From an uncultured Lachnospiraceae bacterium (GTDB taxonomy: Bacteria; Bacillota; Clostridia; Lachnospirales; Lachnospiraceae): a stretch of DNA of 46,300 nt. Both the position numbers and the translations under genes were made by a program. Location of the stretch: positions 1 through 46,300 of the forward strand of contig CAMNWW010000001.1 of the NCBI GenBank assembly GCA_946566415.1. Reading direction: 5' to 3'. Under the pieces are notes generated by a model that had not been told where the DNA came from, searched no databases, and worked only from the letters and a program-made list of their open reading frames with translations. Positions 1-46,300 of this stretch are shown piece by piece. Within the stretch, counting starts at the first letter, position 1. Every line of letters begins with the position of its first letter.

Positions 1-1
1 G

Positions 2-916
2 ACCAAGCCGTGACCGTTAGCCTCCTTCGTTGGTTTTACAGAAAATGAAGTTAAAGAGCTATGTATAACTTACAGCATGGACTATGAAGAAGTAAAACGT
101 CTGTACGACGGTTATTGCTTTGAAGGTACAATACATATCTACAGCCCGCGCTCTGTAGTAAGCGCTATGCTCACCCACAGTTATGATAATTTTTGGAATA
201 AAACGGAGACCTTTGAGGCGCTAAGAGATTATATTATTTTAAATTATAAAGGTCTGCGTGATACCGTCACAGAACTTCTCGCAGGAGCTTATAAAAGGAT
301 AAATACGGCAACCTTCACGAATGACATGACTACTTTTTCTTCGGCAGACGATGTCCTCACCTTGTTGATTCATCTGGGATATCTTGGATATGATTTCAAG
401 AAAAAGGAAGTATTTATACCGAATTCAGAGATTGCTTCGGAATTTTGTAATGCAGTAGAATCTGCCGGATGGGAAAATCTTACAGATTCAATTAAAAAAT
501 CTGAGGAACTTCTAACTGCAACAATTAACAGGGACACCGAGGCTGTCGCGGTTGGGCTTGAAGCAGCGCATATAGAAACCTCTATCCTGACATATAATGA
601 TGAGAATGCTCTCTCCTGTACTATTGCGCTTGCATATTACAGTGCCAGAGAGTACTATACTTCCTTCCGAGAACTTCCAGCCGGAAAAGGATTTGCTGAT
701 ATAGTATATATTCCGCGGAAGAATCATCCAGATAAACCTGCACTTGTCATAGAGTTAAAATGGAATGAATCTGCACAAGGCGCTATTGAGCAGATAAAAA
801 ACAGATGCTATGCCGAGTCATTGAAAGACTATCAAGGAAACCTGCTTCTTGTCGGTATAATTTATAATAAGAAAACAAAAAAGCACCAGTGTATTATTGA
901 GCAGTATCATAAGTAA
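2..916 (+). pseudogene. C-terminal part of AAA-ATPase-like / PD-(D/E)XK (PDDEXK_9-type) nuclease fusion, with an in-frame TGA at 11-13; gene begins upstream of the window
   Basis: ORF 77-916 has RELPAGKGFADIVYIP...VIELKWN (nuclease motif) and aligns with the paralog at 29682-31265. The same frame upstream reads TKP*PLASFVGFTENEVKELC, matching paralog TDPKNLSTYFGFTEQEVQEQC. Confidence 0.75.
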
Positions 917-959
917 TTCGTTTTCTATAGGCTGCCATATATCCATAAGTATATTTTTC

Positions 960-988
960 TTGCAATTACTGGGGAAAATGTGTAGAAT
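960..988 (+). promoter_or_regulatory. sigma70/A-type promoter for the CDF-thioesterase-cvfB unit
   Basis: TTGCAA-17 nt-TAGAAT upstream of ATG 1045. Confidence 0.55.
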
Positions 989-1044
989 AATCCTCAAGGA
1001 GCAGATTATGGAAGTCTGATGGCAGGCGGAAGGATTTCAATCTT

Positions 1045-2232
1045 ATGACGGATTTTTTAGTGAAGATGTTCGTAAAAGAATATAATGAAGTAGAGAAGGT
1101 GTCTGTCCGTACCGCATACGGTGTGCTTGCGAGTATGGTGGGCATCTTTTGTAATGTATTCCTTGCGGCGGTAAAGGCAGCGATCGGAATTCTTCTTCAT
1201 AGTGTTTCGGTGCTGGCGGATGCCTTTAATAATTTATCGGACGCAGGATCTTCCATCATCGGTCTGGCAGGGGTGAAATTAGCAGAGAAACCTGCGGACA
1301 AAGAGCATCCTTTCGGACATGGGAGGCTGGAATATATTGCGGCGCTTATTGTTTCATTCCTTGTGATCGAAGTGGGATTTACCTTTTTCAAGGACTCTAT
1401 CGGGAAGATCAGACATCCGCAGGAGCTTCAGTTCCGGCTTCTTTCGGTCGTTATTTTGGCGCTTTCTATCGGGGTAAAGCTGTGGCTCGGATTCTTTAAT
1501 AAGAAACTTGGCCGCCGTATCGACTCCCAGGTGATGCTGGCAACGGCGGCGGACTCTTTAGGAGATGTTATTACGACATCGGCAACGATTTTGTCTATTC
1601 TATTCTGGCATGTAACAGGAATCAATATCGACGGTATTGTTGGCGTCGGCGTGTCGCTGGTGGTGATGTGGGCGGGCGTCGGCATTGCAAAGGATACCCT
1701 GGAACCGCTGATCGGCGCTGCTGCGTCGCCGGAAGATTACCGTAAGATCAAGCAGTTTGTTGAAAAGTACGAAGGGATCGTAGGTAGCCACGATCTGATT
1801 ATACATAACTATGGACCGGGTCGAAGCATGGCAAGCATTCATGCTGAAGTGCCAAGCGACGTGTCGGTGGAGACTTCTCACGAGATTATTGACAGGATAG
1901 AAAGAGACGCCGCGAAAGAGCTGGGGATTTTTTTAGTGATTCATATGGATCCCCTTGAAATGAAAGATCAGACGGTGTTGGATACCAGGAAAAAGGCAGA
2001 GCTTGTAGCTGAAGAATTGGACCCGAACCTGGGGATTCATGATTTTCGGATGGTGCCCGGCGAGGAGCAGATTAATCTAATATTTGATCTGGTAGTTCCC
2101 TGGGAATATTCTCAGAAACAAGGGGAGGAATTGATGCGTGAGCTGACGCGCCGGATACAGGAAATGGATAAACGGTATCAATGCGTGATTACGGTAGAAC
2201 AGAGCTATATTAAGTCGCCGGAGCGGCGCTGA
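1045..2232 (+). CDS. Cation diffusion facilitator (CDF) family transporter
   Basis: Multiple TM helices, SVLADAFNNLSD, PADKEHPFGHGRLEY, C-terminal dimerisation domain (HDLIIHNYGPG). Confidence 0.92.
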   Translation: MTDFLVKMFVKEYNEVEKVSVRTAYGVLASMVGIFCNVFLAAVKAAIGILLHSVSVLADAFNNLSDAGSSIIGLAGVKLAEKPADKEHPFGHGRLEYIAALIVSFLVIEVGFTFFKDSIGKIRHPQELQFRLLSVVILALSIGVKLWLGFFNKKLGRRIDSQVMLATAADSLGDVITTSATILSILFWHVTGINIDGIVGVGVSLVVMWAGVGIAKDTLEPLIGAAASPEDYRKIKQFVEKYEGIVGSHDLIIHNYGPGRSMASIHAEVPSDVSVETSHEIIDRIERDAAKELGIFLVIHMDPLEMKDQTVLDTRKKAELVAEELDPNLGIHDFRMVPGEEQINLIFDLVVPWEYSQKQGEELMRELTRRIQEMDKRYQCVITVEQSYIKSPERR

Positions 2233-2247
2233 GGAGGAACAAGGTAA

Positions 2248-2970
2248 ATGTATACGTTTGAGAGCAGGGTAAGGTTCAGTGAGGTTGATCATACGGAGCA
2301 GATGACGCTTCCCTCGCTGGTTAATTATTTTCAGGACTGCAGTACGTTCCAGTCGGAAGATTTGGGGCTGGGGGTTGATGTCCTTAAGAGGAGAAAAAAG
2401 GCGTGGATCCTGTCTTCGTGGCAGATCGTTGTGAACCGTTACCCACGGTTCGGTGAGAAAATAAGGACAGCGACCTGGGCGACGGGGTTCGACGGATTCT
2501 TTGGAACAAGGAATTTTCAAATGACAGATAAGGAAGGACAGGCAGCCTGGGCAAATTCGGTATGGATATTTATGGATATCGAGAAGGGGCGGCCTGTGCG
2601 GCCGGCGGCGGAGGATGTGGAGGCTTATGGGATGGAAAAGCCTTTGGAGATGGAGTTTGCCCCACGCAAGATCGCGCTTCCGAAGGAGACGCGGGAGCAG
2701 GAAGGGTTTTCGGTACGGGCGGATCAGATTGACACCAACGAGCATGTGAATAACTGCCAGTATATCCAGATGGCGGCGGAGGTAATGCCGGAGTGTGCAA
2801 GATCAGGGCAGATTCGGGTGGAATACCGGAAGTCGGCCGTGCTTGGAGACAGAATTTACCCGAAAACAGCGGTGGAAGCCGCCAGGAAGATCGTAGAACT
2901 ATGCGGCGCAGACGGCAAGCCGTTTGCAGTAATCGAATTTAAGGAGAACGGACAGGATGGAATTAGGTAA
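2248..2970 (+). CDS. Acyl-ACP thioesterase family protein
   Basis: RVRFSEVD N-terminus and DTNEHVNNCQY catalytic motif; RBS GAGGAGG. Confidence 0.88.
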   Translation: MYTFESRVRFSEVDHTEQMTLPSLVNYFQDCSTFQSEDLGLGVDVLKRRKKAWILSSWQIVVNRYPRFGEKIRTATWATGFDGFFGTRNFQMTDKEGQAAWANSVWIFMDIEKGRPVRPAAEDVEAYGMEKPLEMEFAPRKIALPKETREQEGFSVRADQIDTNEHVNNCQYIQMAAEVMPECARSGQIRVEYRKSAVLGDRIYPKTAVEAARKIVELCGADGKPFAVIEFKENGQDGIR

Positions 2971-3784
2971 AAAACAGGTGTTGACCGTAGTAAAACGAGT
3001 GGATTTCGGGGTATACTTAGGAAGTGACGAGGAAAAGGTACTTTTGCCGAAAAAGCAGGTGCCGGAAGGAATCGAGCTAGGCGACCCGGTGGAGGTGTTC
3101 TTATACCGGGATTCTTCAGACCGCATGATCGCGACCACCAAGGAACCCAGGCTGACACTGGGAGAGACAGCGTATCTTGAAGTGGTCCAGGTCGGGAAGA
3201 TGGGGGCGTTTCTGGATTGGGGACTGGAAAAGGATTTGTTTCTTCCTTTCAGGGAGCAGACGATGAAGATAAAAGAAGGAGACCGGTGCGTGGCGGCGCT
3301 TTATGTGGATAAGAGCGGGAGGCTCTGTGCGACGATGAAAGTATATCCATATCTGCGCAAAGATTCGCCTTATCAGAAGGATGATGAAGTAGAGGGCGTG
3401 ATCTACGAATCAAGTAAGAATTTCGGCATGTTCGTTGCCGTAGATGAAAAGTATTCCGCTTTGATTCCGAAGAAAGAAGTGACAGGGGAACTGGCGGTAG
3501 GACAGCATATTCATGCGAGGGTAACGGAAGTGAAAGAGGACGGAAAGCTGGACTTAAGTGTACGCCAAAAGGCGTTCGTTCAGTTGGAAGAGGACGCTGT
3601 GCGTGTTTTTGAACGGATGGAGCAGCTTGGAGGAGAACTTCCCTTTAACGATAAGGCGGACGCGGAGGTTATACGGGCTGAATTTGGGTTTAGTAAAAGC
3701 GCTTTCAAGCGTGCCGTAGGACACCTCTATAAACAAAGAAAAATAGAAATTCGTGAAAAAACACTTGCAATTATAGAAAAATAG
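2957..3784 (+). CDS. cvfB: CvfB-family S1 RNA-binding domain protein
   Basis: Tandem S1 repeats (GAFLDWGLEKDLFLP), C-terminal winged helix SKSAFKRAVGHLYKQ. Confidence 0.85.
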   Translation: MELGKKQVLTVVKRVDFGVYLGSDEEKVLLPKKQVPEGIELGDPVEVFLYRDSSDRMIATTKEPRLTLGETAYLEVVQVGKMGAFLDWGLEKDLFLPFREQTMKIKEGDRCVAALYVDKSGRLCATMKVYPYLRKDSPYQKDDEVEGVIYESSKNFGMFVAVDEKYSALIPKKEVTGELAVGQHIHARVTEVKEDGKLDLSVRQKAFVQLEEDAVRVFERMEQLGGELPFNDKADAEVIRAEFGFSKSAFKRAVGHLYKQRKIEIREKTLAIIEK

Positions 3785-3839
3785 TGTAAACTGAGTGTCG
3801 GAAGAATAGTATGAAGAGAAAAGAAAGGAGTTGTACATT

Positions 3840-4073
3840 ATGAAGGTACAAAATATTAACAACATTGAAAAGTTTTTTAAGGTAATCGACAGCTGCTCCG
3901 GAAAGGTGGAACTGGTAACAGGCGAGGGCGACCGGCTGAATCTGAAATCTAAGTTATCTCAGTACGTTTCTCTGGCGAACATTTTTTCAAACGGTGAGAT
4001 TCCGGAGATGGAACTGATCGCTTATGAGAAAGAGGACATTGATAAATTGGTTGATTTCATGATCAACGGCTAG
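3840..4073 (+). CDS. Small (77 aa) protein, possible HPr-like fold without the phosphoacceptor His
   Basis: RBS AAGGAG at 3825-3830, ATG 3840; VELVTGEGDRLNLKSKLS resembles the HPr NAKS region; no His in the protein. Confidence 0.7.
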   Translation: MKVQNINNIEKFFKVIDSCSGKVELVTGEGDRLNLKSKLSQYVSLANIFSNGEIPEMELIAYEKEDIDKLVDFMING

Positions 4074-4082
4074 GGATATACC

Positions 4083-4115
4083 TGAACTAAATCGCCTGTT
4101 TGGCGATGGGTTTCA
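4083..4115. repeat. 33-bp imperfect palindrome, REP-like; second copy at 31263-31295
   Basis: TGAACTAAATCGCCTGTTTGGCGATGGGTTTCA; its reverse complement matches 31263-31295 at 27/33 positions. Confidence 0.65.
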
Positions 4116-4138
4116 AATTTAAATTAAGAAACGATCAG

Positions 4139-4172
4139 CGGCAGATTAGGCTACGCCTGTCTGCCGTTTTTT
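4139..4172 (+). terminator. Rho-independent terminator
   Basis: CGGCAGATTAGGC-TAC-GCCTGTCTGCCG followed by TTTTTT. Confidence 0.7.
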
Positions 4173-4194
4173 AACATAGGAGGGCGGTGGTAAG

Positions 4195-7100
4195 GTGAAT
4201 TTTGCACATTTGCATGTCCATACGGAGTATAGCCTTTTGGACGGCTCCAACAAGATTACAGAGTATGTCTCGCGGGTGAAGGAGCTGGGAATGACGGCGG
4301 CGGCGATCACAGATCACGGCGTGATGTTCGGAGTCATTGATTTCTACCGCGCCGCGAAAGCGGCGGGGATCAACCCGGTTCTGGGCTGTGAGGTCTATGT
4401 GGCGCCGGAATCCAGGTTCGACAAAGAGGCGGTAGGGAAATCCGAGGACAGATACTATCATCTGGTGCTTTTGGCGGAGAATAATACAGGCTACGCGAAT
4501 CTGACGAAGATCGTATCAAGAGGATTTACAGAGGGATATTATTATAAGCCCCGGGTGGACTATGAACTTCTGGAGGAGTATCATGAAGGCCTGATCGCCC
4601 TCAGCGCGTGCCTTGCCGGGGAGGTGCAGAAGAATCTGGCGAGAGGAATGTATGAGGAGGGGAAAAAGGCGGCCCTTAAGTATCAGGAAATCTTTGGGAA
4701 AGGTAATTTCTTCCTGGAACTGCAGGATCACGGGATCCCGGAACAAAGGACGGTCAACCAGCAGCTCCTTCGGCTTTCGCAGGATATCGGTATCGATCTG
4801 GTTGCGACCAACGATGTGCATTATACCTACGCCGAGGATGAGAAGCCGCATGACATCCTGCTGTGTATGCAGACAGGGAAAAAACTGGCGGATGAAGACA
4901 GGATGCGCTATGAGGGCGGGCAGTATTATGTGAAGTCTCCCGGGGAAATGGCGGAATTATTCCCCTATGCGCCGGAAGCACTGGAAAATACGCAGAGGAT
5001 TGCGGACCGGTGCCATGTGGAGATTGAGTTCGGCGTGACAAAACTCCCCAAATTCGATGTCCCGGAAGGGTATACTTCCTGGGAATACCTGAACCGACTG
5101 TGCTTCGAGGGACTTAAAAAGCGATATGACAATCCTGGGAGTGAGCTGACCGACCGGCTGAACTATGAGCTTAGCGTCATCAAAAATATGGGGTATGTGG
5201 ACTATTTCCTCATTGTATGGGATTTTATCCATTTTGCACGGGAGAACGGGATCGCGGTGGGACCGGGGCGGGGCTCTGCCGCCGGAAGTATCGTGGCGTA
5301 TACCTTGGAGATCACGAACATTGACCCGATCCGTTATCAGCTCCTTTTTGAAAGATTTCTTAACCCAGAACGGGTATCCATGCCGGATATTGATATTGAT
5401 TTTTGTTTTGAACGCAGGCAGGAAGTCATTGATTATGTGGTGCGTAAATATGGAAAAGACCGGGTAGTACAGATCGTGACATTCGGAACCTTGCAGGCGC
5501 GCGGGGTACTGCGCGATGTGGGAAGAGTTATGGATATGCCTTATGCGTTCGTGGATTCGATCGCGAAAATGATTCCCAAGGAGCTGAACATTACGCTGGA
5601 GCGTGCCCTTAGCATGAATCCGGAGCTGAGAAAGCTGTATGCGGAGGATGGGCAGGTTAAAGAATTGATCGACATGGCGAAACGTCTGGAAGGACTGCCG
5701 CGCCACACCTCCACCCATGCGGCTGGAGTCGTCATCAGCCAGAAGGCGGTGGATGAGTACGTACCGCTCGCCCTGGGAGTGGACGATATTGTCGTTACAC
5801 AGTTCACGATGACGACCTTAGAGGAGCTGGGACTTCTGAAAATGGATTTCCTGGGACTTCGGACGCTTACCGTTATACAGGATGCAGTGCGGCTTATTAA
5901 GGAGGGCGTCGGCGAGACGATATCGGTGGAGGCTCTGGACTATAATGACAAGGCAGTGTTCGGACTTTTAGGGAGCGGGAAGACGGACGGCGTGTTCCAG
6001 CTTGAAAGCGCCGGGATGAAAAGCTTCATGAAGGAACTAAAGCCCCAGTCTCTGGAGGATGTAATTGCGGGTATCGCCCTGTACCGGCCCGGTCCGATGG
6101 ACTTTATCCCTCAATATGTGAAAGGAAAGAATCATTCGGGACAGATCACCTACGACTGCCCGCAGCTTAAGTCGATCCTGGCGCCGACCTACGGCTGTAT
6201 CGTGTATCAGGAACAGGTCATGCAGATCGTGCGTGATTTGGCAGGCTATTCTCTTGGAAGGAGCGATCTGGTGCGGCGTGCCATGAGCAAGAAAAAAGGC
6301 GACGTTATGCAGAGAGAGCGCCAGAATTTCGTGTATGGGAACCAGGATGAAGGGATACCGGGCTGCATAGCCAATGGAATACCGGAAAATGTAGCGAATA
6401 AGATTTTTGACGAGATGATCGATTTTGCGAAATATGCGTTTAACAAATCCCATGCAGCGGCTTATGCGGTGGTAGCTTATCAGACAGCCTATCTGAAATA
6501 TTATCATCCGGTGGAATTTATGGCGGCGCTGATGACTTCCGTGATTGATAATCCGGGAAAAGTCGCAGAATATATCTATAGCTGCAGGCAGATGGGGATC
6601 GAGATTCTATCGCCGGATATCAACCGGGGAGCGGGCTATTTCACCGTGGACGGCGGAAATATCCGTTACGGCCTTGCGGCGATAAAGAGTATAGGGAAGC
6701 CTGTGATCGACTCGATCCTTGACGAGAGGAAGGAGAGGGGAGCTTTCCGGGATCTTCGGGACTTTATGGAACGCGTTTCAGGCAAGGAAGTAAATAAGCG
6801 GGCTGTGGAGAATTTTATCAAGTCCGGAGCTTTTGACGGCCTAAAAGGGACAAGGAAACAGAAGATGATTATCTATGTCCAGATTATGGATCAGGTGAAC
6901 CAGGAAAAGAAGTATTCCATGGCAGGGCAGATGTCGCTGTTTGACATCGTGGATGAGGAGCAGAAAAAAGAGTTTGAGGTTACTATGCCGGATGTGGGCG
7001 AATATCAGAAAGAGACGCTGCTCTCATTCGAGAAAGAGGTGCTGGGGGTGTACCTTAGCGGACATCCGCTTGAAGAATACGAAGAAAAATGGAGGAAAAA

Positions 7101-7671
7101 TATTACCGCGACCACAAGGGACTTCCAACTGGACGAGGAGACCGGACGGACCAAAGTACACGACGGCGCTAGGGCAGTCCTGGGCGGCATGATTATAGCC
7201 AAGACGATCAAGTATACGAAAACGAACCAGACCATGGCGTTTATTACCATCGAGGATCTGATGGGGACGGCGGAAGTGGTGATCTTCCCGAGAGATTATG
7301 AAAAGAATCAGCAGTACCTGCAGGAGGACAACAAAGTATTTGTGCGGGGAAGGGTTTCCGAGGAGGACGATAATGCGAGCAAACTGATATGCGAGGCTGT
7401 CATTCCATTTGATCAGACCCGCCGGGAGCTATGGGTTCAGTATAAAGATAAGGCGGCGTTTTTGGAGGATGAGGCGAACCTTTACCGGATGATTTCAGAC
7501 AGCGAAGGGGAAGATGAGGTAGTGATCTACTGCAAGGCAGAACATGCGGTGAAGCGCCTGCCAAGGAACAAGAGTATTCATATCGAGCCGGGGATTTTGA
7601 GCAGGTTGACGAATTATTATGGAGAATCTTGTGCAAAAGTTGTGGAAAAAGCGATTGAAAACCATTGGTAA
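4195..7671 (+). CDS. dnaE: DNA polymerase III subunit alpha
   Basis: PHP domain HLHVHTEYSLLDG, GPGRGSAAGS, MPDIDIDF, YAFNKSHAAAY, C-terminal OB fold. Confidence 0.97.
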   Translation: MNFAHLHVHTEYSLLDGSNKITEYVSRVKELGMTAAAITDHGVMFGVIDFYRAAKAAGINPVLGCEVYVAPESRFDKEAVGKSEDRYYHLVLLAENNTGYANLTKIVSRGFTEGYYYKPRVDYELLEEYHEGLIALSACLAGEVQKNLARGMYEEGKKAALKYQEIFGKGNFFLELQDHGIPEQRTVNQQLLRLSQDIGIDLVATNDVHYTYAEDEKPHDILLCMQTGKKLADEDRMRYEGGQYYVKSPGEMAELFPYAPEALENTQRIADRCHVEIEFGVTKLPKFDVPEGYTSWEYLNRLCFEGLKKRYDNPGSELTDRLNYELSVIKNMGYVDYFLIVWDFIHFARENGIAVGPGRGSAAGSIVAYTLEITNIDPIRYQLLFERFLNPERVSMPDIDIDFCFERRQEVIDYVVRKYGKDRVVQIVTFGTLQARGVLRDVGRVMDMPYAFVDSIAKMIPKELNITLERALSMNPELRKLYAEDGQVKELIDMAKRLEGLPRHTSTHAAGVVISQKAVDEYVPLALGVDDIVVTQFTMTTLEELGLLKMDFLGLRTLTVIQDAVRLIKEGVGETISVEALDYNDKAVFGLLGSGKTDGVFQLESAGMKSFMKELKPQSLEDVIAGIALYRPGPMDFIPQYVKGKNHSGQITYDCPQLKSILAPTYGCIVYQEQVMQIVRDLAGYSLGRSDLVRRAMSKKKGDVMQRERQNFVYGNQDEGIPGCIANGIPENVANKIFDEMIDFAKYAFNKSHAAAYAVVAYQTAYLKYYHPVEFMAALMTSVIDNPGKVAEYIYSCRQMGIEILSPDINRGAGYFTVDGGNIRYGLAAIKSIGKPVIDSILDERKERGAFRDLRDFMERVSGKEVNKRAVENFIKSGAFDGLKGTRKQKMIIYVQIMDQVNQEKKYSMAGQMSLFDIVDEEQKKEFEVTMPDVGEYQKETLLSFEKEVLGVYLSGHPLEEYEEKWRKNITATTRDFQLDEETGRTKVHDGARAVLGGMIIAKTIKYTKTNQTMAFITIEDLMGTAEVVIFPRDYEKNQQYLQEDNKVFVRGRVSEEDDNASKLICEAVIPFDQTRRELWVQYKDKAAFLEDEANLYRMISDSEGEDEVVIYCKAEHAVKRLPRNKSIHIEPGILSRLTNYYGESCAKVVEKAIENHW

Positions 7672-7721
7672 AAGGGTTAAAATGTACCTAAAAAATAGGT
7701 GTGGACACGGAGGGAAGGATC

Positions 7722-8699
7722 ATGGCAGAAAAAATTATACGGACGATCGGTGTGCTGACCAGCGGCGGGGATGCGCCGGGAATGAATGCGGCGATCCGTG
7801 CGGTGACTCGTACAGCGCTGGGGAAAGGTCTGAAGGTTCGGGGGATCAGAAGAGGTTACTCGGGGCTTTTGAATGAAGAGATCATTGATTTAAGCGCAAG
7901 AGATGTCTCCGATACGATCCAGCGGGGAGGTACGATCCTCCAGACGGCACGCTGCGAGGAGATGCGTACTGTAGAAGGACAGCAGAAAGCGGCGGCAATC
8001 TGTAAGAAATATGGAATCGACGGATTGGTAGTTATCGGCGGAGACGGCTCGTTTAAGGGTGCGCAGAAGCTTTCCGATTATGGAGTCAATACGATCGGGC
8101 TTCCAGGGACGATTGATCTGGATATCGCCTGTACAGAATATACGATTGGGTTTGATACAGCGGTCAACACAGCAATGGAAGCGATTGATAAGGTGCGCGA
8201 TACCTCGACTTCCCATGAGCGGTGCAGTATCATTGAAGTCATGGGGCGCGACGCCGGATATCTGGCATTGTGGTGCGGAATTGCCAATGGCGCTGAACGG
8301 ATTCTGCTCCCGGAAGAGCACGACTATGATGAAGCAAAGATCGTGGAGGATATTAAGGAAAACAGAAAACGAGGCAAGAAGCATTATATTATCATTAATG
8401 CGGAAGGAATCGGCGATTCCATGAACATGGCAAAGAGGATCGAAGAGGAGACCGGCATGGAGACCCGTGCGACTGTCCTGGGGCACATGCAGCGCGGCGG
8501 AAGCCCGACGGCAAAAGACAGGGTGTACGCATCCATTATGGGAGCGCTTGCGGTGGAACTTCTCATGCAGGGGAAGACGAACCGGGTAGTAGGATACCGC
8601 CACGGAGAGTATATTGACTTTGATATCGACGAGGCTCTGGCAATGCAGAAAGGAATCCCGCAGTTCCAGTACGATATTGCAAGACAGCTTGCACTATAA
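7722..8699 (+). CDS. pfkA: ATP-dependent 6-phosphofructokinase
   Basis: GVLTSGGDAPGMNAAIR, IGGDGS, PGTIDLD, EVMGR, LGHMQRGG; ATG 7722 preferred from RBS spacing. Confidence 0.96.
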   Translation: MAEKIIRTIGVLTSGGDAPGMNAAIRAVTRTALGKGLKVRGIRRGYSGLLNEEIIDLSARDVSDTIQRGGTILQTARCEEMRTVEGQQKAAAICKKYGIDGLVVIGGDGSFKGAQKLSDYGVNTIGLPGTIDLDIACTEYTIGFDTAVNTAMEAIDKVRDTSTSHERCSIIEVMGRDAGYLALWCGIANGAERILLPEEHDYDEAKIVEDIKENRKRGKKHYIIINAEGIGDSMNMAKRIEEETGMETRATVLGHMQRGGSPTAKDRVYASIMGALAVELLMQGKTNRVVGYRHGEYIDFDIDEALAMQKGIPQFQYDIARQLAL

Positions 8700-8713
8700 T
8701 TTTAAGAAGAGAT

Positions 8714-8756
8714 AAAACGCTATGTCCGGCGATTTGCCGGGGCATAGCGTTTTTTT
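8714..8756 (+). terminator. Rho-independent terminator after pfkA
   Basis: AAAACGCTATGTCCGGC...GCCGGGGCATAGCGTTTTTTT. Confidence 0.85.
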
Positions 8757-8848
8757 ACATACTCTTTATAAATAATGTATTTAGTGCATAATCCAGATTT
8801 GATAAAGGTCTTTTCTGAATACAGAAATACAAAAATCTTGCTTCATAC

Positions 8849-8877
8849 TTGGAATATTACAATGGATATGGTATGAT
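8849..8877 (+). promoter_or_regulatory. Promoter for DUF1934 gene (extended -10)
   Basis: TTGGAA-17 nt-TATGAT with TG upstream of -10. Confidence 0.45.
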
Positions 8878-9014
8878 ATAGAAACTCAGGACAGCAGTGC
8901 GGCAGAGCGCATTGCGAATGTTTTCGTCGATTTTGGGAGTGCAAAGCACGGAAAAATCGACGGTGGACTCATTTGTCGGGCAACTCATAATATAATATAG
9001 AATAGGGAAGATAT

Positions 9015-9470
9015 ATGACGAAAAAAGTATTATTAGCAATTTCGGGACTTCATATAATGGATATGGCGGGTGACGAACCGGAGGAAAGCGAGCCGATCGA
9101 AGTGATCACGCCGGCAAGCTATTACCTGAAAAATGGAAAACATTATATTCTATATGATGAAGTGATAGAAGGAAGCTCCCAAATAACGAAAAACAAGATT
9201 AAGATCACAGGAAATGAGGCGCTTGAAATTATTAAAAGCGGGGCGACCTCTTCACACATGATATTTGAAAAAAACAGAATGAACGCTACGCGCTATGAGA
9301 CGCCTTACGGAGAAATTCAGGTGGGGGTCTTTACAAAGTCGATGAACGTTGAGGAGAGCGAGGACTTCATCGGTGTGGAAGTGGAGTATGGACTGGATGT
9401 GAACAGCGAGCCGGTCGCGGACTGCCATATCAGCCTGTCTGTGCGCCCCGGGAATGCAAGGGTATTATGA
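9015..9470 (+). CDS. DUF1934 family beta-barrel protein
   Basis: YYLKNGKHYILYDE and YETPYGEI motifs, all-beta pattern. Confidence 0.8.
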   Translation: MTKKVLLAISGLHIMDMAGDEPEESEPIEVITPASYYLKNGKHYILYDEVIEGSSQITKNKIKITGNEALEIIKSGATSSHMIFEKNRMNATRYETPYGEIQVGVFTKSMNVEESEDFIGVEVEYGLDVNSEPVADCHISLSVRPGNARVL

Positions 9471-9597
9471 TAAAGAAGATGTTATATAAATGCTGTACAA
9501 AAGGCTGTCCGATTGTATGGCATTTTTTCATTGTACAAATTCTTTGTTCATGATATTCTATAAACAGAATTATCAAAGAATGGCGGTGAAATAGTAT

Positions 9598-10065
9598 ATG
9601 CCACAAATGGGACAAGTTGATTTTTTGGAAACTTTACAGAGAATGTACAAAGATTCAAGAATTTTATTCAAAAATGGGGAATACTATAATTGTTGTTATT
9701 TGTGTGGATATATTTTAGAATGCGCATTAAAATATATTTTACAAAGATATGGGAAGAAGCAAGATGGGCAGTCATATTCTGTGAGTGATCTGAAAATATT
9801 GGCACATAATACGGCCAAATTGAATCAGGAGTTGGACGACTGGATCTCTATGACAGGAAGTGTCTCATCAGCATATCGGTTGGACTGCAGAGTAAAATGT
9901 CCATATATTTTTCTTGGGAAGGAAGGGCAGCCACATTGGAGTCCGGCTTATCGGTACGGGGATCATGCGAAATGGTTTGATAAAGAATACTGTGAGAAAT
10001 ATATGGAAGAAAGTAAGTATGTCTTTCAATTTGTAGCCAATATTGTTACCGGAGGTGTCATATGA
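9598..10065 (+). CDS. HEPN-like domain protein
   Basis: Helical; YLCGYILECALK, H-x-x-x-x-L (AHNTAKL) and W-x4-RY (WSPAYRY) match the HEPN family pattern; stop overlaps next ATG (ATGA). Confidence 0.65.
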   Translation: MPQMGQVDFLETLQRMYKDSRILFKNGEYYNCCYLCGYILECALKYILQRYGKKQDGQSYSVSDLKILAHNTAKLNQELDDWISMTGSVSSAYRLDCRVKCPYIFLGKEGQPHWSPAYRYGDHAKWFDKEYCEKYMEESKYVFQFVANIVTGGVI

Positions 10066-12755
10066 TACATAATAATGAGGTGCTAAGCAGGGCCATTGAA
10101 GCGGCGGCTGGATTTGTAGATCAATATGATAATGTGGAAGTTTATATCGTACAGAATGTATATGGGAAGATTATTGTGTATGTCGGTACGGATCAGGAAA
10201 ATCTTGTAGTTGAGTTGGAAAAGAAAATGAGGGAAGTAATTGAACTCTGGCTGACTACGTGTGAGCTATACGAAAATAATCTTTTTGCAAAGATGGAAAT
10301 TGACTTGTGGAAACAGGAAACAGATCCTATGCGAAAAGGTGTTTGGGTGTTTGAAAAGTATATTACGAATATGTACTGGGATGCGAAAAGAAAAAAGAAA
10401 GCAAGATGCGCATTGAAGAGTAAATTAGTAAGCTTTTACTCTTTTAAAGGCGGAGTTGGAAGGACGACGACGATGATGCTGTCCGCGGTCGGGGCGGCAA
10501 GGCGGGGAAAGAAAGTCGTTGTAGTGGATTTTGATTTAGAAGCGCCTGGGGTCTCCAGCCTTTTTCCGGAAGGGATATTGTCCCAGTATGGACTGCTGGA
10601 TTTTTTTGTGGAAAGTAATGTGTACCCGGGAAATATAAATATTGACGAATATTTGTATCCGGTGAGCGAGTACTGCCATGTAAACCAATACGGCGGGGAG
10701 ATATATATTTTACCTGCGGTAGGAATGGCGGCAAGGAATGATGCGGATTTGTATCGAAAAAACCTGATGCGGTTTGATATGGATGTTCCCGCATATGATG
10801 AAGAAAAAACACCTATTGACATACTATTGACGAAAATAGATTCATTTTTGACGCCAGACTACATTTTCATAGATACAAGATCCGGTATTCACCAGATCGG
10901 CGGAATTACATTAACAAGGTATTCAGACCTTGCATTAATGTTTTTTTATGGCAGTAGCCAAAACTTAGAAGGAATGAGAATGACACTTCCGGTTTTAAAG
11001 AGCAGTGATACGCCATTTTTATTAGTGAACAGCAAAGTTCCGGTTAATGAATCATTAGCCCAGATAGAAAAAAAAATATATATTGAAGGCGCGTATAATG
11101 CTTTAAGTATGTGTGACATAGAGTATCAGCATAATGAGATTCTTTTGGAAGATGAAACGGCAGAGCACTATCCGGTTCATATTACGTACAATGCAGGGTT
11201 AGAGGTTGTTGCATCAGTAGAGCAGCTCTTAAAAGGATATAAAGAGCAGGAAACAGAGTATAATGGAATTGTAAGCATAATTGAAGATACTCTGCAAAAT
11301 GACACTGCGGATGCTGCAACAGAAGAGGATAGTATTCAAACTCAGGAGATTGTAGAAGCATTTTCTAATATTATGGGAAAGCTGGAGACAGCTGCTGCTG
11401 AGGACGAATTTACAACGGAAATAGATCTGAGAAATAATTTTTATCCGTTAAAAGGTTATACCTTTATTTTTGATCAAAGAAAGTTTTTGGTTCTTGGACA
11501 GAAAGGAGTAGGGAAAACAGCTCTGTTCAGCGCTTTAAAGAATAATGAATATGCGAAAGCTTTGGCAAAGTATTTGAATGTGGGTACAGAACAATATGAG
11601 CATACAGAATGGATTGTTGGAACTTCGCAGGCATCAAATTATATTGATATTTTTAGCTGCCTGAACAGTGCGGAACAAATACGCGGCTTTTTGTATTATG
11701 AAACACTGAGAATTTTACTGGAAAACGATCCCGGCCTACAAAGCATTGTTTGCGGGAGTGATGCTGGGAGTATGTTTCGCGGGAAGTTTGATGTTGAAAA
11801 ATGCAGTCTTCTGTCAGGAGAAATGGCATACGAATTAAAAAAAATATTAGAAGAGGTAAATAAGGAATACGAAAAAAAGAACGTTGTGATTACCATCATA
11901 TACGACGCATTGGACCGAATTGTGGCGCCGGAAGACCGTAGGAAATTTGTCAGCGCGTTAATCGAGATGTGGTATATGAATGAGAGCACGATGCAAAATG
12001 TGCGGAGTAAAATTTTTCTGCGAAAGGATATTTATGATAGAGAGGTGAATGTGCCTGACAAGGTTAAATTGAAAAATTATTCTGTTACGCTTGCATGGGA
12101 TTATGATCAGTTATTTGCCATGATATGGAAACGTGCCATCAGCATTTCAAATCCTGTAAAAAAATTATACGAAAAAATAGTGTCGAAACAAATTAGTGAA
12201 GTATCCGGATTAGGGTATATTCCCGCAGTGAGCGCGGAAGAAAACAGGAGAATGCTGTCGGCGCTTATAGGTGTAAAAATGGGGAGCGGCAATAAGGCGT
12301 CGACATATAATTGGTTTAAAAACAGGCTGTCTGATACACAAGGAATAATTGTGCCAAGAAGTATGATTGACATTTTTGCTAAGGCGGCAGAGGAAGAGTC
12401 GCAAAGTGACGGGAAACAGCCAATTACAAAAAGTATAATACGTCCGCGATGTTTTGAGGATGTGCTTCCAGAGGTATCAGAAAAGAGAGTGATTGATTTG
12501 AAAGAGGAATTTCAAGAATACGCTCTATTTTTTGATAGTTTGAAGGATACAGTTCAAAGATCGCCAGTCGAGGAAAAAATACTTCAGGAAGCCTTGCGGC
12601 GGTGTGGATTTGAGAACCCACAGGAAGAAATATTTAATTTGGTTAATATCGGGATATTGAAACAATATCCACGAAAAATATCAGATCCGATACGTTACCA
12701 TTTCCCTGATATTTATTTGCGGGGGTTAGGCTTGCAAAGAGCAGGTATGCGGTAA
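10062..12755 (+). CDS. Dual NTPase: ParA/MinD-type (KGGVGR variant) domain fused to a second P-loop ATPase and a probable C-terminal winged helix
   Basis: SFYSFKGGVGRTT (aa ~129), VVDFDLEAPG, YIFIDTRSG; second Walker A GQKGVGKT (aa ~479), Walker B IIYDALDR, KIFLRKDI, PRSMID. Confidence 0.85.
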   Translation: MIHNNEVLSRAIEAAAGFVDQYDNVEVYIVQNVYGKIIVYVGTDQENLVVELEKKMREVIELWLTTCELYENNLFAKMEIDLWKQETDPMRKGVWVFEKYITNMYWDAKRKKKARCALKSKLVSFYSFKGGVGRTTTMMLSAVGAARRGKKVVVVDFDLEAPGVSSLFPEGILSQYGLLDFFVESNVYPGNINIDEYLYPVSEYCHVNQYGGEIYILPAVGMAARNDADLYRKNLMRFDMDVPAYDEEKTPIDILLTKIDSFLTPDYIFIDTRSGIHQIGGITLTRYSDLALMFFYGSSQNLEGMRMTLPVLKSSDTPFLLVNSKVPVNESLAQIEKKIYIEGAYNALSMCDIEYQHNEILLEDETAEHYPVHITYNAGLEVVASVEQLLKGYKEQETEYNGIVSIIEDTLQNDTADAATEEDSIQTQEIVEAFSNIMGKLETAAAEDEFTTEIDLRNNFYPLKGYTFIFDQRKFLVLGQKGVGKTALFSALKNNEYAKALAKYLNVGTEQYEHTEWIVGTSQASNYIDIFSCLNSAEQIRGFLYYETLRILLENDPGLQSIVCGSDAGSMFRGKFDVEKCSLLSGEMAYELKKILEEVNKEYEKKNVVITIIYDALDRIVAPEDRRKFVSALIEMWYMNESTMQNVRSKIFLRKDIYDREVNVPDKVKLKNYSVTLAWDYDQLFAMIWKRAISISNPVKKLYEKIVSKQISEVSGLGYIPAVSAEENRRMLSALIGVKMGSGNKASTYNWFKNRLSDTQGIIVPRSMIDIFAKAAEEESQSDGKQPITKSIIRPRCFEDVLPEVSEKRVIDLKEEFQEYALFFDSLKDTVQRSPVEEKILQEALRRCGFENPQEEIFNLVNIGILKQYPRKISDPIRYHFPDIYLRGLGLQRAGMR

Positions 12756-12768
12756 AACAGAGCAGAAC

Positions 12769-12826
12769 AAAAAAATCCCCTCCGGAAATCCATTGCTGTA
12801 AAGCATGAATCACGGAGGGGGTTCTT
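12769..12826. terminator. Bidirectional terminator between convergent genes
   Basis: AAAAAAATCCCCTCCG...CGGAGGGGGTTCTTT long hairpin. Confidence 0.7.
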
Positions 12827-13335
12827 TATTTCTTTTTATTTTTCTTCGTGTCTTTATCGGTTTCCTTTATCTCTTTCAGCTCTTTATCGGCTTTATCACG
12901 AAGCTTTGCAAAGAAGCCTTTCTTTTTCTTCGGTGTTTCCAAGGGACCTCTTACACCCCTGACTGCCGTTATGTAAATGCCGCTTACAGTAGCCTTGACT
13001 TCTTTTTTGACGGGAATCAGGTCATAAACCCGATCGTCGCACATTAAGGTCATAATCCTTGGACCGACCTTTGCCTTCACAATCGGCACCTTGGACCGGC
13101 GCAGGTACTTCGGAGTCTGTTCCATGACGACGGCGGGCAGATTCGCGTCTCTTAGGCGCATCCTGGCTTTATCGATTATCAACATGGACATCTGCTGCGC
13201 AGAAGCTGCGATCATTTCTTCTTGTTCTTCCTGCTTTTTCTGCATCTTTTTTCCCAGAAAATAGAGGGCGACAATGACAATGATTAAAACGACTAAAATT
13301 ACTAATAAAACAATAGTTACTGTATTCACAGGCAA
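12826..13335 (-). CDS. Conserved hypothetical single-pass membrane protein with basic C-terminus
   Basis: N-terminal hydrophobic helix, Lys-rich tail, GAGGAGG RBS before GTG. Confidence 0.8.
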   Translation of the reverse strand: MPVNTVTIVLLVILVVLIIVIVALYFLGKKMQKKQEEQEEMIAASAQQMSMLIIDKARMRLRDANLPAVVMEQTPKYLRRSKVPIVKAKVGPRIMTLMCDDRVYDLIPVKKEVKATVSGIYITAVRGVRGPLETPKKKKGFFAKLRDKADKELKEIKETDKDTKKNKKK

Positions 13336-13472
13336 TCCTCCTCAAAACGTAATTCTTCATCCCACTAAGATATTGTAACATCCTTTGTGGACAAGCGCAA
13401 GAGATTTACTGTTTTCAATTTCAGAGTTATGTGGTATACTGTTCATTACGGAAAACTTCGGAGGTATAAATT

Positions 13473-14543
13473 ATGAAAATGAAAAAGGCAATGCTGGCGG
13501 CAGGGATCTTAGCAGCAGTATTTTTTCTTACCGGTTGTTCGGGGGAGCTTTCAAATGATTATGTGACGATCAGCCAGTATAAAGATATGGAAATAGAGAA
13601 GGAAGAGCCAAAAGCGGTGACGGACGACCAGGTCGAGGTATATATCCAGAGCGTACAGGAGTCCAAAGCGGAGACGAAGGAGATCACAGACCGAGCGGCC
13701 GAGCTTGGGGATACGGCAGTGATCGACTATGAGGGAAAGCGGGACGGAGTAGCGTTTGAGGGAGGTACAGATACGAACTATCCGCTTGGACTGGGGAGCG
13801 GCGCATTTATCCCTGGTTTTGAGGAAGCGATCGTAGGACATAATATCGGGGAGACCTTTGACATACCCCTGACGTTCCCGGAACCATACGACAACAATCC
13901 GGATCTTGCCGGGCAGGAAGTTGTATTTACAGTAACCCTGCATTCTCTGGCCCGCAGGGAGGTTCCGGAACTGGACGACGCATTTGTAAAGAGTGTTTCC
14001 GAGACATCCAAAACGGTGGAGGAATATAAAAAAGAAATCCGCGCTTCTCTTGAGGAGGAGGTCCAGAAAGAGGCGGATAACGCTTTTGAAGAGAGCGCGT
14101 GGAATGCAGTACTCGAGAATACGGTGGTAAACCGCTATCCCAGAGAAGAACTGCAGAAAATAGCGGCGAAGATCAGGGAAGATTATGAAGGCATAGCACA
14201 GAGCTACGAAATGGATTTTGAGGATTTCCTGGAGGCTGCTATGCAGATGGATGAAGACACGTTCCAGGCAGAGGCGTCCAAGGAAGCGAAGAGGCGGGTG
14301 AAGGAGGCTCAGATCATCAGCCTGATCGCGGAAAAAGAGGATGTCGACCTATCGGACGAGGCGAAAGAGCCGATGTATGAACTGCTGGCAGAGGAAAGGG
14401 AATTCGACAGCGCTGAGTCGCTCAAAAAGGCTATTAAAGAGGCCGGAGCAGAGGAGGATTTTGACCAGGAAGTAGAGTTTATGCTGATGAAGAAATGGGT
14501 GGCGGCGCATTGTAAACCCGTAGAAAAGACCGCACAAGAATAG
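13473..14543 (+). CDS. Trigger-factor-like FKBP PPIase lipoprotein (no ribosome-binding domain)
   Basis: Signal peptide with lipobox LTGC; FKBP motifs IDYEGKRDGVAFEGG, LGSGAFIPGFEE; trigger factor C-domain follows. Confidence 0.85.
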   Translation: MKMKKAMLAAGILAAVFFLTGCSGELSNDYVTISQYKDMEIEKEEPKAVTDDQVEVYIQSVQESKAETKEITDRAAELGDTAVIDYEGKRDGVAFEGGTDTNYPLGLGSGAFIPGFEEAIVGHNIGETFDIPLTFPEPYDNNPDLAGQEVVFTVTLHSLARREVPELDDAFVKSVSETSKTVEEYKKEIRASLEEEVQKEADNAFEESAWNAVLENTVVNRYPREELQKIAAKIREDYEGIAQSYEMDFEDFLEAAMQMDEDTFQAEASKEAKRRVKEAQIISLIAEKEDVDLSDEAKEPMYELLAEEREFDSAESLKKAIKEAGAEEDFDQEVEFMLMKKWVAAHCKPVEKTAQE

Positions 14544-14576
14544 AGTCGGCCGTACTTGGCAGAGAATACTAAGAAA

Positions 14577-14606
14577 AGGAGGTCTGACCTTAGCGGCAGA
14601 CCTCCT
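14577..14606. terminator. GC-rich hairpin, probable terminator (best U-tract on minus strand)
   Basis: AGGAGGTCTG-10 nt-CAGACCTCCT. Confidence 0.6.
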
Positions 14607-14815
14607 GATTTCTTAGGTGTAAATATAACACAAATATATTTGCCTCCCCATAAAATGAGGAGAACCGATGTCCAGTTTCCTGAACATCGGCATTTATGAA
14701 AAAGAAAAATATATGTGAAAAAGTTATCGTCCTTGAATGATATTAGTATAAAAAGAAAATATGATAAAAGTGTGATGAGATTTTAAAAGAATTGTGAATA
14801 GAACATGAATTTTTA

Positions 14816-14903
14816 ATCTGTACGGCTGCGATTCACGGTAGGCGTCAGGTTTTGCGAATTTTGTGGGGCAGCCGTGAATCGCATTTCTATCTGTACGGCT
14901 GCG
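14816..14903. repeat. 15-bp direct repeat pair enclosing a 12-bp inverted repeat upstream of niaR
   Basis: ATCTGTACGGCTGCG at 14816-14830 and 14889-14903; TGCGATTCACGG (14827-14838) / CCGTGAATCGCA (14872-14883). Confidence 0.75.
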
Positions 14904-14938
14904 GATTTCGTAAAGGTGCGAAAAGGAGGTATTGGAAG

Positions 14939-15454
14939 ATGAGCGGCGGCGTAAAGCGGAGGGAAGAAATGCTCTCCATGATAAAAAGGAGCAAAAAGCC
15001 GGTTCCCGGTAAAGAACTGGCAGAGATGTTCGGAGTGAGCAGACAGGTTATCGTGCAGGATATTGCGCTCATAAGGGCCTCGGGGCATGAGGTTTTTTCC
15101 ACTAACCGAGGATATCTCCTAAATGAACCGCATACGGTGAGCCGTGTTTTCAAAGTCAGCCATACAGAGGATGAACTGGAGGACGAGCTGTGCTCGATCG
15201 TAGATCTGGGCGGAGAGGTTGTAAATGTCATGGTGAACCACCGGGTATATGGACGGATGGAAGCGCCCCTTCATATCACTTCCCGCAGGAAGGCGGCGGA
15301 ATTTATAGAAGATATCCGCAGTGGCAAGTCCAGCCCGCTTATGAATATTACCTCCCATTATCATTACCATACAGTGGAGGCAGACTGTGAGGACACGCTC
15401 AATATTATAGAGGAAATGCTGCGCAGAAAGAAATATTTGGTCGAAAGCCGGTAA
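14939..15454 (+). CDS. niaR: NiaR/YrxA-type HTH-3H domain transcriptional repressor
   Basis: FGVSRQVIVQDIALIRA HTH; 3H domain (HTEDE, HRVYG, HYHYH); ATG 14939 after AGGAGGT. Confidence 0.85.
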   Translation: MSGGVKRREEMLSMIKRSKKPVPGKELAEMFGVSRQVIVQDIALIRASGHEVFSTNRGYLLNEPHTVSRVFKVSHTEDELEDELCSIVDLGGEVVNVMVNHRVYGRMEAPLHITSRRKAAEFIEDIRSGKSSPLMNITSHYHYHTVEADCEDTLNIIEEMLRRKKYLVESR

Positions 15455-15545
15455 AAACCGAATTTAAGAGAGTTTTGCGGCATAGAGGTTTGTACAAAAG
15501 ATGAATATATTTCATTTTATAAATGAAAAGAGTTCACGCTTTCAC

Positions 15546-15573
15546 TTTACATCGGCGAACTTTGTACTATAAT
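15546..15573 (+). promoter_or_regulatory. Promoter of oxidoreductase operon
   Basis: TTTACA-16 nt-TATAAT. Confidence 0.6.
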
Positions 15574-15683
15574 GAGTACAGTACTTAGCGAGGTATTGCA
15601 CGAGCAATAGTACGAATTACCCCGTCCTGCGGGGTAGAGAATGCGAAAAGCAGTGGAACGATAGAGTGAAGGAGAGGAAAGCA

Positions 15684-16289
15684 ATGGGAAGAGAACTTGA
15701 GGTTAGATGGCATGGAAGAGGCGGACAGGGCGCAAAGACAGCGGCGCTTTTACTGGCGGACGTAGCGTTTAAGACAGGAAAACACGTACAGGGGTTTCCG
15801 GAGTACGGACCGGAACGTATGGGGGCGCCGATCACCGCTTATAACCGGATCAGCGACGAGACGATCCGGGTTCATTCCAACATTTATACACCGGATCTGG
15901 TCGTAGTAGTGGATGAGACGCTGCTCCATTCTGTAGATGTTACGGCGGGACTTAAGGCGGATGGCGCAGTCATTATCAATACCCCGAAAACCAGAGAAGA
16001 GATACTTCCGCTGCTGAATGGATATATGGGAAATGTCTATGTGGTGGACGCCAGAATGATTTCCGAGGAGACACTTGGAAAATATTTTCCGAATTCTCCG
16101 ATGCTTGCGGCGGCAGTGGCTGTCAGCGGCGTGATGGACAGGGAGACGTTTATTTCTAATATGCGTGCGTCCTATGAGCACAAATTTGCGAAAAAGCCGG
16201 AAGTGATCGAAGGAAATATGAAAGCGTTGGAAAAGACTTTTGATATGTTGGAGGATGCGCTTGCTGAAAGTGAGAGAAAGAGCGCATAA
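15684..16289 (+). CDS. porG: Pyruvate/2-oxoacid:ferredoxin oxidoreductase gamma subunit
   Basis: RWHGRGGQGAKTA, FPEYGPERMGAP. Confidence 0.9.
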   Translation: MGRELEVRWHGRGGQGAKTAALLLADVAFKTGKHVQGFPEYGPERMGAPITAYNRISDETIRVHSNIYTPDLVVVVDETLLHSVDVTAGLKADGAVIINTPKTREEILPLLNGYMGNVYVVDARMISEETLGKYFPNSPMLAAAVAVSGVMDRETFISNMRASYEHKFAKKPEVIEGNMKALEKTFDMLEDALAESERKSA

Positions 16290-16328
16290 CGATAGCGCAT
16301 GGACGAACAGGAGGTAAAAGATCGGCAA

Positions 16329-16525
16329 ATGAGAACGGATGTAAAAAAATAAACGAACACAGTCCACATCAGGAATTGACGGAAGGACTGATGATGTTCG
16401 CAGGCGGAACTTCAAAATATTTTGAGACCGGAGAATGGAGGACCAGCACTCCGGTTTTTCATGCAGACCTGTGCAGACAATGTTTGCTGTGTGCTCCCGT
16501 ATGCCCGGATTCTAGTATACCGGTA
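16329..16525 (+). pseudogene. porD: Oxidoreductase delta subunit (4Fe-4S), frameshifted and 3'-truncated
   Basis: RBS CAGGAGGT, ATG 16329, stop after an A7 run at 16350; shifted frame gives TGEWRTSTPVF...CRQCLLCAPVCPD; second CxxCxxCxxxCP motif absent. Confidence 0.8.
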
Positions 16526-17639
16526 TGTGATGCCTGCTTTCCCGATCACGCCGTCCACGGAGATCCCGCAGATGGTTTCTAACTATATTGCGAACGGGGA
16601 AATCAATACAGAATTTATACCGGTGGAGAGCGAGCATTCTTCCATGAGCGCGGCGATTGGGGCGGAAGCGGCGGGAGCAAGGAGCCTTACCGCGACTTCA
16701 TCTGCGGGGCTTGCTCTTATGTGGGAAGAATTGCTGCTCGCGGCGTCCAACCGTATGCCCCTTGTGCTTGCTCTGGTGAACCGGACATTATCCGGCCCGA
16801 TCAATATCAACTGCGACCATTCGGACAGCATGGGCGCGCGGGATACCGGCTGGATCCAGATTTATGCCGAAAATAACCAAGAGGCATATGATAACTTTAT
16901 TCAGGCATATCCGATTGCTGAAAATCCGGCGGTACATCTCCCGGTCATGATCTGCCAGGATGGATTTATCACCAGCCACGCGGTAGAAAATATCGAGCTG
17001 TTAGAGGATAAAGAAGTGAAGGATTTTGTCGGCGAGTACGAGCCCAAGGAATATCTTCTGAATCCGGGGAAACCGATCGCGGTGGGACCTTATTCGGCGA
17101 CCCACTATGCGATGGAGGCGAAGAAGAATCAGGAGATCGCCCTGGAAAATGCAAAAGACGTCATTCTAAAGGCGGCGGAGGATTTCGCAAGGCTTTCAGG
17201 GAGAAAATACGGGTTGTTCGAGGAGTACCGAATGGAGGACGCGGACTATGCGATGCTCATCATCGGTTCGGCGGCGGGAACCGCAAAACAGGCGGTGGAT
17301 GAGCTTCGGGGCAAAGGTATGAAAGCGGGGCTTATTAAGCTCAGGGTATTCCGTCCGTTTCCGGCTAAGGAACTTGCCGAAGCTTTAAGATCAGTAAAAG
17401 CATTGGCGATTATGGACCGCTGCGAGAGCTATAATGGAAACGGCGGGCCTCTGGGGAGCGAAGTGACGGCGGGTCTATACCGGAATAAAGTGATGATCGA
17501 GACGGTAAACTATATCTATGGGCTGGCAGGGCGCGACTTTACGGTAGAAGACGCCTGCGGTGTATTTGCTCAGCTGGAGGATGCCGCCTTAAACGGAAAA
17601 GAGATTGAACAATACCAGTACATAGGACTGCGGAAATAG
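16524..17639 (+). pseudogene. porA: Oxidoreductase alpha subunit lacking its N-terminus, RBS and start
   Basis: Homology starts abruptly at VMPAFPITPSTEI directly after porD sequence; VESEHSSMS, TATSSAGL intact downstream. Confidence 0.78.
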
Positions 17640-17649
17640 GAGGCGTACA

Positions 17650-18597
17650 GTGAGTAATTATAGTTTAAAGGAAATGATGAATAAACCGGAACGGCTCGCG
17701 CCTGGGCACAGGATGTGCGCCGGGTGCGGGGCGACGATCGCGGTGCGGGCGGTGCTTCGCGCACTCCATGAGGGGGACAGGGCCGTAATCGGGAACGCGA
17801 CCGGATGCCTGGAAGTATCCTCCTATATGTATCCCTATACCGCCTGGGAGGACAGCTACATCCACAATGCGTTTGAGAATGCAGGCGCTACATTGAGCGG
17901 TGTAGAGACGGCGTACCGGGCGCTCAAAAAACGCGGAAAACTTCCGGCGGATGAAACGTTCAAGTTCATTACTTTCGGAGGGGACGGAGGGACGTACGAT
18001 ATCGGTTTTCAGTCCTTGTCCGGTGCAATGGAAAGAGGACACGACCTGGTCTATGTCTGTTATGACAACGGCGCATATATGAATACCGGAATCCAGAGAT
18101 CATCGGCAACCCCTATGTTCGCGGACACGACCACTACGCCGGTGGGAAGCCAGTCGAGCGGAAAGATGCAGAACCGGAAAGATCTGGCGAGTATTATTGC
18201 GGATCATGATGTGCCTTATGCGGCGCAGACTACATTTACCACGGATTTCAAAGATATTCATGCCAAGTCGGAGAAAGCGATCTATACGGAAGGGGCGAGC
18301 TTTCTCAATATCATGGCGCCCTGCCCGAGAGGCTGGCGGTATGAGACTTCCGATATTATGAAGATCTGCAAGTTGGCGGTGGAGACTTGCTACTGGCCTC
18401 TCTTCGAGGTGGATCACGGAAAGTGGAGCTTGTCCTATGAACCGAAGAAAAAACTGCCGATCGAAGATTTCCTGCGGGAACAGGGAAGGTTCCGACATCT
18501 GTTTAAATCCGGGAACGAAGATTTGATTGCGCAGTTCCAGGCTGAGGTTGACCGCAGATGGGACGACCTTCTATATAAATGTAATCGGTACAAGTAA
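17650..18597 (+). CDS. porB: Oxidoreductase beta subunit (TPP-binding)
   Basis: GHRMCAGCG, GGDGGTYDIG...YDNGAYMNTG, APCPRGW. Confidence 0.92.
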   Translation: MSNYSLKEMMNKPERLAPGHRMCAGCGATIAVRAVLRALHEGDRAVIGNATGCLEVSSYMYPYTAWEDSYIHNAFENAGATLSGVETAYRALKKRGKLPADETFKFITFGGDGGTYDIGFQSLSGAMERGHDLVYVCYDNGAYMNTGIQRSSATPMFADTTTTPVGSQSSGKMQNRKDLASIIADHDVPYAAQTTFTTDFKDIHAKSEKAIYTEGASFLNIMAPCPRGWRYETSDIMKICKLAVETCYWPLFEVDHGKWSLSYEPKKKLPIEDFLREQGRFRHLFKSGNEDLIAQFQAEVDRRWDDLLYKCNRYK

Positions 18598-18626
18598 AGC
18601 ATACGGAAGCATAGAGGAGGGATGAG

Positions 18627-19511
18627 ATGACATTACTGACGTATCAGGTGTTTAAGACTGTAGCGGATATCGGAAGCTTCAATAAGGCGGCGGATATTCT
18701 CGGGCTCACTCCGTCCGCGATCAGCCATGCTATCTCGTCAATGGAAAATGAATTGGGTTTTTCTGTGCTCACCAGGGGTAAATCAGGCGTTACCTTGACG
18801 AACTGCGGCGAGCAACTCCTTCCTTATATTAATGCGGTACTCAACAGCGATGAGAGCTTAAAACAGGTGATCGCGGAGATGAACGGGCTGAGGCAGGGCA
18901 AAGTGAAGATCGGTGTGTTTTCCAGTGTATGTACAAACTGGATGCCGGAAATCCTTCAGACTTTCCACAAAAAATACGAAGGCGTTATGGTGGAAGTATT
19001 CCAGGGAACCTACGACGATGTATTCTATTGGATCAAAAACGGAGTCGTAGACCTGGGCTTTCTCTCCGTTTCCAGCGCAAAGGATATTCCTATCGAGCCG
19101 CTTTACCGGGATCCGCTGCTCTGCGTGATTCCTAAAGGAATGAAGAAAGAAGGCTCTGACGAATATATGGATATAGAGGAAATGCGCAGCCACCATTTCG
19201 TCACCCAAAGGGACTGTACGGACGCGGATATCCAGAATTTTCTGAGAGCAAATTCCCTCCACATTCAGTCAAAGTACCATGTGGTAGATGACCTTTCTAC
19301 AGTCGCATTGGTGGAGAAGGGATTTGGAATCTGCCTGATGCCGGAGCTGGTGATGAACGATATACCGTATGAGGTTGAATGTTACCGTATCCGCCCGGAG
19401 GCGAGCAGGATTATAGGGATCGCGGCGCCAAATCCGGGATTTATGGCGCCGGCGGTGAAGAAGATGTATCACCATATTCTGGAAAGATATCGGGAGGAGG
19501 AGTTCGGGTAG
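18627..19511 (+). CDS. LysR family transcriptional regulator
   Basis: GSFNKAADILGLTPSAISHAISSMENELG HTH; 294 aa. Confidence 0.93.
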   Translation: MTLLTYQVFKTVADIGSFNKAADILGLTPSAISHAISSMENELGFSVLTRGKSGVTLTNCGEQLLPYINAVLNSDESLKQVIAEMNGLRQGKVKIGVFSSVCTNWMPEILQTFHKKYEGVMVEVFQGTYDDVFYWIKNGVVDLGFLSVSSAKDIPIEPLYRDPLLCVIPKGMKKEGSDEYMDIEEMRSHHFVTQRDCTDADIQNFLRANSLHIQSKYHVVDDLSTVALVEKGFGICLMPELVMNDIPYEVECYRIRPEASRIIGIAAPNPGFMAPAVKKMYHHILERYREEEFG

Positions 19512-19534
19512 GGGAGAATCTAAGGTAAAAACAG

Positions 19535-19563
19535 TTGAAAAATATTTTGACATGGCATATAAT
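19535..19563 (+). promoter_or_regulatory. Promoter of putative antitoxin sRNA
   Basis: TTGAAA-17 nt-TATAAT with no downstream ORF on + strand. Confidence 0.65.
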
Positions 19564-19569
19564 ATATTT

Positions 19570-19666
19570 AACAGGAGAGCCGAAAGCTGGATGCCGCCAG
19601 CCGCCGGTAAATAGTTAACTACATAAAGTAGCGCCGCATCTTACCAGGACGAGGGCGCTACTTTTT
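19570..19666 (+). ncRNA. Putative cis-antisense antitoxin sRNA (~95 nt)
   Basis: Lies between a consensus promoter and terminator AAAGTAGCGCC...GGCGCTACTTTTT; overlaps the 3' end of the convergent peptide gene. Confidence 0.55.
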
Positions 19667-19744
19667 GCGTAAGATGAAAACAACAAGAGTTATTACAGCG
19701 CAAAGCATAATTACAAATTGGATTAAATCCGAGTATGTAACCAT
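19658..19744 (-). CDS. 28-aa hydrophobic peptide, putative type I toxin (MVTYSDLIQFVIMLCAVITLVVFILRKK)
   Basis: Translated by hand; RBS AAAGGGGG; one TM helix plus basic tail; below the ORF track cut-off. Confidence 0.75.
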   Translation of the reverse strand: MVTYSDLIQFVIMLCAVITLVVFILRKK

Positions 19745-19812
19745 AGCACCAGCCCCCTTTCATATATTCGGCGGCTGACGTAATCGCCCCTTCGGCTTCC
19801 CGGGTAAATATA

Positions 19813-20373
19813 TTATATTGTCATAGAGTAGATGGATAATTGGCGTTCCAGCCTGTCAATTTTAGATTCGTAGTCTTCCAGTTTGTCATAGTCTTTCGAT
19901 ACTAGTTCTATTAGGGAAGGAATGCACTTTTTTAAATGTCTCATTAATGCTTCAATATCTTCATGGGTGATATAATAGGGTTCGTTATCTATATTAAACT
20001 TATAATACTGAATATCACCATCAGAAGATAATATTTCATCATATTCACCGTAAAAATAAGTCAGAACCTTCATAAAATCCATAACAACATTATATTTTTC
20101 AATCGTATATTTATATACTTTTGTGAGGTGCCATTCATCGTTTGAAATTTGTGGTTTTAAAACTAATATATTTACATCCAGTACAGTGGCTATTTTTTCT
20201 AATGTTTCAATTTTTGGGTTTTTGATACCTGTTTCCCACTGGCCTATTTGCTGTTGGGATATTCCCCCGAGTCTTTTTCCGAGTTCTTTTTGGGTCATAT
20301 TTCTTGCTTTTCTGATTCGCCGTATATTTTCACCGACGCTTGTATTAGGATAAATACTATTCAATTCATTCAT
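19813..20373 (-). CDS. XRE/Cro-CI family HTH regulator
   Basis: GENIRRIRKARNMTQKELG...SQQQIGQWETGIKNPKIETLEKIA; AT-rich. Confidence 0.88.
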   Translation of the reverse strand: MNELNSIYPNTSVGENIRRIRKARNMTQKELGKRLGGISQQQIGQWETGIKNPKIETLEKIATVLDVNILVLKPQISNDEWHLTKVYKYTIEKYNVVMDFMKVLTYFYGEYDEILSSDGDIQYYKFNIDNEPYYITHEDIEALMRHLKKCIPSLIELVSKDYDKLEDYESKIDRLERQLSIYSMTI

Positions 20374-20619
20374 TGGATCACCTCAAGGTATATAATATCA
20401 TATAAAATCCCGAAATACAATCAAAAGGTGTTTAAATTTGAATAGAATGCATAAAAAACAAATGAAAGATTGTTATATTTACGAATGGCAGTACATTTAA
20501 AGAGTCAAATCCGAGTATGATAAGGAGTGTTTTCCTTGACAATACCGGTTTGTTTGTGCTAGTCTGATAGGCAGAAAAACTATCGGAAAATGTAAGGATT
20601 TAGGAGAAGGGAAAAGAAA

Positions 20620-22524
20620 ATGGCAGACAAACCAAAGTATTACATTACAACAGCTATTACCTATACATCCGGGAAACCGCATATCGGGAACACCTATGAG
20701 ATCGTTCTGGCGGATGCGATCGCCCGTTATAAGAGGAGCCAGGGCTATGAGGTGTTCTTCCAGACCGGAACGGACGAGCATGGACAGAAGATCGAGATGA
20801 AGGCAGAAGAAGCGGGAACAACGCCGAAGGAGTTTGTGGATAACGTGGCCGCTGAGATCCGCAGGATCTGGGATATGATGAATACGTCTTATGATAAATT
20901 CATCCGTACCACGGACGATTATCATGAGAAGGAAGTGCAGAAGATATTCAAGAAATTGTACGATAAGGGAGACATTTACAAAGGATATTACGAGGGAATG
21001 TACTGTACGCCCTGCGAGTCTTTTTTTACAGAATCCCAGCTCGTGGACGGCAAATGTCCGGACTGTGGACGTCCGGTACAGCCGGCAAAGGAGGAAGCAT
21101 ATTTTTTCAAAATGAGCAAATATGCGGATCGTTTGATTGAGCACATCAACAATCATCCGGAGTTTATTCAGCCTGTATCGAGAAAGAATGAGATGATGAA
21201 TAATTTCCTGCTTCCGGGGCTGCAGGATTTATGCGTTTCGCGTACCTCCTTTACGTGGGGAGTTCCGGTGGATTTTGACCCGAAGCATGTGGTCTATGTA
21301 TGGCTTGACGCACTGACGAACTATATTACCGGAATCGGGTACCATTGCGGAGATGAAAGTGACGAACTCTTCAATAAAAACTGGCCTGCGGACTTGCATC
21401 TGATCGGCAAAGATATTATACGTTTTCACACGATTTACTGGCCGATCTTCCTGATGGCGCTCGACCTGCCCCTTCCGAAGCAGATATTCGGTCACCCATG
21501 GCTGCTCCAGGGGGACGGCAAGATGAGCAAGTCCAAGGGTAATGTGCTTTATGCGGACGAGCTTGTCGATTTCTTCGGGGTGGATGCGGTACGGTATTTT
21601 GTTCTGCATGAGATGCCGTTTGAGAATGACGGCGTGATTTCCTGGGAGCTGATGGTGGAACGGCTGAATTCAGAACTTGCGAATACGCTGGGGAACCTGG
21701 TAAACCGTACCGTTTCTATGACGAATAAGTATTTTGGCGGGACGGTTACGGATAAGGGAGCGGCAGAAGAGGTGGACGCGGATCTGAAAACAGTCGTCTC
21801 CGATACTCCGAAGCAGGTGGAGAAGAAGATGGAAGGTCTGCGTGTGGCGGACGCCATCACAGAAATCTTTAACCTGTTCAAACGATGCAATAAATATATC
21901 GACGAGACGATGCCCTGGGTACTGGCGAAGGACGAGGAGAAGAAAGACCGCCTGGAGACGGTACTCTGGAATTTGATTCAGAGTATCTCCGAGGGAGCAC
22001 GCCTGCTGGAACCCTTTATGCCAGAGACATCCGGGAAAATTCTTGCGCAGCTCGGCGGCGGGCATGTGACGGATAAACCGGAGATCTTATTCCGGAGGCT
22101 GGATATAAAAGAGGTTCTGGAAAAGATAGAAAAGCTGCATCCTTCAGAGCCGGAGGCAAAGAAGGAAGAAGAGCCGGTGATTGATATCGAAGCAAAGCCG
22201 GAGATCACGTTTGAAGATTTTGGGAAAATGCAGTTCCAGGTAGGCGAGATCATCGCTTGCGAGGAAGTTAAGAAATCACGGAAACTGCTCTGTTCCCAGG
22301 TGAAGATAGGAAGCCAGGTGAAACAGATCGTGTCCGGGATTAAAGCGCATTATTCTGCAGAAGAGATGGTCGGCAAAAAGGTAATGGTTCTTGTGAATCT
22401 AAAGCCTGCGAAGCTGGCAGGCGTGCTTTCGGAAGGCATGCTGCTCTGTGCGGAGGACGCGGAGGGGAATCTTGCGCTTATGACGCCTGAGAAGGCGATG
22501 CCGTCCGGCGCGGAGATCTGCTAA
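20620..22524 (+). CDS. metG: Methionine--tRNA ligase
   Basis: HIGN and KMSKS motifs, zinc knuckle CTPCE/CPDC, C-terminal tRNA-binding domain. Confidence 0.97.
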   Translation: MADKPKYYITTAITYTSGKPHIGNTYEIVLADAIARYKRSQGYEVFFQTGTDEHGQKIEMKAEEAGTTPKEFVDNVAAEIRRIWDMMNTSYDKFIRTTDDYHEKEVQKIFKKLYDKGDIYKGYYEGMYCTPCESFFTESQLVDGKCPDCGRPVQPAKEEAYFFKMSKYADRLIEHINNHPEFIQPVSRKNEMMNNFLLPGLQDLCVSRTSFTWGVPVDFDPKHVVYVWLDALTNYITGIGYHCGDESDELFNKNWPADLHLIGKDIIRFHTIYWPIFLMALDLPLPKQIFGHPWLLQGDGKMSKSKGNVLYADELVDFFGVDAVRYFVLHEMPFENDGVISWELMVERLNSELANTLGNLVNRTVSMTNKYFGGTVTDKGAAEEVDADLKTVVSDTPKQVEKKMEGLRVADAITEIFNLFKRCNKYIDETMPWVLAKDEEKKDRLETVLWNLIQSISEGARLLEPFMPETSGKILAQLGGGHVTDKPEILFRRLDIKEVLEKIEKLHPSEPEAKKEEEPVIDIEAKPEITFEDFGKMQFQVGEIIACEEVKKSRKLLCSQVKIGSQVKQIVSGIKAHYSAEEMVGKKVMVLVNLKPAKLAGVLSEGMLLCAEDAEGNLALMTPEKAMPSGAEIC

Positions 22525-22545
22525 GGGATTACAACCATACAAGTG

Positions 22546-22581
22546 AAAAAATATGCCGGGACTGCGTCCCGGCATATTTTT
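22546..22581. terminator. Bidirectional Rho-independent terminator
   Basis: AAAAAATATGCCGGGAC-TGC-GTCCCGGCATATTTTT. Confidence 0.88.
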
Positions 22582-22589
22582 GCGTTTTG

Positions 22590-22886
22590 CTAACTAAGTT
22601 CTACCTTCAGCGCCTCTTCCGGCTTGAATTCATTGCGAAGGTCATACATATTATGTCCTGTAGATTCTCCCAATACTTTTCCTTTCAGAGAATAGCAGCG
22701 GATAAAACGTCTGTTGTCAATGGAAGACCAGTGCTCCACATCCCAGGTGATATAACCGTCGTCGTCCGTCTTTTCCCCCTTCAGATAAACATCAACCTGC
22801 CGTCCGTCTACCATGATATCAATCAGTTTTTGTGTGTCGGCCTCCAGTTCCACATCATTGACAGTATCGTATACTTTCATTTTCAA
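22590..22886 (-). CDS. Hypothetical protein (98 aa)
   Basis: Strong RBS AAGGAGGAG before the start; ends at the shared terminator. Confidence 0.75.
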   Translation of the reverse strand: MKMKVYDTVNDVELEADTQKLIDIMVDGRQVDVYLKGEKTDDDGYITWDVEHWSSIDNRRFIRCYSLKGKVLGESTGHNMYDLRNEFKPEEALKVELS

Positions 22887-22958
22887 TCTCCTCCTTAAAA
22901 AGATGCTGTACTATCTCTAGTATACATAAGCTGAAAACGATGAGCAAGTAAAAAATGA

Positions 22959-24352
22959 TTATTCATGATAAATATCTTGGATACGAAGGAGCGTAACTTC
23001 TCCTTTTTTGGCCAGTTCTAGCAGAGACGGCTGAAAACCGCTTTTTGAAAAGATATAGTAATGGAATTTACATCCCTTTTTAAACACTGAAGCATATTGC
23101 CGGAGCAGTTCTAATTCATCTGCACCTATCGGTGTATTCTTATATTTACAAGAACCGATAATATACTCATTTCCATCCACTGGGGTGCCTACGATATCAA
23201 TCTGCACTTCTTTATGCGTCTTTGGATCTGTACCCCACCATTGTCCGGCGTCACGAAGCAGGATGGGCAGATCATTGGCGTAGCGAAGCAGATATACCCG
23301 GCACATTTTTTCAAAGATCAGTCCCATATAGTCTGAATAAAATTGTTTTACTGCACGATCATAAATCTGTTCCATGTGTCCTGAACTGATCGCGGACATA
23401 TTCTTGGGAATGAAACGGTACCAAAACCGGAAGAAATTGTCATCTATGGTATATATGGTTCTTTTTCCAGGTTTCTCGGCGATGGGCGTCTCTTTTTTCA
23501 AAATCCCCAACTCTAACAATACCCGGAGATATTTTGCACAGATTCCAGACTCTACCCCTACCTTCGTGGAAATCTCGTTGGAATGGCTGGCTCCTCCGGC
23601 GATAGCAGATATAACGGAATTATAGATTGCTGGCTCTCTTAATTCCTGTTTCAAGAGGTTTTCCGGCTCCTCAAACAGATAACTGGACATATTAAATAAA
23701 TGTTCCCTCAGTGCTTCGTCCAGATCCGTTTCTATCTCAAGCTTATTGATATAATGAGGGATTCCCCCAGTGACGCCGTACAACAAGGCCTGATCTTCAA
23801 AACTTAGTCCGGGATGGAATTCCGTCACCTCACGATACGTCAAGGCCTGCAGCTTAAACTGGGCCGTACGTCTCCCATACAATGGACTCTCATATCCCAA
23901 CACCTGATACTCCATAAAACTCATGGATGAACCACATAAAATCAAAAATAACTGTCCGTTCTGCCATACATGGTCGATGATATGCTGCAATCTGGAGGAT
24001 ATGGATTTTTCTGCTTTTGCGAGATAGGGATATTCATCAATGACAAAAACCAGCCTTTGCTCTTTTGATATTTCGGTGATCGCCGCCAGTGCATCTTCGT
24101 AGCTTTGATAGACCGGTGCGTGAAGCATGTCCGGATTCTTGTAGAAATAAACTGCTCTGGATAACGCTTCGAGATTTTCTTGTGAAGAGGCATTTAACGC
24201 CGAAAAGTAGATTGTAGGTTTCCCTTTGCAAAATTCATTGATAAAGCCGTTTTACCCACACGCCGTCTTCCATATATGATGATACATTCAAATTTCCCTT
24301 TATCATATCGCAGGTTTAAAGTATGCATTTCATTATCACGACAATGGAACAT
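22959..24352 (-). pseudogene. ATPase_2 (archaeal ATPase-type) / DUF234 nuclease-like fusion, frameshifted just after Walker A
   Basis: RBS AAGGAGG, ATG 24352, MFHCRDNE...IYGRRRVGKTAL; a 1-nt loss near 24242-24245 shifts to INEFCKGK...; downstream VFVIDEYPY, WWG...QIDIV...GSCKY. Confidence 0.85.
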
Positions 24353-24473
24353 TTAGGCCTCCTTAAAAACAAACTCATGAGTAGGTAACTTATAAGTTTA
24401 TTATAATTTGATCGTACAATTTGTCAACCCATATAAATGAACAATTATTTTTTGAATTATAACGCATAAACCC

Positions 24474-24488
24474 TGACAAAAGATGTCA
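24474..24488. promoter_or_regulatory. Palindromic operator TGACA-N5-TGTCA upstream of a TATAGT -10 (24501-24506)
   Basis: Perfect dyad seen in sequence, 12 nt upstream of a -10-like hexamer. Confidence 0.5.
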
Positions 24489-24569
24489 AGATTTGTGCGT
24501 TATAGTAAATAACGTAACAACATTGCAACACAATATTTAATCACATTAGAAAAGCGGAGGTTAAGAAAA

Positions 24570-24848
24570 ATGAACGAGATGAATCAAAAATTTTGTCAGT
24601 GCTGCGGTATGCCGATGGGAGATACCAGCGAATTGTATGGAACAAGTGCAGACGGAAGCAAAAACGAAGAGTATTGTAGGTATTGTTTTGAAAAGGGTGA
24701 ATTTACCTTTCATGGCACCATGGAGGAAATGATCGAGGTTTGTGTACCCAATATGGCGTCTGCGAATCCTAATATGAGTGAAGAAGAAGCAAGAAAAATT
24801 ATGCTGGAATGGTTTCCGACATTAAAAAGATGGAAAAATAGGGCGTGA
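24570..24848 (+). CDS. Putative zinc ribbon domain protein
   Basis: FCQCCGMPM...YCRYCF...PTLKRWK. Confidence 0.85.
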   Translation: MNEMNQKFCQCCGMPMGDTSELYGTSADGSKNEEYCRYCFEKGEFTFHGTMEEMIEVCVPNMASANPNMSEEEARKIMLEWFPTLKRWKNRA

Positions 24849-24917
24849 TGTGGTACGATAAACGCTGGAAAACATCAACGTTATTAAGAACACTCTGTAT
24901 TAAGGGAGCGCAGTTTC

Positions 24918-25694
24918 ATGAGGATAGGCGTTTATCAGTTTTCGAGCACAAACAAAATTGATGATAATTTTAAAGTTATCGAAAAAGCAATCAAATTAGC
25001 GGCGGAAAGGGGAGGAAGGCTGATTGTTTTTCATGAATGCGCCCTTTGCGGGTATCCTCCCCTTGAACAAAAAATTGAGAAAATTAATAGAGAAGAAATA
25101 GAGATTAATTTGTCAAAAATATCTGCTCGTGCCAAACAACATAAAATATTTGTTGCTGTCGGCACGGTTCGATTTGATGGAGAAAACAGATATAACTCGA
25201 TTGTTGTTTTTGATGATAATGGGGAGTTGGCGGGATACTATGATAAGACGGCTCTGTGGGGATGGGACACGGACAATTTTGTCAGAGGAACAAAGCCAGG
25301 GATTTTTGAGATTGACGATATGAAAATTGGATTTCGTATATGTTTTGATGTTCGGTTTCCGGAACTTTTTAGAGAGCTATATAAGCAAAATGTAGATATT
25401 TGTTTTGTAAGCTTTTCAGATACAAGTGAAACACCTCTGCCAGCTCGATATGATATTATTAAAGCGCACCTTATAACAAGGGCAGTAGAAAATGTCATGC
25501 CGGTGGTTTCGGTAAACAGTATATCCAATTTTCAAACCGCTCCGACGGCTGTTTTTGATTATAATGGAAAGACCGTTCAAGAGGCAGAAGTTAATGTTGA
25601 GAGCCTGTTGCTTTATGATTTTATCAAGCCGGAAATATCCTTTGGAATGAAAGGCAGGATTGCGAATAATAATCGTTTTCTGAAATTTTCTTAA
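24918..25694 (+). CDS. Carbon-nitrogen hydrolase (nitrilase superfamily)
   Basis: E-K-C triad: VFHECAL, YYDKTAL, RICFDVRFPE. Confidence 0.88.
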   Translation: MRIGVYQFSSTNKIDDNFKVIEKAIKLAAERGGRLIVFHECALCGYPPLEQKIEKINREEIEINLSKISARAKQHKIFVAVGTVRFDGENRYNSIVVFDDNGELAGYYDKTALWGWDTDNFVRGTKPGIFEIDDMKIGFRICFDVRFPELFRELYKQNVDICFVSFSDTSETPLPARYDIIKAHLITRAVENVMPVVSVNSISNFQTAPTAVFDYNGKTVQEAEVNVESLLLYDFIKPEISFGMKGRIANNNRFLKFS

Positions 25695-25754
25695 ACCGTC
25701 TCATTGCAAAGATAAACTTCTTAAGGTATGCTTTGTACAAGGAGGAGTTAGATC

Positions 25755-26231
25755 ATGGCAAACGAAGATAAAAAAGATTTTAATGCAATGCTTAATGACA
25801 GCAAGGATATGCCGAAGTTTCAGACGATTACGGATGAAAAGAGTATAAAAAAGTATGGCGGGGACAGGATGTATTTTGCACCGCCCATTGATTATGACAG
25901 GGTAATGCGTCTTGTACCTTTTGGAAAAGTGCTCACAGTAGGGGTTATACGGGATTATTTTGCAAAGCAAAGCGGCGCCGATTTTACAGAACCAATTACC
26001 GCAGGGATATTTGTTTCAATAGCCGCGTGGGCAAGTTACCAACGAAAAGATGATAAAACGCCTTATTGGAGAACGCTGAAGGCGAATGGGGAATTAAACC
26101 CCAAATATCCCGGCGGAGCCGAGGCTCAAAAGGAAATGCTCGAAAAGGAGGGACACACCATAATTCAAAAAGGCAGGACAAATATAAAGTATTATTGTAA
26201 GGATTATGAGCAGTCATTATTTTCGCTATAA
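25755..26231 (+). CDS. MGMT-family / alkyltransferase-like DNA-binding protein
   Basis: VPFGKVLT...TPYWRTLKANGEL...LEKEG; PYWR replaces the catalytic PCHR. Confidence 0.75.
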   Translation: MANEDKKDFNAMLNDSKDMPKFQTITDEKSIKKYGGDRMYFAPPIDYDRVMRLVPFGKVLTVGVIRDYFAKQSGADFTEPITAGIFVSIAAWASYQRKDDKTPYWRTLKANGELNPKYPGGAEAQKEMLEKEGHTIIQKGRTNIKYYCKDYEQSLFSL

Positions 26232-26283
26232 CGGCTGCAAGTTTGCCTGGCTGGGAAATATTGATATGGAGAGGTGTTGTGGT

Positions 26284-26631
26284 ATGGTTAAGAAGAATAG
26301 TATTTGTATAGCAGTGTCTGCAGCGCTTATGCTGCTTTTCCCTTGGTGTGCTGTGAATTTTATAAAAGGTGACGGCGGTATGGCGGCGTGCTTCCTGTTG
26401 TTTTTTGCAGTAAATCCTATGGCGGCGGTGGCTATGGGCGTGATTTCAGGAAGAAATGTTCGTTCATCATGGTTTCAGCCTATACTTTTAGCCGTCTTAT
26501 TTCTCCTTGGAGCTTGGGCTTTCTTTAATATGGGAGAAAAGGCGTTTCTTCTGTATGCGGCAGTTTATTTGTTCCTGGGATGTGCGGCTATGCTGGCAAC
26601 TTCATTTGTTGTCAGAAAACGGGTTGGATAA
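26284..26631 (+). CDS. Small four-helix membrane protein
   Basis: Hydrophobic ORF; ATG 26284 follows GGAGAGGTG. Confidence 0.7.
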   Translation: MVKKNSICIAVSAALMLLFPWCAVNFIKGDGGMAACFLLFFAVNPMAAVAMGVISGRNVRSSWFQPILLAVLFLLGAWAFFNMGEKAFLLYAAVYLFLGCAAMLATSFVVRKRVG

Positions 26632-26714
26632 CTTTAGACCGAATGACAGGGATGTCGGACTGCTGGAAGGACCGGTAAAAGGCAAGGCGGAAAATTGGTA
26701 TTGGAGGAGAGGCC

Positions 26715-27248
26715 ATGGAAATAAAGACATTTGAAATTTCATATTTACAAGAGGCGAAAGCGGTTTTAAAGAGCGCGTTTTTCTGTGAGAACAGTGATGA
26801 AACATACAATGAATGGGAATTTGCGGAAAACGTTTTGAGATCGGACGGGTATTTGCCGGAGTTATGTGTAATTGCTTTGGAGGGAAAAAATGTGATCGGC
26901 TACAATATTCTGACGAAGGCAGAGATAGGCGGCAGATCCGGTCTGGCGTTGGGACCGCTGGGAGTGCAGAAGGAGTATCAGAATACGGGGGTAGGCTTTG
27001 CACTGGTAAATGAATCTATCCGGAGGGCGGCGGAATCAGGATATCCGTGGATCGTTGTGCTGGGCGGTGGCTATTATTCCCGGTTCGGATTTGAAAGCGT
27101 CAGGGATTATGGGATTACAGTCTCGGATAATGCAATTTACAATGAGCATTTACAGATATTGTTCCTGGATGAAACGGTAAAGAATGGGACTTTTGGAAAA
27201 CTGGTTTACTGCGATGCGTTTTATGATGCAGACGGGAATTTATTGTAG
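26715..27248 (+). CDS. GNAT family N-acetyltransferase (YhbS-like)
   Basis: LALGPLGVQKEYQNTGVG, VVLGGGYYSRFGF. Confidence 0.88.
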   Translation: MEIKTFEISYLQEAKAVLKSAFFCENSDETYNEWEFAENVLRSDGYLPELCVIALEGKNVIGYNILTKAEIGGRSGLALGPLGVQKEYQNTGVGFALVNESIRRAAESGYPWIVVLGGGYYSRFGFESVRDYGITVSDNAIYNEHLQILFLDETVKNGTFGKLVYCDAFYDADGNLL

Positions 27249-27333
27249 TATGAGTTATCCTTGTGGGGTAATATATGACACGTTTTAGAAGTGTCATGAT
27301 GAAATTACAGAATTTTAGGAGGAAGCTATCCAT

Positions 27334-27753
27334 ATGATTGATTTACAAGATAAAAATAGTTGTCCGACAATAGAGGAAATAAGCGATTGTGTTAGAAATC
27401 CTATTTTTATGGATTTCTGTTCGGAAATCAAAAACACATATAAGTGTAATGAAAAAATAGAATATAGTTCATGCAGTTGGGAAAAAGGATGGAACATTAA
27501 ATTTAAAAAGTCTGGAAAAACCTTATGTACTATATATCCAAGAGACGGGTATTTTACAGTTATGGTTGTGGTTGGTACAAAAGAAAAAGTATTTGTTGAG
27601 ACAGCACTTCCAGAATGTACGGTTGAATTGCAAAATATATATAATCAAACGCAAGAGGGAAATGGTCAAAGGTGGCTGATGATTGATTTAGAGGATAAAG
27701 ATAGTTTATATGACGACCTGCTGCGTTTGATTCAAATCCGCAGAAATAGCTGA
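27334..27753 (+). CDS. DUF3788 family protein
   Basis: GWNIKFKKSGKTLCTIYP, GQRWLMIDL. Confidence 0.75.
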   Translation: MIDLQDKNSCPTIEEISDCVRNPIFMDFCSEIKNTYKCNEKIEYSSCSWEKGWNIKFKKSGKTLCTIYPRDGYFTVMVVVGTKEKVFVETALPECTVELQNIYNQTQEGNGQRWLMIDLEDKDSLYDDLLRLIQIRRNS

Positions 27754-27816
27754 ATTTCTGTCGGAAGGGATTTGACAATAATGTAAATTTGGCTTTCGGG
27801 GGAGGAGGAGTCATCT

Positions 27817-28398
27817 GTGCTGCCGACAAGAGAAGAAGCGGAACAACTTTTAAGAGAAGCGGAAAGGTGTAATCCAGGGCCGTGGGGGAATCACAGCCGT
27901 GTCACCGCCCAGTGTGCCGAGAGGATTGCCAAGGAATGCGGCGGCCTGGATTCAGACAAGGCATATATCCTGGGACTACTGCATGATATCGGAAGAAAAT
28001 TCGGGGTAAGGCATCTTGGGCATGTGTCGGACGGCTATTCTTATATGATGTCTTTGGGGTACGACGAGGCGGCGAAAATATGTCTGACCCACTCCTTTAA
28101 CAATCAGACTACGGACGTGTACATAGGAAAGTTTGACACTACTGGCGAAGAACTGAAAATGATTCGGGATGCCTTAAAAACAGTTGTTATGGATGATTAT
28201 GATAAACTGGTCCAGCTCTGTGATTCGATCGCGGGCGCAGACGGGGTGCTGGATATCGAGGAACGGATGGACGACGTAAGACGCCGGTATGGTTTTTATC
28301 CTCAGGAAAAGTGGGATAAGAATTTACAGCTTAAGAAATATTTTGAAAAAAAGACGGGTAAAGATATTTATAGCGTCGTAGGAAAAGGCGGACAGTGA
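27817..28398 (+). CDS. HD domain phosphohydrolase
   Basis: HS...GLLHDIGR...H...THS...CD. Confidence 0.85.
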   Translation: MLPTREEAEQLLREAERCNPGPWGNHSRVTAQCAERIAKECGGLDSDKAYILGLLHDIGRKFGVRHLGHVSDGYSYMMSLGYDEAAKICLTHSFNNQTTDVYIGKFDTTGEELKMIRDALKTVVMDDYDKLVQLCDSIAGADGVLDIEERMDDVRRRYGFYPQEKWDKNLQLKKYFEKKTGKDIYSVVGKGGQ

Positions 28399-28441
28399 CA
28401 ACCTATACTATTTTTATAGTAAGAAAGCGAGGATAGACGGT

Positions 28442-29080
28442 ATGAAAAGATTATTTAGTACGCCAAAGAGGGCGATTATTTTTGCGGTTTGTTCGGTGGC
28501 TGTTATTGCAGCTATTAGTGTAGCGGCGGTAAAAAGTACTCTGATCACCAAGGCAGAGGCGGAGAATGCCGCTCTGAGAGACGCGGGTTTGAACGAAGAA
28601 GAGGCATCGGCTTTGCGCACAAAGCTTGAATTTGATGACGGACGGTTTCAGTATGAAGTTGATTTCTACAGCAATGGGACAGAGTATGAATATTTAATTC
28701 AGGCTAAGGATGGAGAAATTATCGCGAGGGACATTGAGGGCGGAGCTAACAGTGATAATTATGGACAGAACCTGTCGCGGGATACAAGAAATCAGTCTGC
28801 CACAGACGGAAATAGTACCGCACAGCCGCAGGGAAAATCTCTTGATGAGGCAAAAGCGGACAGTGACGGCGCTTATATCGGAGTGGACCGTGCGAAGAGC
28901 ATTGCGTTAAACCATGCAAATTTGAACGAATCGGAAGTCCAGTTCGCGAAAGCAAAGCAGGAGAATGACGACGGCAGAGAGGAATATGAGATTGAATTCT
29001 ATTCTGGAAGAACAGAGTACGATTATACGATAGACGCAATTTCTGGAGATATTATTGAGTATGATGTGGATTATGATTGA
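28442..29080 (+). CDS. PepSY domain membrane-anchored protein
   Basis: N-terminal TM helix; two PepSY repeats (YEVDF...YEYLIQAKDGEII; YEIEF...YTIDAISGDII). Confidence 0.85.
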   Translation: MKRLFSTPKRAIIFAVCSVAVIAAISVAAVKSTLITKAEAENAALRDAGLNEEEASALRTKLEFDDGRFQYEVDFYSNGTEYEYLIQAKDGEIIARDIEGGANSDNYGQNLSRDTRNQSATDGNSTAQPQGKSLDEAKADSDGAYIGVDRAKSIALNHANLNESEVQFAKAKQENDDGREEYEIEFYSGRTEYDYTIDAISGDIIEYDVDYD

Positions 29081-29143
29081 AAAAGAGAGACGGTCACAGC
29101 CAGAAATGGATGCTGATAACATACACAAGAGAAAGAGATCAAA

Positions 29144-29614
29144 ATGAAATATGAAATTATACGGCTTATCGACAGACCGGAAATGAAGGAGCAGGCCGCC
29201 AAATGGTTTCATGAGAAATGGAACATTCCATTAGCGGCATACATAGAAAGTATGGAGGAATGTCTGGCTGAAAAAAGTCCTGTTCCCCAGTGGTATACCG
29301 CGATGGAGAACGGGAGGATCATAGGCGGATTAGGAGTCATCGAAAATGACTTTCATGACAGAAAGGACCTTACGCCGAATGTCTGTGCTGTTTATACGGA
29401 GGAAGACAAACGATGCCAGGGGGTGGCCGGCGCATTGCTGAATTATGTTTGCAAGGACATGAAAGAGAAAGGAATTGACACGCTATATCTTGTAACAGAC
29501 CATACGTCGTTTTATGAACGCTATGGCTGGGAATTTCTATGTATGGTACAAGGAGATGGGGAACCCGATATGACAAGAATGTATGTTCACAGGCGGGGAG
29601 ATTACAATCAATGA
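29144..29614 (+). CDS. GNAT family N-acetyltransferase
   Basis: AVYTEEDKRCQGVAG, LYLVTDHTSFYERYGW. Confidence 0.88.
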   Translation: MKYEIIRLIDRPEMKEQAAKWFHEKWNIPLAAYIESMEECLAEKSPVPQWYTAMENGRIIGGLGVIENDFHDRKDLTPNVCAVYTEEDKRCQGVAGALLNYVCKDMKEKGIDTLYLVTDHTSFYERYGWEFLCMVQGDGEPDMTRMYVHRRGDYNQ

Positions 29615-29681
29615 TACGATAGACTTACAGCTTGCAAGAAAGCCGTAGTTAAAATATGACTGTGGGGAAAGAGGTGAGGTT

Positions 29682-31265
29682 ATGGGGATTTATGTGAATC
29701 CGGGAAACCAATTGTTTAAGGAAGCGGTAGATTCATTGATTTATGTGGATAAGAGTAAGCTGATCGATTACACGAACAGCGTCCTGAAAACACAAAGGAA
29801 GAATATATGCGTCAGCCGCCCGCGGCGTTTTGGAAAATCTATGGCGGCGGATATGCTTGCGGCTTATTATAGTAAAGGCTGTGATTCAAAAGAACTTTTT
29901 GCCGGGCTCAAAGTATCACATCAGGCTCAAAAGGCGTATAAAACAAACCTGAACCAGCATAATGTAATCCGTTTTGATGTACAGAGATTTCTTTTTGACA
30001 AAGCGCATATAAATATTTTTATCAAAAGAATACAGGATGTTATTATCAAAGAACTGAAGGCGGAGTTTGGAGAATGTTTGGATATTGAGTACGGCCCGTA
30101 CGGTCTGCCGGGAGTTTTGGAACAGATTTATACACATACAGGCGAGGGTTTTGTTTTCATCATTGACGAGTGGGACAGTGTGTTCCGTTTAGCAAAGGAG
30201 GATACGGAGATACAAAAAAAGTACCTTGACTTTCTGCGCGGACTTTTTAAGGGATCGGAATATGTGGAGCTGGCTTATATGACTGGAATCCTCCCGGTCA
30301 AAAAGTATGGGGAACATTCAGCGCTCAATATTTTTGATGAATATTCTGTGACGGATCCAAAAAATCTTAGCACATATTTTGGGTTTACAGAACAGGAAGT
30401 ACAAGAGCAGTGTAAAAGATATAATGTGGATTTCGCAGAGATGGAGAAATGGTATGATGGATATCGTTTGGGAAACGTGGATATTTACAATCCCAAATCG
30501 GTTGTGGATGCATTGACATGGAAAAAGTTTAAGAGTTACTGGAGCGGTACAGAAACGTATGAAGCGTTGAAGGGTTATATAGAGAGGAATTTTGACGGAC
30601 TTAGAGAGGCGGTAGTCGAGATGCTGGGCGGAGGTCGGCGTAAAATCGATCCCACTACATTTCAAAATGATATGACTACGTTTCATACAAAGGATGATGT
30701 GCTGACCTTACTGATTCATCTTGGATATTTGACTTATGATGAACAGACGGGTGATGTCTGGATTCCGAATCGGGAAATTGCGCAGGAGTTTATACGGGCT
30801 GTAAAGGTTGGCGGCTGGGGAAAGCTTATGGAAGCGTTAAACCGTTCGGAAGAGATTCTGAAAAATACATGGGAAATGGATACAGATGCGGTGGCGGAGG
30901 GATTGGCAAAGGCGCGCAACGACACAGCATCGATTATTCAATATAATGACGAAAATTCATTGGCTTGTGCAGTCTATGTGGCATATTATAGCGCGCTGTC
31001 GTATTATGCAAAACCATTAAGAGAGCTTCCGAGCGGAAGAGGATTTGCTGATGTGGTCTATCTACCTTTGCGGAATGTAGACAGGCCCGCTCTGCTGATT
31101 GAGTTGAAGTGGAATAAATCAGCCGAAGGGGCGATTAAACAGATTAAAGATAAGAAATATGCAGATTGGCTCAGGAGTTATACAGGCGATATTCTCCTCG
31201 TAGCGATCAATTATGACAAGAAGAAAGATGTTCATGAGTGCATTATAGAAAAATGTACCATATGA
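29682..31265 (+). CDS. AAA-ATPase-like / PD-(D/E)XK (PDDEXK_9-type) nuclease fusion
   Basis: YVDKS, SRPRRFGKS, FIIDEWD, GRGFADVVYLP...LIELKWN. Confidence 0.9.
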   Translation: MGIYVNPGNQLFKEAVDSLIYVDKSKLIDYTNSVLKTQRKNICVSRPRRFGKSMAADMLAAYYSKGCDSKELFAGLKVSHQAQKAYKTNLNQHNVIRFDVQRFLFDKAHINIFIKRIQDVIIKELKAEFGECLDIEYGPYGLPGVLEQIYTHTGEGFVFIIDEWDSVFRLAKEDTEIQKKYLDFLRGLFKGSEYVELAYMTGILPVKKYGEHSALNIFDEYSVTDPKNLSTYFGFTEQEVQEQCKRYNVDFAEMEKWYDGYRLGNVDIYNPKSVVDALTWKKFKSYWSGTETYEALKGYIERNFDGLREAVVEMLGGGRRKIDPTTFQNDMTTFHTKDDVLTLLIHLGYLTYDEQTGDVWIPNREIAQEFIRAVKVGGWGKLMEALNRSEEILKNTWEMDTDAVAEGLAKARNDTASIIQYNDENSLACAVYVAYYSALSYYAKPLRELPSGRGFADVVYLPLRNVDRPALLIELKWNKSAEGAIKQIKDKKYADWLRSYTGDILLVAINYDKKKDVHECIIEKCTI

Positions 31266-31295
31266 ACCGCATCGCCGAATAGGCGATTCGGTTCA
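31263..31295. repeat. 33-bp palindrome, REP-like
   Basis: TGAACCGCATCGCCGAATAGGCGATTCGGTTCA; related to 4083-4115. Confidence 0.65.
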
Positions 31296-31315
31296 CGGGA
31301 AAGGTGGAAACAGAC

Positions 31316-32092
31316 ATGATATTCGATACACATGCTCATTACGATGATGAACAGTTCGATAATGACCGGGAGGAACTTCTGGAGGCGATGCCGCATCTCG
31401 GGGTCGGAACGATCGTCAACGTGGGGGCGTCATACAAGGGATGCCAAAAAGCGATTGAATTGGCGGAACAATTTTTGCATGTATATGCGGCTGTGGGGAT
31501 CCATCCGGATGAGGTGGGAATGCTGGATGAGGAGAAATTTGAAGGGCTTACGAAGCTGTGCGGCTCCAAGAAAGTGGTGGCGGTCGGGGAGATCGGCTTA
31601 GATTATCACTGGGATACCGAGCCGCATGAGGTACAGAAAAAGTGGTTCATCCGTCAGCTTAATCTGGCGCGGGAGATGGGACTTCCAGTGCTGATTCACA
31701 GCCGGGACGCGGCGGCGGATACCCTGACCGTCATGCAGGAACATGGAAGAGGGCTTGGCGGGGTTATCCATTGTTTCGGGTACTCTAAAGAGCTGGCCAA
31801 GGAATATGTGAAAATGGGATTTTATATCGGGGTGGGCGGCGTGGTAACATTTAAGAACAGCCGAAAGCTTAAAGAAGTGGTAGATGCGGTGCCGCTCACC
31901 TCTATTTTGCTGGAAACAGACTGCCCATATCTGGCTCCGGAGCCGTTTCGGGGAAAACGGAACCAATCCTCCTACTTGACCTTTGTGGCAGAAAAGATTG
32001 CTGAAATAAAGGGAATTACCCCGGAAGAAGTCATTGACGTGACCGAGAAAAATGCTAAAATGATGTATAGATGCCAGGACCATAAGCCATAA
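31316..32092 (+). CDS. tatD: TatD family deoxyribonuclease
   Basis: DTHAH, GIHP, GEIGLDY, IHSRDA, IHCF, LETDCPYLAP. Confidence 0.93.
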   Translation: MIFDTHAHYDDEQFDNDREELLEAMPHLGVGTIVNVGASYKGCQKAIELAEQFLHVYAAVGIHPDEVGMLDEEKFEGLTKLCGSKKVVAVGEIGLDYHWDTEPHEVQKKWFIRQLNLAREMGLPVLIHSRDAAADTLTVMQEHGRGLGGVIHCFGYSKELAKEYVKMGFYIGVGGVVTFKNSRKLKEVVDAVPLTSILLETDCPYLAPEPFRGKRNQSSYLTFVAEKIAEIKGITPEEVIDVTEKNAKMMYRCQDHKP

Positions 32093-32112
32093 ACCACTGA
32101 GAGGAGGACGAG

Positions 32113-32985
32113 GTGAGAGAGCCAACTTTAGGGAATCCGCAGAATACGATCGCGGTCTTGAAAAAATATCAGTTTAATTTCCAGAAGAAATTCGGGCAGA
32201 ATTTTTTGATCGACACACATGTACTGGATAAGATCATATCCGCGGCAGGAATTACGGCGGAAGATTATGTGCTGGAGATCGGACCGGGGATCGGTACAAT
32301 GACGCAGTATCTTGCTTGTGCGGCGCGCAAGGTTGCCGCGGTAGAGATCGACAGTGCGTTGATTCCGATTCTTGCGGATACTCTTGCGGATTATAAAAAT
32401 GTGACCGTTATCCATGAAGATATTTTGAAACTGGATGTTGAGACTCTGGTACAGGAAGAGAATAACGGGCGGCCGATCAAGATCGTGGCGAATCTGCCGT
32501 ATTACATTACGACGCCTATTATCATGGGGCTTTTGGAGGGGCATATTCCGTTTGAAAATATGACTGTTATGGTGCAGAAAGAAGTGGCGGAGCGGATGCA
32601 GGCAAAGCCGGGGAGTAAAAATTACGGTGCGTTGTCCCTTGCAGTCCAGTATTATGTAGAGCCATATATCGCTGCTAATGTGCCGCCGAACTGTTTTATG
32701 CCCCGTCCGGCGGTAGGGTCCGCCGTCATCCGGCTTACCCGGCATGGGAAGCCGCCGGTTGCGGTACAGGATGAAAAGCTGATGTTCCGTATTATCCGGG
32801 CGTCGTTCAACCAGAGAAGAAAGACGCTTGTGAACGGAATGAAGAATTCGGCTGAGATGAATCTTACGAAAGAGGATGCGGCAAAGGCGGTGCGTCTCTT
32901 AGGAAAAGATGAGAATGTCAGAGGAGAGACTCTGACACTAGAAGAATTTGCACAGCTTGCGGATATTGTGCGCGGGCTGATGTAA
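32113..32985 (+). CDS. rsmA: 16S rRNA m6,2A dimethyltransferase
   Basis: KKFGQNFLID, LEIGPGIG, VANLPYYITTP. Confidence 0.96.
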   Translation: MREPTLGNPQNTIAVLKKYQFNFQKKFGQNFLIDTHVLDKIISAAGITAEDYVLEIGPGIGTMTQYLACAARKVAAVEIDSALIPILADTLADYKNVTVIHEDILKLDVETLVQEENNGRPIKIVANLPYYITTPIIMGLLEGHIPFENMTVMVQKEVAERMQAKPGSKNYGALSLAVQYYVEPYIAANVPPNCFMPRPAVGSAVIRLTRHGKPPVAVQDEKLMFRIIRASFNQRRKTLVNGMKNSAEMNLTKEDAAKAVRLLGKDENVRGETLTLEEFAQLADIVRGLM

Positions 32986-33012
32986 TAGACAAAATTCAAG
33001 GAGGAGATAGTT

Positions 33013-33693
33013 ATGCAATACCAGATTCAAGGAGAAACATTACCTGTAGTGATCTGCCGGTTGGAGGCAGGAGAACAGATGCTGACTGAAGGAGGCGCCA
33101 TGGCATGGATGTCGCCGAATATGAAGATGGAGACGACCAGCAACGGCGGCGCCGGAAAGGCGATTGGCAGGATGTTCTCCGGTGAAAAAATGTTCCAGAA
33201 TGTTTATACGTCGCAGGGAGGAGAGGGGCTTATCGCTTTTGCATCCAGTTTTCCGGGAACAATCAAAGCGTTCCAAGTGGGACCGGGGCAGGAATACATA
33301 TTCCAGAAAAAGGCGTTCCTGGCATCGGAAAGAACTGTGAACCTCTCGGTACATTTCCACAAAAAGGTTGCATCAGGACTGTTCGGCGGCGAAGGATTTA
33401 TCCTTCAGAAAGTATCCGGAAATGGAATCGTGTTTGCGGAATTTGACGGACACGTAGTAGAATACGATCTCCAGCCGGGGCAGCAGATTATCGTTGATTC
33501 CGGCTATCTTGCGGCAATGTCTTCTGGCTGTCAGATGGATATCCAGACGGTGCCTGGACTGAAGAACAAGGTGTTCGGCGGCGAAGGGCTGTTTAATACG
33601 GTCATTACCGGACCGGGCCACATCTGGCTCCAGACAATGCCGATCAGCAGCGTAGCAGGAGCAATCCGTCCGTACATTCCGACAGGAAATTAA
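33013..33693 (+). CDS. AIM24 family protein
   Basis: Repeated FGGEG motifs, GPGHIWLQTMP. Confidence 0.85.
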   Translation: MQYQIQGETLPVVICRLEAGEQMLTEGGAMAWMSPNMKMETTSNGGAGKAIGRMFSGEKMFQNVYTSQGGEGLIAFASSFPGTIKAFQVGPGQEYIFQKKAFLASERTVNLSVHFHKKVASGLFGGEGFILQKVSGNGIVFAEFDGHVVEYDLQPGQQIIVDSGYLAAMSSGCQMDIQTVPGLKNKVFGGEGLFNTVITGPGHIWLQTMPISSVAGAIRPYIPTGN

Positions 33694-33832
33694 TCGACTG
33701 TCCTGCGATGCGTTTCATAAGGTGTGACTGAATATGAGCGAGATTTTATAAAAATGTCAGAATTGTGCGATTGCTTTTTCTCTTTTGATTTAGTATAATA
33801 AAAAGATATATTATAGAAAGGGGAGAAGAAGA

Positions 33833-35209
33833 ATGGCTCAAGTGAAGGATTTGGACGAGGTGTTGTTCGATATTACACCGAAAATAAAAGAGTTGGCGGC
33901 GCTTACTGAGAAGTGCAATGAGATTGATAAGGAGCTGTATACAAAGTATGAGGTAAAACGGGGACTGCGCGACCTGAACGGGAAGGGCGTCCTTGCCGGA
34001 CTTACTAATATTTCCGATGTATGTGCGAAAAAAGTTGTGGATGGGAAAGAGGTTCCGTGTCCAGGGAACCTGTATTACCGGGGATATAATATTAAAGATC
34101 TGGTAGGAGGGTTTCTGAATGCCGGGCGGTATGGTTTTGAGGAGACGGCATATCTGCTGCTATTCGGCGAACTGCCAAGCGAGAAACAGCTTGAGGACTT
34201 TAAGGGGACGCTTTCCGAGAGGCGGACTCTCCCGCCGAATTTTGTACGGGACGTAATTATGAAAGCGCCGAGCCGGGACATGATGAACAGTTTGTCGCGG
34301 TCGATACTCAACTTATACTCCTATGACGCTAAGGCGGACGATACCAGCATTCCGAACGTGCTGCGTCAATGCCTGAACCTTATCAGTGAATTTCCGATGA
34401 TGATGGTCTATGGCTACCACGCATATAATTATCGGAGAGGAGAGGATTTGTTCATCTATTCGCCATCTGAGGATAAGTCTATGGCGGAAAATATTTTAAT
34501 GATGCTCCGGGAAGATAAGAAGTATACGGAGCTGGAGGCAACTCTTCTTGATATGGCGATGGTCCTTCATATGGATCATGGCGGAGGTAACAATTCGACA
34601 TTCACTACTCATGTGGTTACGTCTTCCGGAACAGATACATATTCTACGATGGCGGCGGCGATGGCGTCTCTGAAGGGACCGAAGCACGGCGGCGCGAACA
34701 TTAAAGTGACCCAGATGTTTTCTGACATGAAGCAGGAAGTAAAGGATTGGGAGGACGACGACGAGGTCCGCAGCTATCTGGTAGGCCTGCTGAATAAAGA
34801 ACGGTTTGATAAAAAGGGACTGATCTATGGAATGGGACACGCGATCTACTCTGTTTCGGACCCCAGGGCAGAGATCCTGAAAGTATTCGTGAAACAGCTT
34901 GCCAAGGAAAAAGGATATGATAAAGAATATGCCCTGTATGAGAAGGTGGAGCATATGGCGCCGGAGATTATTGCGCAGAAGAGGAAGATGTATAAAGGCG
35001 TCAATGCCAATGTGGATTTTTACAGCGGGCTGATCTATAGTATGCTGGGTATTCCTGAGAAGCTTTATACGCCGCTTTTTGCCGCGGCCCGTGTCGTGGG
35101 ATGGAGCGCGCACCGGCTGGAGGAGCTTAAGAATGTGGATAAGATTATCCGTCCTGCTTACATGCCCCTTGCACCGTACCGGGACTATGTAAAATTGGAG
35201 GAAAGATAA
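33833..35209 (+). CDS. gltA: Citrate synthase family protein
   Basis: LHMDHGGGNNSTF, GPKHGGAN, GMGHAIY, NVDFYSG. Confidence 0.9.
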   Translation: MAQVKDLDEVLFDITPKIKELAALTEKCNEIDKELYTKYEVKRGLRDLNGKGVLAGLTNISDVCAKKVVDGKEVPCPGNLYYRGYNIKDLVGGFLNAGRYGFEETAYLLLFGELPSEKQLEDFKGTLSERRTLPPNFVRDVIMKAPSRDMMNSLSRSILNLYSYDAKADDTSIPNVLRQCLNLISEFPMMMVYGYHAYNYRRGEDLFIYSPSEDKSMAENILMMLREDKKYTELEATLLDMAMVLHMDHGGGNNSTFTTHVVTSSGTDTYSTMAAAMASLKGPKHGGANIKVTQMFSDMKQEVKDWEDDDEVRSYLVGLLNKERFDKKGLIYGMGHAIYSVSDPRAEILKVFVKQLAKEKGYDKEYALYEKVEHMAPEIIAQKRKMYKGVNANVDFYSGLIYSMLGIPEKLYTPLFAAARVVGWSAHRLEELKNVDKIIRPAYMPLAPYRDYVKLEER

Positions 35210-35239
35210 CAAAAGAGCAAATATTAGTTATCAAAATTG

Positions 35240-35294
35240 CGAAAACACTTGTCAGGATTTGAAAAATGGTTATCAAAACTTGACGGGTGTTTTT
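35240..35294 (+). terminator. Probable long-loop terminator
   Basis: AAAACACTTGTCAG...TTGACGGGTGTTTTTT. Confidence 0.5.
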
Positions 35295-35381
35295 TGTTGG
35301 TTAAGATAGGAATTACTGCCTGAGAAACCGAAAAGTTTAAAACAGAAGTATATAAAAGCATAAGAAAAGGAGGATGTCTCG

Positions 35382-36314
35382 ATGAAACAGGAGTGGAATT
35401 ATTTGTCAAGGGACGGCGTGACGCGGATTCACGTCATTGAGTGGAGACCGGCCGGTAAAGTGAAGGCTGTTCTGCAGATTTCACACGGGATGGTCGAGTA
35501 TATAGACAGGTACGACGAATTCGCCCGGTTCCTCTGCAAAGAGGGGCTCGCGGTGGCGGGGAACGATCATCTTGGACACGGAGCGTCCGTAAGGAGTGAT
35601 GAATATCTGGGATATTTTCATGAGACGATGGGGAATGAATATGTGATCGGGGATATCCACAAGCTTAGAGAGATCATGCAGAAGAAATATCCGGAAGCGC
35701 CGTACTTTATGCTGGGACATAGCATGGGGTCTTTTTTGATACGTCAGTATATGGAGCTGTACGGGAAAGGACTTACGGGCGTGATTGTGATGGGGACGGG
35801 CGCGCGCCCGGCGGCAGAGCTTGCGGCAGGAAGAATACTCTGCCGGATAATCGCGGCGTTTAAGGGGTGGTCTTATCGGAGCGCGTTTATCGACAATATG
35901 GCGTTTTCCTCTTATAATAAGAGGTTTGAGCCGGCGCGGACAGATAAGGACTGGCTGACTAAGGATGAGAAGATCGTGGACGCATACCGGGCGCATCCCT
36001 GGTGTACCTTCCGTTTTACAGTAAATGCTTACTATCATATGTTCCGGGGAATCCAGTTCTTGCAGGATAAGAAGAATGTGAAAAGGATTCCCAAAGAGCT
36101 GCCGCTTTTTTTGGTCGCGGGAGCGGATGATCCGGTAGGGGATTTTGGAAAGAGTGTGAATCGGGTCTATGAAACGTATCGGGAAGCAGGAATCCGCGAT
36201 GTAAGGATTAAGCTTTATGAAAATGACCGTCATGAGATCCTCAACGAGACGGACCGGGGGAGCGTTTACCAGGATTTGCTGGAGTGGATGGAAAGCAAGA
36301 TGACAGACAGATAA
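35382..36314 (+). CDS. Alpha/beta hydrolase (lysophospholipase-like)
   Basis: HGMVE, DHLGHG, GHSMG nucleophile elbow, RHEILNE. Confidence 0.9.
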   Translation: MKQEWNYLSRDGVTRIHVIEWRPAGKVKAVLQISHGMVEYIDRYDEFARFLCKEGLAVAGNDHLGHGASVRSDEYLGYFHETMGNEYVIGDIHKLREIMQKKYPEAPYFMLGHSMGSFLIRQYMELYGKGLTGVIVMGTGARPAAELAAGRILCRIIAAFKGWSYRSAFIDNMAFSSYNKRFEPARTDKDWLTKDEKIVDAYRAHPWCTFRFTVNAYYHMFRGIQFLQDKKNVKRIPKELPLFLVAGADDPVGDFGKSVNRVYETYREAGIRDVRIKLYENDRHEILNETDRGSVYQDLLEWMESKMTDR

Positions 36315-36346
36315 ATATGAAAAGTTTGTGAAAAAAGAAAAAATAC

Positions 36347-36411
36347 TTGACATTATTTGATCTTGGAGTAAAATATGTTCTGCACCGAACAATTCGGAGC
36401 CGAACATATTT
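36347..36411 (+). promoter_or_regulatory. Promoter with overlapping palindromic operator, probably MarR autoregulation
   Basis: TTGACA-16 nt-TAAAAT; AAATATGTTC...GAACATATTT dyad at 36371-36411. Confidence 0.7.
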
Positions 36412-36438
36412 GCATTATGGAAGGAAAACAAAAGGAAG

Positions 36439-36915
36439 ATGGACAGGAAAGAACGGGAAAAGAATGTCGGATTTGTGATTCACAGGCTGGATCATGGGTT
36501 CAGGAAGCGGCTGTCCTCTAATGTGGAGAAGGCTGGGATTGACGAGATCACGCTGATGCATGGGTGGATTATCCGCTATCTTTATGACAGACGCGAAGAA
36601 GACATTTTCCAACGGGATATCGAGCGGAATTTTTCTATCGGGCGTTCGACCGTTACGGGGATCATTCAGCTTATGGAGAAGAAAGGATATCTGCAAAGAG
36701 AGTCCGTGAAGCAGGATGCAAGGCTGAAAAAGGTTTTTTTAACAGAGAAGGGCATCCATGCCCATGAATCAATCGAGGGGATTATCGAGGAACTGAATAG
36801 AGAGATCATGCGGGGAATCAGCGACGAGGAACTGCGGATCTTTTACGAGGTGACCCACAAACTGGAGGCAAATCTGTTTGAAGGCTGCAGGTGCAAAAGA
36901 GAAGATCAGCGATAG
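36439..36915 (+). CDS. MarR family transcriptional regulator
   Basis: RSTVTGIIQLMEKKGYLQR...DARLKKVFLTEKG. Confidence 0.92.
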   Translation: MDRKEREKNVGFVIHRLDHGFRKRLSSNVEKAGIDEITLMHGWIIRYLYDRREEDIFQRDIERNFSIGRSTVTGIIQLMEKKGYLQRESVKQDARLKKVFLTEKGIHAHESIEGIIEELNREIMRGISDEELRIFYEVTHKLEANLFEGCRCKREDQR

Positions 36916-36942
36916 GATTTATAAGGAAGGAGGAGATAGACA

Positions 36943-38697
36943 ATGCAGATGATAAGGACAATCCTGCGGGAAGTCAAGGAGTTTAAGACAGTATCGTTCC
37001 TCACGCCGCTGTGTATGATCGGGGAAGTGCTCATGGAAATGGTTATCCCATTTTTAATGGCGTCGATCATCGACAACGGAGTCAACGCAGGAGACATCGG
37101 GCATATCTATAAGACCGGAGGCATCATGGTAGTGGCGGCGGCCTTAGGACTCATAGCAGGGCTTCTCGGAGGAAGATTCGGCGCTAAAGCGTCGACAGGG
37201 TTCGCTAAGAACTTAAGAGAAGCAATGTTCAACAACATACAGACATTTTCATTTTCTAACATTGACAGGTTCAGCACAGCGGGGCTTGTTACACGGCTTA
37301 CAACGGATGTGACGAATATCCAGAATGCGTACCAGATGGCGCTCAGGATGTTTACGCGGGCGCCGGCAAGCCTGATCTGTGCGATGGCGATGGCATTTTA
37401 CATCAACGCACGTCTGGCGAGTATTTATCTGGCGGCGGTAGTGATACTGGGAATCATCCTGTTCTATATCATGAATAGAGCGACCCGCTATTTCCAGCAG
37501 GCGTTTCCCAAATACGACGATATGAATGCATCTGTCCAGGAGAATGTCTCCGCGATCCGCGTGGTGAAGGCTTATGTACGTGAGGAAGAGGAGACGAATA
37601 AGTTCCGGCATGCCAGTGAAAATATCTATAAAATTTTCTTGAAAGCGGAGAAAAACCTGGTTTACAATGCACCGATTATGCAGACGACTGTGTATAGCTG
37701 TATTCTTTTGATCAGCTGGCTTGGAGCAAAGATGATTGTGGCAGACAGCTTGACTACGGGAGAACTCATGAGTCTTCTTGCTTACTGCATGAATATTTTG
37801 ATGAGCCTTATGATGTTGTCCATGGTATTTGTTATGATCACTATGAGTATGGCGAGTATGAAGCGTATTTCGGAAGTGCTGAACGAAGTCAGTGATCTTA
37901 AGAATCCTGAAAATCCACTTTATAAAGTGGAGGACGGCAGTATCGAATTTCGCAATGTGGATTTTGCGTATAATAAGGATTCTAAGGAACCGGTTCTTAA
38001 AGAGGTAAGCCTGAGCATCCATGCCGGGGAGACGATTGGGATTATCGGCGGAACGGGAAGCGCGAAGACCAGCTTGGTAAATCTGATCAGCCGTCTGTAC
38101 GATGTGACGGCAGGCGAGGTTTTGGTAGGCGGTCAGGATGTGCGCAAATACGATATGGAAACTCTGCGTAACGAGGTGGCGGTTGTGCTGCAGAATAACG
38201 TACTGTTTTCCGGCTCGATTTTGGAAAATCTGCGTTGGGGCAATAAGGAGGCCTCGCGGGAAGAGTGCGAAGCCGCGTGCCGCCAGGCGTGCGCGGATGA
38301 ATTTATCCGGAAGATGCCTGACGGATATGATACATATATCGAACAGGGCGGAAACAATGTATCCGGCGGTCAAAAACAGAGGCTCTGCATTGCCAGGGCG
38401 CTCCTTAAGAAACCGAAGATACTGATACTGGACGACAGCACCAGCGCGGTAGATACGGCGACGGACGCGAAGATACGCAAGGCGTTCGCCGAGGAGATAC
38501 CGGATACGACGAAGATCATCATTGCCCAGAGAATTTCCAGCGTGGAGAAGGCGGACCGGATCATCGTCATGGAAGAGGGACGGATCAATGGCTTCGGAAG
38601 CCATGAGGAGCTGCTTGCAGGAAATGAGATCTACCGTGAAGTATATGAGTCCCAGACGAAGGGCGGCGGTGATTTTGACGAAAAGGGAGGTGAGTAG
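36943..38697 (+). CDS. ABC exporter, permease/ATP-binding subunit 1
   Basis: TM domain plus GGTGSAKT, VSGGQKQR, ILDDSTS (degenerate site). Confidence 0.93.
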   Translation: MQMIRTILREVKEFKTVSFLTPLCMIGEVLMEMVIPFLMASIIDNGVNAGDIGHIYKTGGIMVVAAALGLIAGLLGGRFGAKASTGFAKNLREAMFNNIQTFSFSNIDRFSTAGLVTRLTTDVTNIQNAYQMALRMFTRAPASLICAMAMAFYINARLASIYLAAVVILGIILFYIMNRATRYFQQAFPKYDDMNASVQENVSAIRVVKAYVREEEETNKFRHASENIYKIFLKAEKNLVYNAPIMQTTVYSCILLISWLGAKMIVADSLTTGELMSLLAYCMNILMSLMMLSMVFVMITMSMASMKRISEVLNEVSDLKNPENPLYKVEDGSIEFRNVDFAYNKDSKEPVLKEVSLSIHAGETIGIIGGTGSAKTSLVNLISRLYDVTAGEVLVGGQDVRKYDMETLRNEVAVVLQNNVLFSGSILENLRWGNKEASREECEAACRQACADEFIRKMPDGYDTYIEQGGNNVSGGQKQRLCIARALLKKPKILILDDSTSAVDTATDAKIRKAFAEEIPDTTKIIIAQRISSVEKADRIIVMEEGRINGFGSHEELLAGNEIYREVYESQTKGGGDFDEKGGE

Positions 38698-38699
38698 TT

Positions 38700-40616
38700 A
38701 TGCCGGGACCAATGGGAATGCATGGCAGGCGCGCAGTGCGCGGAGCGAAGCCGAAGGTGGAGAATCCGGGCAAATTGTTTGCGCGTATCATGAAATATGT
38801 ATTTCGGAAATATAAAATACACTGTTTTTTTGTATTCGTATTTATTTGTGTAGGCGTTTTGGCAAATGTCCAGGGGACGTTGTTTACCAAGAATCTGATC
38901 GACGACTATATCACGCCGTTTTTGCTGACGGATCATCCTGATTTTGGTCCGCTGGTCCGTGCGATCGCAAGGGTCGCCGTGTTTTACGCGGTCGGCGTAC
39001 TCTCCACATATCTGCATAACCGGATCATGATCAATGTGACGCAGGGAACCTTGAGAGATCTGCGGAATGATCTGTTCGAGCATATGCAGAAACTGCCGAT
39101 CAAGTATTTTGACACACATGCGCACGGTGACATTATGTCGATCTACACCAACGATATCGATACATTGAGGCAGATGATCAGCCAGAGTATCCCGCAGTTT
39201 ATCAACAGTGCGTTTACGGTGGTCAGTGTGTTTATCAGTATGCTGATTCTGAACATACCTCTGACACTTATCACGCTTGTCATGGTTGGAATTATGATAA
39301 AGTGCTCCGGCGCCGCGGCGGCAAAAAGCGGGAACTATTTCCGGGAACAGCAGAAGAATCTGGGTGCGTTGAACGGCTTCATTGAGGAAATGATGAACGG
39401 GCAGAAAGTGGTGAAGGTTTTTTGCCATGAAGAGGAGAGCAAGGAACAGTTTTGCAAGCTGAACGTCAACTTGTTCGAGAGCGCGGATAAGGCGAATACG
39501 TTTGCAAACATTTTAGGACCGATCAATGCCCAGATCGGGAATATCAGTTACGTGATCTGCGCTATTGTGGGCGGTCTTTTGGCGCTGAATGGATTCGGCG
39601 GATTTACGCTGGGCGGATTGGCAAGTTTTCTGACCTTTAATAAGAGTTTCAGTATGCCGATCAACCAGATCAGTACGCAGCTTAATGCGGTGGTTATGGC
39701 GCTGGCAGGAGCGGACAGAATATTCCGCCTGCTGGATGAAGAGCCGGAGACGGACGAGGGCTATGTGACTCTGGTAAACGCAGTGGAGAGGGGCGGCTCT
39801 CTTACGGAGACGGAGGAGCGCACCGGACGGTGGGCGTGGAAGCATACCCATCAGGCGGACGGCAGCGTGGATTATGTCGAGGTAAAGGGCGACGTGGTGT
39901 TTAACGGGGTGGATTTTGGATACACGGATGACAAAATGGTGCTCCATGACGTGAAGCTTTTCGCCGAGCCGGGGCAGAAGATCGCATTCGTAGGCTCTAC
40001 CGGGGCCGGTAAGACCACGATTACGAACCTGATCAATCGTTTCTATGATATCCAGGATGGGAAAATCCGCTACGATGGGATTAATATCAATAAGATCAAG
40101 AAAGACGATTTGAGACGTTCTCTGGGAATCGTACTTCAGGATACGCATTTGTTTACCGGAACGGTGAAGGAGAATATTCGCTATGGGAAGCTGAACGCGA
40201 CAGACGAAGAAATCGTTGCTGCTGCAAAGCTTGCCAATGCCGACGGTTTTATCCGCAGGCTTCCGGAGGGCTACGATACGATGCTGACCGGAGACGGAGC
40301 GAATTTAAGCCAAGGGCAGCGGCAGCTTCTTGCCATTGCCAGAGCGGCGGTCGCAGACCCGCCGGTACTGATTCTGGATGAGGCGACCAGCTCGATCGAC
40401 ACCCGGACGGAACGGATTGTACAGGACGGTATGGATAAACTGATGAACGGCAGGACGACATTCGTGATTGCCCACAGGCTGTCCACAGTCCGGAATTCCG
40501 ACTGTATCATGGTGCTGGAACAAGGGAGGATCATTGAGCGGGGAACTCACGATCAGTTGATTGAAGAAAAAGGAAAGTATTATCAATTGTATACAGGCAA
40601 TGCCATCAGTGCATAA
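38700..40616 (+). CDS. ABC exporter, permease/ATP-binding subunit 2
   Basis: TM domain plus GSTGAGKT, LSQGQRQ, ILDEATS, IAHRLST. Confidence 0.93.
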   Translation: MPGPMGMHGRRAVRGAKPKVENPGKLFARIMKYVFRKYKIHCFFVFVFICVGVLANVQGTLFTKNLIDDYITPFLLTDHPDFGPLVRAIARVAVFYAVGVLSTYLHNRIMINVTQGTLRDLRNDLFEHMQKLPIKYFDTHAHGDIMSIYTNDIDTLRQMISQSIPQFINSAFTVVSVFISMLILNIPLTLITLVMVGIMIKCSGAAAAKSGNYFREQQKNLGALNGFIEEMMNGQKVVKVFCHEEESKEQFCKLNVNLFESADKANTFANILGPINAQIGNISYVICAIVGGLLALNGFGGFTLGGLASFLTFNKSFSMPINQISTQLNAVVMALAGADRIFRLLDEEPETDEGYVTLVNAVERGGSLTETEERTGRWAWKHTHQADGSVDYVEVKGDVVFNGVDFGYTDDKMVLHDVKLFAEPGQKIAFVGSTGAGKTTITNLINRFYDIQDGKIRYDGININKIKKDDLRRSLGIVLQDTHLFTGTVKENIRYGKLNATDEEIVAAAKLANADGFIRRLPEGYDTMLTGDGANLSQGQRQLLAIARAAVADPPVLILDEATSSIDTRTERIVQDGMDKLMNGRTTFVIAHRLSTVRNSDCIMVLEQGRIIERGTHDQLIEEKGKYYQLYTGNAISA

Positions 40617-40617
40617 T

Positions 40618-40661
40618 AAACAGACCGCCGGGGTTCTAAGGTTATACCCGGCGGTCTGTTT
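40618..40661. terminator. Bidirectional terminator
   Basis: AAACAGACCGCCGGG...CCCGGCGGTCTGTTT. Confidence 0.85.
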
Positions 40662-40697
40662 GTATGGTGCGCCCGGCGCTCCCACAATTCTGCATCT

Positions 40698-42839
40698 TTA
40701 TTTCCCGATCAATACCATCACACTTCTGGGACGGATTGCCACATGGCAGCCGGGCAGAGTTTTCGGTGTGTCGGACGGGACATCCTCCCAGGTATCCGCG
40801 GCGATTTCCCAACACATGGAGAAAGGAAGTTCCGGAAGCGTAACTTCTACCTGTTCCCAGTAAGCGTTGGAGGCGACATAGATGATCTGGGGACCGGTAT
40901 TCGTGTCTTGGCCGGCAAACATAACTCCTATATAATGGTCATAGGAGTGGAAGTCTCCCTGCCAGGGAGTGACTCCGTGGAAGCTGGTATCCGGGAATCC
41001 GCAGGTTCCGTCGCTGATGTTAGCACGGAGGATACGGTGCTCTTTCCGGAAACGGATCATATACTTGAAAAATTCAAAAATGTCTCTGTTCTTGTCCAAA
41101 AGACGCCAGTCCAGCCAGGAGGTAATGTTGTCCTGACAATAGGCGTTATTGTTGCCGAACTGGGTATTGCAAAACTCGTCTCCGGCGAGGAACATAGGGA
41201 TCCCCCGGCTGCACATAAGGAAAGCAAAGGCATTACGAATCATACGGCGGCGCAGCGTGTTGACCCCGGGGTCGTCCGTCGCTCCTTCTGCGCCGCAGTT
41301 CCAACTGTTATTATCATTCGCACCGTCGGTGTTGTTCCAGCCATTTTTTTCATTATGCTTTTCGTTGTAAGAAAACAGATCATACAATGTAAAACCATCG
41401 TGGCATGTAATAAAGTTGACGGACGCATTTTTTCGATGACGTTCCCCGTAAATATCACGGGAGCCAACCATACGCAGGGCGGCGGCCTGCGCCACGCCCT
41501 CGTCGCCTTTTAGATAACGGCGTATATCATCGCGGTAACGGCCGTTCCACTCAGCCCAGCGGTTCCACGACGGGAAGGAACCAACCTGGTACAGGCCGTC
41601 CGCGTCCCATGCCTCGGCAATCAGCTTGACATCCCCAAGGATAGGATCAAAAGCAAGCGATTCGAGCAAAGGCGGCTTGTTCATCGGGGTTCCGTCCTCG
41701 TTGCGCCCTAGGATGGAGGCGAGGTCGAAGCGAAATCCGTTGATGTGATAGGTGGTGACCCAGTATCGAAGACAGTTCAATATCATCTGGTGCACGATAG
41801 GATGGTTACAGTTCAGGGAATTGCCGCAGCCGCTGAAATTATAATAATATCCGTCCGGAGTCAGGAGATAATAAATATTGTTGTCAAACCCTTTGAATGA
41901 AAAGAAGGGACCATGTTCATTTCCCTCAGCCGTATGGTTAAATACAACGTCCAGATAGACCTCGATACCATTCTGGTTGAAGACCTGAATCAGATTCTTC
42001 AGCTCATTTCCTTCCCGGTTGTATTCCGTGCTCGCCGCATAGCTCGTATTCGGGGCAAAAAAGCTGACCGTGTTATATCCCCAGTAATTATAGAGTTTCT
42101 CTCCGTCTATCTCCCGGTAATCCTGCATCTCGTCAAATTCAAAGATAGGCATCAGCTCCACGACATTTACGCCAAGCTCTTTCAAATAAGGAAGCTTCTC
42201 CATCAGCCCGGCAAATGTACCGGGATATAGGACGTTGGAGGACTCGTGTTTTGTAAAACCGCGTACATGAAGCTCATAGATGATGAGGTCTTCCGTAGGT
42301 AAAAGAGGCGGATTCATATCGGCCCAGTCAAAATCGTCCTTTACCACGCGCGCCTTGTAGTGCTGTCCGTAGGGGGATGTGGCGCCCCAGGTGCTCTGTC
42401 CGGTGACAGCCTTAGCATAAGGGTCGAGAAGATATTTGTTACGGTTAAAGATCAAGCCCTTTTGAGGCTCATAGGGACCGTCTACCCGGTAGGCGTATTC
42501 AAACTCTTCAATATTCAATTTAAACACAATCATAGAATAAACATTTCCAATCCGGTAGTGCCCAGGGAAAGGAAGGACGGCAAAAGGTTCATTCGCTGTC
42601 CGGTGGAATAAAAGAAGCTCGATAGAAGTCGCGCCCTGGGAGTGCACTGTAAAATTGACGCCGCCCGGAATTGCGGTCGCGCCGTTAATCTCATAGAATC
42701 CGGGCCGGACCTCAAAGCCGTCCACGATATCCAGAGGAACAAGATGGATTGTGCGCGGGAGACTCAATTTTTCGACAAGGTTATCTTTTTCGTGCGAAGG
42801 CGCCATGCGCGGGGGCAGGTTATAAATATCATTTTTCAT
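40698..42839 (-). CDS. glgX: Glycogen debranching enzyme / isoamylase (GH13)
   Basis: YELHVRGFT, NYWGYNT, DVVFNHTAEG, GFRFDLAS, IAEAWD, FITCHDGFTL. Confidence 0.93.
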   Translation of the reverse strand: MKNDIYNLPPRMAPSHEKDNLVEKLSLPRTIHLVPLDIVDGFEVRPGFYEINGATAIPGGVNFTVHSQGATSIELLLFHRTANEPFAVLPFPGHYRIGNVYSMIVFKLNIEEFEYAYRVDGPYEPQKGLIFNRNKYLLDPYAKAVTGQSTWGATSPYGQHYKARVVKDDFDWADMNPPLLPTEDLIIYELHVRGFTKHESSNVLYPGTFAGLMEKLPYLKELGVNVVELMPIFEFDEMQDYREIDGEKLYNYWGYNTVSFFAPNTSYAASTEYNREGNELKNLIQVFNQNGIEVYLDVVFNHTAEGNEHGPFFSFKGFDNNIYYLLTPDGYYYNFSGCGNSLNCNHPIVHQMILNCLRYWVTTYHINGFRFDLASILGRNEDGTPMNKPPLLESLAFDPILGDVKLIAEAWDADGLYQVGSFPSWNRWAEWNGRYRDDIRRYLKGDEGVAQAAALRMVGSRDIYGERHRKNASVNFITCHDGFTLYDLFSYNEKHNEKNGWNNTDGANDNNSWNCGAEGATDDPGVNTLRRRMIRNAFAFLMCSRGIPMFLAGDEFCNTQFGNNNAYCQDNITSWLDWRLLDKNRDIFEFFKYMIRFRKEHRILRANISDGTCGFPDTSFHGVTPWQGDFHSYDHYIGVMFAGQDTNTGPQIIYVASNAYWEQVEVTLPELPFSMCWEIAADTWEDVPSDTPKTLPGCHVAIRPRSVMVLIGK

Positions 42840-43034
42840 TCGTTGTCCTCCTGATGTTAAAGGTACTTTTCCCTATGTTAATTATCGGCAAATTAGGCGG
42901 AATCGTTAATGGAGGGATCCGCCTTATTCGGCGAGAAGAAAAAGATTTACAAAAAGGGGCTGTTTTGATATATTTGATTATAGTGTTATAAGAAGGTCAT
43001 GGAGAATAATGAAAAGGGATAGGAAGCAAAAAAA

Positions 43035-43913
43035 ATGAAAAGGGTTAGAAAGGTTTTGGTATTATTGACCGCGGCGCTCATTCTCACCGGATGCGGAGAG
43101 AAACAGGAGGAGCCGCAAACAAAGGAGGAAGAAGAGGTTCAGAGAGAAGAAAAACAGGAGCAAGAGCCCCAAATAGACCCAATGGAAAAAATGAAAGATA
43201 TGATCGGCGAAGAAGGAGAGACAGGGCAAGAGATACCGGAGGATTCAGAAGAATCGGAGGAGCCGGAGCAAGAGGCGGGGAATGGATTTTTGATCGCGGT
43301 CGACGCGGGGCATCAGGAGCACGGAAACAGCGAACAGGAGCCGGTTGGACCCGGCGCGTATGAGACAAAAGCGAAAGTAGCCGGGGGGACCAGCGGCGTA
43401 TCGACAGGAGTTCCCGAGTATGAGCTTACGCTCCAGGTATCCTTAAAGCTGCGCGACGAACTCCAAAGGAGGGGCTATGAAGTGCTGATGATCCGGGAGA
43501 CGAACGACGTCAACATTTCCAATGCGGAGAGGGCGGCGGCCGCGAACGACGCCGGGGCGGACGCATTTATCCGGGTACATGCAAACGGAGCGTCGTCCAG
43601 CGGGGCGAACGGGATGATGACCATCTGCCAGACGCCATCCAATCCTTATAACGGAGCGTTATACTCCCAGAGCAGGTCTTTGGCGGACTGTGTTCTGGAA
43701 TGCGCGGTCGCGTCCACCGGCGCACGGTATGAGCGGGTCTGGGAGACGGACACGATGAGCGGCATCAACTGGGCGCAGGTGCCGACGACCATTGTGGAGA
43801 TGGGGTATATGACGAACCCGCAGGAGGATCAGTTGATGGCGACGGAAGAATACCAGATGAAAATTGTCTCAGGAATCGCAGATGGAATTGACAGATATCT
43901 GGGAAAGGAATAA
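43035..43913 (+). CDS. N-acetylmuramoyl-L-alanine amidase (Amidase_3) lipoprotein
   Basis: Lipobox LTGC, acidic linker, VDAGH, E, RVHAN, IVEMGY. Confidence 0.9.
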
Positions 43914-43925
43914 GGTGGGGAAACC

Positions 43926-45077
43926 ATGAAATGTCGATTTTGTAACAGAGAAATAAAGGATGGGGCGAAATTCTGCAGTTACTGTGGGAAAAGCCAGGAA
44001 GCGCCCCAGACTACACGGACGGATACCGGAAAACGTACTTCAAAGACGCCGATAATTATCATCAGCGTCCTGCTTTTGGTCTGCGCAGTGGGCGCGGGTG
44101 TGTTTGCGCTTCGCGGACTGGGCGGAAACCATGCGGAGAAAAAGGACGGACTGTTTGATTTTGGGGGCAGCCAGACGAAGGAAAACAGCCTGACAGAATA
44201 TCTGGAATATATTGGGACGGAATTTGAAGAGCTTCCGGATTCCTTTGAACATGAAGTGACGCATGAATTTGAGGATTATGACAGCATTGAGGCAAAAAAG
44301 GATGTGGAATATGCAGGCATCGAGGGCGAGGTCCTCTTTTATGGATACAATATCAAGAATGACGAGCTGGCGATGCCAACTGAAATCAGCTCTGTAAACT
44401 GGGTTCCAAAGGAACAGGATGCAGAAACTAGGGATAAGCTTATCAAACAAATGAATAAGGATTATGGAGAGTATGATGGTAAGGAGGTCCACACGGTAAA
44501 AGACAGGCAGTCAGACCCCAGCGGAGAGACAGAGATGCTGAAGTATACATACTATTACTGGGATGCCCGCGACGAATGGGATTATGACGTTAGTTTGGAG
44601 ATGGTAGAGTCTATAAATGGCAGTATAGAAGGCGCCGATATATGGAGGATAGGCATCTCACCCTGCATAGGAGAGCCGGACTCTGAGTACCTGAAACCCC
44701 TTCATAAGATTGAAAAGGCGTGTGAGGATAAAGATACAGAACTCATGGAAGAGGCCTTTTCGGATGCATTTTACGAAAGCACAGATATCACCAACGAAGA
44801 GGTGGTAGAGATGATGGAAGAAATGCAAGACAGTACGTCGGAGTTTAAGGTTTCTTTTGATGTAAAAAATACAGAAAGACTTTCGGCTACATGGGGATTT
44901 ATGACTTTATTCCTTGAGTATGGAGTTACAGAAAAGGTTCAAGATGTGAGGGAAAAATATATCGTTGACGCTGATTTAATCATGAGCACGGACGGGGAAG
45001 AAGAGACAGGGGAATTGACGATTATCGTCGGAAAAGATAAAGGGACATGGAAGATTATTTCCTGGGAAATTTTATAA
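43926..45077 (+). CDS. Zinc-ribbon membrane protein with acidic extracytoplasmic domain
   Basis: MKCRFC...KFCSYCG, single TM helix. Confidence 0.8.
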   Translation: MKCRFCNREIKDGAKFCSYCGKSQEAPQTTRTDTGKRTSKTPIIIISVLLLVCAVGAGVFALRGLGGNHAEKKDGLFDFGGSQTKENSLTEYLEYIGTEFEELPDSFEHEVTHEFEDYDSIEAKKDVEYAGIEGEVLFYGYNIKNDELAMPTEISSVNWVPKEQDAETRDKLIKQMNKDYGEYDGKEVHTVKDRQSDPSGETEMLKYTYYYWDARDEWDYDVSLEMVESINGSIEGADIWRIGISPCIGEPDSEYLKPLHKIEKACEDKDTELMEEAFSDAFYESTDITNEEVVEMMEEMQDSTSEFKVSFDVKNTERLSATWGFMTLFLEYGVTEKVQDVREKYIVDADLIMSTDGEEETGELTIIVGKDKGTWKIISWEIL

Positions 45078-45187
45078 GGACAGAAACACGGAGCCAAAGC
45101 TGCTTATGCGAGCGGATTTCCCGCTTTGCAGCCGCGGTTCGCAGCCGAATTTTGTATGAAAATTTTGTGTGAAAATTAAAAAAACTC

Positions 45188-45219
45188 TTGCATATTTCAT
45201 AAGAGTGTGATATTATAAT
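45188..45219 (+). promoter_or_regulatory. tRNA operon promoter
   Basis: TTGCAT-17 nt-TATTAT(AAT). Confidence 0.6.
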
Positions 45220-45249
45220 TTTCGGTCACCGTCGAGTGATAAGCGACAT

Positions 45250-45321
45250 GGCTCCGTGGTCAAGCGGTTAAGACATCGCCCTTTCACGGCGGTAACACGG
45301 GTTCGATTCCCGTCGGAGTCA
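45250..45321 (+). tRNA. tRNA-Glu (TTC)
   Basis: Cloverleaf: GGCTCCG/CGGAGTC acceptor stem, anticodon loop CTTTCAC, GGTTCGATTCC T-arm; CCA not encoded. Confidence 0.95.
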
Positions 45322-45361
45322 TTGATGCACATTTGATATACAGTTGCATATTATTTAGTAA

Positions 45362-45433
45362 GGCGCAGTAGCCAAGTGGTAAGGCGTGGGTCTGCAACAC
45401 CCTGATTCACCGGTTCAAATCCGGTCTGCGCCT
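45362..45433 (+). tRNA. tRNA-Cys (GCA)
   Basis: GGCGCAG/CTGCGCC acceptor stem, anticodon loop CTGCAAC, GGTTCAAATCC, discriminator U. Confidence 0.95.
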
Positions 45434-45436
45434 CTT

Positions 45437-45474
45437 AAAAAAGCCCGGAAATTCAAGATTTCTGAGGCTTTTTT
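45437..45474. terminator. Bidirectional terminator between tRNAs and integrase
   Basis: AAAAAAGCC...GGCTTTTTT. Confidence 0.75.
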
Positions 45475-45535
45475 ACTTTTTCAAATCACTCTAAAATGAT
45501 CGAAAAAATAAGGTGGTCGATAAGGTGGCACGAAA

Positions 45536-46300
45536 TTAGTGAACCAGCGCATCGACCAGATTTCCCTTCTTTTCGCTGTCCGTATGAAAATATGTACGTA
45601 ATAAAACTTCGTAGTTATCTCCAAGAATTTCCGCAGCCTCTTTTACTTCTCCCATATTTTTCGTATTACGAATCAGGTTTGTCGCAAACGCATGTCTGAG
45701 TGAATGCAGATTGTACTCCGGAATCTCCGCACGCTTACAGATTTTCTTTAATGTGTTGCCCAGATTCTGAAGCATGGGCGGATGTCCATTCTGTGTTGTC
45801 AATATCAGATCATTGTTAAAATGGTTCTTGCCATACAAATCCAACATACAGGATAAGGCAAATTCAGCCTCACGGTTTAAAGGAACTGTTCTTAAACTAT
45901 TTGGATATTTCGGAGCTGTTAATACAAGTTTGGTTTTTGCAGTGTCCTTTTCATCCCTGTTTACGACACGGCTTAAGGTTCTTGTAATTTTAACTCCTTT
46001 TCGCCCCATATAAGTTACAATGCTGCTTCTTCCAAGTCCGATCATTTCTCCGCCGCGCAGTCCTGTATTTAAAAGAAATACAATAGCTGGTCCGTAACGG
46101 TACATAAATCTTTCATTTTTGTTCGGGCTATATTCCATTGCGATTTCTTTGACAAGTTGCTGATGTTCCGGCGGCATGATCTGAATCTCCTTTGTTTCAA
46201 CAGCCAAAACGGACTCATCCGGCATTTCAACCCGGTTCATAATATTATACTTTTTGGCATAGTGAAAAACAGGCGGAAATCCTATACCAAAATGTATGCA
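45536..46300 (-). CDS. Tyrosine recombinase/integrase, C-terminal catalytic domain (frame open to window edge)
   Basis: NTGLRGGE (R), PK..S.RTVPL (K), HSLRHAFAT (HxxR), LGD, RTYFH (Y). Confidence 0.9.
   Translation of the reverse strand, partial: CIHFGIGFPPVFHYAKKYNIMNRVEMPDESVLAVETKEIQIMPPEHQQLVKEIAMEYSPNKNERFMYRYGPAIVFLLNTGLRGGEMIGLGRSSIVTYMGRKGVKITRTLSRVVNRDEKDTAKTKLVLTAPKYPNSLRTVPLNREAEFALSCMLDLYGKNHFNNDLILTTQNGHPPMLQNLGNTLKKICKRAEIPEYNLHSLRHAFATNLIRNTKNMGEVKEAAEILGDNYEVLLRTYFHTDSEKKGNLVDALVH

What the first reader, a model, noticed from the sequence alone, without database searches (positions are those of the whole stretch)
9598..12755. Candidate uncharacterised defence system: HEPN-like protein coupled to a dual ParA/MinD + P-loop ATPase
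Seen: a visibly AT-richer two-gene cassette between two ordinary genes, with its own promoter-like sequence (TTGTAC-17-TATTCT) and ATGA stop/start overlap at 10062-10065. Gene 1 (155 aa) has a HEPN-type signature (YLCGYILECALK, AHNTAKL, WSPAYRYGDH). Gene 2 (897 aa) has an unassigned ~120-aa N-terminal domain, a ParA/MinD module, an acidic linker, a second ATPase (GQKGVGKT, IIYDALDR, KIFLRKD, PR) and a winged-helix-like tail. No parB, parS-like array or min genes are nearby. Established: HEPN domains are common RNase effectors of toxin-antitoxin and abortive infection systems, and P-loop ATPases often act as their sensors. Inference: a sensor-switch ATPase controlling a HEPN effector in anti-phage defence. 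I cannot match it to a named, experimentally characterised system.
Basis: partly seen in the sequence, partly recalled or inferred. Interest (0 to 1): 0.85.

Follow-up and report, generated by a model that had tools for sequence, protein, structure and literature searches.

The report
Fused HINPO (PDC-M28) defence candidate
An inserted two-gene cassette pairs a small HEPN-fold protein, a likely RNA-cutting toxin, with a three-part ATPase; it is a new copy of an already catalogued but untested candidate anti-phage system (HINPO, also PDC-M28), so it is real but not new.

Summary
Gene 1 is a HEPN protein (Pfam above cut-off; HEPN fold, Z 11-12). Gene 2 joins a variable N-terminal domain, a ParA/MinD ATPase with Arg in place of the P-loop Lys, and an ORC/CDC6-STAND-like AAA+ ATPase with a winged helix. 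The 3.3-kb AT-rich cassette is an insertion: 12 of 14 same-genus genomes show the empty site. The pair is co-conserved: 77 of 79 loci with both ATPases and upstream room have the HEPN gene.

It is not unnamed. The proteins match PADLOC candidate PDC-M28 (A, and B+C fused), and the architecture, fused form included, is the HINPO system of Li, Burroughs and Aravind (bioRxiv, October 2026). Both are computational; I found no experiment. The scan noted this family before in two other genomes.

Most likely mechanism (inferred): the nucleotidyltransferase-derived domain plus ParA holds the HEPN RNase inactive until the AAA+ sensor detects an invader, then translation stops. Additions here: invariant HEPN residues are E41, H70, R119, Y120, not H123; the N-terminal domain tracks HEPN; one relative has HEPN plus ParA without the AAA+ part. 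Verdict: new member of a known kind, interest 0.32.

The parts
9531..9559 (+). Promoter-like TTGTAC-17-TATTCT with TG before the -10 box; unverified
   Evidence: Sequence; 7 of 12 consensus matches, below the threshold
9598..10065 (+). HEPN protein, 155 aa (PA-HEPN1 of HINPO, PDC-M28A); HEPN-T/AbiV-type residues E41, K45, H70, R119, Y120; predicted RNase toxin
   Evidence: Pfam PF05168 29.5 bits, cut-off 22; PDC-M28A E 1.8e-10; model pLDDT 88.9; Z 11.9/11.7/11.4 to 3o10, 1ufb, 2hsb; E41, H70, R119, Y120 invariant in 65 rows
10062..12755 (+). 897-aa fused ATPase (HINPO iNTase-ParA-ORC/CDC6; PDC-M28B+C)
   Evidence: PDC-M28B residues 3-412, E 3e-52; PDC-M28C residues 591-852, E 5e-37; model pLDDT 86.5
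10062..10397 (+). N-terminal domain, residues about 1-112: fast-evolving helix-strand-strand-helix-strand-helix domain; called inactive Pol-beta nucleotidyltransferase by Li et al.; predicted HEPN-binding module
   Evidence: Secondary structure; least conserved folded domain, 43% vs 63-69% identity among close homologues; family-level likeness to HEPN-paired MNTs, indirect for this copy
10410..11306 (+). ParA/MinD-like SIMIBI ATPase, residues about 117-415, KGGVGRT (Walker A Lys to Arg), DxDLEAPG
   Evidence: NF047398 156 bits, cut-off 90; Z 22 to FleN, MinD, ParA; K129, R134, D156, D158, D271 in 63 of 63 rows
11307..11366 (+). Acidic, low-confidence linker, residues about 416-435
   Evidence: pLDDT under 50 at 414-422; poorly conserved
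11367..12755 (+). AAA+ ATPase of the Sll1717 / ORC-CDC6-STAND type with helical lid and C-terminal winged helix, residues about 436-897; predicted sensor
   Evidence: NF047389 111.5 bits, cut-off 75; Z 14.2 to SSO1545 (2fna, 326 aligned, rmsd 5.4), 13.2 to 2qen, 12.5 to Orc1/Cdc6 2qby; K485, D615, R654, W679 in 63 of 63 rows
12777..12820 (.). GC-rich hairpin (likely terminator) that belongs to the host site; in the empty allele it follows the DUF1934 gene directly
   Evidence: Sequence compared with L025 of the closest relative G002
9471..12772 (.). Approximate extent of the insertion (about 3.3 kb) between the DUF1934 gene and a convergent 169-aa membrane-protein gene; no integrase, transposase or terminal repeat
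   Evidence: Empty site in 12 of 14 same-genus genomes; repeats

Best explanation
This is a horizontally inserted two-gene HINPO / PDC-M28 cassette that likely works as an abortive anti-phage (or anti-plasmid) system with the HEPN protein as its predicted RNase effector. Shown: the operon, the folds, the conserved catalytic motifs, the insertion and the co-occurrence. Inferred: (1) the HEPN dimer cuts RNA through an AbiV/HEPN-T-type site (E41, H70, R119, Y120); (2) at rest it is held inactive by the N-terminal nucleotidyltransferase-derived domain together with the ParA module, a relic of the HEPN-MNT toxin-antitoxin pair; (3) the ORC/CDC6-like AAA+ winged-helix half senses the invader, most likely its DNA, and oligomerises with ATP; (4) this flips the ParA nucleotide switch and frees or activates HEPN, so translation stops and the infection aborts. 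An immune role of some kind I put at about 0.75, this order of events at about 0.5.
For: Family identity. HEPN is upstream in 46 of 47 fused and 31 of 32 split loci with room (near-duplicates included, one HEPN 5'-truncated). Reciprocally, 10 of 11 HEPN-profile hits in 400 phylum genomes are directly upstream of a KGGVGR ATPase (7 of them were in the profile), and the 11th is a plain HEPN-MNT pair. E41, H70, R119, Y120 stay invariant at 16% mean column identity, which is the alternative active site described for HEPN-T/AbiV; AbiV is reported to be an rRNA-degrading RNase (review passage). The N-terminal domain is present in 78 of 80 HEPN-linked ATPases and absent in 30 of 31 without HEPN, the exception having a HEPN on a second look. 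G516 has HEPN + N-domain-ParA with no AAA+ gene found; L139 and L145 carry other tails; L011 keeps the ATPase after 5' loss of HEPN. The HEPN profile aligns to an MNT-paired HEPN (probability 96), and one N-domain subtype aligns to the partner MNT family (probability 66, E 6e-5, score 32 against at most 18 in 25 shuffles). Clear defence genes lie within 4 kb in 7 of 28 distant loci, one cassette inside an Hma system; PDCs were defined by embedding in BREX, DISARM or type I RM. Patchy: no full-length orthologue in 60 relatives, a match in 5 of 300 family genomes.
Against: No experiment on this family was found. The HEPN lacks the canonical Rx4-6H motif, so RNase activity rests on analogy; AbiV itself is a weak match (NCBIfam E 0.004, below cut-off; Z 6.3). 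This copy and its close clade are not in defence islands: 0 of 10 close loci have a clear defence neighbour within 4 kb, and 21 of 28 distant loci lack a clear one; I ran no random-locus control. The window's own N-domain subtype does not align detectably to MNT (probability 0.3) or to the MNT-like subtype (0.2), only to the split-form subtype (97), and Pfam gives sub-threshold BolA, not MNT, in 7 of 14 N-domains. N-domain presence is largely confounded with presence of the AAA+ part. Li et al. propose ParA multimers as primary effector and HEPN as backup. What the sensor binds is untested.
Confidence: 0.5

Rival explanations
1. Immune system in which the ORC/CDC6 module finds invader DNA and nucleates ParA multimers that coat it; HEPN is only a backup and the N-domain senses nucleotides (model of Li et al.).
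For: Published proposal. Both ATPases keep their motifs; the tail matches DNA-binding Orc1/Cdc6; three loci keep the ATPase(s) with HEPN truncated or replaced (L011, L144, L101).
Against: HEPN is kept in 77 of 79 loci with invariant residues, which is more than a dispensable backup would suggest; G516 keeps HEPN + ParA without the ORC/CDC6 part.
Confidence: 0.2
2. A selfish toxin-antitoxin (addiction or stress) module that spreads by recombination and has no specific anti-phage role.
For: Solo insertions at 10 or more different sites among 14 close loci, 0 of 10 with defence neighbours; derivation from HEPN-MNT pairs; a HEPN + ParA/Soj dyad was proposed as a TA system in 2013.
Against: A 900-aa two-ATPase antitoxin is costly for addiction alone; relatives sit in or beside RM and Hma systems and on IMG/VR viral contigs.
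Confidence: 0.15
3. Conflict system in which HEPN is not a nuclease but an RNA- or nucleotide-binding adaptor or regulator of the ATPases.
For: No Rx4-6H motif; best structural matches include sacsin HEPN and the Roquin ROQ domain.
Against: Invariant E, H, R, Y across very divergent members fit a catalytic site of the HEPN-T/AbiV type.
Confidence: 0.12
4. Housekeeping ParA/MinD role in partition or division-site choice.
For: The 117-415 domain has the ParA/MinD fold.
Against: Found in about 2% of phylum genomes, absent from the site in 14 of 14 same-genus genomes, no ParB/MinC/MinE in the window, far below the cut-offs of ParA and MinD equivalogs, always coupled to HEPN.
Confidence: 0.02

Closest known systems
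[quoted passage not shown]
   Same: Gene order, upstream HEPN, fast-evolving N-domain on ParA, Walker A Arg and PG motif, ORC/CDC6-STAND partner; the paper states that ParA is fused to it in several cases.
   Different: Reported as enriched in multicellular bacteria; this copy belongs to a clade whose named relatives are gut Lachnospiraceae (no 'Lachnospir' in the main text; supplements closed). The paper makes ParA the primary effector; I favour HEPN. Computational only.
PADLOC candidate PDC-M28 (Payne et al., bioRxiv 10.1101/2024.01.29.577857)
   Same: Gene 1 matches PDC-M28A; gene 2 matches PDC-M28B and PDC-M28C in order; three-gene relatives score much higher on the same models.
   Different: B and C are fused here and scores are modest; the copy is solo, not embedded in BREX/DISARM/RM. 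PDCs are untested. I could not see PADLOC's rule file, so whether it would call the fused form is unknown.
HEPN-MNT toxin-antitoxin pairs (HEPN-T clade, PF05168)
   Same: HEPN subtype with E..LK, alternative His and RY; HEPN gene directly upstream of a partner that begins with an MNT-like domain.
   Different: The partner domain has no conserved catalytic aspartates and is fused to two ATPases.
HEPN (MAE_18760 family) + ParA/Soj dyad, Anantharaman et al. 2013, PMC3710099
   Same: Same idea: HEPN toxin with a ParA/Soj-like ATPase as antitoxin, by conformational change or phosphorylation.
   Different: That HEPN family keeps Rx4-6H; this one does not, and no second ATPase was described.
AbiV (Lactococcus HEPN abortive-infection RNase)
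   Same: HEPN with the alternative conserved His; validated anti-phage RNase.
   Different: AbiV is a type III TA with an RNA antitoxin and no ATPase; match is below cut-off.

Membership tests
HINPO | Upstream gene for a HEPN domain (PA-HEPN1) | tested here: met
   Pfam above cut-off and HEPN fold; the paper's own PA-HEPN1 alignment is in closed supplements
HINPO | ParA of clade ConB2: Arg for the Walker A Lys, PG motif after the DxD sensor, Ser before the first Lys region | tested here: met
   S127-F-K129-GGVG-R134, D156-x-D158-LEA-P162-G163
HINPO | Rapidly evolving N-terminal domain on ParA | tested here: met
   Residues 1-112, least conserved folded domain
HINPO | That domain has the Pol-beta nucleotidyltransferase fold and is catalytically dead | tested here: inconclusive
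   No conserved acidic pair. One subtype aligns to HEPN-paired MNTs (probability 66), the window's subtype does not directly (0.3); an earlier MNT set gave nothing; the domain was not folded and searched alone
HINPO | Downstream or fused ORC-CDC6/STAND AAA+ NTPase | tested here: met
   NF047389 above cut-off; Z 12.5-14.2 to SSO1545, PAB2304, Orc1/Cdc6 over residues 428-891
PDC-M28 | Matches to models A, B and C in order on one strand | tested here: met
PDC-M28 | PADLOC system rule (number of separate genes, score and coverage limits) | not testable with these tools
   Only the HMMs are available; B and C are one ORF here
Anti-phage defence system | Protection against phage or plasmid in vivo | not testable with these tools
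   No experiment found
Classical HEPN RNase | Rx4-6H motif | tested here: not met
   R119 invariant, no conserved His 4-6 residues later; H123 varies
HEPN-T / AbiV-type HEPN | Conserved acidic residue in helix 2, alternative His between helices 2 and 3, basic residue of the motif kept | tested here: met
   E41, H70, R119 invariant; description; Foldseek ranks 1o3u, 2hsb, 1wol, 1ufb first though with E above 0.001
HEPN-MNT toxin-antitoxin | Active MNT partner with GS and DxD motifs | tested here: not met
   No such motif conserved in 42 N-domains
ParABS / MinCDE | Linked parB or minC/minE and canonical KGGxGK[ST] | tested here: not met
   parS not searched

The most novel reading that the evidence does not exclude
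HINPO is a rewired HEPN-MNT toxin-antitoxin pair: the minimal unit is HEPN + dead-MNT-ParA (seen alone in G516), the dead MNT serves as the docking site, the Arg-P-loop ParA has taken over control of the toxin, possibly by phosphorylating the invariant Tyr of the RY motif in place of MNT adenylylation, and the ORC/CDC6 winged-helix half is a swappable sensor. That would be a new way to gate an RNase toxin and would contradict the published ParA-polymer model.
Probability: 0.15. Interest if true: 0.7.

Novelty: new member of a known kind. Interest (0 to 1): 0.32.

Why it matters
HINPO / PDC-M28 is widespread (Bacillota, cyanobacteria, proteobacteria, plasmids, viral contigs) and, as far as my searches reach, untested. 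This compact, intact two-gene copy is a convenient one to clone, and the analysis gives concrete mutants (H70, R119, Y120, K129, R134, K485, D615) that separate the HEPN-effector model from the ParA-polymer model. The fused form is common and may be missed by a three-gene rule. As a discovery it adds little: the system has been named twice.

Tried and rejected
Complex prediction of residues 1-418 with two HEPN copies gave no verdict (scores 0.31, 0.09, 0.15, mark 0.32); it says nothing either way. ESM Atlas gave no usable hit for two N-domains. N-domain profile against PDB sequences: nothing under E 0.09. BolA: sub-threshold Pfam hits in 7 of 14 N-domains; no BolA in 151 phylum genomes to build a comparison, no BolA-annotated plasmid hit; I prefer the MNT reading because the shared motif also occurs in HEPN-paired MNTs, but BolA-likeness is not excluded. 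A first MNT set of 16 rows did not align to the N-domain. No match in the INPHARED phage collection; HEPN scan of viral contigs gave only two short weak matches. No RNA holder listed. The idea that a short ORF after L012 is a BREX pglZ remnant (recalled likeness) found no support in NCBIfam or PADLOC. DefensePredictor DS-41 gave only a weak P-loop match (E 0.002) and the passages seen do not describe it. Literature searches with no relevant hit: PDC-M28, Sll1717 (22), KGGVGR (23), HEPN+MinD+anti-phage (75). The careful tree did not finish; the quick tree was used. PADLOC hits to ABC transporters, SbcC-like, UvrA, generic methyltransferases and a cyclase were not counted as defence neighbours.
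Full report
Observation. The two ORFs, their ATGA overlap and all quoted motifs are as described. The genes are AT-rich (GC 0.365 and 0.392, window 0.461). The upstream gene is DUF1934, preceded by phosphofructokinase; the downstream convergent gene is a 169-aa membrane protein without a significant family. In 12 of 14 same-genus genomes that have the DUF1934 gene, the membrane gene follows it directly; the other two hold unrelated genes there, and none shows either cassette gene in the 1.5 kb fetched. In the closest relative the DUF1934 stop is followed at once by the hairpin that here lies at 12777-12820, so about 3.3 kb was inserted, without integrase, transposase or terminal repeat. Contigs from runs of other studies bridge both junctions and the overlap (4 of 21 listed runs laid). 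The promoter is present as written but not better than chance.

Gene 1. Pfam HEPN above cut-off, PADLOC PDC-M28A. The model (pLDDT 88.9) matches HEPN domains best: Z 11.9 sacsin (123 aligned, rmsd 2.8), 11.7 TT1696, 11.4 AF0298; these values are within the range that helical bundles can reach, but Foldseek also ranks four HEPN proteins first (E 0.016-0.1) and the profile agrees. Across 65 members at 16% mean identity only E41, H70, R119 and Y120 are invariant. There is no Rx4-6H; H123 varies. This is the pattern that Anantharaman et al. 2013 describe for HEPN-T and AbiV as an alternative active site (passages). AbiV is reported as an rRNA-degrading RNase (review PMC13064643, passages). RNase activity here is an inference.

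Gene 2. NCBIfam places a KGGVGR-variant ATPase at 121-309 and a Sll1717-family ATPase at 443-880, both above cut-off; PADLOC gives PDC-M28B then PDC-M28C. The model (pLDDT 86.5) matches ParA/MinD/FleN at 117-415 (Z 22) and archaeal AAA+ winged-helix proteins and Orc1/Cdc6 at 428-891 (Z 12.5-14.2). In 63 family rows the Walker A Arg (R134), K129, D156, D158, D271, and in the second ATPase K485, D615, R654, are fully conserved. The N-terminal 112 residues form a small alpha/beta domain that evolves fastest. One subtype aligns to the MNTs that partner ordinary HEPN toxins, with the catalytic aspartates gone (probability 66, E 6e-5; shuffles and four other domains far lower); the window's subtype aligns to the split-form subtype (97) but not directly to MNT (0.3). 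Pfam gives weak BolA hits for 7 of 14. The assignment of this copy is therefore indirect.

Family. I examined 131 loci from genomes, metagenomes, viral contigs and plasmids; 130 passed the ParA filter: 51 fused, 36 split into two ATPase genes, 43 other. With at least 450 nt upstream, HEPN precedes 46 of 47 fused and 27 of 32 split loci; a six-frame check of 23 loci recovered 4 more split ones, giving 77 of 79. These counts include near-duplicates and 11 close relatives, one with a 5'-truncated HEPN. The misses are L144 (IscB-like gene upstream) and L101. Many instead follow an MqsA-like gene and end in TPRs, a separate class also described by Li et al.. In 400 phylum genomes the KGGVGR family occurs in 9, and 10 of 11 HEPN-profile hits are its upstream neighbours, 7 by construction; the 11th is a plain HEPN-MNT pair. 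G516 has HEPN + N-domain-ParA ending at a stop right after the ParA domain, with no AAA+ gene beside it or found elsewhere at E 1e-25. On a quick ParA-domain tree of 69 rows (close duplicates left out) the 29 split forms lie on one side of a branch with support 98, among fused lineages; with only a midpoint root, one fission is suggested, not shown.

Context. Among 28 distant loci, 7 have clear defence genes within 4 kb (type I, II and IIG RM, PDC-S37, PDC-S67, and one cassette between HmaA and HmaB), 5 are ambiguous and 16 have none. Two of four plasmid regions read lie beside restriction genes. The close clade is different: 0 of 10 loci have a clear defence neighbour, and 14 copies (73-77% identity, one 62%) occupy at least 10 different sites. 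No random-locus control was run, so enrichment is not quantified.

What is known. PDC-M28 is one of 145 untested candidates of Payne et al. 2024 (passages; the name itself is not in the main text of any paper searched; supplements closed). Li, Burroughs and Aravind (bioRxiv 10.64898/2026.10.19.760177; abstract, sections 12, 24, 41 and passages including the whole HINPO section; supplements closed) define HINPO as HEPN, inactive Pol-beta nucleotidyltransferase fused to a ConB2 ParA with Walker A Arg, and an ORC-CDC6/STAND ATPase, fused to ParA in several cases. Every feature I could test is met except the N-domain fold, which is inconclusive. A search for HINPO finds no other relevant paper. 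Two earlier notes of this scan reached the same family in other genomes.

Mechanism. I commit to HEPN as the main effector, restrained by the N-domain-ParA module and released when the AAA+ winged-helix sensor engages an invader (0.5). The reasons are the near-obligate HEPN with invariant residues, the N-domain that tracks HEPN, the dyad without AAA+, the swapped tails, and the likeness to HEPN-MNT pairs. Against it stand the missing canonical motif, the solo context, the indirect N-domain assignment and the absence of any experiment. The published ParA-polymer model (0.2), plain addiction (0.15), non-catalytic HEPN (0.12) and housekeeping (0.02) are the rivals. That HEPN domains act as dimers, that MNTs adenylylate a Tyr of some HEPN toxins and that bacterial tyrosine kinases are MinD/ParA relatives is partly my own knowledge; the last fits the Wzc/CapB matches at Z 12-15, well below ParA/MinD.

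Verdict. Real, intact, horizontally acquired, probably immune; a new member of a named but untested kind. Interest 0.32.

Noticed in passing
L221:5528-7242 (-) (G516): HEPN + N-domain-ParA dyad ending right after the ParA domain, with no ORC/CDC6 gene beside it: a possible minimal form, or a truncation.
   Followed up: partly
L139:7067-9713, L145:5092-7944, L057:7256-9966: HEPN + N-domain-ParA fused to a different or divergent C-terminal region; in L139 and L145 the tail has no NCBIfam or PADLOC match.
   Followed up: partly
L011:7780-10700: Close relative in which the HEPN gene has lost its 5' half while the 899-aa ATPase is intact.
   Followed up: partly
L144:3322-4737: An IscB-like RNA-guided nuclease gene (NCBIfam 319 bits, cut-off 175) sits where the HEPN gene would be.
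   Followed up: no
L080:3574-18008: Three-gene form embedded between HmaA and HmaB of an Hma system.
   Followed up: partly
L113, L127, L128, L135, L153, L159 and others: KGGVGR ATPase-TPR proteins of about 610 aa without the N-domain, downstream of MqsA-like Zn-ribbon-HTH genes: the TA-ParA class of Li et al.
   Followed up: partly
L162-L165: KGGVGR proteins of 740-780 aa between an HTH gene (212-240 aa) and a 480-500-aa gene with no Pfam or PADLOC match in the one tested (L163).
   Followed up: no
window 22959-24128 (-): ATPase_2 + DUF234 protein matching PADLOC PDC-S27 (E 2e-39), apparently lacking its N-terminal part relative to the model; next to an AT-rich run of small GNAT, HD and hydrolase genes (24570-29614).
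   Followed up: no
window 77-916 and 29682-31265: Two AAA-ATPase-like / PD-(D/E)XK (PDDEXK_9) genes, the first cut by the window start.
   Followed up: no
window 45536-46240 (-): Tyrosine integrase family gene at the contig end.
   Followed up: no
L004 and L005: Near-identical loci in MAGs labelled Blautia sp. and Muribaculaceae; one label is probably wrong or the bin is mixed.
   Followed up: no
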